DNA of 64,000 bases from Bacteroidota bacterium. Lineage in GTDB: Bacteria > Bacteroidota > Bacteroidia > UKL13-3. The stretch covers positions 2,156 through 66,155 of the forward strand of contig JBAXCN010000006.1 of the NCBI GenBank assembly GCA_037141455.1, written 5' to 3'. The notes beneath the pieces are model-generated. The model was given only the letters and a program-made list of their open reading frames with translations. It made no database searches and was not told the DNA's origin. A program made the translations under genes and the position numbers. Positions 1 through 64,000 of the stretch are shown here, piece after piece. Each line of letters begins with the position of its first letter. Positions within the stretch are counted from its first letter, which is position 1.

Positions 1-655
1 GACCAATGAAAAAAGCCAATCGAATTACCCAAATTTCTAAACCAAAATGCAAAGCTAAAGCACTACAAACTCCACCAATTGCTTTGTTTTCTTTACTTCT
101 ATATAACTTATTTGGATTATTATTTTCGCGTTTATTTAATTTTCCGGCTAGTTCACCAGTAGCTTTAGGAATTACTATCCATAAAATTAAATAAATTAAT
201 AGTCCTGAACCAATTATAAAAAAGGCAAAAACAAAAGCAATTCTTACCAAGCTTGTATCTGTATTTAAGTAATTGGCTATACCACTACAAACACCTCCCA
301 AACTTTGGTTAAAAGGGTTTCTTCTTAATAATGGTTTTTCATTATTATTAAAATTGTTGTTTGTAAAATTGTTGCTATTTCCTGTTTCAATGTTATAACT
401 TTTTAAAAGTTCTTGAACAGAACCAATAGTGTTTAAAGCATTTGTAACATGGCTTTCGTTTACCACTTCAACGTTGGTTGCTGCCAATTGTAAAGTTAAT
501 AACTCGGCTAGCCTAGCTTCAATATCAAAAACAATATCCGAATCGTTTTTAAAACTATTTTTTAACTCAAACATGTATGCATTCAATTTTTCGTATGCAT
601 TATTATCTAATGTAAAAGTTGTTTTGTTTAAATTAATTTTTATTGATTGAATCAT
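1..655 (-). CDS. PspC domain-containing membrane protein (two PspC repeats), runs off the window start
   Basis: Not in the ORF track. Translated by hand from ATG 655: MIQSIKINLNKTTFTLDNNAYEKL...RRNPFNQSLGGVCSGIANY...IYRSKENKAIGGVCSALA. Directly follows the PadR gene, the usual arrangement. Confidence 0.88.
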   Translation of the reverse strand, partial: MIQSIKINLNKTTFTLDNNAYEKLNAYMFELKNSFKNDSDIVFDIEARLAELLTLQLAATNVEVVNESHVTNALNTIGSVQELLKSYNIETGNSNNFTNNNFNNNEKPLLRRNPFNQSLGGVCSGIANYLNTDTSLVRIAFVFAFFIIGSGLLIYLILWIVIPKATGELAGKLNKRENNNPNKLYRSKENKAIGGVCSALALHFGLEIWVIRLAFFIG

Positions 656-656
656 A

Positions 657-986
657 TTATTTTTTGTTTGTGATTGTATTTACTGAATTTACTAAATCTA
701 TCCACGATTGGTTTATTTCATTTAAAAACAGAACTCCATTTTTTGTAAGTTGATAATACTTTCTTGGCGGACCACTATTACTTTCAAACCAGTTATAAGT
801 TAATAAATCTTCGTTCTTTAAACGAGTAAGCAACGGATATAATGTTCCTTCAACAACTATTAAATTTGCTTTTTTTAAATCGTTAAGTATATCGCTGGCA
901 TAGGCTTCTCCCCTACTTATTATTGAAAGAATACATAATTCAAGTATTCCTTTTTTCATTTGAGCTTTGCTATTTTCTAAATCCAT
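657..986 (-). CDS. PadR family transcriptional regulator
   Basis: QMKKGILELCIL, EGTLYPLLTRL and SGPPRKYYQLT motifs. Confidence 0.95.
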   Translation of the reverse strand: MDLENSKAQMKKGILELCILSIISRGEAYASDILNDLKKANLIVVEGTLYPLLTRLKNEDLLTYNWFESNSGPPRKYYQLTKNGVLFLNEINQSWIDLVNSVNTITNKK

Positions 987-1002
987 TTTAAAATTTACTC
1001 AG

Positions 1003-1041
1003 CAAAATTATAAATATTTTAGTACTATGCAATACATAGTA
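1003..1041 (-). promoter_or_regulatory. -7 promoter element (TAATTTTG, 1003-1010) with upstream palindromic operator TACTATG-N5-CATAGTA (1023-1041); likely PadR autoregulation
   Basis: Exact TAnnTTTG match on the minus strand just upstream of the start codon, plus a perfect 7-bp inverted repeat. Confidence 0.65.
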
Positions 1042-1199
1042 TCATTTATTTTATAGGTTATAATTAAAATATTTACCGCTTAAACTATTTATTGATTTTA
1101 TTTTTTTAATTCAAAGCCATTAAAAAGAGATTATTTTTATGAAAATAGTTTTATAGTAACTTAGATATTATTAATTTGCCAAAACAAAAACGATAACAA

Positions 1200-2057
1200 A
1201 TGATATTAATAGCAGATAGTGGTTCAACGAAAACTGATTGGGTAATAATTAACAAAGATGGTTCAAATTTGATGATGTTTCATACCATTGGATACAATCC
1301 TTATTTTATTGATTCAGAAGCTATACACTATTCATTAAGTGAAAATCTTTTGAAAGATTTGGATGGAACAAGCATAACTGAAGTATATTTTTATGGAGCA
1401 GGTTGTTCTACACCAGAAAAAAAAGATATAGTTAGAAAAGCATTAAGTAGAAGTTTTCCTTCTGTTTCAAACATTTTTGTTGGACACGATTTATTGGCAT
1501 CGGCAAGAGCTTTATTAGGCAAACAAAAAGGTTTTGCAGCTATTTTAGGAACAGGAACAAATTCTTGCTTATACGATGGCTATGATGTATACCATAATAT
1601 TGATTCATTAGGTTATTTAATGGGCGATGAAGGAAGTGGAAGTTATATAGGAAAAAAGATTCTTCGCGATTTTATGCGTGGAAATTTACAGCCTGAATTA
1701 CAAGCCAGATTCAAAGAGCGTTTTCAAATAGAAGACAATGAACAAATATTTACAACTTTGTACAATACTCAGTTTCCAAATAGATATTTGGCTAGTTTTT
1801 GCAAATTTGCAGATGAGTATGTTACACATCCATATATTAGAAATAAAGTACGTGATGGTTTTAGAGATTTTTTTAAAAACTTAGTAATAAAATATCCTAA
1901 TTATAAAGAATATTCATTTAACTGCATAGGATCTGTTGGTTTTATTTTTAAAGATATTTTAGAAGAAGTAGCCTTAAGTTACGACATGAAAATTGGCAAA
2001 GTTATTAAATCGCCAATGGATGATTTGATTCAATACCACTTAGATGAAGCCAAATAA
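1200..2057 (+). CDS. BadF/BadG/BcrA/BcrD-type ATPase, N-acetylglucosamine kinase-like
   Basis: ILIADSGSTKTDW, ILGTGTNS and GDEGSG motifs. Confidence 0.88.
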   Translation: MILIADSGSTKTDWVIINKDGSNLMMFHTIGYNPYFIDSEAIHYSLSENLLKDLDGTSITEVYFYGAGCSTPEKKDIVRKALSRSFPSVSNIFVGHDLLASARALLGKQKGFAAILGTGTNSCLYDGYDVYHNIDSLGYLMGDEGSGSYIGKKILRDFMRGNLQPELQARFKERFQIEDNEQIFTTLYNTQFPNRYLASFCKFADEYVTHPYIRNKVRDGFRDFFKNLVIKYPNYKEYSFNCIGSVGFIFKDILEEVALSYDMKIGKVIKSPMDDLIQYHLDEAK

Positions 2058-2073
2058 TTGAATAGAAAATTAT

Positions 2074-2107
2074 AAAAAAAGCTGCAATGTTTATTGCAGC
2101 TTTTTTA
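2074..2107. terminator. Bidirectional intrinsic terminator
   Basis: aaaaaaaGCTGCAAT-gttt-ATTGCAGCttttttt between convergent genes. Confidence 0.85.
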
Positions 2108-2111
2108 GTAT

Positions 2112-2822
2112 TTAAAAGTTTGGTTTAATCGATTTTTCAGCAAAATAATCGAGAATATAATTTACTGCATCATCAGCGGTATCAACCAATTTAAACATAT
2201 CTAAATCGCTAATATTAACATTTCCTTCTTTGATTGCCATTGTGTTTTTAAGCCAATCTATTAAACCACCCCAAAAATCAGATCCAACTAAAACTATAGG
2301 AAATTGAGCTACTTTTTTAGTTTGAATCAATGTTAATGCTTCAAAAAGTTCATCCATGGTTCCAAAACCTCCGGGCATTGCAACAAAACCTTGTGCATAT
2401 TTCATAAACATTACTTTACGTACAAAGAAATAATCAAAATTTATTATCTTGTCTCTGTCTACATATTTATTATTAAAATGTTCAAATGGCAATTCTATAT
2501 TTAATCCAACCGACTTTCCACCTGCTTCGTAAGCGCCTTTATTTCCCGCTTCCATAATTCCAGGACCTCCTCCAGTAATAACTCCAAACCCAGCAGCTAC
2601 TAACTTTGCTGCAATTTCCTCGGCCAGTATATAATATTTATTGTCTGCTTTAGTTCTAGCAGAGCCAAAAATAGAAACACAAGGCCCTATCCTACTCATT
2701 TTTTCAAAACCTTCTACAAACTCGGCCATTATTTTAAAAGTTGCCCAGCTATCGGTGGTTTTAATTACAGGCCATTCTTTTTTTTCAAAAGCTTTTGCAA
2801 TTCTTTCCTCGTTTTCTAGCAT
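2112..2822 (-). CDS. LOG family (TIGR00730) nucleotide phosphoribohydrolase
   Basis: FGSART, TGGGPGIMEA and PGGFGTMDE motifs. Confidence 0.93.
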   Translation of the reverse strand: MLENEERIAKAFEKKEWPVIKTTDSWATFKIMAEFVEGFEKMSRIGPCVSIFGSARTKADNKYYILAEEIAAKLVAAGFGVITGGGPGIMEAGNKGAYEAGGKSVGLNIELPFEHFNNKYVDRDKIINFDYFFVRKVMFMKYAQGFVAMPGGFGTMDELFEALTLIQTKKVAQFPIVLVGSDFWGGLIDWLKNTMAIKEGNVNISDLDMFKLVDTADDAVNYILDYFAEKSIKPNF

Positions 2823-2829
2823 TAATTTT

Positions 2830-3285
2830 TTAATTAAATATTTCTTTCAAAATAAATTGAATTGTTTTTCCATCAGCTTTTCCAGCCAAAGTTTTCATTG
2901 CTATTGGCATTACTTTTCCTACTTCTGCTGCACTAGTTGCTCCAACTTCAGTTATAATTTGTTTTAATATTTCTTTTACTTCCGCTTCGCTCATTTGTTT
3001 TGGTAAGTATTTTTCCAAAACTGATAATTCCTCCTTCTCTTTTTCGGCTAACTCTGCTCTACCGTTTTGTAAAAAAATATCTATACTTTCTTTGCGTTGC
3101 TTTGCTAATTTTTGAAATGTTTTTAAAGCTACGTCATCTGTTATCTTACCATCAGCACTAGCTCCTTTTTCGCTTGCAGCAATTAATAAAGCACTTTTTA
3201 CTGCACGTAAAGTGCGTAAAGTTATTTCATCTTTTGCCTTCATGGCAATAATTATATCGGTATTAACTTGTTCTTGTAAACTCAT
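2830..3285 (-). CDS. GatB/YqeY domain protein (probable start MSLQ at 3285)
   Basis: AMKAKD..TLR, KQRKESI..F...GR.ELA.KE and YLPKQMS motifs. Confidence 0.92.
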   Translation of the reverse strand: MSLQEQVNTDIIIAMKAKDEITLRTLRAVKSALLIAASEKGASADGKITDDVALKTFQKLAKQRKESIDIFLQNGRAELAEKEKEELSVLEKYLPKQMSEAEVKEILKQIITEVGATSAAEVGKVMPIAMKTLAGKADGKTIQFILKEIFN

Positions 3286-3418
3286 TTTATATTTTTTAAA
3301 GTACGAATATAATTTATATTTACCTTTGACCAAAAGGTTTTATTGTTAATAAATTGAAGTATGTTGGATTGGTTTTACTGCTTTTTTATTGAACCAATCT
3401 AATTTAAAAGTAGCAAAA

Positions 3419-3452
3419 AAAAGGTTGTTTCAAAATAAATGAAACAACCTTT
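3419..3452 (-). terminator. Intrinsic terminator after the cyclophilin gene
   Basis: aaaaAGGTTGTTTCA...TGAAACAACCTtt hairpin. Confidence 0.75.
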
Positions 3453-3473
3453 GTATGTTTAGTTAAAAAGAAA

Positions 3474-3911
3474 TTATTCTTCAATAACCACCACCTTATT
3501 CATCACATCTCCTTGGCGAATGGCATCAATTACTTCTAAGCCTTCCACTACTTTTCCAAAACAAGTATGGTTTCTGTCTAAGTGAGCAGTATTGTTTCTG
3601 CTATGGCAAATAAAGAATTGCGAACCACCCGTGTTTCTTCCAGCATGTGCCATTGAAAGCACACCTTTATCGTGGTATTGGTTTTCGCCTGTTAACTCAC
3701 AATCAATTTTGTAACCTGGACCGCCTGCGCCTGTTCCTGTAGGGTCGCCACCTTGAATTACAAAATCAGGAATTACTCTATGGAAAGTAACCCCATTATA
3801 ATAACCTTGTTCGGCTAACTTTAAAAAATTTGCTACTGTGTTTGGAGCATCTTGCTCAAAAAACTCAATTTTCATTACACCTTTATCGGTGTGTATTTCT
3901 ACTTTTTTCAT
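3474..3911 (-). CDS. Cyclophilin-type peptidyl-prolyl cis-trans isomerase
   Basis: [15 protein letters not shown] and [16 protein letters not shown] motifs. Confidence 0.96.
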
Positions 3912-3921
3912 ACTTTTTTAT

Positions 3922-4022
3922 GCTTCTAGCCGCTGGCTTCTGACCTTTAGCTACTTTATTGTTATTTTTTTTAATGTTAAATTCAATGTTTTGCTGGCAG
4001 CCAGAGGCTAGTTGCTAGCAGC
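3922..4022. repeat. Inverted heptamer arrays (GCTTCTA/GCCGCTG/GCTTCTG ... GCCAGAG/GCTAGTT/GCTAGCA) around an AT-rich spacer
   Basis: 7-nt periodicity read directly; a similar element lies at 52336-52440. Confidence 0.7.
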
Positions 4023-4026
4023 TTTT

Positions 4027-5145
4027 TTAAAATCCAAATATTTCTTTCAATTTAGCTTCTAATGCCGCTCCTCTTAGTTTAGTTGCTATAATTTTTCCTT
4101 CTTTATCAATTAAAACTGTATGTGGAATTGATTCGAAGTTATATGTTTTTAAAAGAGGCGTGTTCCATTGCAATAAATCGCTTACATGGTACCAAGTTAA
4201 TTTATCTGCGTTAATTGCATTCATCCATTTTTCTCTGTTATTATCCAAGCTCACCCCTAAAATATCAAAGCCTTTATCGTGGTATTTATTATAAATGGCT
4301 ACTACATTCGGATTTTCTTTTCTGCACGGGCCGCACCAACTAGCCCAAAAATCTATCATAACTACTTTACCTTTTAGGCTACTTAAAGCAAACTCTTTTC
4401 CATAAATATCATTTAATTTTATTTCGGGAGCTTGACTTCCAATTGCAGTTGCAGCCATATTTAAAACCCTATTATGCAATACTTTGGCATACTTTGAGTT
4501 TTGGTTCGATGCATATAGTTTTTTATCTATTGTATTTAAGAACGAAAATTCTGCCTCGGGCATCATAAAGTTGGTTGCAAAAAATGGAACAATATTATTC
4601 ATTTTGTCAATTGCCGATTTCAATTGAATTTCGTTGTTTCTTGTTATACTGTCAAACTCATTTCTTATTTTGTCTTGGTCAGCAGGTGATGGCATGTTAT
4701 TACCATAAATTGCAGCATACTTTTGTTCTAATGCCCTTACTTTTTCAGTACTTTTTGAATTTATAGACATTAATAATTTAATGTCATTGCTTTCAGCTGA
4801 ATTTTTAACAGTGTAATTACTAATATTTTCTGCATCAATCTCTACATCAATGGCACTATTTATGTCCACAGTTAGTATTATATCACCTTTAGGTAATCGT
4901 ATAATACAAAAAGTTTTTTCTTTAACAGTTCCATTTAATTCAAATGTACCATCGCTTAAAATAGTAGAACTATCAAGCAACAAAAGACCAGTATTTGTGA
5001 TTTCTTGTACATTGATTCCTCCTTTTGCATTTTTAATAATCCCGGTAATCGTAAATCCCGATTTATTTGTTCCTTTATCTTTGTTAATGGAATTTCCGCA
5101 AGCCAAAATGCTGCTTATTAAAAGTATAAATATTATGTTTTTCAT
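4027..5145 (-). CDS. TlpA/AhpC-TSA family thiol-disulfide oxidoreductase lipoprotein (DUF4369-like N-terminus)
   Basis: Lipobox LAC; DFWASWCGPCRKENP. Confidence 0.92.
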   Translation of the reverse strand: MKNIIFILLISSILACGNSINKDKGTNKSGFTITGIIKNAKGGINVQEITNTGLLLLDSSTILSDGTFELNGTVKEKTFCIIRLPKGDIILTVDINSAIDVEIDAENISNYTVKNSAESNDIKLLMSINSKSTEKVRALEQKYAAIYGNNMPSPADQDKIRNEFDSITRNNEIQLKSAIDKMNNIVPFFATNFMMPEAEFSFLNTIDKKLYASNQNSKYAKVLHNRVLNMAATAIGSQAPEIKLNDIYGKEFALSSLKGKVVMIDFWASWCGPCRKENPNVVAIYNKYHDKGFDILGVSLDNNREKWMNAINADKLTWYHVSDLLQWNTPLLKTYNFESIPHTVLIDKEGKIIATKLRGAALEAKLKEIFGF

Positions 5146-5146
5146 A

Positions 5147-6604
5147 TTATTGTTTATCTAGTGTTTCTTTTACTAATTTATTTGTAATTTTTGGATCGGC
5201 TTTACCTTTGCTTAATTTCATTACATCGCCCATAAACATTCCTAATAAGCTTTGTTTTCCTGCTTTGTATTCTGCAACTTTTATTGGATTATTTGCAATT
5301 ACTTCGTCAATCCATTTTTGCAATTCGTTGCTATCGCTTTCTTGCACTAAATTTAATGTTAAAGCAATGCTTTCTGCAGTTGAATTTGGGTTTTCAATTA
5401 AGCTAGAAAATACTTTTTGGGCTGCACTATTACTTACTTTTCCTGAGTCAATTAAGTGTATAATTTCAGCAATTTGATTTGGATTTAATACAAATTCTTC
5501 AATAGTTAATGCCTGTTCATTTAAATATGCTTTCACCGAAGTCATAATCCAATTGGCTGCTGCTTTGGTATTTTTAGTATAATTTAAAACTTGTTCAAAG
5601 TAACTAGCAATTTCTTTGCTTTCTATCAATACATTGGCATCGTATTCATTTAATCCAAACTGTTTGGTATATTTTTCAAACAATGCTTTTGGCAATTGCG
5701 GCATTTGTTGTTTTACATCGTCAATAAATGCTTGGGTAACTCGCAAAGGTGGCAAATCGGGCTCAGGAAAATACCTGTAATCGGCTGCACCTTCTTTGCT
5801 TCTAAGTGTAAATGTAGTTCCTTTTTGAGCATCGAAAGAGCGTGTTTCCATTACGATATTATTGCCTGCTTCTATGGCATCAATTTGGCGTTTTACTTCG
5901 TAATCAATTGCTTTTTGAACATTTCTAAAAGAGTTCATGTTTTTTACTTCCACTTTGGTTCCAAAAACTTTGCTTCCTTTTAGCATTACCGAAATATTTG
6001 CATCGCACCTTAAACTTCCTTCTTCCATGTTTCCATCGCAAATATCTAAATACTTTACCAATTGCTTTATTTCAATTAAATACTGATAGGCCTCTTCCCC
6101 ATTTTTCATATCGGGTTCCGAAACTATTTCTATTAAAGGAACTCCTGCTCTATTTAAATCAATTAAAGTATTGTATACATCTTGGTCGTGCATGCTTTTA
6201 CCTGCATCTTCCTCCATATGAATTCTAGTAATTCCTATTCGCTTAGGTTCTTTGTCTTTTAGTTTTATTTCAATAAATCCATTGATACAAATAGGAGTTT
6301 TGTCTTGGGTAATTTGATATCCTTTTGGTAAATCGGCATAAAAGTAATTTTTCCTTGCATAATGTTGCCATTCGGCAATGGTACAATTACAAGCAATACC
6401 CATTTTTACAGCGTATTTTACTACTTCTATATTGTGTTTTGGTAGTGTTCCTGGATGGCCTAAACTTATTGGACTTACTTGAGTATTAGGCATTGCACCA
6501 TATTCATATTCATCGGCACAGTATGCTTTTGTTTTAGTTAGCATTTGTGTATGAACTTCTAATCCTATTACTGTTTCGTATTTATCGTATATTGATTCGC
6601 TCAT
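5147..6604 (-). CDS. gatB: Asp/Glu-tRNA amidotransferase subunit B
   Basis: VIGLEVH, RKNYFYADLPKGYQITQ, EEGSLRCDAN and YRYFPEPDLP motifs. Confidence 0.98.
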   Translation of the reverse strand: MSESIYDKYETVIGLEVHTQMLTKTKAYCADEYEYGAMPNTQVSPISLGHPGTLPKHNIEVVKYAVKMGIACNCTIAEWQHYARKNYFYADLPKGYQITQDKTPICINGFIEIKLKDKEPKRIGITRIHMEEDAGKSMHDQDVYNTLIDLNRAGVPLIEIVSEPDMKNGEEAYQYLIEIKQLVKYLDICDGNMEEGSLRCDANISVMLKGSKVFGTKVEVKNMNSFRNVQKAIDYEVKRQIDAIEAGNNIVMETRSFDAQKGTTFTLRSKEGAADYRYFPEPDLPPLRVTQAFIDDVKQQMPQLPKALFEKYTKQFGLNEYDANVLIESKEIASYFEQVLNYTKNTKAAANWIMTSVKAYLNEQALTIEEFVLNPNQIAEIIHLIDSGKVSNSAAQKVFSSLIENPNSTAESIALTLNLVQESDSNELQKWIDEVIANNPIKVAEYKAGKQSLLGMFMGDVMKLSKGKADPKITNKLVKETLDKQ

Positions 6605-6659
6605 TTTTAAGTTTTGCGAAAATAAGTAATTTATGTTTAAATTATGATTGATTATTTTA

Positions 6660-6988
6660 CAAAAAGTGCGTTTTTTTATTCTTTGAACTAGTAATGCTTA
6701 CTATCGCATCGTTTTGTAATATTGCTTTTCCATAATATTGGAACAAGCAGGCAGTTTGTATTTGTTTTTATACTTCTTACTAATGGAACAAATCGTTTTG
6801 AACCTGTTAAAATGATTAAGCAAATACTAATCGCTGTTAGCTTTTGTCAGTGCAATAATAACAACAATATGAAAAGCATTTAAATGATTACTTAATTCTT
6901 CTTTAAATGTCAGTTTAAAAATACAATCTTCCTTATTGGTAGTTTGTAGATTAATTTTCTTGTTAAATAATAAATCTTGTACTGTCAT
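6660..6988 (-). pseudogene. Degraded hotdog-fold thioesterase (PaaI/DUF4442-like) gene
   Basis: ATG 6988 gives MTVQDLLFNKKINL...ELSNHLNAFH...ALTKANSD*, TAG at 6827-6829, continuing YLLNHF and, in a shifted frame, FVPLVRS then KYKLP. Confidence 0.5.
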
Positions 6989-7075
6989 TTAATTTTTTTT
7001 ACCATTACTTATTCAAATTTCTTCCAATTACGTTCCTGTAAAATGCCGATAGAGTAGCTGTTATAGTTTAATTCT

Positions 7076-7906
7076 TTAAACTATTACAGAAACCGTATCG
7101 GTATTTGTAGCTAAAATGCTATAAACCATTGGGATTTTATCATCAAAATGTTTAATTCTGAATTTCCCAGGTTCAAATTCATTACAATTTGCAAAACAAT
7201 TATAGGGCGAATAATCAAATTCGTTGAATTGATTAATAGTTAATCCGTTATTTATTAAAGCATTTATCACTTCGCTTAAGCCATAGTTCCATGAAATACT
7301 TTTGTCTTTGATGGGTGCATTTACATTGGCATAAGTACCCGAAGTTTCTTCAATAATGGGTTTGTCTTTAAAATATTTATAAGTAATATTTTCTAAATTG
7401 TCATCATACATCCATATTACAGGATGAAACTCGGCAAAAACAAATTTACCATTAGGTTTTAAAAAATGTGAAACTACATTTGCCCATTTTTCAATACTTG
7501 GAAGCCATCCAATATTGCCATAACTGGTAAAAACAATATCGAATTTTTGATTTAATATTTGGGGTAATGAATATAAATCGCAGTTTATAAAAACTACATC
7601 TGTATTCATTTTTATATTTAAATTATTGGCTGTTTCAATTGCTTTTTCCGAAAAATCAACAGCTGTAACTTGTGCACCCATCTTTGACAATGAAATAGAA
7701 TCTTGTCCAAAATGGCATTGTAAATGCAAAACACTTTTACCTTCAATATTGCCCAATAAATTAAGTTCAATGCTATTTAAGGAAGTATTTCCTTTTAAAA
7801 AGTCATCCATTTTGTAGAAATCAGATGCTACATGATGATTTACTTTATTGTTCCAAAGCTTTTTATTAATTTCCAAGTATTGATTTTCGTCTGTCATAAA
7901 ATTCAA
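7076..7906 (-). CDS. Class I SAM-dependent methyltransferase
   Basis: VLHLQCHFGQD, VDFS and FDIVFTSYG motifs. Confidence 0.92.
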   Translation of the reverse strand: MNFMTDENQYLEINKKLWNNKVNHHVASDFYKMDDFLKGNTSLNSIELNLLGNIEGKSVLHLQCHFGQDSISLSKMGAQVTAVDFSEKAIETANNLNIKMNTDVVFINCDLYSLPQILNQKFDIVFTSYGNIGWLPSIEKWANVVSHFLKPNGKFVFAEFHPVIWMYDDNLENITYKYFKDKPIIEETSGTYANVNAPIKDKSISWNYGLSEVINALINNGLTINQFNEFDYSPYNCFANCNEFEPGKFRIKHFDDKIPMVYSILATNTDTVSVIV

Positions 7907-8015
7907 ATGTTAAGCAACATTACAAATATTATTTAGTATACAAATTAAAAAAAATGTGGAATTTTTAAATTACAGTTAACTTTACTTACTGTTAATATTG
8001 TTAAAATAAAACTAC

Positions 8016-9008
8016 ATGCTCAACTGGTCAATAAATCAAATAGAATTAAAACTAAAATACACTTGGAAAATTTCGAGGAATGCTTCCGATTTTAAAATAA
8101 ATTCAATTATTACTTGTAACGATTTGATAAATGAAGGCAAAGGAGAAGCTGCACCAAATATAAGGTACAATGAAACTCCCGAATTATTGTTGTTGAGCTT
8201 TAACGACTTTTTAAATGCAGGTGCTAACTCTATTAAAAATGCCGATGATTTATCTAACATTTTAAAAAATATAAATGCGCCAAACGCTTTGCGATTTGGA
8301 ATAGAACAGGCTTATATTAATTATTTATGTAAAACCAAAAACGAAACTATTTATCAATTTTTAAAAATAGAAAGGCCTTTAACAACTCACACTTGTTATA
8401 CTTTGCCTATCATGCAACCCGCTGATATAGTTGCATTTTTTAACGAAAACAACTTAAACCGCTTTGCCTATTTAAAAATAAAAATAAGTGCGGATGGTGC
8501 TTTAGATGAAATAAAAGCGTTGGCTTCAATTTATAATAAACCAATAATGGTTGATGCAAATGAAGCATGGAAAGACCCTGATGCTTTGATTAATTTCGCT
8601 GATAATTTAAAAGGATTGAACATTGCATTTATTGAACAACCCATGCATAGCCTTATGGTTGATGAATATAAATATGTAAAACCAAGAATTGCTTTGCCTT
8701 TAATGGCCGATGAAAGCTTTTGTGCGCATGTTGATTTTAATGAAACAAAACTACAATTTGATGCAGTAAACATGAAACTAATGAAGGCTGGAGGCTTTTT
8801 AAACGGATTGCGGTTAATACACGAAGCCAAAAGAAATGGCTTAAAAACAATGGTGGGTTGTATGGTAGAAACTACACTTGGAATGAGTGGTGCTTATGCC
8901 TTTTCGGGCATGTGTAATTATGTAGATTTAGATGGTTTTATGATTATAGAAAATGAACCTTTTGGTTATTTAAGGGAAGAAAATGGATTAGTTAAAGAGA
9001 GTATTTAG
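8016..9008 (+). CDS. Enolase-superfamily dipeptide (L-Ala-D/L-Glu) epimerase-like protein
   Basis: KIK, VDANEAW, IEQP, ADES, NMKLMKAGG and DLDG motifs. Confidence 0.88.
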   Translation: MLNWSINQIELKLKYTWKISRNASDFKINSIITCNDLINEGKGEAAPNIRYNETPELLLLSFNDFLNAGANSIKNADDLSNILKNINAPNALRFGIEQAYINYLCKTKNETIYQFLKIERPLTTHTCYTLPIMQPADIVAFFNENNLNRFAYLKIKISADGALDEIKALASIYNKPIMVDANEAWKDPDALINFADNLKGLNIAFIEQPMHSLMVDEYKYVKPRIALPLMADESFCAHVDFNETKLQFDAVNMKLMKAGGFLNGLRLIHEAKRNGLKTMVGCMVETTLGMSGAYAFSGMCNYVDLDGFMIIENEPFGYLREENGLVKESI

Positions 9009-9199
9009 TCGCCCCTTCAAATATTATATAAAGAATAACAAAATCAACAAATTTGGTAAAAAAATGGTGTATAAAATACTGCAAGAAATGAGCTAAAAAC
9101 AAAAGAATACTTGCAGAATTTTTAATGTTTACAATTATTTTATTTAAATTTTTATTAAACTAAAATAGAAATTGTAATGACCACTATTCCATTAGCTAA

Positions 9200-9342
9200 G
9201 TGCGTGGGGTCGGCAAAAAGGCGGGCCAGCCCTGGCCTAGTGCGTGGAAGCTTTTTTTTGCCTTGTCCCGCTTTGCGGGATTGTTTCTTTGGAATTTATG
9301 CTGAGCGAAGCCGAAGTATCTAAGGAAAAAGAAAGAAGAAAA
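9200..9342. repeat. GC-rich REP/MITE-like intergenic patch
   Basis: Hairpin TCCCGCtttGCGGGA, GGCCAGccCTGGCC and TGCTGAGCGAAGCCGAAGTA in an AT-rich background. Confidence 0.55.
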
Positions 9343-9395
9343 ATTGAAGATGACTTTTTGAGGGTCGACTATTTAAGTTTTAAATTGAGTAATTT

Positions 9396-9797
9396 TTATA
9401 AAAATCTTTCTTTATTTTCATTAGTCATTACCCAACAAGTATTATTTACTCCAAATACTTTATAGCGGTATTTGGCAATAATATTATATATAAAGTTGGT
9501 GAAAAATAAAGGTAAGAAACTAAAAAATGAACCCAATTTAAAAGGCATTTTTAAATGCTTTAAAATAATAAATGCTGCTTTTGATTGAATATAAAACTGA
9601 TTGTTTTGAAACACAATTACACTATCAATTCCAATGGTATTAAAATTATTTTCTTTAAAAAAATGAGTGGCAAAATTGCTTTGTAAGCTACAAAATAAAA
9701 AAGTTGGTTCAGTTTCGTTTTTTAATACAAACTGAACAAAACCATTACAAAGATTACAATTACCATCGAAAAAAATAATTGATTCTTTATTTGACAT
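9396..9797 (-). CDS. DCC family thiol-disulfide oxidoreductase (DUF393)
   Basis: IIFFDGNCNLCNG and YNIIAKYRYKVFG...C motifs. Confidence 0.92.
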   Translation of the reverse strand: MSNKESIIFFDGNCNLCNGFVQFVLKNETEPTFLFCSLQSNFATHFFKENNFNTIGIDSVIVFQNNQFYIQSKAAFIILKHLKMPFKLGSFFSFLPLFFTNFIYNIIAKYRYKVFGVNNTCWVMTNENKERFL

Positions 9798-9799
9798 AC

Positions 9800-10201
9800 T
9801 TATTTTTTATGCGCTAATTCTTTATTAAACCTGATAGGCGAAAAGAAGTGGAGATAAAAAATTCGAGCATACCTGTAAGTAAATGGCATAGACAAAAACA
9901 TAACAGTAAAAATTGGGATTATAAATCCCCAAAAACCAGCTTTTGCTCCAAATAACACCAAAACCAATGCCCCTACTACCAACATAATGCCAGTAGTTAT
10001 GGCATAACTCACATACATTGCTCCCCAAAAATACCCAGGTTCTAATTCGAATCTTAAACCGCAAAAAGGGCAGGTTACGAACATTTCAGTAAATTTATTT
10101 AACTTAATAACTGAGTATTTAAACATTTTTCCACTTTGGCATTGCGGACATTTGCCTTTAGTTGCTGCTAGCAGTTTATTTGGCTCAAATTGATTACACA
10201 T
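9800..10201 (-). CDS. DUF983 family membrane protein (probable start 10201)
   Basis: CPQC...CPFCG..FELEPGYFWGAMYVSY followed by two TM segments. Confidence 0.85.
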   Translation of the reverse strand: MCNQFEPNKLLAATKGKCPQCQSGKMFKYSVIKLNKFTEMFVTCPFCGLRFELEPGYFWGAMYVSYAITTGIMLVVGALVLVLFGAKAGFWGFIIPIFTVMFLSMPFTYRYARIFYLHFFSPIRFNKELAHKK

Positions 10202-10205
10202 GGTT

Positions 10206-10466
10206 TTAGTTTTTTTGCAATAATTTCTTTTTAGCCCTGATATTTCTGATGTATAAAAACACAAAAATCATTGCTAACAAGTAAGGAAAAATAAATAGGT
10301 AAATAATTCCATTGTTTAAGGTGTTTCCAACTGTTGTGCTTCCATCGGCCCTGGCAGATGCAAGCGATTGTTTACACATGGGGCATTGAGCAATGGATGA
10401 AAAAGGAAGTGAAATTGTAAAATAAAATACTATTAATAGTGTTGTTATTATTTTGTTTTTCATCAT
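10206..10466 (-). CDS. Small conserved membrane protein with AQCPMCK motif
   Basis: Signal peptide, AQCxMC, LNNGIIYL and a TM segment; TACTTTTG -7 element at 10468-10475. Confidence 0.75.
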   Translation of the reverse strand: MMKNKIITTLLIVFYFTISLPFSSIAQCPMCKQSLASARADGSTTVGNTLNNGIIYLFIFPYLLAMIFVFLYIRNIRAKKKLLQKN

Positions 10467-10532
10467 GCAAAAGTATTTTAATATTAATAGTTATGTGTTT
10501 CTATTTGAATGATTTTTATCGCTGAAATAGAA

Positions 10533-10810
10533 AGCTGGCAATTGGCTGCTGGCAACTGGCTGCTGGCTTCTAGCAATTGGCTGCTGGCAAAAGTTCTATT
10601 GCCGTTTGGCTTTAGCCAACGGAAATGAAAAAGGTGCAGCAACAATTCCCTCACGCTTATGGCGTGATTGGCTGGCTTTGCGTGGCGAAGGGTGCCGAAA
10701 GCTTTCGGTATGGGGGATGTTTTTTGAAATTGCAATTGGCAACTGGCTGCTGGCTTCTTGTAATTGGCTGCAGGCAACTAGCTTCTGGCTTCTAGCAAAA
10801 GTTCTATTTC
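10533..10810. repeat. Composite repeat: two direct GCTGGCA/T heptamer arrays ending in GCAAAAGTTCTATT that enclose REP-like hairpins
   Basis: Arrays at about 10533-10600 and 10733-10810; CCGTTTGGCtttaGCCAACGG and CCGAAAGCTTTCGG between them. Confidence 0.75.
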
Positions 10811-11015
10811 GCCCTTGTTGTTGTTTAGCAAAGCGTAACCAACAAGAAAACTTGTAGTTATTTTTAAAACAAATGAATATAATTGTAAAAGTAAAAAACG
10901 CTTACGAGTTGCGCAAAGCAAATTACATTTTGGTGAATTGGGGGAAGGTTTTAGTTAAAAACATTCAGAGATAAGTTAGTTGGTAAGCATGAAAATCAGA
11001 CTGTCATAATTTGTA

Positions 11016-11579
11016 ATGAATAAAACACTATTTATAATATTATACTTAACAACCGTATTGACAATTTACGGACAAAATCAATTTCCTAAATTTACCTATC
11101 AGTCAGTTTATGGAGACACCATTTCAAATAAAACATTATTAAATAAATCAACATTAATTGTTGTGGGTCACATATCATGTCCAGGAATGTTATTTTTACT
11201 TAGAGACATTCAGAAAGCTAACATAGATACAGTTCAAGTTATTCTATTGTTAGAGAACACGAAGGAGCAAGTTTTAGCATTCAACATAAATGACACCAAT
11301 GACATTTGGGGGCTTCAAAGACACAGCTTAAGAATTAAGCCAATAGAATTTCCTACAGTGACTTTCTGTGATAAGGAAAAACTTGGTAAAAAACAAGACG
11401 GAACTGTTATAATAAAATCACAGTGTAATAAACTAAAAATTAAATATGGAGCATTTGAGGTTCCAAAAATCTATGCCATCAATAACTACGGACAAATTAT
11501 TACTAAGCAGACAGGTTGGTACTATAAATTGACAGATCCGAAAAAAACCATTTTGCAACTTTTTAAAACAAAACAATGA
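11016..11579 (+). CDS. Secreted hypothetical protein, thioredoxin/peroxiredoxin-like fold
   Basis: Signal peptide; FPKFTYQSV.GDTI, HISCPG and VPKIYAIN.YGQI motifs. Confidence 0.65.
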   Translation: MNKTLFIILYLTTVLTIYGQNQFPKFTYQSVYGDTISNKTLLNKSTLIVVGHISCPGMLFLLRDIQKANIDTVQVILLLENTKEQVLAFNINDTNDIWGLQRHSLRIKPIEFPTVTFCDKEKLGKKQDGTVIIKSQCNKLKIKYGAFEVPKIYAINNYGQIITKQTGWYYKLTDPKKTILQLFKTKQ

Positions 11580-11594
11580 GAACAATGAGAATGT

Positions 11595-11730
11595 CAGCAC
11601 CTAAAACGAATTTTTCAAAAGTGGCTGTTAAGTGGGACTATGACACATTTGTGGTTAATCAAATATTGGGTTTTCTTCATAAGCGTTTGTGTTGAAAATC
11701 GCCAACTTCAGGTAGCTCCAAATCATTAAA
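11595..11730 (+). repeat. Degenerate attC-like/cassette-associated long imperfect palindrome
   Basis: AAGTGGC...GCCAACTT arms and ACACATTTGTGGTTAATCAAA core; resembles, from memory, the TAAC...GTTA repeats that follow orphan genes in Bacteroidota. Confidence 0.5.
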
Positions 11731-11761
11731 CCCTAGATTTTCTCTTTTTATCCCTAATTCA

Positions 11762-14218
11762 TCACAGGGCATCCACATCAATTTGAACAATTAATTGATT
11801 GAAAATTTTGTTTTCATACAGTTTTGCAATCTGCTGCTTTATATGGCTTTTAAGCGAAGGAAGTCTTTTATCGCCCCTATCTATTTTTACTAAAAATTCT
11901 TTTATATAATAATTTCTAATTCTGCTTACATAAGGGTTAGCTGGCCCAAGTAAATTATGCCCAAAAGTATTATTCAATAATGAATGCAATATGTTTGCTG
12001 CTTCTTCGCAATATTTATAATCTTTATGCCTTAAATTTATTTTAATAATTCTTTCAAAAGGAGGAAATAAAAACTGCGCCCTGTCTTGTATTTCTCTGTT
12101 ATAAAGCGTTTCAAAATCGTGGTCAATTACCGATAAAATAACAGGATGATTTGGTGAACTAGTTTGTATCACTACCCTGCCTTGCTTATTGCGCCTTCCT
12201 CCCCTGCCACTTACTTGTTCTATTAATTGAAATGCTCTTTCATTGGCTCTAAAATCTGGAAAAAACAGTAACTGGTCTGCATTTATTACGCCTACTAAAG
12301 TTACATTATCAAAATCCAAACCTTTAGTAACCATTTGTGTCCCTATCATTATGTCAAATTTATGTTCAGCAAAATCTTTTATAATTGCTTCATGTCCATT
12401 TTTACCCTTCGTTGTATCTTGGTCGAACCTCGATACACGAGCAGTTGGAAACAAAATAGCCAATTCATCTTCAATTTTCTCTGTTCCAAATCCTTTAAAG
12501 CTTAGGGTATTGCTTCCGCAAGCCGAACAAACATCGGGAAGTTTTTGTGTAAAGCCACAGTAATGGCATTTCAATGAATCAATAAATTTGTGGTAGGTTA
12601 AACTTATATCGCAATTTTGGCATTTTGGTAACCATTGGCAATTGTCACATTCATATATTGGACTATATCCCCTTCGGTTTTGAAACAAAATAACTTGTTC
12701 GTTTTTAGCTAATGTTTGCTTTATTTCATTCACTAAAATGGAGGTAAAGTTACCTTGAATGGTTTTATTCTTTTTTTCTTCCGCTATATTAGCTGTAATT
12801 ATTTTGGGCAATTCTATCTCACCATGACGGGTATTTAAATTTACCAATCCAAACAAACCTTTTTTAGCATTAAAATAGCTTTCAAAACTGGGTGTTGCAC
12901 TTCCTAAAACTAACTTAGCATTGTATATTTTACTCAATACTACCACTGAGTCTCGGGCATGGTACCTGGGTGCAGGTTCATTTTGCTTAAAAGTAGTTTC
13001 GTGCTCTTCATCAACTATGGTTAGCCCTAAATTTGCAAAAGGTAAAAAAATAGCACTCCTTGCTCCTATTACTATTTTTATTTCATTGCTTTTTACTTTG
13101 TTCCAAATTTCAACACGTTCATTGTCGCCAATTCTGTTATGAAATGCTTCACATTTTTCGCCAAAATATTTCCTTATTCTATGTATAATTTGCGAAGTAA
13201 TTGCTATTTCGGGCAAAAGGTATAAAACTTGCTTTCCTTGGTTTAAAGCCTGTTCAATTAAACGAACATAAACATGCGTTTTTCCGCTTGAAGTAACCCC
13301 TTTTAATAGCACTACATCGGTAGTTTCAAAGTGTTTGTTTATTTCATTTAACGCTATGTGCTGATCGTTGTTTAACTCAAAAGTTTCAATCTTGTGTTTA
13401 TCAAACAATATTCTATCAACTGCTATTTCATATTCTTCAAATACGCCATTTTTTACCAGTGTTTGAATGGCAGAAGCACTGATATTTTCTTTTTTTAGTA
13501 AGTCTGCTTTTAAAACTACAGGTTTTTGTTGTTTTAAATGCAAATAAGAAAGTAAAGCAGTTAGCTGTTTTTCCTTTTTTTCTAATAAATCAAAAAGTAG
13601 TTTTACGTTTTCTTCGTTGTTTTCGTAGGTGTTTGTAAGTTTTATGCAGGCTACAAGCTTTTCTTTGTATTTATTTTTAATGTCTTCATTTATAATAATT
13701 GCTTCTTTTATAACCAAGCTTTTTATATAAGGTAAAACATTTTTTAAATTTAAAATTTGCTGAATATTTTCAATTGTTAATTCATGCTGAACAGAAAGTG
13801 CTTCTATAATCAAAAACTCTTTATCATCGAGCGGAGTTGCCACATCAAATTCGGGATTAGCAATTATTTTACTTGCACTTTGCAGTTTAAGCATAGCTGG
13901 CAAAGCAGCTTGCATAACATCGCCCATGTTGCATAAATAATATTCGCTAATCCATTTCCAAAATTTTAATTGTTGTATAAAAATAATGGGCTCATCATCT
14001 AAAATAGATAAAATATATTTTGCAGTGTAATCTTTTGGAGGAATACTGTGAACATTGGCAACTATAGCTGAATAAACTTTACTTTTTCCAAACTGAACCG
14101 ATACTCTTTTACCTAATTCTATTTGGTCAGTTATTTCGTCAGCTACCCTATAAGTATATAATTTTGGAACATATAAAGGCAATATAACATCAACAAATGT
14201 TGCAAACGATTCGCTCAT
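11762..14218 (-). CDS. priA: Primosomal protein N' (replication restart helicase)
   Basis: GVTSSGKT, LLPEI, VDEEHE, QNRRGY, four CxxC pairs and GTQMVTKGLDF. Confidence 0.97.
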   Translation of the reverse strand: MSESFATFVDVILPLYVPKLYTYRVADEITDQIELGKRVSVQFGKSKVYSAIVANVHSIPPKDYTAKYILSILDDEPIIFIQQLKFWKWISEYYLCNMGDVMQAALPAMLKLQSASKIIANPEFDVATPLDDKEFLIIEALSVQHELTIENIQQILNLKNVLPYIKSLVIKEAIIINEDIKNKYKEKLVACIKLTNTYENNEENVKLLFDLLEKKEKQLTALLSYLHLKQQKPVVLKADLLKKENISASAIQTLVKNGVFEEYEIAVDRILFDKHKIETFELNNDQHIALNEINKHFETTDVVLLKGVTSSGKTHVYVRLIEQALNQGKQVLYLLPEIAITSQIIHRIRKYFGEKCEAFHNRIGDNERVEIWNKVKSNEIKIVIGARSAIFLPFANLGLTIVDEEHETTFKQNEPAPRYHARDSVVVLSKIYNAKLVLGSATPSFESYFNAKKGLFGLVNLNTRHGEIELPKIITANIAEEKKNKTIQGNFTSILVNEIKQTLAKNEQVILFQNRRGYSPIYECDNCQWLPKCQNCDISLTYHKFIDSLKCHYCGFTQKLPDVCSACGSNTLSFKGFGTEKIEDELAILFPTARVSRFDQDTTKGKNGHEAIIKDFAEHKFDIMIGTQMVTKGLDFDNVTLVGVINADQLLFFPDFRANERAFQLIEQVSGRGGRRNKQGRVVIQTSSPNHPVILSVIDHDFETLYNREIQDRAQFLFPPFERIIKINLRHKDYKYCEEAANILHSLLNNTFGHNLLGPANPYVSRIRNYYIKEFLVKIDRGDKRLPSLKSHIKQQIAKLYENKIFNQLIVQIDVDAL

Positions 14219-14234
14219 TAATTAATAGAAAAAA

Positions 14235-14693
14235 TTATATTCCAAATTGGGTAAAATGATGGTCAATATGCTTATAATACATATTACTCCATTCGTTTGC
14301 AGTTAATTTTCCAACAGAATTACTTACTCTTCCTTCGTAAAAAGTTACTCCATTATTTTGGCTTTCTAAAATATTATCAATTAAACTTTTTTTCTCTTTT
14401 TCAAAATCCTTTTCTGATGAAATTAAGAAAATTGGAGCCGTTCTTGAGTTTTTGTTATATGGTTTTTCATTTACCAATATTGGTTTTAAAAAAAGTTTTA
14501 ACATAAACTTCATTAATGCAGGAGTTTCCGTTTTTATTTTACCTGAATCAATATCGTATGCTACATTTAAATGTGAAAGCATTTGGGCGGCATTCATTTT
14601 GCCACACAATGGTTGGGTTGTGTTAGTTAGTTTATTTAATCTTTCTAAAATAGTTTCAGTGGTTTTAGCTTCAAAAATACTTGGTAATGCCAT
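14235..14693 (-). CDS. DUF1569 (DinB-like) protein
   Basis: GKMNAAQMLSH and YKHIDHHFTQFG motifs. Confidence 0.88.
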   Translation of the reverse strand: MALPSIFEAKTTETILERLNKLTNTTQPLCGKMNAAQMLSHLNVAYDIDSGKIKTETPALMKFMLKLFLKPILVNEKPYNKNSRTAPIFLISSEKDFEKEKKSLIDNILESQNNGVTFYEGRVSNSVGKLTANEWSNMYYKHIDHHFTQFGI

Positions 14694-14718
14694 ATTTATT
14701 TTGGGGTTTATAAAAAAT

Positions 14719-14753
14719 AAAAGGCAAATATAACTAAATACATTTGCCCTTTT
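14719..14753 (-). terminator. Intrinsic terminator
   Basis: aaaaGGCAAAT...ATTTGCCctttt. Confidence 0.6.
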
Positions 14754-14791
14754 AAAATAGATTATTTTTGTTTTATAAATTTAATATTGTT

Positions 14792-16792
14792 TTAAAATAA
14801 CAAGATTTTTTTAACAATTACACCTTCATTATTTGAAATATTTAAAATGTAAATGCCTCTATTTTGATTGGTTAAATCAATTTTAAAATCAGTTTTATTG
14901 TTTTCAATTTTAAAATTCATCAACTCTTTTCCACTCAATTCAGTTATTGAAACCATTGATTCAATACTTTGATTGTTATACACTTTTACATTAAATATTC
15001 CATTTGATGGGTTTGGAAATATTTCTAAATTTAATTTGTTTTTAGAAAAATTATTGATAGAATTGGTAGAGTGGTTTATTTTAACAAAGCCAGCCCCACC
15101 AGTGTTATAATAACTTCCAGAAGGAGTAGTTTCTAGTTTAATGGCTTTAACTGTATAGGTAAAAGTGCCGTTATTAAAGTTTTGATTGTCTACAAAAAAA
15201 GTATCGGTTACAGTATTTGTATTTAATTTACTGTAAATATTATTAACTGTATCCACTCTGTAAATGGCGTATCCATCTATATTTCCTTGAACTGAACTCC
15301 AGTTTAAAAACACGTAATTAGATTTACTTTCAGCATTTACTTGATTTACTGTTCCTATATTTCTCATTTTTAAAGTAGGGTCGCCCATTAAAGCAATATG
15401 AACAGAATTACTAGAACTATTAAAGCCACCATTAAAATAAAAATTAGTATTATTTTGGGTAATTTTAGCGCCATAACCAATATTCATTCCTAAACCCATG
15501 TGGTGAACAAACCATTTTGGAATTCCACCCCAAAAACTAGCCAATGACGATTGAGCCAGAGGCGCTTTTAAAAAATTATTTGCAATATCCCAATCGCCAA
15601 AATAACTTCCTGAAAGCATTGTGAAGATATTTTTAAACGAATCGTTTACAAAATTAGTAGTGTTACCAATGCCGTTGCATGAAGTATAACTTCCAGCCCC
15701 ACAGCCAAAACTCCATAAATACGAACCGTTTTTTTGAGAAACCATATAATCTCTATTATTAAAAATACTGTCACTTTTTATTAAAGTTGAAAAGTTATTA
15801 TAACCAGTTGATGAAAGGTTTAACGATGTAAAGTTATCATCAATCAAAGCTCTTTCAATTACTTGTGTTTTTCCTGTTCGCCAATTATTATTTCTGTTTA
15901 AATAATTTATTGTTAAAATCGTATCCGACTTATTAAAGCTACTCATTCCAAAAAAATCTACTCTTCCAAGTTCTAAATCAATATAATTTGGGATTTTAGT
16001 TTGATCGAACTTACCATCATCAGGTAAATTGTGGTGTCTGGTTTGAGTTCCTGTAGTACAAGTAACATTGTTGTCTGTCCAGCCTGTATTTATCATATCG
16101 GCATAATACACATCGGCAGGCCAAGCACCAGTATGGTTACCACTTCCCTCCACATGTCCATCAGGTGGTGGAGCTTCGCCCAATGATGAAAAAAAGCCAG
16201 AGTATGGAACAGGCACATGCCCAATAATAAATAAAGTCTTCACTTTTCTGTTTAAGCCTGTGTAAGTTGATGTTATTCTGCTTTTAATGTTTAATACATT
16301 TTCTTTTCTTCCGGCATACAGCACAACTACTTTATACCCTTCATTTTTTAAATTATTAACTAATTGTTGAATTTGAGCAGCAACAGGAATAATAAAATTG
16401 CTATCAATCAATAAAATTAAACCATCAAAAGCCATCGGCTCTTTTAGTTTATTACCTGCATAAATGTATCCTAAGCTTTCTGTAACATTGGCTGAACTAA
16501 CTTTTGCTACTGTGTATTCAAATGCTTCACCTTCTTTAACTATGCTATCGGTAAAACCGTTTGTGTTACCTGCAACAGTGGCATAAGGTAAAGTTCCCCA
16601 TTCTTCAGTACTTAGCGAAACTCTCTTATAAATTTCGTACCTGCCAGTAAAATTTAATTGTGGCCAATTTATTCGAATTCCATTTGAGCCTATAGCATTA
16701 GAATTAATCATTAAAGCCTGATTTTTCCCTGTTTGACCGTAACTTAAAATACTAAAAGCAAGTAAAATTAAAAGTAAAAATTTGTGTTTCAT
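14792..16792 (-). CDS. T9SS-secreted protein: FN3-like domains flanking a peptidase C25-like (gingipain-fold) core
   Basis: Signal peptide; FIIGHVPVPY, ADVYYADM and LELGRVD motifs; CTD IFPNPSNG...GIYILNI...KKILLF. Confidence 0.75.
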   Translation of the reverse strand: MKHKFLLLILLAFSILSYGQTGKNQALMINSNAIGSNGIRINWPQLNFTGRYEIYKRVSLSTEEWGTLPYATVAGNTNGFTDSIVKEGEAFEYTVAKVSSANVTESLGYIYAGNKLKEPMAFDGLILLIDSNFIIPVAAQIQQLVNNLKNEGYKVVVLYAGRKENVLNIKSRITSTYTGLNRKVKTLFIIGHVPVPYSGFFSSLGEAPPPDGHVEGSGNHTGAWPADVYYADMINTGWTDNNVTCTTGTQTRHHNLPDDGKFDQTKIPNYIDLELGRVDFFGMSSFNKSDTILTINYLNRNNNWRTGKTQVIERALIDDNFTSLNLSSTGYNNFSTLIKSDSIFNNRDYMVSQKNGSYLWSFGCGAGSYTSCNGIGNTTNFVNDSFKNIFTMLSGSYFGDWDIANNFLKAPLAQSSLASFWGGIPKWFVHHMGLGMNIGYGAKITQNNTNFYFNGGFNSSSNSVHIALMGDPTLKMRNIGTVNQVNAESKSNYVFLNWSSVQGNIDGYAIYRVDTVNNIYSKLNTNTVTDTFFVDNQNFNNGTFTYTVKAIKLETTPSGSYYNTGGAGFVKINHSTNSINNFSKNKLNLEIFPNPSNGIFNVKVYNNQSIESMVSITELSGKELMNFKIENNKTDFKIDLTNQNRGIYILNISNNEGVIVKKILLF

Positions 16793-16918
16793 TTTAAAAT
16801 GTTTTTTTCAAATATATAAATCTTTATATAAGTTGATATTAAATATATAATTTAATAAACAACAATTTTTGCTCTATTTGAGTTAGATTGCAAATTCATA
16901 TTTAATATAAATAAAACA

Positions 16919-17113
16919 ATGCAAGAAGGAACAGTTAAGTTTTTTGATGAAACAAAAGGCTTTGGATTTATTACAACAGAAGATGGTGGCGAAGATATTT
17001 TCGTACATTCAAAGGGCTTAATCGACAGAATAAAAGATAACGATAAGGTGCAATTTGAAACAGAAAGAGGAAAAAAAGGTATCAACGCTGTGCAAGTTCA
17101 AACAGTTAGATAA
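16919..17113 (+). CDS. Cold-shock protein (copy 1)
   Basis: GTVKFF, KGFGFI (RNP1) and DIFVH (RNP2). Confidence 0.96.
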   Translation: MQEGTVKFFDETKGFGFITTEDGGEDIFVHSKGLIDRIKDNDKVQFETERGKKGINAVQVQTVR

Positions 17114-17125
17114 TACTCTAATTTT

Positions 17126-17160
17126 AAAAAAAAGCAAGTATTTTTACTTGCTTTTTTTTT
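17126..17160 (+). terminator. Intrinsic terminator
   Basis: aaaaaaaGCAAGTA-tttt-TACTTGCtttttttt. Confidence 0.85.
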
Positions 17161-17212
17161 ATTTCAAATATTTTAACATACTTTGCGATCTCAAAATTAA
17201 TAAAATAATATA

Positions 17213-17407
17213 ATGCAAGAAGGAACAGTGAAGTTTTTTAATGAAACAAAAGGCTTCGGATTTATTTCACCAGCAGGTGGAGGAGAAGACATTTTCGTAC
17301 ATTCATCAGGTTTAATCGACAGGATTAGAGAAAACGACAAAGTAGAATTTGAAACTGAAAGAGGAAAAAAAGGTATCAATGCTGTACAAGTAAAGGTAGC
17401 TAGATAA
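17213..17407 (+). CDS. Cold-shock protein (copy 2)
   Basis: RNP1 and RNP2 motifs. Confidence 0.96.
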   Translation: MQEGTVKFFNETKGFGFISPAGGGEDIFVHSSGLIDRIRENDKVEFETERGKKGINAVQVKVAR

Positions 17408-17425
17408 TATTCTAATTTTAATTCA

Positions 17426-17458
17426 AAAAAAAGCAAGTATTTTACTTGCTTTTTTTTT
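17426..17458 (+). terminator. Intrinsic terminator, near-identical to that of copy 1
   Basis: aaaaaaaGCAAGTA-ttt-TACTTGCttttttttt. Confidence 0.85.
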
Positions 17459-17493
17459 GCAATAATTTTTTCAATTAATTACAACAATACACC

Positions 17494-17724
17494 ATGCAAG
17501 AAGGAAAAGTTATTTTTTTTAACGAAACAAAAGGATTTGGTTTTATTGTACCAACTAATGGCGGGGAAGACATTTTTGTACATTCAATAGGTTTAATTGA
17601 CAGAATTAGAGAAAATGACAAGGTAACTTTTAAAGAAGAAAGAGGAAAAAAAGGAATGAACGCATTACGTGTTCAAGTTTCTCAGAAACAATTTTTTTAT
17701 ATTCAATTCCCAAAAGGCTCATAA
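17494..17724 (+). CDS. Cold-shock protein (copy 3; diverged, 12 aa longer than the others)
   Basis: RNP1 and RNP2 motifs; reads past the paralogous stop position into its terminator. Confidence 0.9.
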   Translation: MQEGKVIFFNETKGFGFIVPTNGGEDIFVHSIGLIDRIRENDKVTFKEERGKKGMNALRVQVSQKQFFYIQFPKGS

Positions 17725-17797
17725 TTTTTATTGTAAGCCTTTTTTTATTTAAATAGTTTATTATTTTGCTAACCTAATTTTTTAAAATAATAAGATA

Positions 17798-17992
17798 ATG
17801 CAAGAAGGAACAGTTAAGTTTTTTAACGAAACAAAAGGATTTGGATTTATTGTACCAACTAATGGCGGGGAAGACATTTTTGTACATTCATCAGGCTTAA
17901 TCGACAAGATTAAAGAAAACGACAAAGTTGAATACGAAAGTGAAAGAGGCAAAAAAGGCATAAACGCTGTAAACGTAAAAGTAGTTGGATAA
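17798..17992 (+). CDS. Cold-shock protein (copy 4)
   Basis: RNP1 and RNP2 motifs. Confidence 0.96.
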   Translation: MQEGTVKFFNETKGFGFIVPTNGGEDIFVHSSGLIDKIKENDKVEYESERGKKGINAVNVKVVG

Positions 17993-18013
17993 TATAATAT
18001 ATACTATTTCAAC

Positions 18014-18048
18014 AAAAAGGCTGATAATTTGATTATCAGCCTTTTTTT
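18014..18048. terminator. Bidirectional intrinsic terminator
   Basis: aaaaaGGCTGATAAT-ttg-ATTATCAGCCttttttt. Confidence 0.88.
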
Positions 18049-18143
18049 GTGTTGTATGGGTTCCTTCTTCCGCTTTGGCGGAATCAAGATGACGTTCCCG
18101 CACGTTTGAAACGATAAAAACTTGATGTTAAACTTCTTCTCTA

Positions 18144-20768
18144 TTAAACCAACAACTTTGCTTTCTCTATTGCAGCTTGCAATCCGTTAACATCGTTTCC
18201 ACCAGCAGTAGCATAAAATGGTTGGCCTCCGCCCCCACCTTTTATTTCTTTGGCCAATTCTTTGATAATATTTCCAGCATGCAAAGCCTTCTCCTTAACT
18301 AAATTATCGCTAATAATAACGCTTAATATTGGTTTTTCGTTTAACACACAACCCAACACACAGAACAAATTTTCTACTTCGGTTTTTAGTTGGAACGAAA
18401 GGTTTTTCAATTGCTCGGCATTTGAAATAGTGATTAGTTGAACCAATACATTTATGCCATTCGAATTTCGAATTTCGGATTTAATATTTGTTTTGATGTT
18501 TACTGTTTTTTCATTTTCAAAAACCTCTAACTTCTTCATTAAATCTGCTTTATCCTCAATCAATTGCTCCACAGATTTTATTATATCTTTTGTATTTAAT
18601 AATTTTCCTAAACTATCAAAAGTTAACTGCCAACTATCAACTAAATTTTGGGCAGCATCCGCAGAAATGGCTTCAATTCTTCGAACTCCTGCTGCAACAG
18701 CAGCTTCACTTACTATTTTAAATAATCCAATTTGGCCAGTAGCTTTTACGTGAGTTCCACCACACAATTCACGGCTGTATTGATCATCAAAAGTAATTAC
18801 ACGTACCGAATCGCCATATTTTTCGCCAAAAAGCATCATAGCTCCCATTGTTTGTGCTTCTTCAATTGGTACATTTCTGCGTTCCTCTAAAGGAATGTTT
18901 TCGCGTATTTTTTGGTTTACAATTTGTTCTACTTGTGCTATTTCTTCTTTTGTCATAGCCGAGAAATGCGAGAAGTCAAAACGCAAATTATCGTTATTTA
19001 CCAAACTACCTTTTTGTGCCACATGTGTGCCTAAAACCTGGCGCAATGCCGCATGTAATAAATGGGTAGCAGAATGGTTGTTCTCAGTTAATTTACGTTT
19101 AATAATATTAACCGAGGCAGTAAAAATAGCTTCCACATTTTCGGGCAACGATTCCGTAAAATGAATAATTAAATTGTTTTCTTTTTTTGTATCAATAATT
19201 TCTACTTTTTCGTTGATATTTCCTATAAAACCAGAATCTCCAATTTGCCCGCCACCTTCAGGATAAAAAGGTGTTTGGTTAAATACCAATTGGTAACTTT
19301 CTTTTCCTTTGGCTTTTACTTTTCGGTATCTTACAATTTGAATTTCAGCTTCGGTTTGGTCGTAACCAAGGAAAATGGTTTGTGCATGTTGTAAAGATGT
19401 TGCGTGCAACGTCTCTACCCAATCATCGGTTGTTAATTCGGTTGCTTTGCGTGAACGTGCTTTTTGTTCTTCTAGTGCTTTTTGGTAACCAACTTCATCA
19501 ACGGTAAAATCATTCTCTCTTGAAATTAATTGAGTCAAATCTAATGGAAAGCCAAAAGTATCTGATAATTGAAATGCAAAATCCCCAGAAATTACTTTTT
19601 CATCAGCATTAAATTTATTGTTTAAAATAGCCATTCCATTGGATATTGTTCTTAAAAATCCTACTTCCTCTTCTCTGATTACTTTGCTTACAAAATCTTT
19701 TTGTGCAAATAATTCAGGGAAAACATTTTTAAAACTATCGGCTATTATTAAAGCCAATTGACACATAAAAGGTTCTTTTATTTCTAAAAATTGATATTGG
19801 TAACGAACTGCTCTGCGTAAAATTCTACGAATTACATAACCCGCACCATTATTGCTAGGCAATTGCCCATCGGCAATGGCAAAGCTAATGGCACGAATAT
19901 GATCAGCCATTACACGCATGGCAATGTCTTGTTTGCTATCGCTAAATTGATAAGTCTTGTCAGAGCGCTTTTCAATTTCCTTAATAGTTGGCACAAAAAC
20001 ATCGGTATCGTAGTTACTGGTTTTTCCTTCAATGGCACGCACCAAACGCTCAAATCCCATACCTGTATCCACATGTTTTGCAGGCAATTTTTCTAAACTA
20101 CTATCTGCTTTGCGGTTAAATTCCATGAACACATTGTTCCAAATTTCAATTACTTGTGGATGGTCGTTATTCACCAAAGTTTTTCCATCTATTAAAGCAC
20201 GTTCTGCATCTGGACGTAAGTCAATATGTATTTCAGAACATGGTCCGCAGGGGCCTGTATCGCCCATTTCCCAGAAGTTATCTTTTTTATTTCCGTTTAA
20301 AATTCTGTCTTCAGCTATGAATAACTTCCAATTATCAAAAGCTTCTTGGTCAAAAGCCAAGCCTTCTTTTGCATCGCCTTCAAAAACGGTAACGTACAAT
20401 CTATCTTTAGGTAATTTATATACATCAACCAATAACTCCCAAGCCCATTCAATGGCTTCTTTTTTAAAATAATCGCCAAAGCTCCAATTGCCGAGCATTT
20501 CAAACATGGTATGGTGGTAGGTATCTACTCCCACTTCTTCCAAATCATTATGTTTTCCGCTTACACGCAAACATTTTTGGGTATCGACCACACGTTTGTA
20601 CTTTGGAGTTTCATTACCCAAAAACCAATCTTTGAATTGGTTCATACCGGCATTGGTAAACATTAAAGTAGGGTCGTTTTTAACAACTATGGGTGCTGAA
20701 GGAACTCTGGTATGTCCTTTACTTTCAAAAAAACTTAAAAATTGTTCGCGTATATCTGATGAAGTCAT
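18144..20768 (-). CDS. alaS: Alanine--tRNA ligase
   Basis: DPTLMFTNAGMNQFK, HHTMFEMLGNWSFGDYFK, HSATHLLH, ELCGGTH and GGGGQ motifs. Confidence 0.99.
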   Translation of the reverse strand: MTSSDIREQFLSFFESKGHTRVPSAPIVVKNDPTLMFTNAGMNQFKDWFLGNETPKYKRVVDTQKCLRVSGKHNDLEEVGVDTYHHTMFEMLGNWSFGDYFKKEAIEWAWELLVDVYKLPKDRLYVTVFEGDAKEGLAFDQEAFDNWKLFIAEDRILNGNKKDNFWEMGDTGPCGPCSEIHIDLRPDAERALIDGKTLVNNDHPQVIEIWNNVFMEFNRKADSSLEKLPAKHVDTGMGFERLVRAIEGKTSNYDTDVFVPTIKEIEKRSDKTYQFSDSKQDIAMRVMADHIRAISFAIADGQLPSNNGAGYVIRRILRRAVRYQYQFLEIKEPFMCQLALIIADSFKNVFPELFAQKDFVSKVIREEEVGFLRTISNGMAILNNKFNADEKVISGDFAFQLSDTFGFPLDLTQLISRENDFTVDEVGYQKALEEQKARSRKATELTTDDWVETLHATSLQHAQTIFLGYDQTEAEIQIVRYRKVKAKGKESYQLVFNQTPFYPEGGGQIGDSGFIGNINEKVEIIDTKKENNLIIHFTESLPENVEAIFTASVNIIKRKLTENNHSATHLLHAALRQVLGTHVAQKGSLVNNDNLRFDFSHFSAMTKEEIAQVEQIVNQKIRENIPLEERRNVPIEEAQTMGAMMLFGEKYGDSVRVITFDDQYSRELCGGTHVKATGQIGLFKIVSEAAVAAGVRRIEAISADAAQNLVDSWQLTFDSLGKLLNTKDIIKSVEQLIEDKADLMKKLEVFENEKTVNIKTNIKSEIRNSNGINVLVQLITISNAEQLKNLSFQLKTEVENLFCVLGCVLNEKPILSVIISDNLVKEKALHAGNIIKELAKEIKGGGGGQPFYATAGGNDVNGLQAAIEKAKLLV
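19391..19418 (-). repeat. GTAG-type REP palindrome embedded in frame in alaS (encodes VETLHATSLQ)
   Basis: Minus strand GTAGAGACGTTGC-AC-GCAACATCTTTAC, 13-bp arms with 2 mismatches. Confidence 0.75.
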
Positions 20769-20901
20769 GTACTTATAAAAAATCTAATGTTATTATGCTA
20801 AAAAATTACTTAATTTTAATATTTTCGCCTTTTATATAATTATTAAAAAAAAGTATTGAAACAAGTTTCAATATAAATATTTTTTATTCGTAACTAAAAG
20901 C

Positions 20902-21867
20902 TTGGCAAAGATAAAATACTTTTACAATCCAAATAAATTAGACTTTGAAAAAGTTAGAACAAATTTTACCACAATAATTTGGCGAATATTTGGATTTTTG
21001 TCAGCGTCTATTGTTGCCGGTGCTATAATGGTTATGGCGCTTTATAGTTTTATTGATTCGCCTAAAGAAAAAATACTACAAAGAGAAAATAAGCAATACA
21101 AAGAACAGTTAAACAGATTACAAGCCCGTGTAAGTGAACTAAGTATGGTACTTGGCGAATTGCAAGACCGTGATGCAAAAATATACAGAACTATTTTTGA
21201 AGCTGACCCAATTTCATTTAAACCAAAGTTTAATCCCAATGACAGAAAATACCGATTGGCTGAAGGATTTAACGATGCTGAAATTATTAATGATTTAAAT
21301 AATAAAGTTGAAAAAATTACCAGTTTGGTTGAATTGCAATCAAAATCGTTTGACGAATTAAAAAAGTTGGCCGATAATAAATCGGATTTCTTGGCTTCCA
21401 TTCCAGCCATTCAACCTATAGCAAATAAAGATTTAAAACGCATTGCCTCTGGATTTGGATATAGAATTCATCCCATTTATAAAACTACTAAATTTCACTC
21501 AGGTATTGATTTTACAGCACCAACCCGAACTCCAGTTTATGCAACAGGAAATGGAAATATAGTTTTTGCAAAATACGAAGGCAGAGGTTATGGAAACCAC
21601 ATTATTGTAAACCATGGATTTGGTTACAGAAGTTTATACGGACACTTAAGTAGTATTGAAGTGTATGAAGGACAAAAAGTAAAAAGAGGCGAATTAATTG
21701 GTTATGTTGGTAATACTGGCACATCAACAGCACCACACTTGCATTACGAAGTAGAAAAAGGTGCCAAAAAAGTGAATCCTATTAACTACTTCTTTAACGA
21801 TATTAGCGAAGCCGATTACGAGGCAATAAGAGATATTTCTGCCAGACCAACCCAATCTTTTGATTAA
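20902..21867 (+). CDS. M23 family metallopeptidase with N-terminal TM and coiled coil
   Basis: HSGIDF (HxxxD), YGHL and PHLHYEV (HxH); TTG start. Confidence 0.93.
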   Translation: MAKIKYFYNPNKLDFEKVRTNFTTIIWRIFGFLSASIVAGAIMVMALYSFIDSPKEKILQRENKQYKEQLNRLQARVSELSMVLGELQDRDAKIYRTIFEADPISFKPKFNPNDRKYRLAEGFNDAEIINDLNNKVEKITSLVELQSKSFDELKKLADNKSDFLASIPAIQPIANKDLKRIASGFGYRIHPIYKTTKFHSGIDFTAPTRTPVYATGNGNIVFAKYEGRGYGNHIIVNHGFGYRSLYGHLSSIEVYEGQKVKRGELIGYVGNTGTSTAPHLHYEVEKGAKKVNPINYFFNDISEADYEAIRDISARPTQSFD

Positions 21868-21980
21868 TAACTGTACTGTAATTAATACAGCAATTAATTT
21901 TTTTTTTCAATAAATTTAATAAATACTTGGTTTTTAACATTTTTTAATCGTTAATTTGTTTAATCAATTACAACAACGGT

Positions 21981-22607
21981 ATGAAAAAGCTACTAATCAT
22001 TCTAATATTTATTTTAATTGGCAAATTTTCGATAGCAGAAAATTGTAAAGTTGAGTTTAATTTTCTACTTAAAAACAAAACTTGGAAACCAACTACATCA
22101 TCAATAGTAAATGGAATTATATACATAGATGTAGAAAGTGAAAACGATAGTTTAATAATTCAATTAAACAAAGAAATTAACTGTAATAATACCCTTTCAA
22201 ATGTTTATTTAGACGAAACTAAAGTACCGGTTTCACCAAAGGGAAATGAAATAAAAACAACTTCAAATGGTGGTTTGTACAAAATAGAAATTATTGGCCC
22301 AGGTAGTAGTGAATGGTTTAAAATATTTGTACGAGTAACTAAACCAACTGCTGTTAAAAACGCTAACTTATTAACTGCAATTCAAATTTACCCTAACCCT
22401 GCAACTGCAAATTTTTTTGTTGAAAATGCCGCACAAGTAGAATTAATAAAAATATATGACATAACTGGAGCAGTGGTTTTAGTAGTTGACAATACATTTA
22501 AAAAAGATGTATTAGATATTGATATTGCTAAATTACCAGCTGGCCAATATTTCATTGCATTTCAAAACGATAAAACTAAAATTACTAAAAAATTAGTGAA
22601 ATTATAA
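21981..22607 (+). CDS. Small T9SS type A sorting domain protein
   Basis: Signal peptide; IYPNPA...LPAGQYFI...KKLVKL CTD. Confidence 0.85.
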   Translation: MKKLLIILIFILIGKFSIAENCKVEFNFLLKNKTWKPTTSSIVNGIIYIDVESENDSLIIQLNKEINCNNTLSNVYLDETKVPVSPKGNEIKTTSNGGLYKIEIIGPGSSEWFKIFVRVTKPTAVKNANLLTAIQIYPNPATANFFVENAAQVELIKIYDITGAVVLVVDNTFKKDVLDIDIAKLPAGQYFIAFQNDKTKITKKLVKL

Positions 22608-22622
22608 TTTTCTATCTTTAAT

Positions 22623-22663
22623 AAAAAAAAGCGTTGGATTATAAAATTCAGCGCTTTTTTTTT
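22623..22663. terminator. Bidirectional intrinsic terminator
   Basis: A8-GCGTTGGATT...AATTCAGCGC-T run. Confidence 0.7.
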
Positions 22664-22667
22664 AATA

Positions 22668-22908
22668 CATCTGCCAACGGCTCGTTGGTGGAAACTATTA
22701 TTTAGCCTCTGGCTTTTTTTGTTAATTGTAATTTAAATTATAGTCATTGCCAGAGGCAATTTAATAGTCCTCACCAACCAGAGGTTGGCGAGTGCTATAA
22801 ACACCTCGCATCCGCCAACGTCTCGTTGGTGGATGCTATTTTTGAGCCTTTGGCTCTATTGTAGAAATACACATTTAAGCTTACCAGGCAGACACATAGG
22901 TCTGCCCC
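22668..22908. repeat. Cluster of REP-like units (CCAACG..CGTTGG hairpins in alternating orientation, plus GGCAGAC..GTCTGCC hairpin)
   Basis: catctgCCAACGgctCGTTGGtgg, caCCAACcagagGTTGGcg, catccgCCAACGtctCGTTGGtgg and GGCAGACacatagGTCTGCC. Confidence 0.75.
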
Positions 22909-22921
22909 AACTAGTCAGCCC

Positions 22922-24250
22922 CTAAGAGGCTTCTTCAATTTTAACTTTTATCTTTTTTAACTTTTCATTTTTAATTCGAGCCAATAAATCACGCACTTTT
23001 TTACGGTTAATAGAAACGTATGACGAATGATCTAAAATGGTAATTAAACCCAAATCTTCGCTTGTTAATTCGCCTTTTTTCATTAATAAACCTGCTATAT
23101 CGCCTTTGCTGATTTTATCTTTTTTACCTGCGCTTATGTATATGCACTCAAAAGTAGGCGGAGGTGGAAGTTTCATTTCTTCAGGAAGTGTTATTTCCTT
23201 AAATTCTTTTTTATGCATATAAACAGGCAAAGTTTCATCTTCGGCTAGAATTAAATAGGCTTCACCATCAGCATGCATTCGAGCTGTGCGCCCATTGCGG
23301 TGTGTAAACTCTTCCAAATGAACTGGCATTTGGTAATGCACTACATGTTTTATTTCGGGAATATCTAATCCACGGGCAGCCAAATCGGTTGCAATTAACA
23401 CATTGCATGCACCACCTCTAAACTTAATTAAATTTTTTTCTCTATCAATTTGTTCTAAATCGCCATGAAAAACACCATGTGCAAAACGGTATTTATCCAA
23501 AACAGCACTAATTCTGTTTACAGCGTCTTTGTGGTTGCAAAAAACCAAACAAACTTCTTGGTTAAAACCTGCAATTAATCGCATTAAGGTTTCTACTTTT
23601 TCGGTGCTTTCGGTTTTTACTAAGTTTAGTTTTAATTTCGATTCTACTTCTTGGTGCTGATAATCTAAAGTTTCAACACTTAAAAAAGGTAAAAACTTGG
23701 GCAATTCAGCAAGCCTAGTGGCTGAGGTTAAAATATGGCTTTGGGTTTTATTTAACGAAAAGAAAATGGTTTTTAATTGTTCATGAAAACCCATTTGTAG
23801 CGATTTGTCAAACTCATCTAACACCACAAAATCAATGGTTAATGGGTTGAACGATTGACGTTCAATATGATCGACCAAGCGGCCAGGCGTGCCAATAATT
23901 ACTGCTGGTGCTTCGCTTAAACTGTTTTGCTCTATTTTAAACGAATGTCCTCCATAGCAACAGCTTACTTTGTAGGCGGTTTTCATGGCTTTAAAAACAG
24001 TTTCTATTTGGATGGAAAGCTCGCGCGAGGGAGCAACAATTAAAGCCTGAACTCCTTTTTTATCAGCTTGTAACGCATTTACAATTGGTATTAAAAACGA
24101 CAATGTTTTACCCGAACCCGTTGGTGCAATAACCATTAAATTTTTACTGTTTGCCGCCTTTTCAATTACCTCCTCTTGCATTTGGTTAAAACTTTCAATT
24201 CCTAAATTTGATAATATAGTTGCGTAAGTGGTATTTAAATTGTTTTGCAT
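22922..24250 (-). CDS. dbpA: DEAD-box RNA helicase with DbpA-type C-terminal RNA-binding domain
   Basis: APTGSGKT, PSREL, DEFD, SAT, ARGLD, HRNGRTAR and C-terminal GKKDKISKGDIAG. Confidence 0.88.
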   Translation of the reverse strand: MQNNLNTTYATILSNLGIESFNQMQEEVIEKAANSKNLMVIAPTGSGKTLSFLIPIVNALQADKKGVQALIVAPSRELSIQIETVFKAMKTAYKVSCCYGGHSFKIEQNSLSEAPAVIIGTPGRLVDHIERQSFNPLTIDFVVLDEFDKSLQMGFHEQLKTIFFSLNKTQSHILTSATRLAELPKFLPFLSVETLDYQHQEVESKLKLNLVKTESTEKVETLMRLIAGFNQEVCLVFCNHKDAVNRISAVLDKYRFAHGVFHGDLEQIDREKNLIKFRGGACNVLIATDLAARGLDIPEIKHVVHYQMPVHLEEFTHRNGRTARMHADGEAYLILAEDETLPVYMHKKEFKEITLPEEMKLPPPPTFECIYISAGKKDKISKGDIAGLLMKKGELTSEDLGLITILDHSSYVSINRKKVRDLLARIKNEKLKKIKVKIEEAS

Positions 24251-24348
24251 GGCGCGAAGGTAAGGGAATAAAAGTTGAATGGTTGAATGGTTGATTTTTG
24301 AACGTTGTTGGTATCCTTAATCTGCTACTTTTAATTTATAAGCTAAAC

Positions 24349-24526
24349 AAAAAACCGTCTGACGCCTTTCCTGTGCAATTCCTTGGCTCAATCGTCTGAC
24401 GGTGTTGTTAATAAAAAACCGTCTGACGCCTTTCCTAGCAATTCCTTTGCTCAATCGTCTGACGGTGTGTTAATAAAAAACCGTCTGACGCCTTTCCTAG
24501 CAATTCCTTTGCTCAATCGTCTGACG
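24349..24526. repeat. Three tandem ~62-bp units, each bounded by CCGTCTGACG...CGTCTGACGG
   Basis: aaaaaaCCGTCTGACGcctttcctagcaattcctttgctcaatCGTCTGACGG three times, with near-identical interiors. Confidence 0.9.
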
Positions 24527-24530
24527 GAAG

Positions 24531-25154
24531 TTACTTTAACCTATAAGCCAAACCAAAAACCCAAGTATTATTTTGCCCTCCGGTATTGTTACTTACATTT
24601 AATATACCAGTTTGATATTGCCAATATAGCGCCCATTTTTTATAACATATGGTAGCACTTAAAATTCCGCCCATATCCCAATTGTTATATTGATGCTCTT
24701 GTTCGTGGCTTAGGTAATAATGCTGCGGGTTTGTAAATGCAGAAAACAAATAACCGCCATAAGCACCAGCACCTAATAATAAATGAGTCGGTCCGCTAAA
24801 ATGGTGATTATAATTTAAAACCACTGGCAATTGCACATAATGCAAGTACACATTTTCGGTGTACGATAGTATTTTTTCGTTTACTGCATTGTAATAAATT
24901 ACTTCTCTTGCCCCGCCCTTGCGTATGTAGCTTAGCCCTATTTCGGCATATACATTTGGTTTTAGTTTGGTTTGTAAGCTTGCCCCCATTTCTAACCCTG
25001 TAAGGCTTTGGTTAAATAAATCGTTTTGGTGCAAATTATTTTGGGTAACACCCATCTTTACAAAAAGATGGGTGTTTTTAGTAAGGGAATCAATGTTTTG
25101 GGCTTGGGCATTTAAAAAGCCAATGCTCAAAGTAATAAATAGTAATTTTTTCAT
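24531..25154 (-). CDS. Outer-membrane beta-barrel (porin family/PorT-like) protein
   Basis: Signal peptide; YIRKG, LHYVQLPV, GAYGGY and C-terminal FGLAYRLK. Confidence 0.8.
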   Translation of the reverse strand: MKKLLFITLSIGFLNAQAQNIDSLTKNTHLFVKMGVTQNNLHQNDLFNQSLTGLEMGASLQTKLKPNVYAEIGLSYIRKGGAREVIYYNAVNEKILSYTENVYLHYVQLPVVLNYNHHFSGPTHLLLGAGAYGGYLFSAFTNPQHYYLSHEQEHQYNNWDMGGILSATICYKKWALYWQYQTGILNVSNNTGGQNNTWVFGLAYRLK

Positions 25155-25156
25155 GG

Positions 25157-25519
25157 TTATACTTTTATAAAATCAAGCTGTTTAATTTTTTCAAAATCAG
25201 CATCGTTACTTACCAATGGTAATTGATTAATTATGGCTGTAGCTGCAATTATAGCATCGGGAGTTTTTATGGTATATTGCTGTTTTAGTTTTATACACAT
25301 AGCTTTTATATCTTCATTTAGGTTAATAATTGTACAACTATTCAACATTTCGCTTATCGATAATTTTTGTTGTTTACTTATATCTTTCCTTCCCAAAAGT
25401 TCAATTTCGGTAATAAATGAAACAGCAACTTGATAGTGTATAAAAGGTTCAACTTGTTTATTGCCTTCCCTAATGTGTATAAGTACGTTTGTATCTAATA
25501 AAAAATCAATCCCATTCAT
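25157..25519 (-). CDS. PIN-domain (VapC) toxin (probable start MNGIDF at 25519)
   Basis: LLDTNVLI, ITEIELL, KTPDAIIAATA and LVSND.DF motifs. Confidence 0.93.
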   Translation of the reverse strand: MNGIDFLLDTNVLIHIREGNKQVEPFIHYQVAVSFITEIELLGRKDISKQQKLSISEMLNSCTIINLNEDIKAMCIKLKQQYTIKTPDAIIAATAIINQLPLVSNDADFEKIKQLDFIKV

Positions 25520-25682
25520 TGCGTATAGCTTTTTGAAAAACCAAAGCATCAGTACTTTCATTACTAATGGCAAAAAAAGGAATTAAACTCTTATGCTGCT
25601 TTTTGCTTCTTTTTTTCTTTAAAGCATTTAAAGCTTCATCTAACTTAGATTTTGTAATTGGTTTTGATATTTTAATAAGCAT
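25506..25682 (-). CDS. Putative antitoxin for the PIN toxin
   Basis: Small ORF overlapping the toxin start; ends DALVFQKAIRNEWD. Confidence 0.8.
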   Translation of the reverse strand: MLIKISKPITKSKLDEALNALKKKRSKKQHKSLIPFFAISNESTDALVFQKAIRNEWD

Positions 25683-25768
25683 AAGCAAATATATTGTTTT
25701 TTTTTAAATCTATCAATTACCTTCACAAGGTTAAATAATGCAATAATGTTTAACATAAATTTTTATAG

Positions 25769-28700
25769 TTATTTGGCAATGATTAGTTTATTGGTTTCAG
25801 AGTAACTGTTACTAGCATTTAATGTAACTAAATATACTCCAGAAGCCAAATCATGCGTGTTAATAGTTTCTTGATTATTACCAGTAATATTAACACTTTT
25901 AACCAAAGTCCCCGCTAAATTATAAATATTAATACTTTCACCTATTGCTCCATTTAACTGAAATAGCACAGTTGCAATATCATTGGCAGGGTTAGGGTAA
26001 ATATTGAATTGAATGGAGGGTTTTTCTATAACTTTGATCGGCTTAACAATAGGGTCATTGCTTGTTTTTGAAAGCGATGTATTGGCTTTATACTTATTAG
26101 ACTGACCACAAAAATCCATCACTTCATCATCTGTTGCTTCATAAATTAAAGGATTGTTATATAAATCTTCGCTTTTTATATTATCTAAAACCAATTCGGG
26201 TTGCCAAATGCTTTCAGGATTACTTAAAGCTGAACCTAAAAAGTGAATATAAGCAGTATAACCAGGCGCAACAGTAATATTGTTTTTTAAAATAGCATTT
26301 TCAACATAAATGTGCATTTCAGTAGCATTTACTAAATGATGAGTATATGCTGTAATGGTAGCAGGAGAGATTTGAATATTATCTAAAACCACATTGCCGG
26401 GTTGGTGCTTTAATAGGCTCTCATTATTTTTTAAAAAAGTTACGTTGCCAATGGTACTATTAGTTTCACTTGGCATTTGATTATCATTACCACTGTTTTC
26501 ATATATTTTGTAAGTAAAAGTTTGCAAAGTATTTAACTCTTGCCCTTTTGATCCAGGGCTCAAAAAATACATATCGGCCATCAGTTTAATTTCGATAGAT
26601 TGTATATTAGAGTAATCTGTTAATGTTAAATCTATTGAGTTTAAAAAACTATTGTATTTAATTGTGTCATTCAAATTGTTATTAGGGGGAAATGGAGAGG
26701 AGATAATCATTAATATGTTATTTATATTTAAACTATTTAAAACAATTGAATTTGTAATTGAAATAGGTTCGTTTAAAATATTATTTACTTCTGTAAAAGG
26801 TGTAGTTACAATTACATAATTTCCTTTATTAGTTGTAAAATCAGAATAGCTTTCAAAACTGTAACTTTCTTTTTCTACAATAGATTGATTTTTAAAATCA
26901 TAGGGAGGATTATTACTTTCAGGATAATTTTGAAAAAAATTATTCACCAATTGACCATATGAAGATAATTTATAAGATTTATTTTTTAATTTTATTCTGT
27001 ATGAATAATATAATTTAGTTTTCTCAAAATTAAAATCAACCACATGATTAAATCTATAAACTAAAGGTTCCACTAACCTGATTTGGTAGTTCGCTAAAAA
27101 AGTTTTTTCATCACTGGTATAGTCAAAATAATAATTATTTGGAATACTTCCTGAAGGTGGTGTATAGTTTTTCAAAATTCCTTTTTTAAATGTCAATACT
27201 GGATTTAGTTCTTTAGCTTTCACTTCTACTTTTGGTGTTTTCAATAAAGCAAATAAACCTAACACTTCGTTATATGCAGGGTAGTTATGTTTATTAATTC
27301 CTCCGTTTGTTGGCACGCCATTACTATTAACATAACCTTTTGGTACGGCACCTGGTACTAATAAAGGCAAGGTATTAATATCATTTGAAGAAGTAATTGT
27401 GCCAGAATAAGAAGCCTCAGTGAAAGAAGCAACTGGAGGTGCGGGAGGAGCCGGAGGTGCTCCCGGTATATCGATTTGTGAGCTTAAAAAATCAAATCCA
27501 TTACCAATAATTCCTTTGGCAGATTTCTGCAAATCTTTTGTATATTGTTCTGCATCATTTGGATCTAATTTTACTAAACCAAGACTATATGAAGAAACTC
27601 GAGGAGACACTTTAGTTAAATAATCTTTTATATCACTTGTAACAAATAATTTATTAGCTATTCCCCCCCCAATTGAACCTCCAATGGCTCCTATACCATC
27701 CTTTGCCGCTTTCATTATAGTGCGCGAAATAGTTGCATCTTATGAATTGTAATTTGCCAAGTCTATTTTGTATTTATCTACGGATTTCAAATAATTATCG
27801 AGCATATTATCCATTCTATTATATATCCTATTTCCTGATCTATAGCCTGGAGCTGAAACATCTGTTAAATTTAAAAAATCGTCTTTTTGGTAACTATTAT
27901 CTGTTATATTTTGTTGAATAGTTATAGAACGGCTAATCATTTTAATATCCATACTAGTGATATTTTTAAAGTTGAATTTAAGCTTTGCTTGATTTCGGTT
28001 ACAAATACATGGGTCAAATGCCATTTGATAATCACTCATTAACCATAGGTTTTGGTCTGTTGGTTGAGAAGAAGGAGCTGATTTATCGGTTATTTCAGTT
28101 AAATTATCCAAGGCCAAATCGTATGAGTTGGTGTGCCTAAATAATCCATTAACGATTTTGTCATTTTCAAACATGATAGTCGGAATAACCTTTTGAAACC
28201 TTGAACCTACTGTATTATTAAACCAAACATTGGCAAATAAACGCACTGTGCCTCTATACCTATTATAGAGCACAAAATACGGTATATTGTTTGGTGCAGC
28301 TTGATCAATCGACATTAAAGGACCACCAGATTTAGGTGCATTTATTGGCTCTCCATCTGGGGTTTTACCCAAATTCATCCATAACAGCTCCCAACCATCT
28401 TGCCATCTAAAATCCCTATCCGTTGAATTAATAGAGTTACCCATATTGTCATAATACAAAGCTTTGGCAAAATCCGACAGGCCAATATCTAATCCATCGT
28501 AAAATGGATTTTTGGAATTAATATTATTACCAGTTAGCGAAATACCAGCAATATTAAAACCAGTAGTGTATGGTATTTCAATATTGTTGTTTTGGTCAGG
28601 ATACCAATTAAATGTATTTAAAAACGGGTTGTGGGTAAATGTTCCGCTAAATTGAGCGTTTGCCCATGGCAAAAAAGTATTATTAATAGGGTTTTGCGGG

Positions 28701-28795
28701 TTGGTGCTTATTCCATTAATTGTTACCTGAGCATTAGTGCTTTCTAAAGCTAACAATGCTAAAATTGTTGATAATATATAAGTAATTTTTTTCAT
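25769..28795 (-). pseudogene. Large T9SS-secreted protein (1008 codons plus stop) interrupted by one in-frame TAA at 27740-27742
   Basis: ORF 27740..28795 (signal peptide; DGWELL, PYFVLYNRYRG) and ORF 25769..27715 (CTD IYPNPA) share a frame and are joined by 8 sense codons. Confidence 0.8.
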
Positions 28796-29613
28796 TATAA
28801 AATTCTTCCTTTTAATTTAATTTTTTTGTTGTAAGAGACAAAACTCATTTCCGCCACATTTTTTAATAAGTCTAACCTAAGCTCCCTGATTTGAGAATTA
28901 CCCGACCGATTTAAGTATAGAAATGAATTTGAAATAATTTCCTCTTCTAAAGCAAATTTCTCCGAGGCATCCCACTCATTGAAAGTAGAATTAAACAATT
29001 TAAGACCTTTAAGTCTAACATCAGCAGAAACAAAGTTTCTTCTATCCTCAAAACGATAATTTGAGATTATGCTATCTTTATATGTGGGTTTACTGAAGTA
29101 AAATTCTATATCAATACTATCTTTATTATTTGCTCCCAATGTATCTTACACCATTCGGTATTTATTAAAGGCCATACAATCTTTATAATAATTGGCTAGC
29201 TTAAAGGTAAATCTGACAGAATCGTAACCATCATCTTTGGGATTACAAAATTTATCAGCCTTCCATTTCATTACATGGGTTATTGTAATATTTTGAGGTC
29301 TTGGTACATCATAAAAATCTCGCCATTCTTTGTAGTTATGTAATATTTCACTTCCAATATACCATGTATGTTTGTATAAATTAGTATCCGCAAATTCAGA
29401 CCTAAACTGAATTTTAATTTCAATCAATATGGAATCTTTTAATATATACGGACTTTTATACCAATTGTTTAATACACCTTGTTCTATAATAAAGTCTGCA
29501 TGTGGTTGTATATAATTCCTACAAGGATTTTCAGGAGCAATTTCCTCTTTGGGGTTGCAGGCAAAGGGAAGTATAAGTATGGCTATTATTAGCTTTAATA
29601 ATGTATTTTTCAT
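28795..29613 (-). pseudogene. Lipoprotein (272 codons) interrupted by one in-frame TAA at 29146-29148
   Basis: Lipobox FAC; ...YRMV*DTLGANNKDS continues in frame; the final TAA overlaps the next ATG. Confidence 0.75.
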
Positions 29614-29624
29614 AACAAAAAAAA

Positions 29625-30386
29625 TTATTCTGCTAATTTAGCTTTTAAAGCTTCAATTTCTTTTTGTTGTTGTAAAATATATAAGGTTAGCTCTTCTACT
29701 TTTTCTAATAGTTTTACTTGCATTTCGCCTATGTCTATTTGTTTGTTGTTGGCTTCTACCTCGGCTAGGCTTGGAACATTAGGTAAATGCTTGTTTGCAT
29801 TTATATAATTTGCCAATTTGTTTAAAGGCATTAAATTATAGTTTTTTTCAAATACATAATCAGGGTACGGATTGGTTAAAGTTACTATTGCCTTGCGCGC
29901 ATAAACATAACCATCAGCACTAACTTTAAATAAATCTTGTGTAGCATCTTTAAATAATATTTGGCTTTCGGTAACGGTAAAAAAGTTGCGGTTGTCACTA
30001 TTTATAAAAAAACCAATTGTAGGGTGGATAATGCCAGTGGTATTTAAAGTCATAGCACCGTTAGTATTCACAGAAAAAGCATTTCCAGCAGTTGAACTAG
30101 TTCTGGTAACAAATAATGATCCCGAATTAACAAAAAAATTAGTGTTAGCATCTACGCGTGTATGGTCTACACTAAATTTTAAGTTAAATGCACTACCAGT
30201 ATTTGTAAACACATTAAACATTGCTGGTTGAGGTGGGCTTCCAGGTAATCCTGATACTACTACTCCAGCAATATTTACTTGATTGCTGGTACTTAAAATA
30301 CCGCTTGTAGGACCAGTCCATTGGGCTTGGCTTTTAAAAATAAAGGTTAATAAACCTAGGCTAAGTAATAATATTTTTTTTTTCAT
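29625..30386 (-). CDS. Secreted protein with S74-like/tail-fibre-chaperone-like C-terminus
   Basis: Signal peptide; PDYVFEKNY.LMPL...NKHLPNVPS...LLEKVEELTLY followed by a coiled coil. Confidence 0.8.
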   Translation of the reverse strand: MKKKILLLSLGLLTFIFKSQAQWTGPTSGILSTSNQVNIAGVVVSGLPGSPPQPAMFNVFTNTGSAFNLKFSVDHTRVDANTNFFVNSGSLFVTRTSSTAGNAFSVNTNGAMTLNTTGIIHPTIGFFINSDNRNFFTVTESQILFKDATQDLFKVSADGYVYARKAIVTLTNPYPDYVFEKNYNLMPLNKLANYINANKHLPNVPSLAEVEANNKQIDIGEMQVKLLEKVEELTLYILQQQKEIEALKAKLAE

Positions 30387-30472
30387 TGTTAGTTGTTTTT
30401 TAATTTATTTTTTTTTAGATATTTGATTTAGCAAACATTAAAACTAAAAATATTATTTCAAACTAAAACTAC

Positions 30473-30489
30473 CTGTCTATTTTGGACAG
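30473..30489. promoter_or_regulatory. Candidate XRE operator CTGTC-N7-GACAG
   Basis: Only GC-containing inverted repeat I saw in the divergent intergenic region. Confidence 0.35.
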
Positions 30490-30549
30490 TATGTTTTTAT
30501 AGGTAATTTAATTTATTAATTATACAATTGCTTTTCTTTATGTTTTAAA

Positions 30550-30912
30550 ATGAAAAACCAAATAATTATAAAAAAGTTAGGAGTTGGAATAAGGAAGTTG
30601 CGTAAAATAAGAGATATAAAAGTGGCTGTTTTAGCACAAAAGCTAGGCTACCTTAGCGTAGAGGCTTACTTAAAACTAGAAAGAGGAGAAAAAAACGACA
30701 TTGGCATTGTTCATCTTTTGGCTATTTGCGAAGAGTTAAATTGTTCAATATCCAATTTATTTATTTTATCGGGTTTAACAGATAACCTTTTTAATAAAGA
30801 AATTACCTCTTGGAGTCAATTTCTTGACTCGCTAACAGATTTACCTGCTGAAAGAAAAGAAAAAATTTTGGAATTACTAAATACTTTAAATTTTTCGCAA
30901 AGTGTAACATAG
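30550..30912 (+). CDS. XRE/HTH_3 family transcriptional regulator
   Basis: IRKLRK...LAQKLG...AYLKLERGE...LLAICEEL pattern. Confidence 0.85.
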   Translation: MKNQIIIKKLGVGIRKLRKIRDIKVAVLAQKLGYLSVEAYLKLERGEKNDIGIVHLLAICEELNCSISNLFILSGLTDNLFNKEITSWSQFLDSLTDLPAERKEKILELLNTLNFSQSVT

Positions 30913-31019
30913 GGCTAATTTTATTCTAGCCATTTTAAAAATAAAAAGTTATCTAAATCAAATGCCTATTTAATGTTGTAATTTGTTTTAAGTTTTAATA
31001 AAATAATTATATTAGTGGC

Positions 31020-31274
31020 ATGAATAATAAGCCCAATATTCCAGGTTATTTACTTTGGGAATACGACCTAGAAACTTTTAATTACCAAAAAAGCTATAAA
31101 ATTGTTATTGACCGAGTTTTGTTAAGAGGAACCATTGAAGATTGGACTGAAATGCTTAGATTTTATTCTATTGAAAAAATACTAGAAACCATTGATTGGA
31201 CTAAACAAATTGATAAACGAGAAAAAGATTTTGCAAAACTTTTCATTCAATCTGATTTATTAAATGCTGAATAA
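31020..31274 (+). CDS. DUF6922-like protein, putative antitoxin
   Basis: LLWEYD...VIDRVLLRG.IEDW...FY; overlaps the AbiEii gene. Confidence 0.8.
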   Translation: MNNKPNIPGYLLWEYDLETFNYQKSYKIVIDRVLLRGTIEDWTEMLRFYSIEKILETIDWTKQIDKREKDFAKLFIQSDLLNAE

Positions 31275-31896
31275 AGATTCATTTATTATTGCTCCTGAAA
31301 CATTTAAATTGATACAGGAACTACAAGCTATGCCTGAATTGTCTGAGTTTTATTTGGTAGGTGGAACAACCCTTGCCTTGCTTTTGGGGCATAGAAATTC
31401 AATTGATATAGATTTATTTACTACTCATAGTTTTGATGATAAAGAATTATTTGATATGTTGACCAATTGTTTTGATGTAAAACAAATTTTTAGTAAAAAA
31501 AATACACTTTTAACTTATATTAATTCAATCAAAGTCGATTTTATTTCACATCAATATGAAATTATTAAGCCCATTATTAAGGAAGAAGGCATAAGTATGT
31601 TAAGCATGGAAGATATTTGTGCCATGAAATTAAATGCTATTGTAAACTCTGGGCAGCGACTAAAAGATTTTATTGATTTATATTATTTATTGACTCAATT
31701 TTCAATTAAGCAAATGTTGGGTTTTTATCACCAAAAATATCCAAATAAAAATGAGGTTATTGCACTAAGAGCAATTACTTATTTTGATGATATAGACCCC
31801 AATATTGACCCTCCAAAAATGATAAAACAAATTAATATCGAACAAATAAAAGTACGCATTATTGAAGCAGTTTTACATAGTAATAAAATTTTTTAA
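31264..31896 (+). CDS. AbiEii/AbiGii nucleotidyltransferase toxin
   Basis: LVGGTTLAL.LGHRNSIDIDLF, AMKLNA and KDFIDLY motifs. Confidence 0.9.
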   Translation: MLNKDSFIIAPETFKLIQELQAMPELSEFYLVGGTTLALLLGHRNSIDIDLFTTHSFDDKELFDMLTNCFDVKQIFSKKNTLLTYINSIKVDFISHQYEIIKPIIKEEGISMLSMEDICAMKLNAIVNSGQRLKDFIDLYYLLTQFSIKQMLGFYHQKYPNKNEVIALRAITYFDDIDPNIDPPKMIKQINIEQIKVRIIEAVLHSNKIF

Positions 31897-31927
31897 ACTA
31901 CTAATTTTTAAATGATAGATATAAACA

Positions 31928-32350
31928 ATGAAAGATATTACTAAAACCTATACCAATAGCGAAATTACCATAGTTTGGAAGCCTTCAATTTGTATCCACT
32001 CACGCATTTGCTTTAATGGCCTTGGGCAAGTGTTTAATCCTGCTGAACACCCTTTGATAAAACCAGAAAATGCAACTACAGAAACTTTAATGGCACAAAT
32101 AGACAAGTGCCCAAGCGGGGCATTGAGTTATTATAAAAACGATGAAGCAAAAACCGAAAATGTGGAGGTAGAAACTATAGCAGAAGTTGCAGAAAATGGC
32201 CCTCTTTTGGTTTATGGAAACTTAAAAGTAAAAAGAAATGATGGAACCATTGAGCAAAAAAATAAAGTGACTGCTTTTTGCAGGTGTGGTGCATCAAACA
32301 ATAAACCTTACTGCGATGGCACACACCGAAAAATAGATTTTATAGGATAA
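31928..32350 (+). CDS. Divergent 4Fe-4S (Fer4_19) plus CDGSH iron-sulfur domain protein
   Basis: CIHSRIC, CPSGAL and CRCGASNNKPYCDGTH motifs. Confidence 0.92.
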   Translation: MKDITKTYTNSEITIVWKPSICIHSRICFNGLGQVFNPAEHPLIKPENATTETLMAQIDKCPSGALSYYKNDEAKTENVEVETIAEVAENGPLLVYGNLKVKRNDGTIEQKNKVTAFCRCGASNNKPYCDGTHRKIDFIG

Positions 32351-32359
32351 TAAAGTGTT

Positions 32360-33268
32360 TTGGAAAATAAAAAATACTTAATTAGCATAGTTGGGCCTAC
32401 CGCAGTGGGGAAAACCGCAATGGCCATTCAGCTGGCTAAGCATTTTAATACTGTGATTATTTCGGCCGATAGCCGTCAGTTTTATAAAGAAATAAGCATT
32501 GGTACAGCCAAGCCCAGTTTGGAAGAACTTAACCAAGTAACCCATTATTTTATTAATAATAAAAGTGTAACCGAAACCTATTCGGCAGGCGATTTTGAAA
32601 AAGATGCTTTGTTAAATCTACAAGAATTATTTAAAGAAAATGATACAGTAATACTAGTTGGTGGAAGTGGCTTATACATAAAAGCACTTTGGGATGGATT
32701 AGATGATTTGCCTAAAGAAAATATTGCTTTGCGTAATGAATTACATAACGAATTTAAAACTAATGGAATAGAATATTTACAAAACAGACTTTTTAAAACG
32801 AATCCCGAAAAGTTAGTCAGTTTAGATGTAATGAATCCGCAAAGATTGATGCGTGCAATAGAAATTGCAGAACTGAGCAATTCAACTGTTTTTACTCCTC
32901 AAAAAGCAATTCGCCCTTTCCAAAACATAAAAATAGGATTGAATAAAGAAAGAGAAATACTATACAACGATATCAATAATAGGGTTGATGGAATGATAGC
33001 AAGTGGATTAATAAATGAGTGCGAAAAAATGAGTTTGTTGAGAGATAAATATGCTTTAAAAACGGTTGGATATACTGAAATATTTGACTATTTCGACAAT
33101 AAACATTCCTTACAAAAAGCCATTGAACTTATAAAACAACACACTCGAAACTACGCAAAAAGGCAAATTACATGGTTTAAGCGAGAAGAAGACCTTGAAT
33201 GGTTTGAGCCAAATGAAACTGAAAAAATAATAGGTTTTGTAAATAAAAAACTAGGTAAAAAAGTCTGA
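32360..33268 (+). CDS. miaA: tRNA dimethylallyltransferase
   Basis: GPTAVGKT, SADSRQ, IGTAKP, VGGSGLY and TRNYAKRQITW motifs. Confidence 0.97.
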   Translation: MENKKYLISIVGPTAVGKTAMAIQLAKHFNTVIISADSRQFYKEISIGTAKPSLEELNQVTHYFINNKSVTETYSAGDFEKDALLNLQELFKENDTVILVGGSGLYIKALWDGLDDLPKENIALRNELHNEFKTNGIEYLQNRLFKTNPEKLVSLDVMNPQRLMRAIEIAELSNSTVFTPQKAIRPFQNIKIGLNKEREILYNDINNRVDGMIASGLINECEKMSLLRDKYALKTVGYTEIFDYFDNKHSLQKAIELIKQHTRNYAKRQITWFKREEDLEWFEPNETEKIIGFVNKKLGKKV

Positions 33269-33277
33269 AATTTTGTT

Positions 33278-33285
33278 AGTTTTGC
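33278..33285 (+). promoter_or_regulatory. -7 promoter element TAGTTTTG
   Basis: Exact TAnnTTTG match upstream of the TerC gene. Confidence 0.55.
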
Positions 33286-33317
33286 GCTTCAAAAAAATAA
33301 ATTATCTTTAATAAAAT

Positions 33318-34052
33318 ATGCTCGAATTTTTAAGCACTCCTGAGGCCTGGTTAAGTTTATTTACTCTTACCATTTTAGAAATTGTATTAGGTGTTGATAA
33401 TATTATATTTATATCAATAATTACAAGTAAACTTCCAAAGCAACAGCAACTAAAAGGCCGCAGATTAGGTTTGTTTTTAGCTTTGTTTATCCGAATTGTT
33501 TTATTGGCTTTTATTAATAAAATTGTACACGATTTAACTGACGAAATAATAAATGTTTTAGGTGTTGGGTTTAGTTGGAGAGATATAATTTTATTATCGG
33601 GAGGAGTATTTTTATTATACAAAAGTGGAATAGAAATATATGAAAAGCTTGAGAAAGTAGAAGGTGAAATTTCATCAAAATCATATAAGTCGTTTTGGAA
33701 TGTGGTTATGCAAGTTATTGTTATTGATATAGTATTTTCGTTCGATAGTATTTTAACAGCTGTTGCAATATCTGACCATATAGAAATTATGGTTATTGCG
33801 GTTATCATATCAATGGTTGTTATGATGATTTTTGCTCAAAAAGTTGGTGATTTTATTAACGACAATCCTTCAATGAAAATATTGGCATTGGCATTTTTAG
33901 TAATGATAGGCGGCTTATTAACTGTAGAAGCTTTTGATGTTCATGTAGAAAAATCGTACATTTATTTTGCACTGGCATTTAGTATTTTAGTTGAAATGTT
34001 AAATTTAAGGTATCGTAAAAACATACAAAGCGGTAAAATTAAACATAACTAG
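33318..34052 (+). CDS. TerC family membrane protein
   Basis: LEIVLGVDNIIFI and DIVFSFDSILTA motifs. Confidence 0.95.
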   Translation: MLEFLSTPEAWLSLFTLTILEIVLGVDNIIFISIITSKLPKQQQLKGRRLGLFLALFIRIVLLAFINKIVHDLTDEIINVLGVGFSWRDIILLSGGVFLLYKSGIEIYEKLEKVEGEISSKSYKSFWNVVMQVIVIDIVFSFDSILTAVAISDHIEIMVIAVIISMVVMMIFAQKVGDFINDNPSMKILALAFLVMIGGLLTVEAFDVHVEKSYIYFALAFSILVEMLNLRYRKNIQSGKIKHN

Positions 34053-34073
34053 TATTTTTTTTAAATTAAATCC

Positions 34074-34931
34074 ATGCAATTACTAAACGGCAACCTAGTT
34101 TCAAAACAAATAAAACTAGAAATAAAAAGAGAAGTAGACGAACTAATTGCCAAAGGAATTAAAAGACCGCATTTAGCAGCAATTTTGGTTGGAAACGATG
34201 GAGCCAGTATGACTTATGTTGCTGCAAAAGAAAAAGATTGTAAAGAAGTTGGATTTGATTCAACAGTGCTGAAATATAACGCATCAATTACAGAAGCTGA
34301 ATTGCTAAATGAAGTTGAGAAAATAAATGCCAATTCTGAAATAGATGGACTAATAGTTCAACTGCCTTTACCAAAACACATTAACGAAAAAAAAATAACT
34401 GAAAACATTAGCTGGAAAAAAGATGTAGATGGTTTTCATCCATACAATGTAGGGTTAATGTTTAAAGGCTTGCCGTGTTTTTTACCTGCAACTCCTTATG
34501 GCATTATTAAGTTATTAGAATACTATAATATTGATACTACAGGAAAAAACTGTGTGGTGATTGGCAGAAGCGACATTGTGGGCAAGCCTATGAGTGCTTT
34601 AATGTTAAATAAAAACTGCACTGTTACCATTTGCCATAGCAAAACAGTTGATATGAGTTCATTTACTCAAAAAGCCGATATAATTATTGCGGCAGTTGGT
34701 ATTCCAAATTATTTAAAAGCTGAAATGATAAAAGAAGGTGCTATTGTAATTGATGTTGGTATTACTAGGGTTAACGATGAATCTGAAAAAGGATATAAAC
34801 TTGTTGGAGATGTAGATTTTGAAAAAGTGTCAAATAAAGCAAGTTTTATTACTCCTGTTCCTGGAGGTGTTGGGCCTATGACAAGGGTTGCCTTGTTACT
34901 AAACACATTACTTTCAGTTAAATCAAATTAG
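34074..34931 (+). CDS. folD: Methylenetetrahydrofolate dehydrogenase/cyclohydrolase
   Basis: VQLPLP, KDVDGFHP, GRSDIVGKP and TPVPGGVGPMT motifs. Confidence 0.98.
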   Translation: MQLLNGNLVSKQIKLEIKREVDELIAKGIKRPHLAAILVGNDGASMTYVAAKEKDCKEVGFDSTVLKYNASITEAELLNEVEKINANSEIDGLIVQLPLPKHINEKKITENISWKKDVDGFHPYNVGLMFKGLPCFLPATPYGIIKLLEYYNIDTTGKNCVVIGRSDIVGKPMSALMLNKNCTVTICHSKTVDMSSFTQKADIIIAAVGIPNYLKAEMIKEGAIVIDVGITRVNDESEKGYKLVGDVDFEKVSNKASFITPVPGGVGPMTRVALLLNTLLSVKSN

Positions 34932-34938
34932 TATTATT

Positions 34939-36135
34939 TTGAAAAAAATTTCTTTAGTACTTTTACTACTTCCTTCTATACTTTTTGGTCAAGTTATACC
35001 CAAATACGGGAATGATACTTTATTAGACATTGGAACTTGGAATATTGAATGGTTTGGCGATTTAACAAATGGTCCTAGCGATGAAATCCAACAATTTGAT
35101 AACGTAAAAAATATTATTAACAAAACTGATATTGATATTTGGGGGATTGAAGAAATGAGTAACACTACTAGCTTTAATTCTTTAGTTACTGCCTTGCCAC
35201 TTTACGGTGGAGTTAACAGCACATTTTCGTTAACACAAAAAATGTGTTTGCTTTACAAAAAAAGTATGTTTAATTTGATTAGTGCAGAGCAAATTTTAAC
35301 AACAAGTAATTACGACTTTGCAAGCCGACCACCTTTATTGGTAAGGCTTTCAACCAAAGGTGACAGCATAAATATTGACACATTATTTGTTATAGTTGTT
35401 CATTTAAAAGCCAATAGCGAATCGAATTCGACAGGGAAATTAGAATCGTATAATAGAAGAAAAAGAGCTGCTGATGCATTAAAGATTTATATTGAAAGTA
35501 CTTTGGTTAATAAAAAATATATTGTGTTAGGCGATTGGAACGACCGACTTGATTTTTCAATTCATAATGGAATTGACACAACGCCTTTTAAGCAGTTGTT
35601 AAATGCCAATTACAATTTTATAACTAAACCATTGGCCGATGCAGGAAAAAGAAGTTACGCCTTTTCAGATGGTTTTATTGATCACATAATGGTTTCGCCA
35701 ACAATTGATTCGTTTTATGTTAAACAAAGTACAACTGTACTCGATAATTTAGGCCAGTTCGTTAACAATTACAGCAACACTACTTCCGATCATTATCCTG
35801 TTTTTGGTAGGTTTTTATTCAATAAAATTAAATACACCACTCCTATTGATACTATTCCTACCGATACTATAAAAGATACTTCGATAACAAGTATTGATTA
35901 TAATGTAAAATCAATCAATAATTTTACTGTGTATCCAAATCCTTTTGAAAATTGTTTTACAATAAAAACAGAAAATTTAAATAACGATTTGGTTGAAATT
36001 TATTCCCCTATTGGTAACTTGATTTACTCTAAACAATTAAACAAAAATGAAACGGAAATAAATTTAAAAGATTTTCAATCAGGGTTGTATATTATTTGTT
36101 TTAAAGGAAAGTATTATAAAATATTAAAATATTAA
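34939..36135 (+). CDS. Secreted endonuclease/exonuclease/phosphatase family enzyme with T9SS CTD
   Basis: TWNIEWFG, VHLKA, GDWND, IDHI and SDHYPV motifs; CTD VYPNPF. Confidence 0.88.
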   Translation: MKKISLVLLLLPSILFGQVIPKYGNDTLLDIGTWNIEWFGDLTNGPSDEIQQFDNVKNIINKTDIDIWGIEEMSNTTSFNSLVTALPLYGGVNSTFSLTQKMCLLYKKSMFNLISAEQILTTSNYDFASRPPLLVRLSTKGDSINIDTLFVIVVHLKANSESNSTGKLESYNRRKRAADALKIYIESTLVNKKYIVLGDWNDRLDFSIHNGIDTTPFKQLLNANYNFITKPLADAGKRSYAFSDGFIDHIMVSPTIDSFYVKQSTTVLDNLGQFVNNYSNTTSDHYPVFGRFLFNKIKYTTPIDTIPTDTIKDTSITSIDYNVKSINNFTVYPNPFENCFTIKTENLNNDLVEIYSPIGNLIYSKQLNKNETEINLKDFQSGLYIICFKGKYYKILKY

Positions 36136-37049
36136 AAATAAAACCAATGAAAGTTGGTTTGTGGTCCAAAACTTACAGTGGGTAATGGAATTTTAATATA
36201 ATTTAATGCTTGCGTTAACATTCGTTGTCCTCCAGTTTTTTGTGGAATAATTTCTCGCCAATCAATATCTAACGAAAGGTAATATTCATAGTTTCCTTTT
36301 CCTTTATTTTCTGCTAAATTTACTCCTTTGTAGTACCAATTCAAGGTATTATCAACTCCTATGCCCATAGCAAAACTTAAAAAATCTGGCCATATTTTTT
36401 TTACTTTAGAGTTTTTTGGTAACCAAACCTCAGGGCTAATAGTTACCCAATAAGTATGATTCATATAATCATCAATCCAATCAGCATTTTTAAATTGTTC
36501 AAAATAATACCTATCTCTTTGATAGTAACTAAACTTAAAATTTAACGACCTAAATTTATCAGACTTGTATTTTAAATAAGGAATTAAACCACCAATAGAA
36601 CCTGCAACAAAATCACCAATACTAAATCCGTATGTTTCGGCAAATCCGTCTTTTGCTTCAATAAATAAATGCATGGTGCTACCAAGAATAAAGGAATACA
36701 AATAAGAATCGTTGTCTTTTAAACCTGCCCATTTTAAGGAGCCATGCAAACCTTCGGCTAAAAGCAAGCCACCCATTAAATGCCCAAATTTGTCAATGTT
36801 TTTAGCATATTTATAATCGGGTCCATTATCAAAATGAAACGATTTTTTATTGTTTGTCCACCAAGCATTTTGAACATAAATATAGGAGCTAGTTAACGAT
36901 AGTGTAGTGCCTATAACTACTGAATAAAATTTAATTTTTGAAGGACTGTAGTTGCTATAATTTGTTGTATCTCGCTGTTGAGCAGATAAATTACTAAAAA
37001 AAACAATAGAAAAAATTAATATGAAAGTTGATTTTTTTAATCCATTCAT
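36132..37049 (-). CDS. DUF2279/YfiM-like protein
   Basis: DKFGH, IEAKDGF..YGFSIGD, DDY..HTYW and YYLSLDIDW motifs. Confidence 0.8.
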   Translation of the reverse strand: MNGLKKSTFILIFSIVFFSNLSAQQRDTTNYSNYSPSKIKFYSVVIGTTLSLTSSYIYVQNAWWTNNKKSFHFDNGPDYKYAKNIDKFGHLMGGLLLAEGLHGSLKWAGLKDNDSYLYSFILGSTMHLFIEAKDGFAETYGFSIGDFVAGSIGGLIPYLKYKSDKFRSLNFKFSYYQRDRYYFEQFKNADWIDDYMNHTYWVTISPEVWLPKNSKVKKIWPDFLSFAMGIGVDNTLNWYYKGVNLAENKGKGNYEYYLSLDIDWREIIPQKTGGQRMLTQALNYIKIPLPTVSFGPQTNFHWFYF

Positions 37050-37057
37050 TTTAAAGT

Positions 37058-38329
37058 CTAGTTTTTCTTTTGATTAATTTTTAAAATAACTTCTTCAATT
37101 TTAGCACTGCTCGATTTTTGAATAATAAATTCAAATTGATCAATATTTAATTTTTCGCCTTCTTGAGGAATATCTTCATGATTTGCAGTAATAAAACCGC
37201 CTAAAGTATTGTATTCACCCTCTGGTATATCAAGTTCGTATTTTGTGTTTAAATGATAGATTTCTAATCTGCCAGAAAAAAGGTATTCATTTTCTCCAAT
37301 TACTTTTTCAGTTAACGATTCAATATCGTGTTCATCGTCTATTTCTCCAAAAATTTCTTCCATTACATCTTCAATAGTAACAATACCAGCTGTTCCGCCA
37401 AGTTCATTAACAACTAAAGCAATACTTTTTCTTGTTTTACTAAACCTATTTAAAACATCCATAACCGAAGTAGTTGCAGGAACAATTTCTATAGGAAACA
37501 CAATTTCTTTAATTGTATCTACTTTTTTAAATATTTCTTTTTGATGCACATAACCAATTATGTTATCAGATGTTCCGCCATAAACTAATATTTTAGACAA
37601 GCCAGTTTGAACAAATTTATCGTAAAGCGCTTCGGGTGTTTCAGTAATATCTATTAATTCTAAATCAGTTCGAGGAGTCATGCAATCACGCACTTTCAAG
37701 CTTGAAAAATCTAATGCATTTTTAAACATTTCAGTGTCTACTTCTACATCATCTTCAAGGTCATTATCATTTACTTGGTTGATATAATCATCTAAATCAA
37801 TTTTTGAAAAAACGGGTGTGGTTTCGGTATATTTTATTTTTAAAAAGGCATTTAAAATAATTTTTGAAAGCCAAATAATAATATGAACAATTGGCCAAAA
37901 TATATAATAGAATATTAAAAATGGTAATGCTAATACTTGTAAAACTAAATCAGGATTTATACGAAATAAAACCTTGGGAAGAAACTCGGCAGTAAATAAA
38001 ACTATTAATGTTGAGATTATAGTTTGGGCCAATAAAAGTAAAAATTTGTGTTCGGCAAAATAAGGCGAAACACCCAGTAAGAATGGGTCAAGTATTTTTG
38101 CCATGTAAATACCATAAATAACCAAACCTATGTTGTTGCCAACAAGTGTAGTACTAATAAACTTAGATGGATTATTTACAAAATTAGATAAAATATTTGC
38201 AGTAACACTTCCTTGTTTACTTTTTAATTCTATTAAAAGTTTATTCGAAGAAATAAAAGCAATTTCGGTTCCTGCAAAGAATGCTGAAAATAAAATACTT
38301 AATAAAATTATAACCGAGTTGCTATCCAT
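37058..38329 (-). CDS. Hemolysin/CNNM-CBS-CorC family membrane protein
   Basis: SAFFAGTEIAF, AEFLPK, CMTPR and TIEDVMEEIFGEIDDEHD motifs. Confidence 0.93.
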   Translation of the reverse strand: MDSNSVIILLSILFSAFFAGTEIAFISSNKLLIELKSKQGSVTANILSNFVNNPSKFISTTLVGNNIGLVIYGIYMAKILDPFLLGVSPYFAEHKFLLLLAQTIISTLIVLFTAEFLPKVLFRINPDLVLQVLALPFLIFYYIFWPIVHIIIWLSKIILNAFLKIKYTETTPVFSKIDLDDYINQVNDNDLEDDVEVDTEMFKNALDFSSLKVRDCMTPRTDLELIDITETPEALYDKFVQTGLSKILVYGGTSDNIIGYVHQKEIFKKVDTIKEIVFPIEIVPATTSVMDVLNRFSKTRKSIALVVNELGGTAGIVTIEDVMEEIFGEIDDEHDIESLTEKVIGENEYLFSGRLEIYHLNTKYELDIPEGEYNTLGGFITANHEDIPQEGEKLNIDQFEFIIQKSSSAKIEEVILKINQKKN

Positions 38330-38415
38330 TGTTTTATAATAGTGCAATTATAATAAAAATAGAAATAAGAATAGTAGTTTAAAAATTCCTTTTTAAACAT
38401 ATTGATTGAATAAAA

Positions 38416-39117
38416 CTATTCTGAAAACTTATATCCAACTCCTTTTACAGTGCCTAATAAATCATCTCCTATTTTTTCTCTAATTTTTCTAATATGAACA
38501 TCAATCGTTCTATCACCAACAATTACTTCATCGCCCCACACTTTTTCTAAAATGCTTTCTCTTTTAAATACTTTTCCGGGCTTGCTTGCTAATAAATAAA
38601 GTAACTCAAATTCTTTGCGAGCTAATTGTATTTTTTCTTTCCCTCTATAAACTAAAAAGGTTTCTCTGTCAATTATTAAACCTTTGACATTTAGTTTTAT
38701 ATTTTCAACTTCATTTTCAGAAGATGAACCTTTATCTTTTCTTCGTAAAATAGCTGCAATACGAGTCAATAGTAATTTTGGTTTTATAGGCTTTGCAATA
38801 TAATCATCAGCACCAGCATCAAAGCCCGCTAATTCACTGTATTCCTCTGCCCTTGCAGTTAAAAAAACTACAAAAGAACTACTCGTTAATGGGTTTGATT
38901 TTAATTGTTGACAAGCTTGAATACCATCCATCTGTGGCATCATTACATCCATTAAAATTAAATCGGGCTTGATTTTTTTTGCTTGTTCAATAGCTTCTAA
39001 GCCATTATTGGCTAAATAAACATCGTAACCTTCTTTTTTTAAATTATATTCAATAAACTCTTGAATATCTTTCTCATCATCCACAACTAAAACTTTATAT
39101 TGTTTTTTGTCTTTCAT
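38416..39117 (-). CDS. OmpR/PhoP family response regulator (no adjacent kinase)
   Basis: VVDDE, MDVMMP, GADDYIAKP and RTIDVHIRKIREK motifs. Confidence 0.95.
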   Translation of the reverse strand: MKDKKQYKVLVVDDEKDIQEFIEYNLKKEGYDVYLANNGLEAIEQAKKIKPDLILMDVMMPQMDGIQACQQLKSNPLTSSSFVVFLTARAEEYSELAGFDAGADDYIAKPIKPKLLLTRIAAILRRKDKGSSSENEVENIKLNVKGLIIDRETFLVYRGKEKIQLARKEFELLYLLASKPGKVFKRESILEKVWGDEVIVGDRTIDVHIRKIREKIGDDLLGTVKGVGYKFSE

Positions 39118-39193
39118 ATCCAGCGATATTATTTTTTATCAAATGCAATATTAGTTATATTAATGTTAGTTAATTATTAACTTTAACGGTATT

Positions 39194-40096
39194 TTATTTT
39201 AAAATAATTTGTTTAAAATCTAATGCATAGCCTGTAAATGAACCAATAGCGCCTTTTACGTTTGAATTTACTGCACCAGGTGTTGCAAATGGCCCGCTAT
39301 TATTGTCGGCCCTTCCAAATGATTGCCAAAATAAAAACTCTTTTCTACCTATGTGTGAAAAATAAATATTCAATGTATCGTTTTGATTAAAAGGGCTAAA
39401 AAACTCAAATGGTCTTGTTCCATTATTTAAAAATTGATCGTCAAAAGTTCTAAAAGAATTGCATGCACCCCATCCAAATAAAATTGAATCAGGATTAACA
39501 TTTACTGCCATTCTGTAATTATTATTTTCTGGTCCATCGTAAAACCAAAACTTGAAAAAAGCCTTATCAACAGTATCGTTTTCACGCTTAGGCTCTATTC
39601 TGTATTCAAAACTATCAATTGGAATTAGCTTTGGTATATAAGTGTTTGAAGTAATAATTTTAGCCCCATTGGCTATTGATATTTCTAATTTATAAGGTGT
39701 ATTTAATTTACCAACTAAATCAACAGGATTCATGTAAACGCCAGAAAAAGGTCCCAATATACTATCGAGTGCAGGAATTAATTTTGAAATAGTATCAACT
39801 GAATATAATTTAATTCTGTCAGCAATATTGTAAATGGTATCTTTTCCTACAATAATTCCAGGAGTTATATAAACTTCTGCATCTTTTACTCCATTTAGCG
39901 ATAAATCAGGCTTAAAATAATCGATAGTAGTGCTAATAAAAACATAATTTAACAGTGGAAAACGTGAGTTGATACTGGCTTCTACCACATACTGCGGAGT
40001 GCTTGGCGGTAAGTCAATTTCAATTTCTTTTTCACATGCAATTACTAAAGCAATTGCAATAAAAAGAATAGATAAATAGTTTATTTTTTTTTGCAT
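39194..40096 (-). CDS. DUF4249 family lipoprotein
   Basis: ACEKEIEIDLP lipobox; SNVKGAIGSF; paired with a TonB receptor. Confidence 0.82.
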   Translation of the reverse strand: MQKKINYLSILFIAIALVIACEKEIEIDLPPSTPQYVVEASINSRFPLLNYVFISTTIDYFKPDLSLNGVKDAEVYITPGIIVGKDTIYNIADRIKLYSVDTISKLIPALDSILGPFSGVYMNPVDLVGKLNTPYKLEISIANGAKIITSNTYIPKLIPIDSFEYRIEPKRENDTVDKAFFKFWFYDGPENNNYRMAVNVNPDSILFGWGACNSFRTFDDQFLNNGTRPFEFFSPFNQNDTLNIYFSHIGRKEFLFWQSFGRADNNSGPFATPGAVNSNVKGAIGSFTGYALDFKQIILK

Positions 40097-40098
40097 TT

Positions 40099-42471
40099 TT
40101 AAAATTTAAAATTCCATGAAACTGAAGGCAAAATTGGAAACAAATATACCATGTATGCCTTTACTTCTAGCTTATCTATATCGGGCAAAAAGTATATAAA
40201 GTACGGATTTGCACGGTTGTAAATATTATAAATACTAAAGTTCCAAGAGCTTTCCCAAGTTTTGGTTTTTTTATTTATGTATACAAAACTCAAATCAGCT
40301 CTGTGGTATGCTGGTAATCTGAACGAATTTATTTTATCATACACATCAATAAATGTAAACTTTGGTTCATTTTCTATTGGATCATACCCTATGCGGTATG
40401 CATAGCGCGAGGTAGGTAATGTGACAGCATTTCCTGTTCCATAAACAAAAACCAAAGTAGCCGACCATTTTTTATTTATTGTGTAACTTATAACTGTTGA
40501 AAAATCGTGAGTTCTATCGTACCTAAAAAAATAGGCTTCTCCTTTGTTTAGTTGGTCAAATTGCCTGTAAGCCCTGCTCCAAGTATAACCAATCCAGCCA
40601 TTCCATCTGCCTGCTTTTTTCTTTACAAATAATTCTAATCCAAAGGCTTCTCCTCTTCCAAAAACCATTTCGTTTTCTAAATTAGCATTTAAAAACAACC
40701 TCGAAAATGGCTTGAACTCAATTTGGTTATCCATTTTTTTATAATATGCTTCTGCACTTGCCTCATATCGGTTATTTTTAAAATTTCTAAAATACCCCAT
40801 TGCCCATTGGTTGGCCTCTTGAGGCTTTACTTTTGCAGAACTAGGAATCCATAAATCAACCGGAAGTTGCGCACCGCTTGTAGTTGCTAAGTGAATAAAT
40901 TGATAAGTAAGTGTATAGGATGCTTTTATTGACGATTCCTCATTTATTAAATAATTTACATTTAAACGAGGTTCTAATCTAGGATAAAAAGCAATGCTTT
41001 CATTGAAACCATATTTTACTGATTCACCAGTTTTTAAATTTTGATCATCAAAAATTTCTTGAGTAAAAGGACCAACCCTATTGAATGCAACACCACGCAA
41101 GCCAGCATTTATGCTCCAACGGTGGTTTATTTGCCATTCGTCTAATGCATAAACGGCAAACTCGTGGGCATATTGTTTACTTATTTCTTCGTTAAATGAA
41201 ATGCTACCTGCCGAACCACTGGCAATGCCCGGAGTAAAGGTGTGAAAAATATAATTGGTGCCAAATTTTATTAAGTGTTTATCGGCAGCATACCAAGTAA
41301 AATCCGATTTTAAGTTCCAATCGTTTAAACCTGAGCGAACACTAAAACCATTTGATGCAAATTTAAAGTCGTTATATAAATCGTAACGGTTATAAATCAA
41401 TGAAGTATTGCAAAATAATTTTGGTTTAAAAATATGGTTCCATCTCAATGTTGCAGTGGCGTTTCCCCATCCAAAATCTAGGTTAACCAATTTATTTGTT
41501 GGACTTGTAAAATTCAAAACATCTCTCCCAAAATACGAAGACAAATAGATTTTATCTTTTGTACCAATTTGCCAATTTATTTTTAAATTTAAATCGTAAA
41601 AGTAATAGGCGTTTCCTTTGGCTTCATTGGGTAAAAATGGCCTTGCTAAAAAATCAATATAGGTTCTTCGGCCAGCTATTAAAAAACTGCTTTTACCTTT
41701 TTTTATAGGCCCTTCGGCACTAAATCTAGATGCTATTAAACCAACTCCACCATTATATTCATACTTTTGGTTATTGCCTTCTCGCATGTTTACATTTAAA
41801 ATTGACGATAGTCTTCCTCCGTAATTTGCAGGAATTCCTCCTTTAATTACTTCTAAATTTTTAACCGCATCGGTATTAAAAACAGAAAGAAATCCTAATA
41901 AATGCGAAGGATTATAAACCACAGCTTCATCCATTAAAATTAAATTTTGATCGGGCCCACCACCCCTAACATAAAAACCTGTACCTCCTTCACCACCACT
42001 TTTAATGCCTGGTAATAAAGTTATGGCTTTTAAAATATCGGGTTCACCAAAAATAACAGGCAATTGTTTTACCTTTTCTCCCGTTAGCTCTACCCTACTC
42101 ATTTCGGTGCTTTTTATATTCTTATCTTCTTTTTCACCAGTTATTACTATTTCTTTTCCAGTAATATTTTTTTGCTTTAGTAAAATATTCATATTGATAT
42201 TTTTACTTAATTGAATAGAAAATATTTTTGTTTGAAATCCAATGTAATTAACTTGAATGGTGTAATTTCCTGAAGGTAAATTAATAGCAAAATATCCATA
42301 ATTGTTGGTTGATACCGCTTTTTTAATTTCTAATACTTTTACAGTTGCTCCTAATAATGTTTCCCCATTTGCGCTGTCGGTTAAAACTCCACTAAAAGTA
42401 TACTTATTTTGGGCTGTTAGATTATAAAAAAGAAACAATGTAATTATTGTTCCTAAAACACTTTTTTGCAT
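40099..42471 (-). CDS. TonB-dependent receptor
   Basis: CarboxypepD-like N-terminus, FYVRGGGPDQNLIL plug and C-terminal WNFKF. Confidence 0.95.
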   Translation of the reverse strand: MQKSVLGTIITLFLFYNLTAQNKYTFSGVLTDSANGETLLGATVKVLEIKKAVSTNNYGYFAINLPSGNYTIQVNYIGFQTKIFSIQLSKNINMNILLKQKNITGKEIVITGEKEDKNIKSTEMSRVELTGEKVKQLPVIFGEPDILKAITLLPGIKSGGEGGTGFYVRGGGPDQNLILMDEAVVYNPSHLLGFLSVFNTDAVKNLEVIKGGIPANYGGRLSSILNVNMREGNNQKYEYNGGVGLIASRFSAEGPIKKGKSSFLIAGRRTYIDFLARPFLPNEAKGNAYYFYDLNLKINWQIGTKDKIYLSSYFGRDVLNFTSPTNKLVNLDFGWGNATATLRWNHIFKPKLFCNTSLIYNRYDLYNDFKFASNGFSVRSGLNDWNLKSDFTWYAADKHLIKFGTNYIFHTFTPGIASGSAGSISFNEEISKQYAHEFAVYALDEWQINHRWSINAGLRGVAFNRVGPFTQEIFDDQNLKTGESVKYGFNESIAFYPRLEPRLNVNYLINEESSIKASYTLTYQFIHLATTSGAQLPVDLWIPSSAKVKPQEANQWAMGYFRNFKNNRYEASAEAYYKKMDNQIEFKPFSRLFLNANLENEMVFGRGEAFGLELFVKKKAGRWNGWIGYTWSRAYRQFDQLNKGEAYFFRYDRTHDFSTVISYTINKKWSATLVFVYGTGNAVTLPTSRYAYRIGYDPIENEPKFTFIDVYDKINSFRLPAYHRADLSFVYINKKTKTWESSWNFSIYNIYNRANPYFIYFLPDIDKLEVKAYMVYLFPILPSVSWNFKF

Positions 42472-42562
42472 AAATTTTAAAGGTATAAATGTATTATTTT
42501 TTTACCAGTATTTATATTGTAAGTTTTAAATGGTACAAATATTACAAAAAAATATTTTTTAA

Positions 42563-42946
42563 TTATTGAATCAACAAACTATCTAATTTATTAAACTTAA
42601 TAAGCACATACGAAGCAATTTGTTTTATTTCAAAATCACTTAAGTTTTTAACTCCAGGCATTGGCAAATTATATTCAATTCCGTTTACAGTTATTGAACC
42701 TTTTTGGCCGTATTTAATTATTGAATCTAAAGCAGTAGGATTATTTTTAATATAATCAGCATTGAGTAAAGGTGGGTATAATTTTGCTAATCCTGAACCA
42801 TCAGTTTGGTGGCAATTGCTACAATTTTTTTCGTATAATTGGTAACCCGATGCTAAATTAACAGTTGCATTTTGAAACTGATTTTCGATACAACTGGCTA
42901 TAAAAATAAAGGAAATTAAAAACAATAAAATGCTACTCTTTTTCAT
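42563..42946 (-). CDS. Monoheme cytochrome c lipoprotein
   Basis: CSNCH, YPPL and MPG motifs. Confidence 0.9.
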   Translation of the reverse strand: MKKSSILLFLISFIFIASCIENQFQNATVNLASGYQLYEKNCSNCHQTDGSGLAKLYPPLLNADYIKNNPTALDSIIKYGQKGSITVNGIEYNLPMPGVKNLSDFEIKQIASYVLIKFNKLDSLLIQ

Positions 42947-43562
42947 TTAATAAAATTTCAATGTCTTTAATTAAAACGTCTGCATCTTTTTCGCTAGTGC
43001 CATCATAAATGCCCCTTACTCTTCTTTTTTTATCAATTAAAATTAAGCCACCGCTATGCACATAACCTCCTGGTTCGGTAGAGTCGGGCAATGCAGTTGC
43101 GTAATATCCTTTTGCAGCAAGTTGATAGATTGAATCTCTGTTTCCTGTTAAAAAAAGCCATTGGCTGCTTTTAGCTCCTAACCTATTTGCAAAATCATTC
43201 AATACTGAAACCGAATCGTGATCAGGATCGATGGTATGAGACAGGAAAAGTACATTGGGGTTTCCTTCATATTTTTTATAAATGGTTAGCAAATTCTTTT
43301 TCATTCTAGGGCAAATAGTTGGGCAGGTAACAAAAAAGAAATCGGCTACATATATTTTATCTTTAATACTGTTTTCGTTGGTTACTTTTCCATCTTGATT
43401 AATCAATGAAAAATTTGGAACTGTGCTATAAACACTATCAATAACTTCTTTGCCATCAATTATTTTTATATCAACCGCTCTTTCACCTAAAATTGGGAGT
43501 TTTTTATCTCCACAACTAAAAATAAATACAGTTATTATTAACAGTAAACTTAATTTTTTCAT
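42933..43562 (-). CDS. SCO family copper chaperone
   Basis: FFVTCPTICP, TIDP.HD and HSG motifs. Confidence 0.95.
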   Translation of the reverse strand: MKKLSLLLIITVFIFSCGDKKLPILGERAVDIKIIDGKEVIDSVYSTVPNFSLINQDGKVTNENSIKDKIYVADFFFVTCPTICPRMKKNLLTIYKKYEGNPNVLFLSHTIDPDHDSVSVLNDFANRLGAKSSQWLFLTGNRDSIYQLAAKGYYATALPDSTEPGGYVHSGGLILIDKKRRVRGIYDGTSEKDADVLIKDIEILLNEKE

Positions 43563-43948
43563 TTCTTTAAAATTGTTTTTGCTTCTTTAATGCTTTCAAA
43601 AGTTATTTCGTGCACCGCCTTAATTTTCACCAATTGTTTCATTAAATAATTTAAAGCAGTATCGCTTTTTAAGTTTGGACTTTTGTATTGGTGCATCCAA
43701 TCTAACATCATTTTATCGGCTTTTTTAAGTTTAAAAGCAATGCCTTGCAACGAATCTTTTATTGTTATATCTATAACTGAATCACTTTTTAAGTTAATAT
43801 CATTTTTAAGGTTTAATAAATTTGCCGAATTAGCCATGGCTTCATCGTGTAATTTCATTATTTCTTTATCAATTAAAAATGCTTCTGTTGGTTTTTGATT
43901 ACAACCGAAAATAAACAGAAAAACAACTAAAACTTTAATCTTTTCCAC
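43559..43948 (-). CDS. Hypothetical helical lipoprotein
   Basis: FGC lipobox; IMKLHDEAM and ADKMMLDWMH motifs. Confidence 0.7.
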   Translation of the reverse strand: MEKIKVLVVFLFIFGCNQKPTEAFLIDKEIMKLHDEAMANSANLLNLKNDINLKSDSVIDITIKDSLQGIAFKLKKADKMMLDWMHQYKSPNLKSDTALNYLMKQLVKIKAVHEITFESIKEAKTILKK

Positions 43949-43956
43949 TTTAATAA

Positions 43957-44166
43957 TTATGCTTTCTTTAAAAATTCAGTTTTTAAAACCATCATCGATT
44001 TTTCAACCTTTCCTTCTATTTCATTTTCATCATCTGTAAGGCGGATATTTTTAACAATGGTACCCCTTTTTATTACCGATGATGAGCCTTTAACTTTTAA
44101 ATCCTTAATTACTGAAACTGAATCGCCTTCGGCTAATAATGTCCCATTGTTGTCTTTAACTTCCAT
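43957..44166 (-). CDS. PhnA/YjdM C-terminal domain protein
   Basis: [24 protein letters not shown] and LKTEFLKK motifs. Confidence 0.9.
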
Positions 44167-44257
44167 TTTTTTTTGAGTACTTTAAGTGAGTATTACAATA
44201 CTAAATCATTTTATATTTAGCATAAGTATTTTATCAATGATTTTAATTTCAATAATA

Positions 44258-44497
44258 TTAATCAATAGGCTTGCCATCTTCTCTTGGCCCCCTGAGGTGA
44301 ATAACCAAACCATTTAAAAAATTGCGCAATATTTGATCACCACAGTCTTTGTAATTGGGGTGGTCTTCTTTTCTAAACAATGCACCCAATTCGCTTTCCG
44401 ATATTTTAAAATCGACTAGCTTTAATATTTCTATAATATCAGTATTTTTTAAATGAAGTGCTACCCTCAGTTTTTTTAGAATATCGTTGTTACTCAT
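44258..44497 (-). CDS. DUF1456 (YehS-like) protein
   Basis: NNDILKKLR and CGDQILRNFLNGL; TACCTTTG -7 element at 44515-44522. Confidence 0.92.
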   Translation of the reverse strand: MSNNDILKKLRVALHLKNTDIIEILKLVDFKISESELGALFRKEDHPNYKDCGDQILRNFLNGLVIHLRGPREDGKPID

Positions 44498-44557
44498 AAT
44501 TTATTAATAAAGTTCAAAGGTAATTTTTTTAAGTTCAATAATACATTCAAGCACTAT

Positions 44558-46993
44558 TTAGTTAGCTCTGTCAATTTGAGCTAGCATTTTAACTATTCTA
44601 TCTTCTATTTTTTCGCTACTCAATTTCTCTCTCAACCTATCAACCATTATTGGAAAACAAAATGGCGAAGCTTGGCTTAAATTTTTAATGCATATTTCTT
44701 GTTCGTTTATTCTAAGTAAAGCTGTTGTTAACCTTTTTTCTTCTAATTGGTCGTTTAAAACTTCGTTATATGCTTGTTTTAAAAATAAGTTTTCAGGTTC
44801 TATATCATTAAATACATCAAAAAACATTTTACTACTCGCTTGTAAATGTTTGCCTAACATTGGTTTTCCGGGAAACCCAGTAAAAATTAAACCAGCTATT
44901 TTAGCAATATCCCTAAATTTTCTTCTTGCCATTTCAGCAGCATTTAAACTATTCAATAAATCTTGTTGCAAGTCTTCAATACCAAATGCATTATCGCCAA
45001 TTGCTTCTTCTATCGGTATTGGTTCATCGCTCAATAATTCAAACCCATAATCGTTGTAAGCCATGGAAATACTAATTGGTTTAATTACCGAAATTCTATA
45101 AGCAATTAAACTTGCCAATCCTTCGTGTACCAACCTGCCTTCGAAAGGATAGATATAAACATGGTAACCATCTTTTAATTGCAGTTTTTCTATAAGCAAT
45201 TGCTTGTTATTAGGAACCAACGATACTTGTTGCTGAGTTAATAACAATTCGTTTATGGCCAAATATTCATTGTCGGTATTTTTATTGTTTAAAAAGTCGT
45301 TTAAGCCCAACCTCAACATATCTGAAAGTTGACTGCTTAATGGCATTCTACCTCCCTGCCAACTTGGAACCAATGCATTTTCTTTTTTCGATTTTTTAAC
45401 ATAAACAATCAAATTTCTAATTTCAATCAATTCTAATGTTTTGCCTGCAAACCAAAATACAGCACCTGGTTTTAATTTACTAAAAAACCATTCTTCTACA
45501 GTCCCTAAACTTCCACCATTTTGATATTTAATTGATAAAACTGCATCGCTAGCAATGGTTCCAATATTCATTCGGTGCCTTAACGCAATTCGTTTGTTTT
45601 TTACTTCATAAATTCCTTTTTCATCTATTTCTACTTTATAAAATTCTTCATAAGCATAAAGCGCTTTTCCACCTACAGTAATGTAACTTAATAACCACTC
45701 CCACTCCTGTTCATTTATATTCCTAAAACAGTAAGTTGATTGAATAATTGAAAATAATTCCGAAGCATTAAAACCACTGCCAACAGCCAACGTTACCATA
45801 AACTGACTGAGTACATCAAAAGCATTTTGTATTGGAATTTTACTTTCCATTTTTTGCTCTAAAATTGATTGCCGCAAAGCCGAAGCTTCTAATAACTCCA
45901 AGGCGTGAGTTGGTAAAAAATAAATTAACGATTTAGCTCCAGGTTGATGTCCGCTCCTACCTGCTCGTTGCATAAAACGGGCTACTCCTTTGGGCCCACC
46001 TATTTGTATTATTTGGTCAACCGGACGAAAGTCAACCCCTAAATCTAAACTACTCGTACAAACTACAGCTTTTAAATTGCCTTCATGCAAATTATCTTCC
46101 ACCCAAGTTCTAATAGAATTGCTCAATGAACCATGGTGCATGGCTAATTTACCTGCTAAGTCTGCATTTGCTTCTATTAAAGCCCTGTACCATATTTCTG
46201 TTTGTGCACGTGTGTTTGTAAAAATAAGTGTTGTATTGGCGTTTTCTATTATTGGTATTATTTTATCAATTAACTTTAAACCTAAATGCCCAGCCCAAGG
46301 AAAATTTTCAACTTCGTTGGGCAATACCGATATTATTTCAATATTTTTTTCAATATTGGCTTTTATCAATACAGTTTTTTTGTTGGGGTTGTTATTAAAC
46401 GAGTATAATAAAACTTGCGTGGCTTCATCTAAATTACCTATGGTAGCACTTATACCCCAAACTTTTAAATTTGCACAATTATTAACCAAATAAGCAATTG
46501 CCAATTCCATTTGCACTCCCCTTTTATTGCCTATTAACTCATGCCACTCATCAATTACAATTGCTTGTAAGTTTTCAAAAATTTCGTTAGCGTTTTTTTG
46601 CGAAAGCATTAACTGCAAACTTTCGGGAGTAGTAATTAAAAAATCGGGTTGTTTTTTGCTTTGTTTTACCCGCTCGCTATTTGAAGTATCACCCGTTCTT
46701 ATACTTATTTGCCAATCAACATTCATGGCTTTTGCAGCATCTTCTATTGCAAATTGAAGGTCTTTTGTAAGGGCTTTTATAGGACTTATCCAAATGGCTT
46801 TAATCCCTTTTTTATTTTTTAACGTTGCCCCTTCGGCCAATATGGGTAATGCCAAAGCCAATGTTTTACCACTACCAGTTGGCGCGTTGAGCAACCCACT
46901 TTTACCATTAAAATAAGCTTGCCAACATTCCTCTTGAAAAGGAAATGCAGTAAAGTTTTTAAGTTTAAAGTATAAATAAGGCAGATTTATCAT
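44558..46993 (-). CDS. Lhr-like ligase-associated DNA damage response DEXH-box helicase
   Basis: APTGSGKT, DEWHE, HHGSL, SSLDLGVDF, QRAGRSGH and YPFEGRLVHEG motifs. Confidence 0.92.
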   Translation of the reverse strand: MINLPYLYFKLKNFTAFPFQEECWQAYFNGKSGLLNAPTGSGKTLALALPILAEGATLKNKKGIKAIWISPIKALTKDLQFAIEDAAKAMNVDWQISIRTGDTSNSERVKQSKKQPDFLITTPESLQLMLSQKNANEIFENLQAIVIDEWHELIGNKRGVQMELAIAYLVNNCANLKVWGISATIGNLDEATQVLLYSFNNNPNKKTVLIKANIEKNIEIISVLPNEVENFPWAGHLGLKLIDKIIPIIENANTTLIFTNTRAQTEIWYRALIEANADLAGKLAMHHGSLSNSIRTWVEDNLHEGNLKAVVCTSSLDLGVDFRPVDQIIQIGGPKGVARFMQRAGRSGHQPGAKSLIYFLPTHALELLEASALRQSILEQKMESKIPIQNAFDVLSQFMVTLAVGSGFNASELFSIIQSTYCFRNINEQEWEWLLSYITVGGKALYAYEEFYKVEIDEKGIYEVKNKRIALRHRMNIGTIASDAVLSIKYQNGGSLGTVEEWFFSKLKPGAVFWFAGKTLELIEIRNLIVYVKKSKKENALVPSWQGGRMPLSSQLSDMLRLGLNDFLNNKNTDNEYLAINELLLTQQQVSLVPNNKQLLIEKLQLKDGYHVYIYPFEGRLVHEGLASLIAYRISVIKPISISMAYNDYGFELLSDEPIPIEEAIGDNAFGIEDLQQDLLNSLNAAEMARRKFRDIAKIAGLIFTGFPGKPMLGKHLQASSKMFFDVFNDIEPENLFLKQAYNEVLNDQLEEKRLTTALLRINEQEICIKNLSQASPFCFPIMVDRLREKLSSEKIEDRIVKMLAQIDRAN

Positions 46994-47089
46994 TTGTTAA
47001 ATAAAATGATAATATTGGACAATTGTTTTTATTCTTATGTAAAATACTATTTATTAAAGTAAACAATCTATTATCAAAACACATAAAAA

Positions 47090-47123
47090 TAAAAAAAACC
47101 TCCATTGAATAAACAATGAAGGT
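47090..47123 (-). terminator. Terminator closing the RRE/ATP-grasp operon
   Basis: Minus strand AACCTTCATTG...CAATGGAGGTT followed by a T run. Confidence 0.7.
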
Positions 47124-47172
47124 TAATTTATTTATTTGTCAAAGGCTTAAACTTTGAAAAATAATTTTTAAA

Positions 47173-47781
47173 TTATTTTATCAGTGCCAATCCTTCTAAC
47201 GAGGAAGAATCGTTGGGTGCAATTAACAATACTTTGTTAAACAAAAGCTTGGCTTCTTTCAGTTTTGTAAGCCTGTAATTGGTCCACGCCAACATGTGTA
47301 ACCCATCGTAGCTAAATGGGTACAAGTTTACCAAAAGGGTAAAACATTTGTGTGCTTTTTCGTATAATTTTCCGTTGTAATACACCATTCCTAAAGCATA
47401 CAATGCATAGCTGTTATTGGGGTCTATTTTTAAAATGGAATTATATTGGTTGGCTACTTCGTCCCACTCGTTTAAAAGCGAAAGTGGGTATATGTAGCCA
47501 AACTTTGCTTCAACAGAAAAAGGCATTAAATCAACTGCTATTTTATAAAACTTTTTCGAATCGTTATGCAAGCCTGCGCAATAATGTAACCAACCTAATC
47601 GTAAATTTATTTCGTACGATGTTGGGTTATAAACTTCCATTATATTGGCAATGGCTGCTGTGTAATTGGTTTTGTTTTCAAAACCTAAACTTGTGGCAAA
47701 TGCAACTTTTATTTTATCGTCTTGTGCATTGGCAAAGCCTATAAAAAGGCTAAATAGTAATACTAAAATTGTTTTTTTCAT
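47173..47781 (-). CDS. Secreted/periplasmic tetratricopeptide repeat protein
   Basis: Signal peptide; repeated TPR-like helices (LGWLHY, LKIDPNN, LGMVYY, LLIAPND). Confidence 0.85.
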   Translation of the reverse strand: MKKTILVLLFSLFIGFANAQDDKIKVAFATSLGFENKTNYTAAIANIMEVYNPTSYEINLRLGWLHYCAGLHNDSKKFYKIAVDLMPFSVEAKFGYIYPLSLLNEWDEVANQYNSILKIDPNNSYALYALGMVYYNGKLYEKAHKCFTLLVNLYPFSYDGLHMLAWTNYRLTKLKEAKLLFNKVLLIAPNDSSSLEGLALIK

Positions 47782-47790
47782 ATTGGGGTT

Positions 47791-48750
47791 TTATAAATTG
47801 TATTTAATTCCTAAAAATATTGAGTTAAAATTATAATTGTTTGTGGTTATAAAATCTTGTTTTCGTTCAAACTGATAAATAGTATAAATAAAAGCATTAT
47901 TTATAAATTCATATTTTAAATTTATGTTAGTTCTGTCAACGGTTTTATCAATGGAGTTATAAATAATGTATCCATCTTGGTCAGAAAAATTGCGGGCTGT
48001 AGTGTAAAAATAATCTGCGTTAATGGAAAGTTGATCGTTAATAATATAGGAAATGGAGGGTTTAATTAATGTACTTAAATCGTTGTTGTTATTAAAATGA
48101 AATACCCCCAAACCAAACACCAATTTTTCATTGTTTTTTATATCGTAAAACAATTCGCCACCTGCCATATACTGGTTATGTGCTTCTTTTAAATTATTTA
48201 ATTGGCTAAAAGCCAAAGCAGGTTTTAAATAAAGTTTATTTAACCTAAAAGTACTACTAATTGAGAAAAAATAATTGTTATTGGTAATATTTTCTGAAGG
48301 AATTACTTGACTTGGAGGTGCAGGTGGAATAGGTGGTGGAGGTACACTTGCCAATGTTTTGCTTTTTACATAAATGTAGGAGCCTGCAAAATTAAATTTT
48401 AAATTATTGTTGTGTTTGTACTCAAAATTAGCATAATAACTATGCTGGTTTAAATTGCCCCACCACATACTTTGCGATAAATAATTATAAGCATGAAACA
48501 TTAAAAGTTTTTTACTTAATTGGTGTTGCAATCCTATTTGGCTATTGTTTAAGTTGCCAATTGTATCTATTTCCGAACTAAACTTTACCCCTGTTTCTAT
48601 ATACAATTGGTTAAACAAATTGGTTTTACCTAACCTAAAATTATTGGTAAGTTTATAAACTTCGTAATTGCTTTTTGCTCCAAATAATATTTGCGCTTTA
48701 ATAGCATTTACATACATTAATAACAGTACAATTATTATAATATTTCGCAT
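47791..48750 (-). CDS. Putative outer-membrane beta-barrel protein with a Pro-rich loop
   Basis: Signal peptide, alternating aromatic strands, C-terminal FLGIKYNL; VPPPPIPPAPPS. Confidence 0.65.
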   Translation of the reverse strand: MRNIIIIVLLLMYVNAIKAQILFGAKSNYEVYKLTNNFRLGKTNLFNQLYIETGVKFSSEIDTIGNLNNSQIGLQHQLSKKLLMFHAYNYLSQSMWWGNLNQHSYYANFEYKHNNNLKFNFAGSYIYVKSKTLASVPPPPIPPAPPSQVIPSENITNNNYFFSISSTFRLNKLYLKPALAFSQLNNLKEAHNQYMAGGELFYDIKNNEKLVFGLGVFHFNNNNDLSTLIKPSISYIINDQLSINADYFYTTARNFSDQDGYIIYNSIDKTVDRTNINLKYEFINNAFIYTIYQFERKQDFITTNNYNFNSIFLGIKYNL

Positions 48751-50936
48751 TGGGCCACAGTTATTTTATTGGTTTTTTTTATCTCTATGGAGTTAATATT
48801 TCCTTCCATTATATGTATTTTAGCTTTGGTATCGTTACTGGTATTAAATAGCGTTTTTAGTTTTACCTCACTATTTAAAACTATGTTTTTAGTGTATAAA
48901 TAATCATCAATTTCAGAATAATTTAAAATGTATTGTGCTTTTAAAGTATTTTTAAAAGGCAATATAAAATCGTTGAAAAACCTTTTTGAAATATTAAAAA
49001 CTTGGTATACTGGCAACGAGTCTTCTATTACCATGTCTTTATAAAAACTAAAAACTACTTTGTTTAACACTGTATAAAAAGTATATAAAAAACTATTTTT
49101 ATTTCCTTCAAAATTGGTAAAATAAAACTTAATTCCATCGTTAACAAACCAAGCCAACGCCTTTGTTTTATAACAATAAATGTATGAATGGTTATTAATA
49201 TCTGTAAATACTTCCCATTTTACAAACTCGTTTTTATTGCCTGTTTTTATGTTCCAATTAATTTTTTTGCCGGGTATAAAGTGGAAAGCATTTTTTAATA
49301 AATTGTTCAATGAAGCATTGGCAACTATTTCATTTTCTAACGGAATTCCACTTGAATAATAAATGTAATTGTCGTTTCTTTTAACTACATAATTACTTAA
49401 CGGATATTTTATAGTAGTGGCTTGTATTACCGAGGTTGATTGCAATTGAAAATGTATATGTGGCTCAGGCGAACGACCTGAATTGCCATTGTTTGCCAAC
49501 ATTTGTCCTTTGTACACATAATCGTTAATGGCAACTTTAAAACTATTTTTTTTAATGTGACTAATTTTAGAATACAACTGCTCCGCGTGCTTTATTATAA
49601 TAGTATTGCCCCAGTTTTGTTGCATGTTTACATCACCTACCAAGTTATCGTCAATGCCATCAATTATATCTATTACATACCCATCAGCCGGAGCTAAAAT
49701 TGGCAGCGCGTAACAGTAATAATCTTCTAAGTTGTTTCCTGGCAAACGAAATGTTTTAAGTTCATCGTCTTTTATTACAAAATCCCAAGCATATTGGTAT
49801 TCGTTTTTATGGGTAATGCTTCCATTTTGTCCCTGCGAAATAATCCATTCACCATAAAAAGGCAATCCTATTTTAAAATATACTTCATCGTTGTATCTTT
49901 CTTTTTCGTTTAGGTACCTATACAAGTTTTTTTCAGGTGAAAACAACTGAACTTGAGTCAGTTTTAATTTATCAGCTTTAACTCTATTATATAAAAAATA
50001 AAGCACAATTATAACCATTATATTAAATGGAAGCGAAAATACCGATAACCCCAAAACATTTAAAACTGTGGCTGATGCAGCTATAATTATTGAAATGATT
50101 GGTGCAATAATTATTACCATTAAAAACGAATAAGCATTTGCCAATAAAAAATAACCACCAATTGCTATTGCAGCCAAAATAAAGTTAAAGCCTATGTACG
50201 AATAATTGATTAAATCAATGTTTCCTTGTAGTAAAATAAAAAAATAATAACCACTAATGAAACCAACAATTGAAAGTAAAAACGCAATTCTGGAAAATAT
50301 TAAAAGACCAATTACTATTAAAGAGCCTGCAATAATATTGTATTGAAAAATAATTGCTCCCAACGATTTCAAATAAACTTCAACCAAATGTGGCAATACA
50401 ATACTATCGTAAAAATGATAGGCAGTTACCATTTCCGAACCACCAATTCTTAGTAAATCGTTGTAAACAAAAATACCTCTGTCGTTATTTATTAATGGCG
50501 CAAAATGTGGCGTAGCCAATTGAATTAACCATACTACAAACAAAAAAGGCAAACTTAAATAAGGTAATTTTTTGTTTGCTTGCAAGCCTGCAATTACAAT
50601 AGTAATTATAAATGTTACAAAACTAATAAATGCAGTAAAAACAACTAATTGCCAGCTTGGCTGAAAAGTATAACCTATAAATAAGCCAACCAATAAACTA
50701 TTAAAACCATAGTACCCTTTTGCTACATAAGTTTGGTTAAAGTTTAAAATATGTGCAAATACATTTGTTAAAACTACAGCTAATAGACCATAAACCCCTA
50801 CATATACATCAATAAATGATGCAATTAAAACAAAGAAGGCCAACCAATAACTATCAGCTAAAAACAATTGGGAATAGCTGTTAAGCAATCCATTTGTATG
50901 GTTTTTTAAATGATATTTAAGGTCTATTAATTTCAA
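48735..50936 (-). CDS. Urea-transporter-family membrane domain fused to an M23 peptidase and a C-terminal domain
   Basis: NSYSQLF, GYYGFNSLLVG, LSLPF, GAIIFQ, GFNFIL and FSLPF (UT repeats); H...YAWDF, APADG, NWGN and GNSGRSPEPHIHFQ (M23). Confidence 0.85.
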   Translation of the reverse strand: MKLIDLKYHLKNHTNGLLNSYSQLFLADSYWLAFFVLIASFIDVYVGVYGLLAVVLTNVFAHILNFNQTYVAKGYYGFNSLLVGLFIGYTFQPSWQLVVFTAFISFVTFIITIVIAGLQANKKLPYLSLPFLFVVWLIQLATPHFAPLINNDRGIFVYNDLLRIGGSEMVTAYHFYDSIVLPHLVEVYLKSLGAIIFQYNIIAGSLIVIGLLIFSRIAFLLSIVGFISGYYFFILLQGNIDLINYSYIGFNFILAAIAIGGYFLLANAYSFLMVIIIAPIISIIIAASATVLNVLGLSVFSLPFNIMVIIVLYFLYNRVKADKLKLTQVQLFSPEKNLYRYLNEKERYNDEVYFKIGLPFYGEWIISQGQNGSITHKNEYQYAWDFVIKDDELKTFRLPGNNLEDYYCYALPILAPADGYVIDIIDGIDDNLVGDVNMQQNWGNTIIIKHAEQLYSKISHIKKNSFKVAINDYVYKGQMLANNGNSGRSPEPHIHFQLQSTSVIQATTIKYPLSNYVVKRNDNYIYYSSGIPLENEIVANASLNNLLKNAFHFIPGKKINWNIKTGNKNEFVKWEVFTDINNHSYIYCYKTKALAWFVNDGIKFYFTNFEGNKNSFLYTFYTVLNKVVFSFYKDMVIEDSLPVYQVFNISKRFFNDFILPFKNTLKAQYILNYSEIDDYLYTKNIVLNSEVKLKTLFNTSNDTKAKIHIMEGNINSIEIKKTNKITVAQCEIL

Positions 50937-50961
50937 TTTTAAATGATAAAATGCGCTTTAT

Positions 50962-52320
50962 TTAAAGTTTAAATTCTTTTAAATATGCTGGAGTTTCTTC
51001 TAAACTATTCATGTACTCCAAAGTTTCTTTTTTACGAATTAAATGAGGTTTACCATCCATGTCTATTATTACTACATTTGGCCTCATAGATATAAATTGC
51101 ATCCACTGAGTCATGTTGTAAGCACCTACAGTATGCACTACCACATTATCGCCTTTTTTCATTGGTGGTAAAGTTACATTTTCTCTTATTACATCAATGT
51201 TCATACACAATGGGCCATAAATTACTGAATCTTCGGTATAATGGCTAAACTCTTGCGCTGGTGATATTTTATGTTCGTACCAAAACGAAGTAAATAATAA
51301 ATTTACACCAAAATCCATAATGGTAGCTTTGCGTCCATCGCTTAATCGTTTGTTAGCCAAAACAGTTCCCAATAAATAACCTGCATCATCAACCAACGAA
51401 CGGCCACTTTCTAATATTAATAATGGTAATTCATCTTTACTGTAATCCGAATTTAATAAAGCCGAACAGATAGCTTCTGCATAATCATCAAAACTTGGCA
51501 CCGAATCGGCACCCATTAAATAAGAACCTTTAAGCGTATTGCGCGAAGCAAACCCTCCTCCCATATCAATATAAGTAATGTTTTTGCCAAACTTAGTTTT
51601 TATATGATAAGCCAAATCGGATAACTTGGTAGCTGCAACAGCATAAGCACTTGGGGTTAACATAAATGTTCCAATATGCGTATGCAAGCCTATTAAATCC
51701 ATTTTATCGGTTAAAATAATTTTGTTAATGGCATCCCAAGCTTGACCACTTTCATAATTAAATCCAAACCTATCCCACATTGGGTAAACTCCAGTATCCA
51801 TGTTTACTCTAATGGCTACTTTAGGTCGCTTTTTTAACTCTTCGGTTAACTCAATAATTCTGTATAGTTCATCTAAATGATCAATATGAATCATTGACTC
51901 ATTGTTAATGGCCAGTACTAAATCTTCATCAGTTTTATCAGGCCCATTAAATATTATTTTATTGCCGGGTACTCCGTTTAATAAAGCTTTTTTATACTCG
52001 AATCCCGAAACCACTTCTGACCAACTTCCTTCTTGGTGAAAAACGCTACAAATGGCATTGTTATAATGTGTTTTATAACTCCATGCAAACTGCACCTTTG
52101 GATACCTTGTAGTAAATGCACGTACTGCATCTTTGTATGTTTTTCTAATAGTTTGCTCACTCATTACGAATAATGGCGAACCAAATTCTGCTATTAAATC
52201 TTTTACTTTTGCACCATCTATATTGGTAAATGGAGTGTACTCAGTTCTAGTACCGTACTTGTTCATTACGCCAGTATTTAATTTTTTAATTACTGGTCTT
52301 TCATATCTTAGTTTTTCCAT
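50962..52320 (-). CDS. Fold-III PLP-dependent decarboxylase (LysA/Orn-DAP-Arg family), substrate uncertain
   Basis: SYKT, EVVSGFE, FNGPDK, HTHIG, DMGGGF, ESGR, GPLCMNID and GAY motifs. Confidence 0.9.
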   Translation of the reverse strand: MEKLRYERPVIKKLNTGVMNKYGTRTEYTPFTNIDGAKVKDLIAEFGSPLFVMSEQTIRKTYKDAVRAFTTRYPKVQFAWSYKTHYNNAICSVFHQEGSWSEVVSGFEYKKALLNGVPGNKIIFNGPDKTDEDLVLAINNESMIHIDHLDELYRIIELTEELKKRPKVAIRVNMDTGVYPMWDRFGFNYESGQAWDAINKIILTDKMDLIGLHTHIGTFMLTPSAYAVAATKLSDLAYHIKTKFGKNITYIDMGGGFASRNTLKGSYLMGADSVPSFDDYAEAICSALLNSDYSKDELPLLILESGRSLVDDAGYLLGTVLANKRLSDGRKATIMDFGVNLLFTSFWYEHKISPAQEFSHYTEDSVIYGPLCMNIDVIRENVTLPPMKKGDNVVVHTVGAYNMTQWMQFISMRPNVVIIDMDGKPHLIRKKETLEYMNSLEETPAYLKEFKL

Positions 52321-52335
52321 TGTTTTTATGTTTAA

Positions 52336-52440
52336 GCCTCTGGCTGCTGGCTGCTGGCCTCTAGCTAATTTATTTTACTTGGTTGAATATTATTTTACTT
52401 TTTGTATTTGTTAGAAGCCAGAGGCCAGAAGCTAGAAGCC
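52336..52440. repeat. Inverted heptamer arrays (GCCTCTG/GCTGCTG/GCTGCTG/GCCTCTA ... GTTAGAA/GCCAGAG/GCCAGAA/GCTAGAA)
   Basis: Read directly; same family as 3922-4022. Confidence 0.75.
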
Positions 52441-52442
52441 AA

Positions 52443-53489
52443 CTATAGCTCCCCTACCGTTGATATCTGTTCAAATTCTTTTAAATCTACAATCATATCG
52501 TACGAGTAACGAATAAACATTTTACCTATTTCATAATCGCCAAATGGTTCAACAGGTAAGTTTAAAGCTAATTTTACTAGTGCTTCTGGTTGGTTATGTC
52601 CGCAGCCGGCAGCTAAGTATACCCAAGCAGGAAAACGTGGATTTATTTCTAATAAATAATATTTGTTTTCGGCTGTTTTAATAAACTCTAACTCCATTCC
52701 GCCTCGCCACTTCGATGACGAAATAACTTGTTTAGCAATATTTACCAACTCATCGTCATCTAATGAAATACCCGCCCAAGCTTTGCCTTTGTCGGTAATA
52801 AATAACTTGCGCATGGGCACTGCACTAATGGCATTTCCTTTTCCATCGCCCAATGCTGTAACGTTTACCTCACTTCCAAAAACATATTCTTGTATAATAA
52901 TAGGCAAGCCCCACTTAGTGCTTAGTTTATTAAAATAATTCCCAACTTGTTCGGCATTGTATGCAATATATGCTTCATAAAACTTGCCTTTAACCACCAT
53001 TGGGTAAGTAAACTCACTGGCAATAGTTGGTATTTCGGCAGTGCTAAACATCATTTTACTAAATGGAACATGTACGCCATGTTTTTCGCCAAATTCATAC
53101 AAGTTGGCTTTATGTCTTTCGTCAAATTGCTCTTGTGTTGGTAAAAACATGTTTATAGCTAATTCTGATTTAAGCCTATTTTCTATTTTCATAAAATTAG
53201 CTAATTCAGCATCAAAATTTGGAATAATTACATCAATCATTTCTTGCACATTTATGTAGTTCAATCGTTCCATTAATGAATCAATTCCAGAACCTGGCAA
53301 AGGAATTTGGTAAGATTTATCAACCAAATTGTGCATGTATAATCCTGGCTCCAATGTTTCATAACTCAAGCCTATAATCCTTACATCAAAATCTTTGCTT
53401 TCTTTTAAAGCACGTATTACTGGTATTCCTGGGCCAGGACTATCAATATTGTTTAATCCCGATACTGCTACCGTTATTTTTTGTTTCAT
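52443..53489 (-). CDS. ATP-grasp carboxylate-amine ligase
   Basis: YPMVVKG, IIQEYV.G.E, GMELE and LLEINPRFPAW motifs. Confidence 0.9.
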   Translation of the reverse strand: MKQKITVAVSGLNNIDSPGPGIPVIRALKESKDFDVRIIGLSYETLEPGLYMHNLVDKSYQIPLPGSGIDSLMERLNYINVQEMIDVIIPNFDAELANFMKIENRLKSELAINMFLPTQEQFDERHKANLYEFGEKHGVHVPFSKMMFSTAEIPTIASEFTYPMVVKGKFYEAYIAYNAEQVGNYFNKLSTKWGLPIIIQEYVFGSEVNVTALGDGKGNAISAVPMRKLFITDKGKAWAGISLDDDELVNIAKQVISSSKWRGGMELEFIKTAENKYYLLEINPRFPAWVYLAAGCGHNQPEALVKLALNLPVEPFGDYEIGKMFIRYSYDMIVDLKEFEQISTVGEL

Positions 53490-53510
53490 CACTTTTGTTT
53501 TAAATAAAAA

Positions 53511-53759
53511 TTATTCAGTTTCCTCTGCAACTTGGTTGTTTTGCAACATCATTACAAAATCGTAATAATCTTTTTCAAAAGTTGATTCATCGGCATTATA
53601 TTTAGTTAAAATAGTTTTTCTAATTTCGTCTTTGCCTTTATCGTCTTTTAGCATTCTTATTATCTCTAAACCAATGGGATTAGTGCTAAATGAATCGCCT
53701 GTAGTAGGATTAAAAATAAACCCTGATTCACTGATTGCTACATTCTTTTTTATTTTCAT
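53511..53759 (-). CDS. Stand-alone PqqD-family/RRE peptide-binding protein
   Basis: About 82 aa: GFIFNPTTGDSFSTNPIGLEII.ML...I...Y..D....EKD..DF...L, the three-strand plus three-helix RRE pattern. Confidence 0.85.
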   Translation of the reverse strand: MKIKKNVAISESGFIFNPTTGDSFSTNPIGLEIIRMLKDDKGKDEIRKTILTKYNADESTFEKDYYDFVMMLQNNQVAEETE

Positions 53760-53960
53760 AATTGTACGTTTAAAAAATGCTAAATTATTCAATACAACAT
53801 TGCATTTTTATTAAAATGATTCTGTTATAATATTTAAAATATTTGTTATAAAATTAGGTTTATTGCTTTTGGTTGTTGAGGAAAACATTCGCTGAAATAA
53901 GTTCGAAGTGGTGTTTAGGCTCCCCTCAAAGATTAATTTCAGTTAATGGTAAACAATAAT

Positions 53961-54171
53961 AAACGTTATTCTTTAAGCATCTTTTTTTTGTATAGTTTGT
54001 TAACTAATAGAATAGTATTATTAAAAAAGGAGGATTCCTGCGGAATGACAGCAGTATAGCAGGGCACTAACAAACGTCATGCTTTAAGGATCTTCCTTTT
54101 TTAAAGACTTGATTAACTAATAATATAGTGTATTAAATAAAGGGTTCCGCTCAAGTGGAAATGCGGAATGA
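53961..54171. repeat. Imperfect ~110-bp tandem duplication ending in GCGGAATGA REP-like motifs
   Basis: aaacgt.at.ctttaag.atctt...ttaactaata...tag...attaaa.aagg...GCGGAATGA occurs twice. Confidence 0.6.
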
Positions 54172-54195
54172 ATATGTTATTTTAACTTTGAATTT

Positions 54196-54786
54196 TTAAA
54201 TCAATTGATCCAAAGGAATTCTTGGCTTTATTGGCAACAATTTGTATTCACTCACTGAAAAGTTTGTAATTTGTTTAAACTGATTGCTTAAATACTGAAC
54301 ACTGCTATAACCCATTTGGTATGAAATTTCGCTTAAGGTCATTTCGTTATAACTTAGTAGTTCCTTCACCCTTTCAATTTTAACTAATATAATATATTTT
54401 TCTAATGTAACCGGGGCATTATCGCTAAACAATTTACTCAAAAAACTATAGGGTTGTGCTAGCTTGTCGCTTAAATAATCTGAATTTCTTATTATAGTAT
54501 TTAAATTATTTCCGTAATAAATCATTTCTAAAACTGCTACTTTTATTGCTTCAAATAAGGCAGTTTCTTTATCATATATTAAATCAAAACCTAACTCTTG
54601 AAGCTTTTTTTGAAAGTTTATAAAATCGAATTTACCTTCTTTTAATTGAACTTGTGCAGCACCTAAATATACTTTTTCAATTAAAATATTTGGAATAGTT
54701 CCAAGCAAATTTTGTACTAACGAAATACACCTAGAACTAACCATGTTCCTAATTTGTAATACAATATATTTATTAGTATCATTCAT
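54196..54786 (-). CDS. AraC family regulator with HMA-like N-terminus
   Basis: IRNMVSSRC; KIERVKELL, LSEI...MGYSSVQYLSNQFK motifs. Confidence 0.9.
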   Translation of the reverse strand: MNDTNKYIVLQIRNMVSSRCISLVQNLLGTIPNILIEKVYLGAAQVQLKEGKFDFINFQKKLQELGFDLIYDKETALFEAIKVAVLEMIYYGNNLNTIIRNSDYLSDKLAQPYSFLSKLFSDNAPVTLEKYIILVKIERVKELLSYNEMTLSEISYQMGYSSVQYLSNQFKQITNFSVSEYKLLPIKPRIPLDQLI

Positions 54787-54905
54787 TTATTGGTTGCAAT
54801 TAATACTTTAATTTTTAAACTCTAAAAAAAAAATTTGTTTTATTTTACTTAAAACAATTAAGTATATTATTAATATATTAATTTGCCAACCTTGTTAAAA
54901 TATAT

Positions 54906-56444
54906 ATGGACAAACGTAAACATTTAATTGAATTAAGAGAACAGTCAAAACTTGGTGGAGGAATTGATAGAATTGCTTCTCAGCATAAAAAAGGGAAATT
55001 AACGGCCAGAGAACGTATTCACTTTTTGTTTGATGAAGGTAGTTTTGAAGAAATTGGTGCATTTGTAATGCACCGCTCTAAAGATTTTGGAATGGAAAGC
55101 CAACAGTTTCTTGGAGATGGCGTAATAACAGGCTATGGCACAATCAATGGCAGATTTGTTTATGCTTTTTCGCAAGATTTTACTGTTTTTGGTGGTTCGC
55201 TTTCCGAAACCCATGCCGAAAAAATATGTAAACTAATGGACTTAGCCATGAAAAATGGTGCTCCTTTAATTGGTTTAAACGACAGTGGTGGAGCTAGAAT
55301 ACAGGAAGGTGTAGTTTCTCTTGGTGGTTATGCTGATATTTTTTATAGAAATACCATGGCAAGTGGAGTTATTCCTCAATTATCAGCAATTATGGGTCCT
55401 TGTGCTGGTGGTGCCGTTTATAGCCCAGCCATTACCGATTTTATAATGATGGTAGAAAATACTAGTTATATGTTTGTAACTGGTCCAAATGTGGTTAAAA
55501 CAGTTACGCACGAAGAAGTTAGTAGTGAAGATTTAGGTGGAGCTTCGGTTCATTCAACCAAAAGCGGTGTGGCGCATTTTACTGCTGCAAACGAAATTGA
55601 TTGTATCAGTCAACTTAAAAAACTGATTAGTTATATGCCCGATAATTGCGAAGAGAAAGCAATTGATTTAAGTTATGAATTGACAGATGAAAACAGGTTA
55701 AAACTTGCTGAAATTATTCCAGAAAATGCCAATCAACCATACGATATAAGAGACGTAATAACTGAAGTTATTGATGAAGATAGTTTTTATGAAGTTCATA
55801 AAAATTATGCTGAAAATATTGTAGTTGGTTTTGCACGTTTGGCTGGTAAAAGTATAGGAATTGTTGCCAATCAACCGGCATACTTAGCTGGTGTTTTAGA
55901 TATACATTCATCGCAAAAAGCAGCTCGTTTTGTTCGTTTCTGCGATTGCTTTAATATTCCATTATTGGTTTTTGAAGATGTACCTGGTTTTTTACCAGGA
56001 ACCGACCAAGAGTGGAATGCCATTATTACCAACGGAGCAAAACTTTTGTATGCATTTTGCGAAGCAACTGTTCCGCGTATTACAGTTATTACGCGTAAAG
56101 CTTATGGTGGCGCTTACGATGTGATGAATTCAAAACACATTGGAGCTGATATGAATTTTGCTTGGCCTAGTGCAGAAATTGCGGTAATGGGAGCTAAAGG
56201 TGCCGCTGAAATTATATTTAAAAAGGACATTGATAAAGCTGCCGATCCAATAGTTGAACTTGCAGCAAAAGAAAAAGAATATGCGGGTATTTTTGCAAAT
56301 CCATATAGAGCTGCCGAGCGTGGTTTTATTGATGAAGTAATTTTACCAGAAGAAACTAGAATAAAACTGATTAAAGCATTTAAAATGCTTGAAAATAAAG
56401 TAGTGAATTTGCCAAGGAAAAAACATGGTAATATTCCGCTTTAG
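54906..56444 (+). CDS. pccB: Acyl-CoA (propionyl/methylmalonyl-CoA) carboxyltransferase beta subunit
   Basis: [38 protein letters not shown] and KKHGNIPL motifs. Confidence 0.93.
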
Positions 56445-56491
56445 TTAATTAAATTACAGTTTTAAATTCAATTTGCTATTATTGCATTTAC

Positions 56492-57469
56492 ATGCAAAAA
56501 ACGGGTAATGTATATAAACTAACTGCTTTGTGGGCTTTTTCTGAATGTAGTTTAGGCGGTATAATGCATTTATTTAAAATTCCTTTTACTGGATTTTTTG
56601 TTGGTGGATTTGCTGTTATTTTAATTGGTTTAATTTCATTTTATAGCAATCAAAATTATAAGACTTTAACACAAGCAACTTTGCTAGTATTAATGGTTAA
56701 GGCTGCTGTTAGTCCACAATCGCCACCTGCTGCATACTTTGCCGTATTATTTCAAGGTTTTATTGGTGCAATTATTTTTAGCTCACTTGGTTTTAAATTA
56801 ATAAGTACTTTGTTATTTGGAGTTATTGCAATGGTTGAATCGAGCTTGCAATTAATTATCAATAAAACCATTTTTTATGGATTAAACTTTTGGAAAGCCA
56901 TTGATTTATTATTTAATAATATTTTAAACGAATTTGGTTTACTTTTATCTCAATCATTTAGCTTAGTTTTGATTTCAATGTATGTTTTATTGTATGCCAT
57001 ATGGGGTTTATTATTAGGTTATTGGTGTTATTTTTTACCAAATAAACTTAGCAATAAATGGGCTGTTATTTCAAAAGAAATTGAATCAAATATATCAATT
57101 GAATTAAGTTCAAAAAAGCAAAACAATTTTAACTTTAAATGGATTGGCATTTTAAGTACGTTACTTTTTGTAGTTGTAGTTTTATATGTAAATGGAGGGA
57201 AAATATGGATTGGTATTTTTTTAATTTTAAGAACAATAGCAATAATGGCCTTTTTAAGTTTTGTAGTTGCCCCATTTGTAATATATTATATTAAAAAAAA
57301 ATCGTTAAGTAATCAAAATAGTATTAATTTAATACTTGTTGATTTACCAAAAATGAAAAATAATTCATTGTTAGCAATGCAATTGGCAAGTAAAAACAAA
57401 AACGTTATTGTTAAGTATAAAGCTTTCATTGAAAATATAATTGTCATAACTTTATACCATGAATCCTAA
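56492..57469 (+). CDS. Multi-pass membrane protein of unknown function
   Basis: LWAFSE..LGG.MH..KIPFTG; about 8 hydrophobic segments. Confidence 0.75.
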   Translation: MQKTGNVYKLTALWAFSECSLGGIMHLFKIPFTGFFVGGFAVILIGLISFYSNQNYKTLTQATLLVLMVKAAVSPQSPPAAYFAVLFQGFIGAIIFSSLGFKLISTLLFGVIAMVESSLQLIINKTIFYGLNFWKAIDLLFNNILNEFGLLLSQSFSLVLISMYVLLYAIWGLLLGYWCYFLPNKLSNKWAVISKEIESNISIELSSKKQNNFNFKWIGILSTLLFVVVVLYVNGGKIWIGIFLILRTIAIMAFLSFVVAPFVIYYIKKKSLSNQNSINLILVDLPKMKNNSLLAMQLASKNKNVIVKYKAFIENIIVITLYHES

Positions 57470-58541
57470 TATTTATATTTTAAGTAAAGCAATTAAAACT
57501 GGCAAAACTACTGAATTATTAAATTGGTGTAATTTACAAAAAAATGCAGGTGGCATTTTAACTCCAGATGTTAATGGAAATAGAAAATTGTTTGATATTG
57601 AAACCAAAGAATATTTCGATTTTGAAGCTAGTGCAACATCAAATGATAGTGAAGTTACATTAGTTGGTAGATTTCGTTTTTATAATTCTGCTTTTACTTT
57701 AGCCCAACAAATTTTAAATAAAAATACAGATAAAAACTATTTAATAATTGACGAAATTGGACGTTTAGAAATAAACCAAAACATTGGTTTAGAACCTGTT
57801 TTAAAAGAAATAATTAGCCAATATGTAAACAATTCTATCGAAGGTAACTTAATTCTTGTTGTTCGAGATTATTTGCTTTTAGAATGCATAGAAAAGTATA
57901 AATTATTTAATGCTAAAATTATTCAATCGGTAAGTGAAATAACAGGTGAAAACAATTTAATTGGATTGATTTTAGGTGGGGGAAAAAGCTCCCGAATGCA
58001 TACTGATAAAGCATTTTTAATATATCGAAATAAAGAGCAAGTATATTTTTTAAGCGACCAATTGAAATATATTTGTAATGATGTTTTTATTTCATTGAAT
58101 CACACTCAAAAGCTCAATCTAAATCAACAATATCAGTATTTATACGATAATGCAGCATTTGAAAACTCTGGTCCTATTGGTGCTTTATTAACTGCTTTGG
58201 AGTTTAAAAAAAACGTTTCTTTTTTTGTATTGGGTTGCGATTATCCTTTATTAGATTTAAATGATATTTTAAAAATAAAAAACCTTTTTTTTACACATAA
58301 TAAAACTGTTTCCTATTTTAATAATGAAACCAATTTTAGGGAACCGCTTTTAGCAATTTATCATAAAAACGATTTAGAAAAACTATTGCAATTTTATAAA
58401 AATGGTAATACTAGTTTACAACAATTTTTAAATGAAATTGAAGCTGTAAAAATTATACCGAGTGATTTGAAAAATATAACCAGTGTAGATACTTTAATAG
58501 ATTTTGAAAAATTTAAAACAAACAACTTTCAAACATTATGA
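57459..58541 (+). CDS. mobA: Fusion of a P-loop NTPase (NTPase_1-like) and molybdenum cofactor guanylyltransferase
   Basis: KTGKTT and IIDEIGRLE, then LILGGGKSSRM.TDKA, GPIGAL, LGCDYP and EPLLAIY. Confidence 0.8.
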   Translation: MNPNIYILSKAIKTGKTTELLNWCNLQKNAGGILTPDVNGNRKLFDIETKEYFDFEASATSNDSEVTLVGRFRFYNSAFTLAQQILNKNTDKNYLIIDEIGRLEINQNIGLEPVLKEIISQYVNNSIEGNLILVVRDYLLLECIEKYKLFNAKIIQSVSEITGENNLIGLILGGGKSSRMHTDKAFLIYRNKEQVYFLSDQLKYICNDVFISLNHTQKLNLNQQYQYLYDNAAFENSGPIGALLTALEFKKNVSFFVLGCDYPLLDLNDILKIKNLFFTHNKTVSYFNNETNFREPLLAIYHKNDLEKLLQFYKNGNTSLQQFLNEIEAVKIIPSDLKNITSVDTLIDFEKFKTNNFQTL

Positions 58542-59392
58542 AAAATGCTGCAGTTGCTCCAATACAAATATTGAAAATTAATAATGTTGAATCGGAATTA
58601 ACGGATGACTTATTAGCTGTAGAAGAGCCTATGGAAATAAGAATTGGATTTGGTAAAAATAATAATAGAGAGCAGCGCAATATTTCAGTAACCATGCGAA
58701 CACCAGGAAACGACTTTGAGTTGGCTTTGGGTTTTTTATTTACCGAAGGAATTATTGAAAATGTAAATGACGTTAGTCAAATAAAATATTGTAGTGAGCT
58801 TAATTCAAAGCAAGATAATAATAATATTGTAAGAGTTGAGTTAAATGAAAATATTGTATTTGATTTTAGTAAAATTCAAAGGAATTTTTATACCACTTCA
58901 AGCTGTGGTGTTTGCGGAAAAGCAAGCATTGATGCAATTAAAACCGTTTGTAATACTAAAGTAACTGAAGAAAATTTAAAGGTAAGTCAAAACGTTATTT
59001 TAGCATTGCCTGATAAGTTGAGAAGCAGCCAAAATGTTTTTGAATATACAGGAGGTTTGCATGCATGTGCGTTATTTGATAATAATGGAAATATTGAACT
59101 TATTAGAGAAGATGTAGGCCGACACAATGCTTTAGATAAGTTAATTGGAGCAGTAATTGGAAACAAAAACCAAACTCAATTATTTGAAAATAAAATACTT
59201 TTATTAAGTGGTAGAGCTAGCTTTGAATTAATTCAAAAAGCGGCTATGGCAAATATTAAAATAATATGTGCAGTAGGCGCTCCAAGTAGTTTAGCTGTTG
59301 AAACAGCAATAGAATTTGGTATTACTTTAATAGGTTTTTTAAGAGAAAAAAGATTCAATGTTTACACAAATTTTGAAAGGGTGATAAAATAA
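58538..59392 (+). CDS. fdhD: Formate dehydrogenase accessory sulfurtransferase
   Basis: TMRTPG, SSCGVCGK, TGGLHA, REDVGRHNALDKLIG and APSSLAV motifs. Confidence 0.96.
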   Translation: MKNAAVAPIQILKINNVESELTDDLLAVEEPMEIRIGFGKNNNREQRNISVTMRTPGNDFELALGFLFTEGIIENVNDVSQIKYCSELNSKQDNNNIVRVELNENIVFDFSKIQRNFYTTSSCGVCGKASIDAIKTVCNTKVTEENLKVSQNVILALPDKLRSSQNVFEYTGGLHACALFDNNGNIELIREDVGRHNALDKLIGAVIGNKNQTQLFENKILLLSGRASFELIQKAAMANIKIICAVGAPSSLAVETAIEFGITLIGFLREKRFNVYTNFERVIK

Positions 59393-59393
59393 A

Positions 59394-60338
59394 TTAATCT
59401 TCAAAATTAGAATCTGTTACATCAGTAAAATGGTCTAAAGGTGGCTCGCCTAATAAATATAAAATATCGTAAATCTGATTTTTTTTTAGCTTTTCATTTT
59501 CATGTTTATACGATGAAGCCAAATTGCGTAATACTCTTTTTATGATAGATAAATTATCGCAAGGTAAATAGTAGATAGGATTACTTTGAATATTCATTTG
59601 TTTAACAAATTGCTCTAAACTAGTTTTGGTAAATACGCCTCCCTTATGGAATGCATTTATGTAAAACTGTACGTTTTTATTATCAGCTTTTAACTGAAAA
59701 GGTTTGTTTAAATCAAGAGTGCTTAAGTCAACTTTTTCTTCTTCTAAATAAGCCAACATAAAATGTTGAGGTAAATTTATTCCAAATACCGGCAGCTTTA
59801 AATGCTGTGCTACCAACATATAAATAATGCACAACATAATTGGGTTTCCTTTTTTGCTTTCTAAAACTTCATTTATAAATGAGTTAGATGAGCTTTGGTA
59901 GTTATCTACATTCCCTGTAAAGCCATGGATATTATAAAATGCATAATTTAAAATTTTAACTTTTTCAAATGCAGTTATATCATGTCTCATATCTAGCCAA
60001 GCATTTAATTTAATTTTTTCTATACTCTCCCTAATTTCTCTTTTTAAAATATTGGGATATTTAAATTTAGCAATTAAATAAACTCCTTCTAACAAATCTC
60101 TTTCTTCCGATTTTAGCCAATTTTCAAATTCAATTAATAACTGCTTGTAATTTATTCTATGTATTAAATCGGTAGTAATTTCTTTCACATATTCATCTTG
60201 TATATTAGTCAACTCATTTTGAATAATAGGTAGCGCATCAACACCATACGATAGCAATTTATTTTCAACAATACTTACAACTTCTTGGTCAGTATCGTCA
60301 AGTAAAAATAAAAGTGATTTAATTTCTGTGGTATTCAA
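59394..60338 (-). CDS. SirB1/transglutaminase-like (Transglut_core2) protein
   Basis: LLDDTD, NSFINEVL..KKGNPI, GINLPQHF and RVLRNL motifs. Confidence 0.87.
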   Translation of the reverse strand: MNTTEIKSLLFLLDDTDQEVVSIVENKLLSYGVDALPIIQNELTNIQDEYVKEITTDLIHRINYKQLLIEFENWLKSEERDLLEGVYLIAKFKYPNILKREIRESIEKIKLNAWLDMRHDITAFEKVKILNYAFYNIHGFTGNVDNYQSSSNSFINEVLESKKGNPIMLCIIYMLVAQHLKLPVFGINLPQHFMLAYLEEEKVDLSTLDLNKPFQLKADNKNVQFYINAFHKGGVFTKTSLEQFVKQMNIQSNPIYYLPCDNLSIIKRVLRNLASSYKHENEKLKKNQIYDILYLLGEPPLDHFTDVTDSNFED

Positions 60339-60471
60339 TATTTAAATATTTGAAGTGTTTAACAAAACTAATAAAAGAACCTTATAATTGGTACTTTGTT
60401 TTATTTTTATTTTTAAAATTAATAAAAAATGTATTTAAAATATTAATTGTTTAACATTAACTTGCGACTTT

Positions 60472-61233
60472 ATGGGAAATACACTTAGCTTAGAATACAA
60501 TACAGAACGAGGTAAACTATTTTTATCGGAATATGGAAGAAGCATTCAAAAAATGGTTGAATATGCAACCAGTATTGAAGATGTTGTAAAACGTCAAAAA
60601 GTTGCAGATGAAATTTTAACTTTAATGGGCCAATTAAACCCACATTTAAGAGATATAGCCGATTACAAACACAAGCTATACGATCACTTATTCATTATAT
60701 CCGATTTTAAATTAGAACTAGATTCTCCTTATCCAAAACCAACTCCTGAAACAGTTTTTGTTAAGCCAGAGGTTATGAAATATCCGCAAAGTAAAATTTC
60801 GTTTCGCTTTTACGGTAAAAACATACAGAACATGATTATCAAAGTTACCGAACTGCCCGATGGGCCTTTTAGAACTTCATATATTAATGCCATTGGTAGT
60901 TTTATGAAAACCAATTGCCGAAACTGGAATGATGAAGTTTTGGGAGATGAGCAAATTATGGCTCACTTAGAACAATTAAGTGATGGAAAAATTGTAATTA
61001 ATGACGCAGAAAATATAGATTTTAAAGCTTCGCAAATGCGAAAATTAAACAACAACCAAAACAATAATTATAGAAATAATAACAGAAATTTTAGAAGTAA
61101 CAACAACAACAATAGAACTAATAATAACAGTAACAATAACAATAGAAAGCCTAATAACAATCCTAATAACAAAAACCCTACACTTGGCAGTAACGACAGT
61201 GGTTACCGAAAATTTAATAGTAAAGACCGATAG
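60472..61233 (+). CDS. DUF4290 family protein with Asn-rich tail
   Basis: LEYNTER..L..SEYGR.IQ, NPHLRD and KLYDHL motifs. Confidence 0.9.
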   Translation: MGNTLSLEYNTERGKLFLSEYGRSIQKMVEYATSIEDVVKRQKVADEILTLMGQLNPHLRDIADYKHKLYDHLFIISDFKLELDSPYPKPTPETVFVKPEVMKYPQSKISFRFYGKNIQNMIIKVTELPDGPFRTSYINAIGSFMKTNCRNWNDEVLGDEQIMAHLEQLSDGKIVINDAENIDFKASQMRKLNNNQNNNYRNNNRNFRSNNNNNRTNNNSNNNNRKPNNNPNNKNPTLGSNDSGYRKFNSKDR

Positions 61234-61254
61234 TTATTTATTAAATAAAATTAA

Positions 61255-62697
61255 ATGACGAATATAACCAATTACATTAATGGAACGTTGGTTGAACCCA
61301 ATGCAAAAAAATACTTAGAAAACATCAATCCTGCCACAGGTAAAGTGTATTCCTATTGCCCCGATAGTGATGAAACTGATGTTGATTTAGCTTATCAAGC
61401 TGCCAAAGCTGCTTTTCCAGCATGGAGCAATATGAGTGCAAACAATCGAAGTAAAATTTTATTGAAATTAGCCAATTTAATTGAACAAAATATTGATAAA
61501 TTAGCCATTGCCGAAAGCATTGATCAAGGTAAGCCGGTTTGGCTTGCTAAGCTTGGTGAAATTCCGAGAGCAGTAGAAAATATACATTTTTTTGCTACCG
61601 CAATCGAGCATTTTGCAAGTGAGTCACACGCCATGGGAAACCACGCTATCAATTACACATTGCGCACGCCAATTGGAGTAGTAGGCTGTATTAGTCCTTG
61701 GAATTTACCCTTATATTTATTTACTTGGAAAATAGCTCCTGCCCTAGCTGCTGGCAATTGTGTGGTGGCAAAACCAAGTGAAGTTACTCCCATGACAGCC
61801 TATTTGTTTTCGGAATTGTGCATAGAAGCAGGATTGCCGAAAGGGGTGTTAAATATTGTGCATGGATTAGGTGGAAAAGTTGGAAGTGCCATCGTTTCTC
61901 ATCCGGGAATTTCGGTTATTTCATTTACTGGCGGAACTAAAACTGGTGCTGAAATAGCACGAGTAGCAGCACCCATGTTTAAAAAACTATCGTTAGAATT
62001 AGGAGGAAAAAATCCAAATATCATTTTCGCAGATTGTAATTTCGACAAAGCAGTTTCAGAAAGTGTGCGCTCATCATTTACCAATCAAGGGGAAATATGT
62101 TTATGTGGCTCACGAATATTTATAGAAAAACCCATTTACGAAAAATTTAAAGCGGCATTTATCGAAAAATCAAAGGTCATGAAAGTGGGTAATCCCTTGC
62201 TCGATGATACCAAAGTTGGCGCCATTGCTAGTCAGATGCATTTCGACAAAGTGCTAAGTTATATTGACCTTGCCAAGGAAGAAGGCGGAACCATTTTATT
62301 AGGCGGAAATGCTGTAAAATTAGATGGTGAAAATGCAGACGGATATTTTATTGCACCAACCATTATTGAAGGCTTAGCATATAACTGTAGAACTAATTTA
62401 GAAGAAATTTTTGGCCCTGTGGTAACTTTAACTCCATTTGAATCCCAAGAAGAAGTTTTGGAAATGGCAAATGCAACGCAATATGGTTTAGCAGCAACTG
62501 TTTGGACAGAAAATTTAAATACTGCGCACCAAATGGCTGCACAAATAAAAAGCGGAATCGTTTGGATAAACTGTTGGTTATTGCGCGATTTAAGAACTCC
62601 ATTTGGAGGCATGAAACAAAGTGGTGTTGGACGCGAAGGTGGCTGGGAAGCATTAAGGTTTTTTACCGAACAGAAGAATGTTTGTATAAAGCTGTAG
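61255..62697 (+). CDS. Aldehyde dehydrogenase, 2-aminomuconate-semialdehyde dehydrogenase-like
   Basis: ISPWNLPLYLFTWKIAPA, FTGGT, LELGGKN, GEICLCGSR and RDLRTPFGG motifs. Confidence 0.9.
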   Translation: MTNITNYINGTLVEPNAKKYLENINPATGKVYSYCPDSDETDVDLAYQAAKAAFPAWSNMSANNRSKILLKLANLIEQNIDKLAIAESIDQGKPVWLAKLGEIPRAVENIHFFATAIEHFASESHAMGNHAINYTLRTPIGVVGCISPWNLPLYLFTWKIAPALAAGNCVVAKPSEVTPMTAYLFSELCIEAGLPKGVLNIVHGLGGKVGSAIVSHPGISVISFTGGTKTGAEIARVAAPMFKKLSLELGGKNPNIIFADCNFDKAVSESVRSSFTNQGEICLCGSRIFIEKPIYEKFKAAFIEKSKVMKVGNPLLDDTKVGAIASQMHFDKVLSYIDLAKEEGGTILLGGNAVKLDGENADGYFIAPTIIEGLAYNCRTNLEEIFGPVVTLTPFESQEEVLEMANATQYGLAATVWTENLNTAHQMAAQIKSGIVWINCWLLRDLRTPFGGMKQSGVGREGGWEALRFFTEQKNVCIKL

Positions 62698-62783
62698 ATT
62701 TTGAATGTTGAATTAAGGAAAGAATAATATCAATTTTTATTACCATAAGTATTATTTCTTGTGGTGAAATATAGACCTAGCAT

Positions 62784-63590
62784 ATGGCAAAAATTAAAGT
62801 TTTAAATTCCGTTATATCAATTGTAAAATTAAATGAGGCTGATTATATTTCAATCACTGATATTGCCAAACATAAAACTGATGATTCTAGTGCTGTAATT
62901 GGCAATTGGATGAGAAATAGGAATACAATTGACTTTCTAGGTCTTTGGGAAACTTTATATAATCAGAATTTTAAACCCCTCGAATTCGAGGGGTTTAAAA
63001 AAAATGCTGGTTTAAATGCTTTTACATTATCACCTTTGAAATGGATTACAAATACCGATGCAATTGGTATTATTGTTAAATCAGGCAGATACGGAGGCAC
63101 ATTTGCGCATAAGGATATAGCATTCAAATTTGCAAGTTGGATTTCTGTTGAATTTGAATTATATCTTATCAAAGAATTTCAGCGATTAAAAGAAGAAGAG
63201 CAAAAGCAATTTGGCTGGAGTGCCAAAAGAGAATTAGCCAAAATAAATTATCATATTCATACAGAAGCTGTAAAGCAAAATTTGATTCCAGATGAATTAA
63301 CTTCTAATCAAATTTCGAAGGTTTATGCCAATGAAGCTGATGTTTTAAATATGGCATTATTTGGCAAAACAGCAAAAGAATGGAGAGATTTAAACCCTGA
63401 TAAAAAAGGAAATATTAGAGATTATGCACAAATAAATGAGTTAATTTGTCTTTCAAACTTAGAAACCATCAATGCACTTTTGATTAATGAAAACATGCCA
63501 CAACAAAACAGGTTGATAAAATTGAATCAAATAGCTATTCAGCAAATGCTAATTTTAGAAAATTTAGATAATAAGAAATTGTTAAAATAA
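62784..63590 (+). CDS. KilA-N domain DNA-binding protein
   Basis: DYISITDIAK, NWMRNRNT and GRYGGTFAHKDIAFKFASWIS motifs. Confidence 0.92.
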   Translation: MAKIKVLNSVISIVKLNEADYISITDIAKHKTDDSSAVIGNWMRNRNTIDFLGLWETLYNQNFKPLEFEGFKKNAGLNAFTLSPLKWITNTDAIGIIVKSGRYGGTFAHKDIAFKFASWISVEFELYLIKEFQRLKEEEQKQFGWSAKRELAKINYHIHTEAVKQNLIPDELTSNQISKVYANEADVLNMALFGKTAKEWRDLNPDKKGNIRDYAQINELICLSNLETINALLINENMPQQNRLIKLNQIAIQQMLILENLDNKKLLK

Positions 63591-63646
63591 TTGACTCTAA
63601 CATAAATAAAATCCTAAAAGATTAAGTAAGTATACTAAAAAAATAA

Positions 63647-64000
63647 ATGAAAAAAGTAATTCCAATTTTAAGTTTTGCATTGTTATTAAGTGCATGTTCT
63701 TTTCACACTGGAAATATTTCAACAGGATCGCATATAGATTGCCCTTTAATGTATGTTGCAACTGGAACTGCAAGTTATACAAGGATTTTGGAAATTGGTG
63801 GCTCTAACATAGACGCATTGATTTTAGAAGCTAAAAGAGATTTGTATAGAAAATTTCCTTATACAAAAGGAATTAAACTTTCTAATTTTTCGGTTGATTA
63901 TAAAAATACTTTTTTTCTTATTTTTCATACAACCAAAGTAACCGTTTCGGCCGATGTATATAATTGTAACACTTCAATTTTATCCGATTCGCTTGAAAAT
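63647..64000 (+). CDS. Lipoprotein (DUF6567-like), runs off the window end
   Basis: Translated by hand: MKKVIPILSFALLLSAC...ATGTASYTRILEIGG...LILEAKRDL...TKVTVSADV. Confidence 0.7.
   Translation, partial: MKKVIPILSFALLLSACSFHTGNISTGSHIDCPLMYVATGTASYTRILEIGGSNIDALILEAKRDLYRKFPYTKGIKLSNFSVDYKNTFFLIFHTTKVTVSADVYNCNTSILSDSLEN

What the first reader, a model, noticed from the sequence alone, without database searches (positions are those of the whole stretch)
47173..53759. Six-gene RRE + ATP-grasp + PLP decarboxylase + urea-transporter/M23 fusion + barrel + TPR operon with no visible precursor
Seen: six co-oriented, closely spaced genes closed by one terminator. Established: stand-alone PqqD/RRE proteins bind leader peptides in RiPP pathways, ATP-grasp enzymes form amide bonds, fold-III PLP enzymes decarboxylate basic amino acids, and M23 enzymes are Zn endopeptidases. 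I know of no characterised pathway with this combination. Inference: a biosynthesis-and-export line in which a peptide-tethered substrate is ligated, decarboxylated, cleaved by the membrane-anchored M23 and passed out through the channel, TPR and barrel. An envelope-modification system is the alternative.
Basis: partly seen in the sequence, partly recalled or inferred. Interest (0 to 1): 0.88.

Follow-up and report, generated by a model that had tools for sequence, protein, structure and literature searches.

The report
Conserved Bacteroidota RRE–ligase–decarboxylase–channel operon
A six-gene operon of unknown function, conserved across many Bacteroidota, pairs a lasso-type peptide-recognition protein with no precursor peptide gene; the motif such proteins bind sits instead on the tail of the operon's own decarboxylase.

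Summary
Six co-oriented minus-strand genes (53759→47173) encode a PqqD-type RRE, an ATP-grasp ligase, a fold-III PLP decarboxylase, a urea-transporter (UT)–M23–unknown-domain fusion, a 14-strand outer-membrane barrel and a secreted TPR protein.

- **Conservation:** the same order holds in all 36 genome loci and 80 metagenome loci I mapped, as far as each contig reaches. The ATP-grasp orthologue occurs in 89 of 401 genomes sampled from the class.
- **Decarboxylase:** it is not housekeeping LysA, which lies elsewhere in the genome. Its closest solved relative is FigC/FslC, but FigC's citrate-binding residues are replaced.
- **No precursor:** no precursor-peptide gene is conserved near the cluster in 87 loci.
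- **New lead:** the RRE is most like lasso B1 proteins, which bind [Y/W]xxPx[L/V/I] leaders. That motif, (Y/F)E(R/K/S)Px(I/L/V), sits on a roughly 20-residue N-terminal extension in 88 of 88 decarboxylases. The RRE's predicted tyrosine-binding Asp is present in 139 of 143 Tyr-type loci and 0 of 13 Phe-type loci. This is essentially one clade, so only 2–3 independent changes.
- **Topology:** it places M23 and the unknown domain in the cytoplasm.

Product and substrate remain unknown. I found no paper describing this gene combination.

The parts
53511..53759 (-). Discrete PqqD-type RiPP recognition element (RRE), 82 aa from the conserved Met.
   Evidence: Pfam PqqD 4.4e-9. The profile's best PDB hits are lasso B1 proteins: TbiB1 9.8e-12, TfuB1 1.3e-6. 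N27 is kept in 157/157 and F68 in 152/157; D64 is kept in 139 of 143 Tyr-type loci. It is the only PqqD-family match in the genome.
52443..53492 (-). ATP-grasp ligase, 349 aa, of the CPS-like/PRK12767 type.
   Evidence: Pfam ATPgrasp_Ter and ATP-grasp_3. NCBIfam PRK12767 models score far below their cut-offs. The profile's best PDB hits are the carbamoyl-phosphate synthetase large subunit (2.8e-16) and 2pn1. There are 50 invariant columns across 36 sequences.
52321..52442 (.). Intercistronic spacer with G+C-rich inverted repeats. It is probably a small dispersed repeat, and it is long only in same-genus loci.
   Evidence: The ATP-grasp to decarboxylase gap is 122-303 nt in the 5 same-genus loci, against -32 to 73 nt in the 12 others. 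Short blastn hits to its ends occur on 8 other contigs. Rfam gives no significant match.
50962..52320 (-). Fold-III (alanine-racemase-fold) PLP decarboxylase, 452 aa, a FigC-like paralogue of LysA.
   Evidence: Pfam Orn_Arg_deC_N and Orn_DAP_Arg_deC. Best PDB hit is FigC/FslC 7kh2 at 192.5 bits, then DAPDC at 157.8 and BtrK at 91. PLP-Lys K83 is kept in 88/88. Pocket residues W347, C372, M373, I375 and Q405 are kept in 88/88.
52237..52320 (-). N-terminal extension of the decarboxylase (residues 1-28). It carries (Y/F)E(R/K/S)Px(I/L/V) at residues 6-11 (52288-52305) and G..NK(F/Y)G at residues 17-23.
   Evidence: FigC and DAPDC align only from residue 29-34 onward. The motif is present in 88 of 88 full-length decarboxylases. 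P9 and K21 are kept in 88/88 and E7 in 87/88. It is the only occurrence of the extended motif in the whole genome.
49995..50888 (-). Urea-transporter-family (UT) membrane domain (residues 17-314) of the 733-aa fusion protein (gene 48735-50936).
   Evidence: Pfam UT 1.6e-54, covering profile positions 4-290 of 292. PDB hits are UT-A, UT-B and dvUT. It is the only UT match in the genome. The K/R distribution fits N-in/C-in.
49422..49874 (-). M23 metallopeptidase domain (about residues 355-505), preceded by a K/R-rich linker with the conserved motif FSPEKNLY.
   Evidence: Pfam M23. H376, D385, H460, H493 and H495 are invariant in 16 sequences. AF2 model pLDDT 88.3. Foldseek best hits are the DipM, ShyA, Csd and LytM domains.
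48738..49421 (-). C-terminal domain (about residues 506-733) of the fusion, mostly beta, with no recognised family or fold match.
   Evidence: No Pfam family at E<=5 beyond a chance hit. No Foldseek hit listed beyond the M23 part. The Atlas feature search gave only sub-threshold hits. Conserved residues include P532, G556, N582, G611 and D656.
47791..48750 (-). Secreted 14-strand outer-membrane beta-barrel, 319 aa.
   Evidence: AF2 pLDDT 82.6. Foldseek matches OmpG (9.3e-11) and FadL. It is homologous to the 270-310-aa proteins that follow the TPR gene in other classes (hhalign 97.2%, E 3.2e-11). Its start overlaps the fusion gene's end by 10-19 nt in 13 of 13 loci.
47173..47781 (-). Secreted TPR protein, 202 aa, with a signal-peptide-like N-terminus.
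   Evidence: Pfam TPR_2 3e-16 and other TPR models. Present in 34 of 37 genome loci. The hydrophobic N-terminus followed by A-Q is seen in the alignment.
47097..47124 (-). Terminator-like hairpin (11 pairs) plus a T-run, closing the operon.
54196..54786 (-). AraC-family regulator with an unassigned N-terminal domain. It is a frequent but not constant upstream neighbour.
   Evidence: Pfam HTH_18 and HTH_AraC. A homologue at >=85% coverage is present in 28 of 117 loci. The N-terminal 100 aa have no Pfam family.

Best explanation
This is a self-contained module, conserved across Bacteroidota, that builds a small amide-linked amine in the cytoplasm and hands it to a dedicated route across both membranes.

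**Shown**
- The six gene families and their fixed order.
- A decarboxylase of the FigC/SbnH/BtrK/MccE kind with an invariant, non-citrate pocket.
- A discrete RRE of the lasso-B1 kind.
- An intact M23 catalytic set.
- A 14-strand barrel.

**Inferred**
1. The ATP-grasp enzyme joins a carboxylate to an amino acid through its side chain, leaving a free alpha-amino-acid end.
2. The decarboxylase removes that alpha-carboxylate, as its characterised relatives do on conjugated amino acids.
3. The RRE does not bind a free precursor peptide. It binds the YxxPx(I/L/V) tail of the decarboxylase, and so docks the enzymes together at the cytoplasmic face of the membrane protein.
4. The cytoplasm-facing M23 domain cuts an amide bond to release or process the product at the mouth of the UT-type channel.
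5. The TPR protein and the barrel carry the product on through the periplasm and outer membrane.
For: **Order and coupling.** The same order was found in 16/16, 20/20 and 80/80 loci as far as contigs reach. Flanking genes are not conserved. Gene ends are tightly spaced or overlap.

**Decarboxylase.** The best solved relative is FigC at 192.5 bits. FigC's T327, Y331, C354, M355 and Y383 are kept. Its citrate binders H357, R387 and N389 are I, Q and M here, and those residues are invariant in 82-88 of 88. The FigC paper describes a subfamily (FigC, SbnH, AcsE) that acts on conjugated amino acids rather than in polyamine synthesis; BtrK and MccE appear in its tree (PMC7857480, passages read).

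**RRE.** The top PDB hits are TbiB1, TfuB1, PbaB1, PqqD and LppB. Discrete RREs of this kind bind [Y/W]xxPx[L/V/I/F/A] (PMC13381572 and PMC10368454, passages). N27, D64 and F68 have the same spacing (37 and 4) as LppB N33, D70 and F74.

**Motif on the decarboxylase tail.** It is present in 88/88. Only 2 conserved instances exist in 1,829 aligned positions of five families; the other lies inside the M23 fold. Tyr-type tails go with D64 in 139/143 loci. Phe-type tails go with D64 in 0/13, where the position instead reads Y, S, H, N or E.

**No precursor ORF.**

**Topology.** K/R content is 3.2 at the N-terminus and 6.2 in the post-membrane linker, and the central loop is net acidic.

**M23.** H376, D385, H460, H493 and H495 are invariant.

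**Barrel.**

**No urease.** The best match scores 31 bits against a 680-bit cut-off.
Against: - No substrate, product or binding has been observed.
- The covariation is phylogenetically clustered. All Phe-type loci lie in one 13-row clade on a FastTree of the ATP-grasp protein. Only 2-3 independent changes are needed, and the sign test cannot reach significance.
- The motif is short (three fixed positions), and I noticed it after looking at several termini and linkers.
- One degenerate locus (L056) keeps the tail motif but has no PqqD gene.
- The four closest stand-alone M23 paralogues that I could read (of five fetched) have signal-peptide-like N-termini, so a cytoplasmic M23 is unusual. The topology is inferred, not measured.
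- A UT pore is narrow, so only a very small product could pass.
- The ATP-grasp's nearest solved relatives activate bicarbonate or carbamate, so it may not be a peptide or amide ligase at all.
Confidence: 0.4

Rival explanations
1. This is a true RiPP pathway whose precursor peptide is encoded elsewhere in the genome. The RRE binds a free YxxPxL-type leader. The ATP-grasp and decarboxylase modify the core, and M23 removes the leader. The motif on the decarboxylase tail is either coincidental or a regulatory decoy.
For: The RRE is of the lasso-B1 type with its leader-binding residues kept. RRE plus protease plus ATP-dependent amide-forming enzyme mirrors lasso B1/B2/C logic (PMC10368454, introduction passage). 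Unlinked precursors are known in RiPP biology (my recollection, not from any call).
Against: No conserved small ORF was found in 87 loci with up to 8-10 kb of flank. The window's genome has no small ORF with the extended tail motif; only the specific motif was searched, not every possible leader. The invariant decarboxylase pocket, and decarboxylase identities of 48-98% across all mapped loci, suggest one fixed product rather than a variable peptide. A UT pore is too narrow for a peptide.
Confidence: 0.2
2. This is an envelope or peptidoglycan modification system. M23 is a wall endopeptidase anchored by the UT domain. The ATP-grasp (Ddl-like) and the LysA-like decarboxylase make or alter a diamino-acid-containing wall or surface component. 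TPR and barrel are envelope partners.
For: M23, Ddl-like ATP-grasp and LysA-like enzymes all have wall-related relatives. The closest stand-alone M23 paralogues are secreted. An ECF sigma, anti-sigma and Spy-like gene trio lies upstream in 3 of 37 loci; I identified these by eye from the sequences, without a family search.
Against: The M23 domain follows the last UT helix with no further hydrophobic segment. A linker with about 6 K/R comes directly after the membrane. The decarboxylase is closer to FigC than to LysA. The ATP-grasp matches Ddl only weakly (E 2.7e-5 at best, against 2.8e-16 for CPS).
Confidence: 0.15
3. This is an uptake or small-solute system. Barrel, TPR and UT channel bring in urea or a small amide, and the cytoplasmic enzymes process it (M23 as an amidase; the CPS-like ATP-grasp acting on carbamate or bicarbonate).
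For: UT proteins are passive, bidirectional channels for urea-like solutes (established knowledge). The ATP-grasp profile is closest to CPS and biotin-carboxylase domains, including urea amidolyase.
Against: The genome (99.95% complete) has no urease alpha subunit; the best match scores 31 bits against 680. This scheme gives no role to an RRE or to a FigC-type decarboxylase. There is no biotin carrier or allophanate hydrolase among the six genes.
Confidence: 0.1

Closest known systems
Lasso peptide maturation: discrete RRE B1, protease B2, ATP-dependent lactam synthetase C
   Same: It has a stand-alone PqqD-type RRE whose nearest solved relatives are TbiB1 and TfuB1. The RRE's Asn, Asp and Phe leader-binding positions are kept. 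A YxxPx(I/L/V) motif is present. The RRE sits in one operon with a peptidase and an ATP-dependent amide-forming enzyme.
   Different: There is no precursor gene. The peptidase is M23, not transglutaminase-like. The ATP enzyme is an ATP-grasp, not asparagine-synthetase-like. The motif sits on a 452-aa enzyme. A PLP decarboxylase, a UT channel, a TPR protein and a barrel are added.
FigA/FigC (FslA/FslC) rhizoferrin route and SbnH/AcsE: ligate first, then decarboxylate the conjugated amino acid
   Same: The decarboxylase's best solved relative is FigC, with T327, Y331, C354, M355 and Y383 kept. A ligase gene sits next to it. The logic is to make an amide on the side chain and then remove the alpha-carboxylate (PMC7857480).
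   Different: The ligase is an ATP-grasp, not an NIS synthetase. FigC's citrate binders H357, R387 and N389 are I, Q and M here. There is no MFS exporter or TonB receptor among the six genes. An RRE and an M23 domain are present.
Butirosin BtrI/BtrJ/BtrK: carrier protein, ATP-grasp, PLP decarboxylase
   Same: An ATP-grasp ligase and a fold-III decarboxylase work in sequence on a tethered amino acid. BtrK is among the PDB relatives at 91-92 bits.
   Different: There is no acyl carrier protein. The small protein here is an RRE, not a carrier. Its C-terminus is not conserved.
Peptidase-containing ABC transporters (PCATs)
   Same: A cytoplasm-facing peptidase domain is fused to the membrane exporter, so that cleavage and export are coupled. 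This is a functional resemblance only, and recalled.
   Different: The membrane part is a passive UT-fold channel, not an ABC transporter. The peptidase is M23, not C39. No cargo peptide is known.
TPR-plus-barrel outer-membrane export pairs (AlgK/AlgE, PgaA, BcsC)
   Same: A periplasmic TPR protein and an outer-membrane barrel are encoded together at the end of a biosynthetic operon. In most genera the barrel protein itself carries a roughly 100-aa N-terminal segment that looks TPR-like by eye.
   Different: The barrel has 14 strands and is OmpG/FadL-like. There is no glycosyltransferase or polymer synthase in the operon.

Membership tests
PqqD-type RiPP recognition element (discrete, lasso-B1-like) | Sequence membership in the PqqD/RRE family | tested here: met
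   Pfam PF05402 at 36.5-37 bits against a 23.4-bit cut-off. Profile hits are TbiB1 9.8e-12, TfuB1 1.3e-6, PbaB1 0.004 and PqqD 0.008.
PqqD-type RiPP recognition element (discrete, lasso-B1-like) | Leader-binding residues: Asn at the end of beta3, Tyr-binding Asp and pocket-dividing Phe in alpha3 | tested here: met
   N27 is kept in 157/157 and F68 in 152/157. D64 is kept in 139/143 Tyr-type loci. The spacing of 37 and 4 equals that of LppB N33, D70 and F74 as described in PMC13381572. The mapping rests on alignment to TbiB1/TfuB1 and on spacing, not on a structure.
PqqD-type RiPP recognition element (discrete, lasso-B1-like) | Winged-helix fold (three strands, three helices) | not tested
RiPP biosynthetic gene cluster | A precursor peptide gene (leader plus core) in or beside the cluster | tested here: not met
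   No conserved small ORF was found in 17 loci within 1.5 kb or in 87 loci over their whole length. No small ORF with the tail motif exists in the genome.
Lasso peptide pathway | Transglutaminase-like B2 protease and asparagine-synthetase-like cyclase | tested here: not met
   Neither family was found among the six proteins.
N-citrylornithine decarboxylase (FigC/FslC) | NCBIfam NF041039 above its cut-off, and the citrate-binding residues H357, R387 and N389 | tested here: not met
   It scores 228.7 bits against a 500-bit cut-off. The three residues are I375, Q405 and M407 here, kept in 88, 88 and 82 of 88.
Diaminopimelate decarboxylase LysA | TIGR01048 above its cut-off, and being the genome's only copy | tested here: not met
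   It scores 218.3 bits against 297.9. A separate gene on contig C87 scores 370.9 bits.
Fold-III (alanine-racemase-fold) PLP decarboxylase | Both domains present, the PLP-binding Lys and the active-site Cys | tested here: met
   Both Pfam domains are present. K83 and C372 are kept in 88/88 and align with FigC K63 and C354 (PMC7857480).
Urea transporter (UT) family | Full-length UT fold with the two LP..(S/T)LPF repeats | tested here: met
   Pfam covers 4-290 of 292 positions at 185.5 bits. P125, F131 and F304 are invariant. Whether urea is the solute is not testable here. The genome has no urease.
Peptidase M23 | Zinc ligands and catalytic histidines (H..D and HxH motifs), and the fold | tested here: met
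   H376, D385, H460, H493 and H495 are invariant in 16 sequences. Foldseek hits the M23/LytM domains. The H-to-D spacing is 8 residues, longer than the classical HxxxD. The assignment of roles to these residues is recalled.
Peptidase M23 | Extracytoplasmic location (usual for the family) | tested here: inconclusive
   Topology inference puts it inside the cell. The closest stand-alone paralogues have signal peptides. There is no experimental topology.
Carrier-tethered ligate-decarboxylate systems (BtrI/J/K, LysW/LysX) | A carrier protein: an ACP, or a small protein with a conserved C-terminal Glu | tested here: not met
   There is no ACP family in the operon. The C-terminus of the small protein varies: it ends in E, D, N, R, L, K, Q or H across 17 sequences.
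Graspetide/microviridin ATP-grasp maturases | A graspetide-type (MdnB/MdnC-like) ATP-grasp with an adjacent precursor | tested here: not met
   Nearest solved relatives are CPS, 2pn1 and the biotin carboxylases. No graspetide ligase appears among the 60 of 65 hits listed. There is no precursor.

The most novel reading that the evidence does not exclude
The decarboxylase's own N-terminal tail is a leader peptide carried in cis. The RRE presents this tail to the ATP-grasp ligase and to the M23 peptidase. The amino-acid-derived product is then built on an invariant residue of the tail (E7 or K21), decarboxylated by the same protein's active site, and cut off by M23 at the mouth of the UT channel. 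Counting from Tyr6 as lasso position -17, residue 23, a Gly in 86 of 88 sequences, would be core position +1. This would be a scaffold-peptide pathway in which the scaffold is part of an enzyme, and the first natural case of an RRE reading an enzyme's tail rather than a separate precursor.
Probability: 0.15. Interest if true: 0.9.

Novelty: new variant of a known kind. Interest (0 to 1): 0.72.

Why it matters
RREs are used as the main handle for finding RiPP gene clusters, on the assumption that a precursor peptide is nearby. Here a lasso-type RRE sits in a widespread operon with no precursor. The operon is in 89 of 401 sampled genomes of the class and 50 of 199 genera. Beyond that, at least 150 protein clusters at 50% identity match the M23–C-terminal-domain profile at E 1.4e-74 or better.

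The RRE's cognate motif appears instead on an enzyme. If binding is confirmed, RREs can serve as protein–protein docking modules, and genome-mining rules would need to allow for that.

The operon also contains two other unusual features. One is an M23 peptidase predicted to face the cytoplasm. The other is a UT-fold channel in a bacterium without urease, which points to an unknown small solute.

Decarboxylase identity is 48–98% across all mapped loci, which argues for a fixed physiological product worth identifying.

Tried and rejected
**Complex prediction.** A fold of the ATP-grasp protein with the RRE (alignments A5 and A4) scored 0.01 against a mark of 0.32. The verdict was 'no answer', so it counts neither for nor against binding. 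That used the only job, so the more relevant pair, RRE with the decarboxylase tail, could not be folded.

**Carrier hypothesis.** I tested whether the small protein is a LysW-like carrier with a conserved C-terminal Glu. I rejected this because the C-terminus is variable.

**Fused forms of the RRE.** A search among longer proteins found none. The tool itself calls this weak evidence.

**C-terminal domain of the fusion.**
- Pfam at E<=5 gave only a chance hit.
- Foldseek on the M23+CTD model listed only M23 matches.
- The Atlas feature search gave scores of 0.81 and 0.78, below the level the tool treats as meaningful.

**RNA elements.** Rfam found nothing significant in the window region (one hit at E 0.68) and nothing at gathering score in 7 related loci.

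**Expression.** No RNA holder was listed among public runs.

**Defence system.** No PADLOC family matched any of the six proteins.

**Literature.**
- 'PqqD' + 'ATP-grasp' + 'decarboxylase' + 'urea transporter', at least 3 of 4 terms: 1 unrelated review.
- 'urea transporter' + 'M23' + 'ATP-grasp': 0 papers.
- 'PqqD' + 'ATP-grasp' + 'diaminopimelate decarboxylase': 0 papers.
- 'RiPP recognition element' + 'ATP-grasp' + 'Bacteroidetes' + 'M23', at least 3 of 4 terms: 3 papers held the terms, 2 were listed, and by title and abstract start neither concerns this operon.

**Wider genome sample for covariation.** It added one further Tyr/Asn locus and no new Phe-type lineage.

Full report
**What is there.** Six ORFs lie head to tail on the minus strand: 53511-53792, 52443-53492, 50962-52320, 48735-50936, 47791-48750 and 47173-47781. 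Gaps between them are 18, 122, 25, -16 and 9 nt. A hairpin with a T-run at 47124-47097 follows the last gene. The scan found no more terminator-like sites than shuffles do, so only its position counts.

Pfam names five of the six:
- PqqD
- ATP-grasp (ATPgrasp_Ter, ATP-grasp_3)
- both domains of the fold-III PLP decarboxylases
- UT (residues 17-314) plus M23 (412-500) in one 733-aa protein
- TPR

The fifth protein has no family. It folds (pLDDT 82.6) into a signal helix and 14 long strands, and it matches OmpG and FadL. The window is about 30% G+C. A 95%-identical locus is titled as a Chitinophaga pinensis MAG, phylum Bacteroidota.

**Is it a unit?** Yes.
- The fusion protein is full length in 27 of 61 relatives.
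- In 16 of 16 fetched loci all genes stand in the same order.
- A profile of the M23 plus C-terminal part found full-length matches in 28 of 401 genomes spread over the phylum. In 20 of 20 loci fetched from these the order is kept as far as contigs reach.
- A metagenome scan with the ATP-grasp alignment found 563 relatives. The best 80 loci all keep the order.
- In the class, 89 of 401 genomes and 50 of 199 genera carry the ATP-grasp orthologue at E<=1e-60.
- At least 150 protein clusters at 50% identity match the M23–CTD profile at E<=1.4e-74, most of them 690-750 aa.

Flanking genes are not conserved. An AraC-type regulator is upstream in 28 of 117 loci.

In loci from other classes the TPR gene comes directly after the fusion gene, and a 270-310-aa secreted protein follows it. 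That protein is homologous to the barrel (hhalign 97.2%, E 3.2e-11). All six families therefore travel together.

Two loci are damaged. In L042 the fusion gene is split and the TPR gene lies 7.5 kb away. L056 lacks the PqqD gene and the C-terminal domain.

**The decarboxylase.** It is not housekeeping LysA. It scores 218 bits against a 297.9-bit cut-off, and a true lysA (370.9 bits) lies on contig C87. Its best solved relative is FigC/FslC, the N-citrylornithine decarboxylase (192.5 bits). DAPDC (157.8) and BtrK (91) come next.

The FigC paper (PMC7857480; abstract and passages read) describes a subfamily (FigC, SbnH, AcsE) that is not involved in polyamine synthesis and decarboxylates amino acids already conjugated through their side chain. 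BtrK and MccE appear in its tree.

In the alignment (chain numbering is the paper's plus 19) T327, Y331, C354, M355 and Y383 are kept. The residues modelled to hold citrate (H357, R387, N389) are I375, Q405 and M407 here. These and W347 are invariant or nearly so in 88 sequences. I infer one fixed substrate: a conjugated amino acid with a neutral or hydrophobic partner, not citrate.

**The ligase.** Its profile is closest to the ATP-binding core of carbamoyl-phosphate synthetase (2.8e-16) and to 2pn1. Biotin carboxylases, PurD and Ddl follow. This says 'ATP-grasp' but not which acid and amine it joins.

**The membrane protein.**
- The UT match is full length. It is the genome's only UT, and the genome has no urease.
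- The M23 catalytic set is invariant, and the model (pLDDT 88.3) matches LytM-type domains.
- Residues 506-733 form a conserved, mostly beta domain with no recognised relative.
- UT proteins have both ends in the cytoplasm; this is established for mammalian UTs and is recalled here. K/R residues concentrate at the N-terminus (3.2 per sequence) and in the linker after the last helix (6.2), while the central loop is net acidic. No further hydrophobic segment follows.

I therefore place M23 and the unknown domain in the cytoplasm. This is unusual. The four closest stand-alone paralogues I could read, of five fetched, have signal-peptide-like N-termini.

**The RRE and the missing precursor.** The PqqD profile's best solved relatives are the discrete RREs TbiB1 (9.8e-12), TfuB1 (1.3e-6) and PbaB1 (0.004), then PqqD itself and LppB. 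Such RREs bind a [Y/W]xxPx[L/V/I/F/A] leader motif (PMC13381572 and PMC10368454, passages).

In LppB, N33 fixes the proline kink, D70 hydrogen-bonds the tyrosine, and F74 divides the two pockets. Here N27 (157/157), D64 and F68 (152/157) have the same spacing.

No small ORF is conserved near the cluster in 87 loci. It is also the genome's only PqqD.

Looking at termini and linkers of the operon's own proteins, I found that the decarboxylase has an N-terminal extension of about 20 residues relative to FigC and DAPDC. It carries (Y/F)E(R/K/S)Px(I/L/V), followed by G..NK(F/Y)G.
- The motif is in 88 of 88 full-length sequences.
- Among 1,829 aligned positions of five families there are only two conserved instances. 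The other lies inside the M23 fold.
- It is unique in the genome.

Where the tail has Tyr, RRE position 64 is Asp in 139 of 143 loci, and Asn in the other 4. Where it has Phe, position 64 is never Asp in 13 loci: Tyr 6, Ser 4, then His, Asn and Glu once each. One further locus with a broken RRE gene was left out.

This fits loss of the hydroxyl partner, but it is weak statistically. On a FastTree of the ATP-grasp protein, all 10 Phe-type loci among the 83 rows fall in one 13-row clade. That clade also holds two Tyr/Asn loci and one Tyr/Asp locus. Only 2-3 independent changes are needed, and the sign test cannot reach 0.05. A wider sample of the class added no new Phe lineage.

**Reading.** The best-supported picture is a cytoplasmic ligate-then-decarboxylate pair held together by an RRE that reads the decarboxylase's tail. 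The pair works at the inner face of a UT–M23 membrane protein. A TPR protein and a 14-strand barrel complete a path outward.
- *Shown:* gene content, order, conservation, family membership and conserved residues.
- *Inferred:* the chemistry, the RRE–tail contact, the side of the membrane on which M23 sits, and the direction of transport.

Rivals are an unlinked precursor peptide, an envelope-modification role, and an uptake role. Each is listed with its evidence.

**Novelty.** Four literature searches found no paper on this gene combination. Subscription journals and supplements were not covered. Each part belongs to a known family. The arrangement meets the defining features of none of the systems it resembles: there is no precursor, no ACP, no NIS synthetase and no lasso B2 or C. 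I rate it a new variant of a known kind, with a bolder reading (a leader carried in cis on an enzyme) kept open.

Noticed in passing
window 52321-52442; also L035, L036, L039, L040: In the five same-genus loci the gaps ATP-grasp to decarboxylase (122-303 nt) and decarboxylase to fusion gene (25-647 nt) are much longer than in other genera. The window's spacer has G+C-rich inverted repeats (GCTGGC / GCCAGA runs) whose ends hit 8 other contigs. It looks like a small dispersed repeat inserted between cistrons.
   Followed up: partly
window 49905-49946 (fusion protein residues about 331-344): The cytoplasmic linker between the UT domain and M23 holds a strongly conserved linear motif, Q..FSPEKNLY.(Y/F)(L/…)N. 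Q330, S333, E335 and Y339 are invariant in 16 sequences. It is a possible docking site for a partner.
   Followed up: no
window 54196-54786 (-): This is an AraC-family regulator whose N-terminal 100 residues match no Pfam family. A homologue lies near the cluster in 28 of 117 loci. In the window a hairpin-like stretch separates it from the operon.
   Followed up: partly
L030, L031, L037 (oriented coordinates about 4600-6250, just upstream of the PqqD gene): Three genes precede the operon on the same strand in these loci. By eye they look like an ECF sigma factor, a small membrane anti-sigma-like protein and a Spy/CpxP-like periplasmic protein, which hints at envelope-stress control. No family search was run on them.
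   Followed up: no
L042 (G075): The fusion gene is split into two ORFs (358 and 393 aa) at the UT/M23 junction. The TPR gene lies about 7.5 kb downstream, beyond inserted genes. This copy may be decaying or naturally split.
   Followed up: no
L056 (G147): This is a variant or decaying cluster. It has no PqqD gene, the fusion protein ends at 521 aa without the C-terminal domain, and the intergenic gaps are long. A masked stretch and a GIY-YIG-like ORF lie downstream. The decarboxylase still has YEKPII.
   Followed up: partly
L141-L144 (G014, G372, G318, G380): These are stand-alone M23 proteins of 319-328 aa with a signal peptide and an N-terminal domain of about 130 aa. They are the closest paralogues of the fused M23 domain (E 1e-28 to 1e-45 against the fusion protein or its M23–CTD profile) and share its long H…D spacing.
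   Followed up: partly
window 47791-48750 compared with L025-L034: The barrel protein of the window's genus (297-319 aa) lacks the roughly 100-aa N-terminal segment, TPR-like by eye, that other genera have (380-462 aa). It carries a proline-rich insert (PPPPIPPAPPS) in one loop.
   Followed up: no
window 44558-46993 (-) and 54906-56444 (+): The flanking genes are ordinary. One is a ligase-associated DEXH helicase (TIGR04121, 1066 bits, above its cut-off). The other is a carboxyltransferase (Carboxyl_trans 4.3e-194; the mmdA-type model scores below its cut-off).
   Followed up: no
L043, L045, L050 (upstream of the PqqD gene); L046, L047 (downstream): A 280-320-aa secreted protein family lies beside the cluster in several loci from other classes. 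Its C-terminal end looks like a type IX secretion sorting domain (recalled resemblance, not tested).
   Followed up: no

Follow-up and report, generated by a model that had tools for sequence, protein, structure and literature searches.

What does a discrete, lasso-B1-like RRE recognise in an operon that contains no evident precursor peptide gene? This question is raised by a 64,000-nucleotide stretch of DNA from a Bacteroidota bacterium (contig JBAXCN010000006.1; hereafter the window), in which the gene of a PqqD-type RRE (53511..53792, minus strand) is located two genes upstream of, and on the same strand as, the gene of a PLP decarboxylase (50962..52320, minus strand; ATG start, 452 aa). 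The initial annotation proposed that the N-terminus of this decarboxylase carries a YxxPxI motif ahead of its LysA-like start, and that the missing precursor is fused to the enzyme. The former statement is borne out by the open reading frame, by the starting points of family profiles and by conservation alike; the ORF opens with the 23 residues quoted in that annotation, and 52252..52320 spans exactly residues 1-23 of the decarboxylase.

The decarboxylase belongs to the LysA/FslC/BtrK clade and is matched by both Pfam PF02784 and PF00278. Since it scores below the NCBIfam cut-offs for FslC (228.7 bits, cut-off 500) and lysA (218.3 bits, cut-off 297.9), it is neither an FslC nor a LysA equivalog; a second LysA-like gene, with 25% identity to it, is found on another contig of the genome. 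Both its nearest solved structure (7kh2, E 2.6e-99) and its closest NCBIfam relative are FslC, the N-citrylornithine decarboxylase of rhizoferrin synthesis, whose substrate is an amino acid already bound in an amide through its side-chain amine. The PLP lysine, Lys83, is invariant in an alignment of 75 sequences (alignment A2), as are H213, G254-256, E304, R307, C372, D376 and Y401, and the body of the enzyme is predicted by AF2 as a monomer with pLDDT above 90 (mean 91.3). In profile searches, the matches to LysA, FslC and the solved decarboxylases begin at residue 27-34, and thus the first ~30 residues represent an extension. FslC does not share this tail, as its match runs from profile position 27, and its partner is an NIS synthetase instead of an ATP-grasp enzyme and an RRE.

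The tail (residues 1-30; 52231..52320, minus strand) is conserved and predicted to be disordered, with pLDDT block means of 59, 41 and 60, values below 50 for residues 11-25 and no secondary structure, an appearance that a tail packing on the partner subunit of a dimer would also have in these AF2 monomers. It contains the RRE-recognition-type motif Y6-E-R-P9-V-I11 (52288..52305, minus strand), followed by the segment G17-x-x-N20-K21-Y22-G23 (52252..52272, minus strand), which places Lys21 12 residues past P9. The pattern [Y/W]xxPx[L/V/I/F/A], which the motif fits, is an established RRE-binding leader motif (PMC13381572; PMC10368454), in line with what the initial annotation had stated for YxxPxL in lasso-peptide leaders. 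Compared with a RiPP precursor, the leader motif is present, and it forms the N-terminus of a 452-aa enzyme instead of part of a separately encoded short peptide.

Complete N-termini from three locus collections carry the motif at a fixed distance from the fold in 25/25, 78/79 and 77/77 cases, that is, in 180 of 181 orthologues from more than 12 phyla, including Bacteroidota, Gamma- and Zetaproteobacteria, Nitrospirota, Aquificota, Melainabacteria, Myxococcota, Cloacimonadota, Fibrobacterota, Ignavibacteriota and others, and with both Tyr-type and Trp-type tail clades represented. In the 120 closest homologues, the motif was found 119 times and NK[FY]G without exception; the motif-less protein, P0008, is a 435-aa form that begins within the tail. 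For the 'near' length range, where an RRE-decarboxylase fusion of ~540 aa would fall, the best 120 of 7969 matches were considered. Among 150 representative relatives, 67 N-termini are too short to hold the tail, 43 are fragment-like and lack an N-terminal box, and 30 of the 40 long N-termini possess the motif. The chance rate of the looser pattern [YWF]xxPx[ILVMFA] amounts to 764 in 20000 random 30-mers of decarboxylase composition (3.8%), and only 1 of 48 long ORFs in the window shows it within the first 30 residues. P9 never varies in alignment A2, where conservation reaches 90% or more at G17, N20, K21 and G23. Twelve residues past P9 (P+12), 163 of 177 tails (25/25, 76/78 and 62/74) have a Lys, while distant subclades show T, S, R, Q, G or A; the tail offers one conserved Lys, and no acidic residue is conserved across phyla.

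We then consider the putative reader of this motif. The RRE comprises 93 aa from a TTG codon, or 82 aa from the likely ATG start at 53759, matches PF05402 with 36.5 bits (cut-off 23.4) and is the sole PqqD match in the genome. Its nearest solved relatives are the lasso proteins TbiB1 (7.6e-11), TfuB1 (8.8e-9) and PbaB1 (3.8e-5), followed by LppB (0.017). Asp64 (53568-53570, minus strand) and Phe68 (53556-53558, minus strand) align with D70/F74 of LppB and Q79/F83 of PbaB1, positions to which PMC13381572 assigns the bonding of the Tyr hydroxyl and the role of cleft divider, respectively. Judged from these alignments, we are dealing with a lasso-B1-type RRE whose leader-contact residues have been kept.

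Covariation between the two proteins was inspected in 159 RRE-tail pairs. Asp is found in 111 of the 112 RREs paired with a Tyr tail and in 0 of the 11 paired with a Phe tail, which have Tyr (9), His (1) or Gly (1) at this position; on the tree, this pattern goes back to two independent Tyr-to-Phe changes, both coinciding with the loss of Asp, a number of events for which a sign test gives p 0.5. No consistent compensating RRE change was found in the Trp clade (Asp 23, Ser 8, Asn 2, Glu 1, Gly 1; n=35). Structure prediction of the RRE with tail residues 1-32, a check suggested in the initial annotation, yielded an ipSAE of 0.51 (runs 0.50, 0.51 and 0.53) against 0.01 for the best of three controls, with contacts agreeing to at least 87% between runs and a partner pLDDT of at least 58. 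In the calibration, the mark was reached by 58/80 solved and 2/110 mismatched pairs, scores up to 0.60 comprised only 7 of the 80 solved pairs plus both passing mismatches, and 0.51 lies in a band that is more often wrong than right in the absence of a good prior; the prediction was graded as weak support. Besides, since solved RRE-leader complexes exist, the pass may reflect likeness to them. Taken with the conservation of the motif and the lasso-B1 kind of the RRE, the first ~30 residues of the decarboxylase are probably a cis-encoded, leader-like tail that docks the RRE, and the fusion proposed by the initial annotation is upheld to this degree. The target of this chaperone-type RRE thus seems to be an enzyme and not a free peptide.

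Between the RRE and decarboxylase genes lies that of an ATP-grasp ligase of the PRK12767 / carbamoyl-phosphate-synthase-like group (52443..53492, minus strand; 349 aa), which is closest to carbamoyl-phosphate-synthase-like and biotin-carboxylase-type enzymes (best solved match 2pn1, E 2.5e-18) and in which the nucleotide- and Mg-binding positions K168, E282, N284 and R286 are invariant (alignment A4). Directly downstream of the decarboxylase, a 733-aa protein (48735..50936, minus strand) combines a urea-transporter (UT)-like membrane domain (Pfam UT, residues 17-314) with an M23 metallopeptidase (Peptidase_M23, residues 412-500) and a C-terminal region; across 90 sequences, conservation of the M23 His/Asp/HxH positions is 90% or higher. 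It is followed by a 319-aa protein with a signal-peptide-like N-terminus and no family match (47791..48750, minus strand), to which a weakly similar gene occurs at the equivalent place in some Bacteroidota loci, and by a TPR protein of 202 aa matching TPR families (47173..47781, minus strand), the last conserved gene of the operon, which recurs downstream of the UT gene in other loci. An AraC-type gene upstream (54196..54786, minus strand) may encode a regulator; it is not conserved and was found upstream in only 2/25 Bacteroidota loci (L033, L041). The ATP-grasp and decarboxylase genes are 122 bp apart, an unusual distance, as the two abut or overlap in most other loci. The gap is filled by a palindromic heptamer-repeat element (52336..52441) with 26-nt arms that are 85% complementary, and 11 matches were counted in the window, with 0.11 expected.

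The arrangement recurs in the evaluable loci, where the decarboxylase gene is preceded by the ATP-grasp gene in 22/22, 64/66 and 58/58 cases (144/146) and by a PqqD gene on the same strand in 21/22, 64/66 and 57/58 (142/146), and directly followed by the UT-M23 gene in 25/25, 68/72 and 48/50; the operon genes frequently overlap. Of the four loci that lack a neighbouring PqqD gene, two come from genomes with an operon-type PqqD at another position. Around three distant LysA-like homologue loci (L058-L060), whose matches to the window decarboxylase begin at residues 39, 6 and 8, tblastn at 1e-3 revealed no partner genes. A search for longer homologues identified four ATP-grasp-decarboxylase fusions and no other architecture among 6510 candidates; in natural fusions of this type, [YW]xxPx[IL] is kept in the linker in 5/5 and NKFG in 2/5. 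For one of them, P0271 (alignment A6), AF2 predicted both domains confidently (pTM 0.60), with linker and tail (332-403) below a pLDDT of 50 and the tail not placed in the ATP-grasp cleft, and the prediction is uninformative on contact between ATP-grasp domain and tail. In a sister operon type, a CobB-like SIR2 domain replaces M23 on the UT protein; it is fused in 10 of 12 tested UT proteins of this second type and encoded by the next gene in one more, and its best score is to CobB-type protein deacylase models (206 bits, cut-off 320). This swap may indicate that the tail lysine undergoes a write/erase cycle. The operon is widespread among bacteria; one of its loci, L078, stems from a pure culture of Mariprofundus sp. 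EBB-1, and several isolates of Bacteroidota have it too. We found no paper describing the operon or an RRE motif on a decarboxylase in a literature search that had subscription journals and supplements outside its scope.

The initial annotation had further suggested examining whether YxxPxI and NK[YF]G are conserved only in RRE-linked copies. Practically all copies indeed keep both, and every one of the copies forms part of an RRE/ATP-grasp operon; the restriction to RRE-linked copies, in turn, cannot be cleanly assessed, since tail and operon nearly always occur together, and their association cannot separate RRE binding from a hallmark of the orthologous group. The only informative exception to this coupling is L091, the sole motif miss among the 181 complete N-termini, an orphan decarboxylase whose motif no longer has its aromatic residue and in whose genome no operon-type PqqD/RRE, ATP-grasp or UT protein was found.

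The absence of a separate precursor, another claim of the initial annotation, is in agreement with our searches. Operon-strand ORFs of 12-90 aa were collected from ~100 loci, with margins of 1.5 kb ahead of the PqqD gene and 1.5 kb behind the final gene of the operon, a range that leaves out ORFs below 12 aa, the opposite strand and very divergent peptides. Among these 2508 ORFs, 77 contain the loose motif, none of them recurrent, and all-against-all blastp-short at 1e-4 revealed no conserved precursor family, the pairs obtained stemming only from near-identical genomes. Likewise, no protein of 24-79 aa sharing words with tail residues 1-45 was detected among 5.8 billion proteins by a search that needs three shared 5-mers and is insensitive. 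Very short precursors can be missed, as illustrated by the 21/22-mer YxxP peptide that was long overlooked in the fosfazinomycin cluster, according to PMC13622209.

Several known kinds of system were considered for the locus and rejected. For a lasso pathway, the 99.95%-complete genome contains no Transglut_core3 and the operon no lasso cyclase; the single Asn_synthase match of the genome sits on another contig, and the RRE scores 26.9 bits against NCBIfam lasso_PqqD_Strm (cut-off 70). For a graspetide, the ATP-grasp enzyme has no graspetide-type ligase match (none of the 55 solved chains matching it at E up to 0.01 bears the name of a graspetide ligase, LysX or RimK), and the tail lacks conserved core pairs of Thr/Ser/Lys with Asp/Glu. 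For an anti-phage defence system, PADLOC assigned 0 families to six window proteins and the UT-SIR2 protein, and a large TPR protein gave only generic TPR and PrimPol matches.

How might such a tail be used? We propose that Y6-x-x-P9-x-I11 would be bound as an extended strand in the hydrophobic cleft of the discrete RRE, with Asp64 hydrogen-bonding the Tyr hydroxyl and Phe68 splitting the cleft as in solved RRE-leader complexes. The RRE would then hand G17-x-x-N-K21-Y-G23 to the co-translated ATP-grasp ligase, a presentation suggested by gene order and by the working mode of B1 proteins. The ligase would acylate Lys21, and the resulting amide would be removed by the cytoplasmic domain fused to the UT protein, M23 here and the CobB-like sirtuin in the sister type; the tail would accordingly provide a catalytically intact PLP decarboxylase with a carrier site or a site of reversible modification. 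In favor of the acylation and removal steps we count the Lys at P+12, the M23/SIR2 swap, the fusions that keep the motif, and the fact that the solved relatives FslC and BtrK act on amide- or carrier-linked amino acids. Against them, an obligatory acyl acceptor should not be replaced by Arg, Gln, Gly or Ala, all of which occur at P+12. For the whole chain from RRE docking through Lys21 presentation and acylation to later removal, we would put the chances a little under even.

A more specific elaboration, which we regard as unlikely, is that the tail works as a built-in swinging arm for protein-templated small-molecule synthesis. With the motif clamped by the RRE, the ATP-grasp ligase would load an amino acid via its carboxyl group onto the epsilon-amine of Lys21, with a second unit added where two ATP-grasps occur; the tethered amino acid would be decarboxylated in an active site of the same dimer, and the M23 or sirtuin domain would unload the product at the mouth of the UT-like channel, which would export it. 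Such a system would unite RiPP leader and carrier-protein logic without a separate precursor or carrier gene.

The docking evidence applies equally well to a tail that is never modified and merely docks the RRE, which in turn binds the ATP-grasp enzyme, assembling a metabolon of ATP-grasp, RRE and decarboxylase at the UT membrane protein. A small-molecule intermediate would be channelled there, e.g. an N-acyl-ornithine-, lysine- or diaminopimelate-like amide, to be decarboxylated as by FslC. The free small molecule used by FslC, the closest solved relative, the resemblance of the ATP-grasp ligase to small-molecule enzymes and the distant tails without Lys at P+12 all fit this explanation. However, G-x-x-N-K-F-G is as strongly conserved as the docking motif, and the leader beyond the motif makes no RRE contact according to PMC13381572; the motif is moreover kept in all five proteins in which ATP-grasp and decarboxylase are already fused, and the M23-to-sirtuin swap would be left unexplained. 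We consider a pure assembly tag rather less likely than the modification of Lys21.

A role of the tail that has nothing to do with the RRE, be it as a dimer-swapped arm, an active-site lid or a degron, would leave some short peptide or another protein as the RRE ligand. The confounding of tail with clade, the chance rate of the motif, dimer contacts invisible to monomer AF2, the weak complex score and the ability of short precursors to escape ORF searches could all be accommodated in this way. It would nevertheless require that the motif equals the RRE-binding consensus residue for residue, including Tyr/Trp/Phe variants, next to an RRE that comes from the motif-reading clade with its contact residues kept; that the Tyr hydroxyl was lost twice together with the RRE Asp; that about 180 loci hold no conserved small ORF; and that the orphan decarboxylase without partners has lost just the aromatic residue. 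On balance, such a structural or regulatory extension appears improbable. Still far less credible is a true RiPP with a sacrificial enzyme, whose tail would be leader and core in one, modified by the ATP-grasp ligase, cut by M23 and exported through UT, with the decarboxylase as a single-use precursor or tailoring enzyme. The leader motif, the conserved segment and the membrane-fused protease do resemble the order of a RiPP pathway, and no other precursor was found, but each product would cost one 452-aa enzyme, the sirtuin that takes the place of the protease in the sister operon cannot cut a peptide backbone, the segment past the motif is short with one conserved nucleophile, and the catalytic residues of the decarboxylase are all kept.

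The preferred reading, in which the RRE docks the tail of the decarboxylase, has partial parallels in known systems. The lasso B1 RREs (TbiB1, 5v1u/5v1v; TfuB1, 6jx3; PbaB1, 9x90) are likewise discrete PqqD-like wHTH proteins, give the best solved sequence matches, bind [Y/W]xxPx[L/I/V] and share the Asp/Phe contact positions; unlike their ligand, a free precursor, the candidate ligand here is the N-terminus of a 452-aa enzyme. Recruitment of B1-like RREs outside lasso pathways is exemplified by LppB-LppA of Bacillota (9x8z), where the LppB pocket reads the Tyr versus Trp identity of the motif, as described in PMC13381572. LppA is, however, a separate small precursor with signal-peptidase-like processing, whereas the present operon has no separate peptide and encodes an ATP-grasp ligase and a decarboxylase.

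On the side of the enzymes, BtrK of butirosin biosynthesis (7ru7, 2j66; E 5e-56) is a solved relative of the decarboxylase, and its structure entry is named L-glutamyl-[BtrI acyl-carrier protein] decarboxylase. In that pathway, the ATP-grasp ligase BtrJ works with the LysA-like PLP decarboxylase BtrK on a tethered amino acid. The butirosin carrier is a separate acyl-carrier protein with a thioester linkage, and no RRE is known to be involved, whereas no carrier gene was seen in the operon here, where a lysine in the tail of the enzyme itself would be the tether. A modified peptide segment that is part of an enzyme is known from the borosin OphMA, where the core is C-terminal and self-methylated and no RRE is known to be involved. 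Besides, the ATP-grasp enzyme LysX loads its substrate onto the arm of LysW, a separate protein with a C-terminal Glu, again with no known RRE.

RREs serve as class-independent beacons for RiPP clusters, their ligand being assumed to be a small precursor peptide, and the RRE-Finder paper notes 'orphan' discrete RREs that are taken as false positives by genome-mining tools. Our comparisons at the sequence level suggest that an RRE of the lasso-B1 type has been co-opted for reading a leader motif on a full-size enzyme, which, if true, would explain a class of such 'orphan' RREs. With one enzyme, one RRE, one ligase and a point-mutable six-residue motif, the compact operon would be a simple model for substrate hand-over by RREs, and the occurrence of either M23 or a CobB-like sirtuin on one type of membrane protein leads to the specific hypothesis of an acyl-lysine on the tail. 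If the proposed docking holds true, leader-peptide logic would be extended from peptides to proteins.

Six genes are closely packed on the minus strand at 47173-53792, encoding a PqqD-family protein (53511-53792; PF05402, 36.5 bits against a cut-off of 23.4) that represents the RiPP recognition element (RRE) of the operon, an ATP-grasp ligase (52443-53492), a PLP decarboxylase (50962-52320; PF02784 and PF00278), a 733-aa protein joining a urea-transporter-like (UT) membrane domain to an M23 peptidase domain (48735-50936), a 319-aa protein of no family (47791-48750), and a TPR protein (47173-47781). The decarboxylase start quoted in the initial annotation is exact, 52252-52320 being the codons of residues 1-23. 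Since alignments with LysA, FslC and solved decarboxylases begin only at residue 27-34 of the window decarboxylase, residues 1 to ~30 form an extension, the tail. The protein falls under the equivalog cut-offs of both LysA (218.3 vs 297.9) and FslC (228.7 vs 500), and a second, LysA-like gene with 25% identity to it lies elsewhere in the genome. In most other loci the ATP-grasp gene directly adjoins the decarboxylase gene; here 122 bp separate the two, a gap filled by a GC-rich palindromic element of 7-nt repeats (52336-52441; 26-nt arms, 85% complementary). With ≤3 mismatches allowed, the window contains 11 copies of its 16-nt core where 0.11 would be expected; they fall at three intergenic sites, ~3922-4015 and ~10545-10796 among them, and the element looks like a REP/MITE-like genomic repeat.

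The tail carries Y6-E-R-P9-V-I11, a putative docking motif, followed by a G17-x-x-N20-K21-Y22-G23 segment. The pattern [YWF]xxPx[ILVMFA] arises by chance in 3.8% of random 30-mers of the same composition and is found within the first 30 residues of 1/48 long window ORFs, so that a single occurrence carries little weight and conservation becomes decisive. Among the closest homologues (best 120 of 7969), the motif is present in 119/120 and NK[FY]G in 120/120, the sole motif miss (P0008) being a protein whose start falls within the tail. Decarboxylase matches in 301 Bacteroidota genomes split into two classes: an orthologue in 27 genomes, the window's own included, with E ≤1e-140 and alignment from residues 1-5, and, in the remaining genomes, only LysA-like genes with 25-33% identity and alignment from about residue 33. 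Three locus sets were then compared, namely the window with 25 Bacteroidota loci, 80 loci from named genomes, and 80 metagenome loci; 25/25, 78/79 and 77/77 of their complete N-termini, respectively, have the motif at the expected spacing from the fold. P9 never varies in an alignment of 75 sequences, in which G17, N20, K21 and G23 are conserved to at least 90%. Conservation of both segments, as judged from these alignments, confirmed the tail motif as genuine and beyond chance.

Carriers include Gamma- and Zetaproteobacteria, Nitrospirota, Aquificota, Melainabacteria, Myxococcota, Cloacimonadota, Fibrobacterota, Ignavibacteriota and Bacteroidota, and the gene order PqqD, ATP-grasp, decarboxylase, UT fusion, (variable gene), TPR is common to these phyla, with stop and start codons of neighbouring genes frequently overlapping. 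Among loci whose available sequence extends 2 kb or more upstream, a PqqD gene lies there in 21/22, 64/66 and 57/58 for the three sets, and an ATP-grasp gene in 22/22, 64/66 and 58/58. The UT gene follows the decarboxylase in 25/25, 68/72 and 48/50. An adjacent PqqD is absent at four loci. L182 is a metagenome contig, whereas the genomes of L057 and L128 hold an operon-type PqqD at another site, that of L128 with ATP-grasp and UT fusion dispersed over further contigs. The fourth, L091, is a single case: queries of its genome, of unstated completeness, found no ATP-grasp, UT fusion or operon-type PqqD, the one PqqD encoded there gives no match to the operon profile, and its orphan decarboxylase has the only tail lacking the motif aromatic, with NKFG retained.

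Several loci deviate in their gene content. A Thermovibrio MAG (L111, 188-920) has an extra partial PqqD-ATP-grasp pair ~2 kb upstream of a complete operon, apparently from tandem duplication of part of it. Some loci (L175, L176) have an extra gene between PqqD and ATP-grasp, which in L175 encodes a ~286-aa protein with hydrophobic stretches; the product of the extra gene in L168 has 620 aa and starts with a signal-peptide-like stretch. In PqqD ORFs 262-277 aa long (L061, L065, L066, L072, L074, L078, L082, L086, L089), the PqqD domain forms the C-terminus of a TetR-like protein of ~190 aa (PF00440 over cut-off in 2/4 tested); these come from Zetaproteobacteria, Magnetococcales, one Desulfobulbaceae MAG and one gammaproteobacterium, and the fusion suggests that the RRE is also tied to transcriptional control there. 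In the UT-M23 protein, the last ~210 residues (~520-733) show no Pfam or NCBIfam match and low conservation over 90 aligned sequences.

A profile built from 50 operon PqqD proteins and searched against solved structures found lasso-peptide B1 proteins as best relatives (TbiB1 7.6e-11, TfuB1 8.8e-9, PbaB1 3.8e-5), ahead of PqqD itself (1e-3) and LppB (0.017). As described in the relevant passages of PMC13381572, a leader motif [Y/W]xxPx[L/V/I/F/A] binds in extended-strand form within the RRE cleft, which is divided by a conserved Phe (LppB F74, PbaB1 F83), and an Asp four residues before it (LppB D70) holds the Tyr hydroxyl, with Gln in its place in the Trp-binding PbaB1. In HMMER alignments, Asp64 and Phe68 of the window RRE coincide with D70 and F74. 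A lasso pathway for this RRE is ruled out, since the genome contains no lasso protease and its sole asparagine-synthetase-like gene lies on a different contig from the operon; discrete lasso-type RREs without lasso machinery, possibly of uncharacterised classes, are mentioned in the RRE-Finder paper.

The residue at the Asp64 position of the RRE was compared with the tail aromatic in 159 RRE-tail pairs. Asp accompanies Tyr tails in 111/112 cases (His in one) and Phe tails in 0/11 (Tyr 9, His 1, Gly 1), while Trp tails pair with various residues (Asp 23, Ser 8, Asn 2, Glu 1, Gly 1). On the decarboxylase-body tree, Tyr-to-Phe arose twice, in a Bacteroidota clade and in L150, which belongs to the divergent operon type, and Asp was lost alongside both changes. 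These two of two independent pairs run in the direction expected if Tyr hydroxyl and Asp form a hydrogen bond, with significance out of reach at this number (sign test p 0.5).

AlphaFold2 with 75 sequences predicted the decarboxylase body confidently (mean pLDDT 91.3, pTM 0.88) and the tail without secondary structure (block means 59, 41 and 60). A strongly conserved yet predicted-disordered tail fits folding on a partner, a monomer model also allowing it to pack on another subunit. Complex prediction with the RRE alignment and tail residues 1-32, in three runs and three controls, gave an ipSAE of 0.51 (0.50, 0.51, 0.53) against 0.01 for the best control, with between-run contact agreement of at least 87% and partner pLDDT of at least 58. 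The calibration mark is met by 58/80 solved and 2/110 mismatched pairs, and values ≤0.60 include only 7 of the 80 solved pairs but both passing mismatches; the tool grades the complex as weak support for docking, and the model may recall solved RRE-leader complexes.

A conventional arrangement would place the leader on a separate precursor. No conserved precursor ORF was found among 2508 operon-strand ORFs of 12-90 aa from ~100 loci: the loose motif occurs in 77 of them without recurring, and all-against-all blastp-short (1e-4) linked only ORFs of near-identical genomes. An insensitive word-based search of 5.8 billion proteins with tail residues 1-45 found no 24-79-aa protein sharing tail words. 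This negative carries a caveat, because a 21/22-mer YxxP peptide was overlooked by automated ORF retrieval in the fosfazinomycin case, as related in the preprint PMC13622209. Alternatively, the tail might serve purely as a tethering tag; four observations, three given here and one from the sister operons below, point to more than that. The G-x-x-N-K-[FY]-G segment is conserved as well as the docking motif, although in the solved complexes treated in PMC13381572 the leader beyond the motif makes no RRE contact. Within this segment, the residue 12 positions after the motif Pro is Lys in 163/177 tails; some distant subclades have Thr or Ser, possible acyl acceptors too, and other distant tails a residue that could not accept an acyl group (Arg, Gln, Gly or Ala). 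In five natural ATP-grasp-decarboxylase fusions (P0131, P0271-P0274; 824-871 aa), single metagenomic proteins in which a stop codon may have been lost, the motif persists as an internal linker ([YW]xxPx[IL] in 5/5, NKFG in 2/5), speaking against a pure tag because tethering would be redundant there. Solved relatives of the decarboxylase, FslC and BtrK, use amide- or carrier-linked amino acids, the structure entry of BtrK reading L-glutamyl-[BtrI acyl-carrier protein] decarboxylase.

The remaining observation concerns a sister operon type from the metagenome set (L147-L174, L204, L206, L212, L214). It comprises a large TPR protein, PqqD, two ATP-grasps (joined into one gene in L206 and L212), a decarboxylase whose tail carries [YF]xxPx[ILVMFA], and UT. 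A SIR2 domain here takes the place of M23, fused in 10/12 UT proteins tested and encoded next to UT in one further (L214); its top models are CobB-type NAD-dependent protein deacylases (206 bits, below the cut-off of 320), and no PADLOC defence model matched it. Sirtuins require NAD+ and therefore act in the cytoplasm, so that the fused M23 domain, whose metal and catalytic positions are conserved to at least 90% in 90 sequences, is probably cytoplasmic as well. A peptidase and an acyl-lysine deacylase in one slot suggest that a lysine amide is formed and then removed. Two results count against tail modification. The nearest relatives of the operon ATP-grasp are biotin carboxylases, PurD, PylC, Ddl and carbamoyl-phosphate-synthase-like proteins, and 0/55 solved chains matched at E ≤0.01 is named as a peptide-modifying ligase. 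In the AlphaFold2 model of fusion P0271, the linker is predicted disordered and the tail undocked.

The proposal that the decarboxylase N-terminus would act as a built-in leader docking on the neighbouring RRE stands as the best-supported reading, and a likely one, drawing on homology, residue correspondence, operon conservation, the natural exception L091, two covarying events and the weak complex prediction. The whole chain, in which the Lys of MNKYG would be acylated after docking, is plausible at a probability just short of even, the M23/sirtuin swap giving it independent support. Our search of the openly accessible literature found no paper on this operon. RRE-leader recognition is of a known kind; what is new is its form here, the leader being carried on an enzyme whose operon lacks lasso genes and also encodes an ATP-grasp and UT-M23 or UT-sirtuin.
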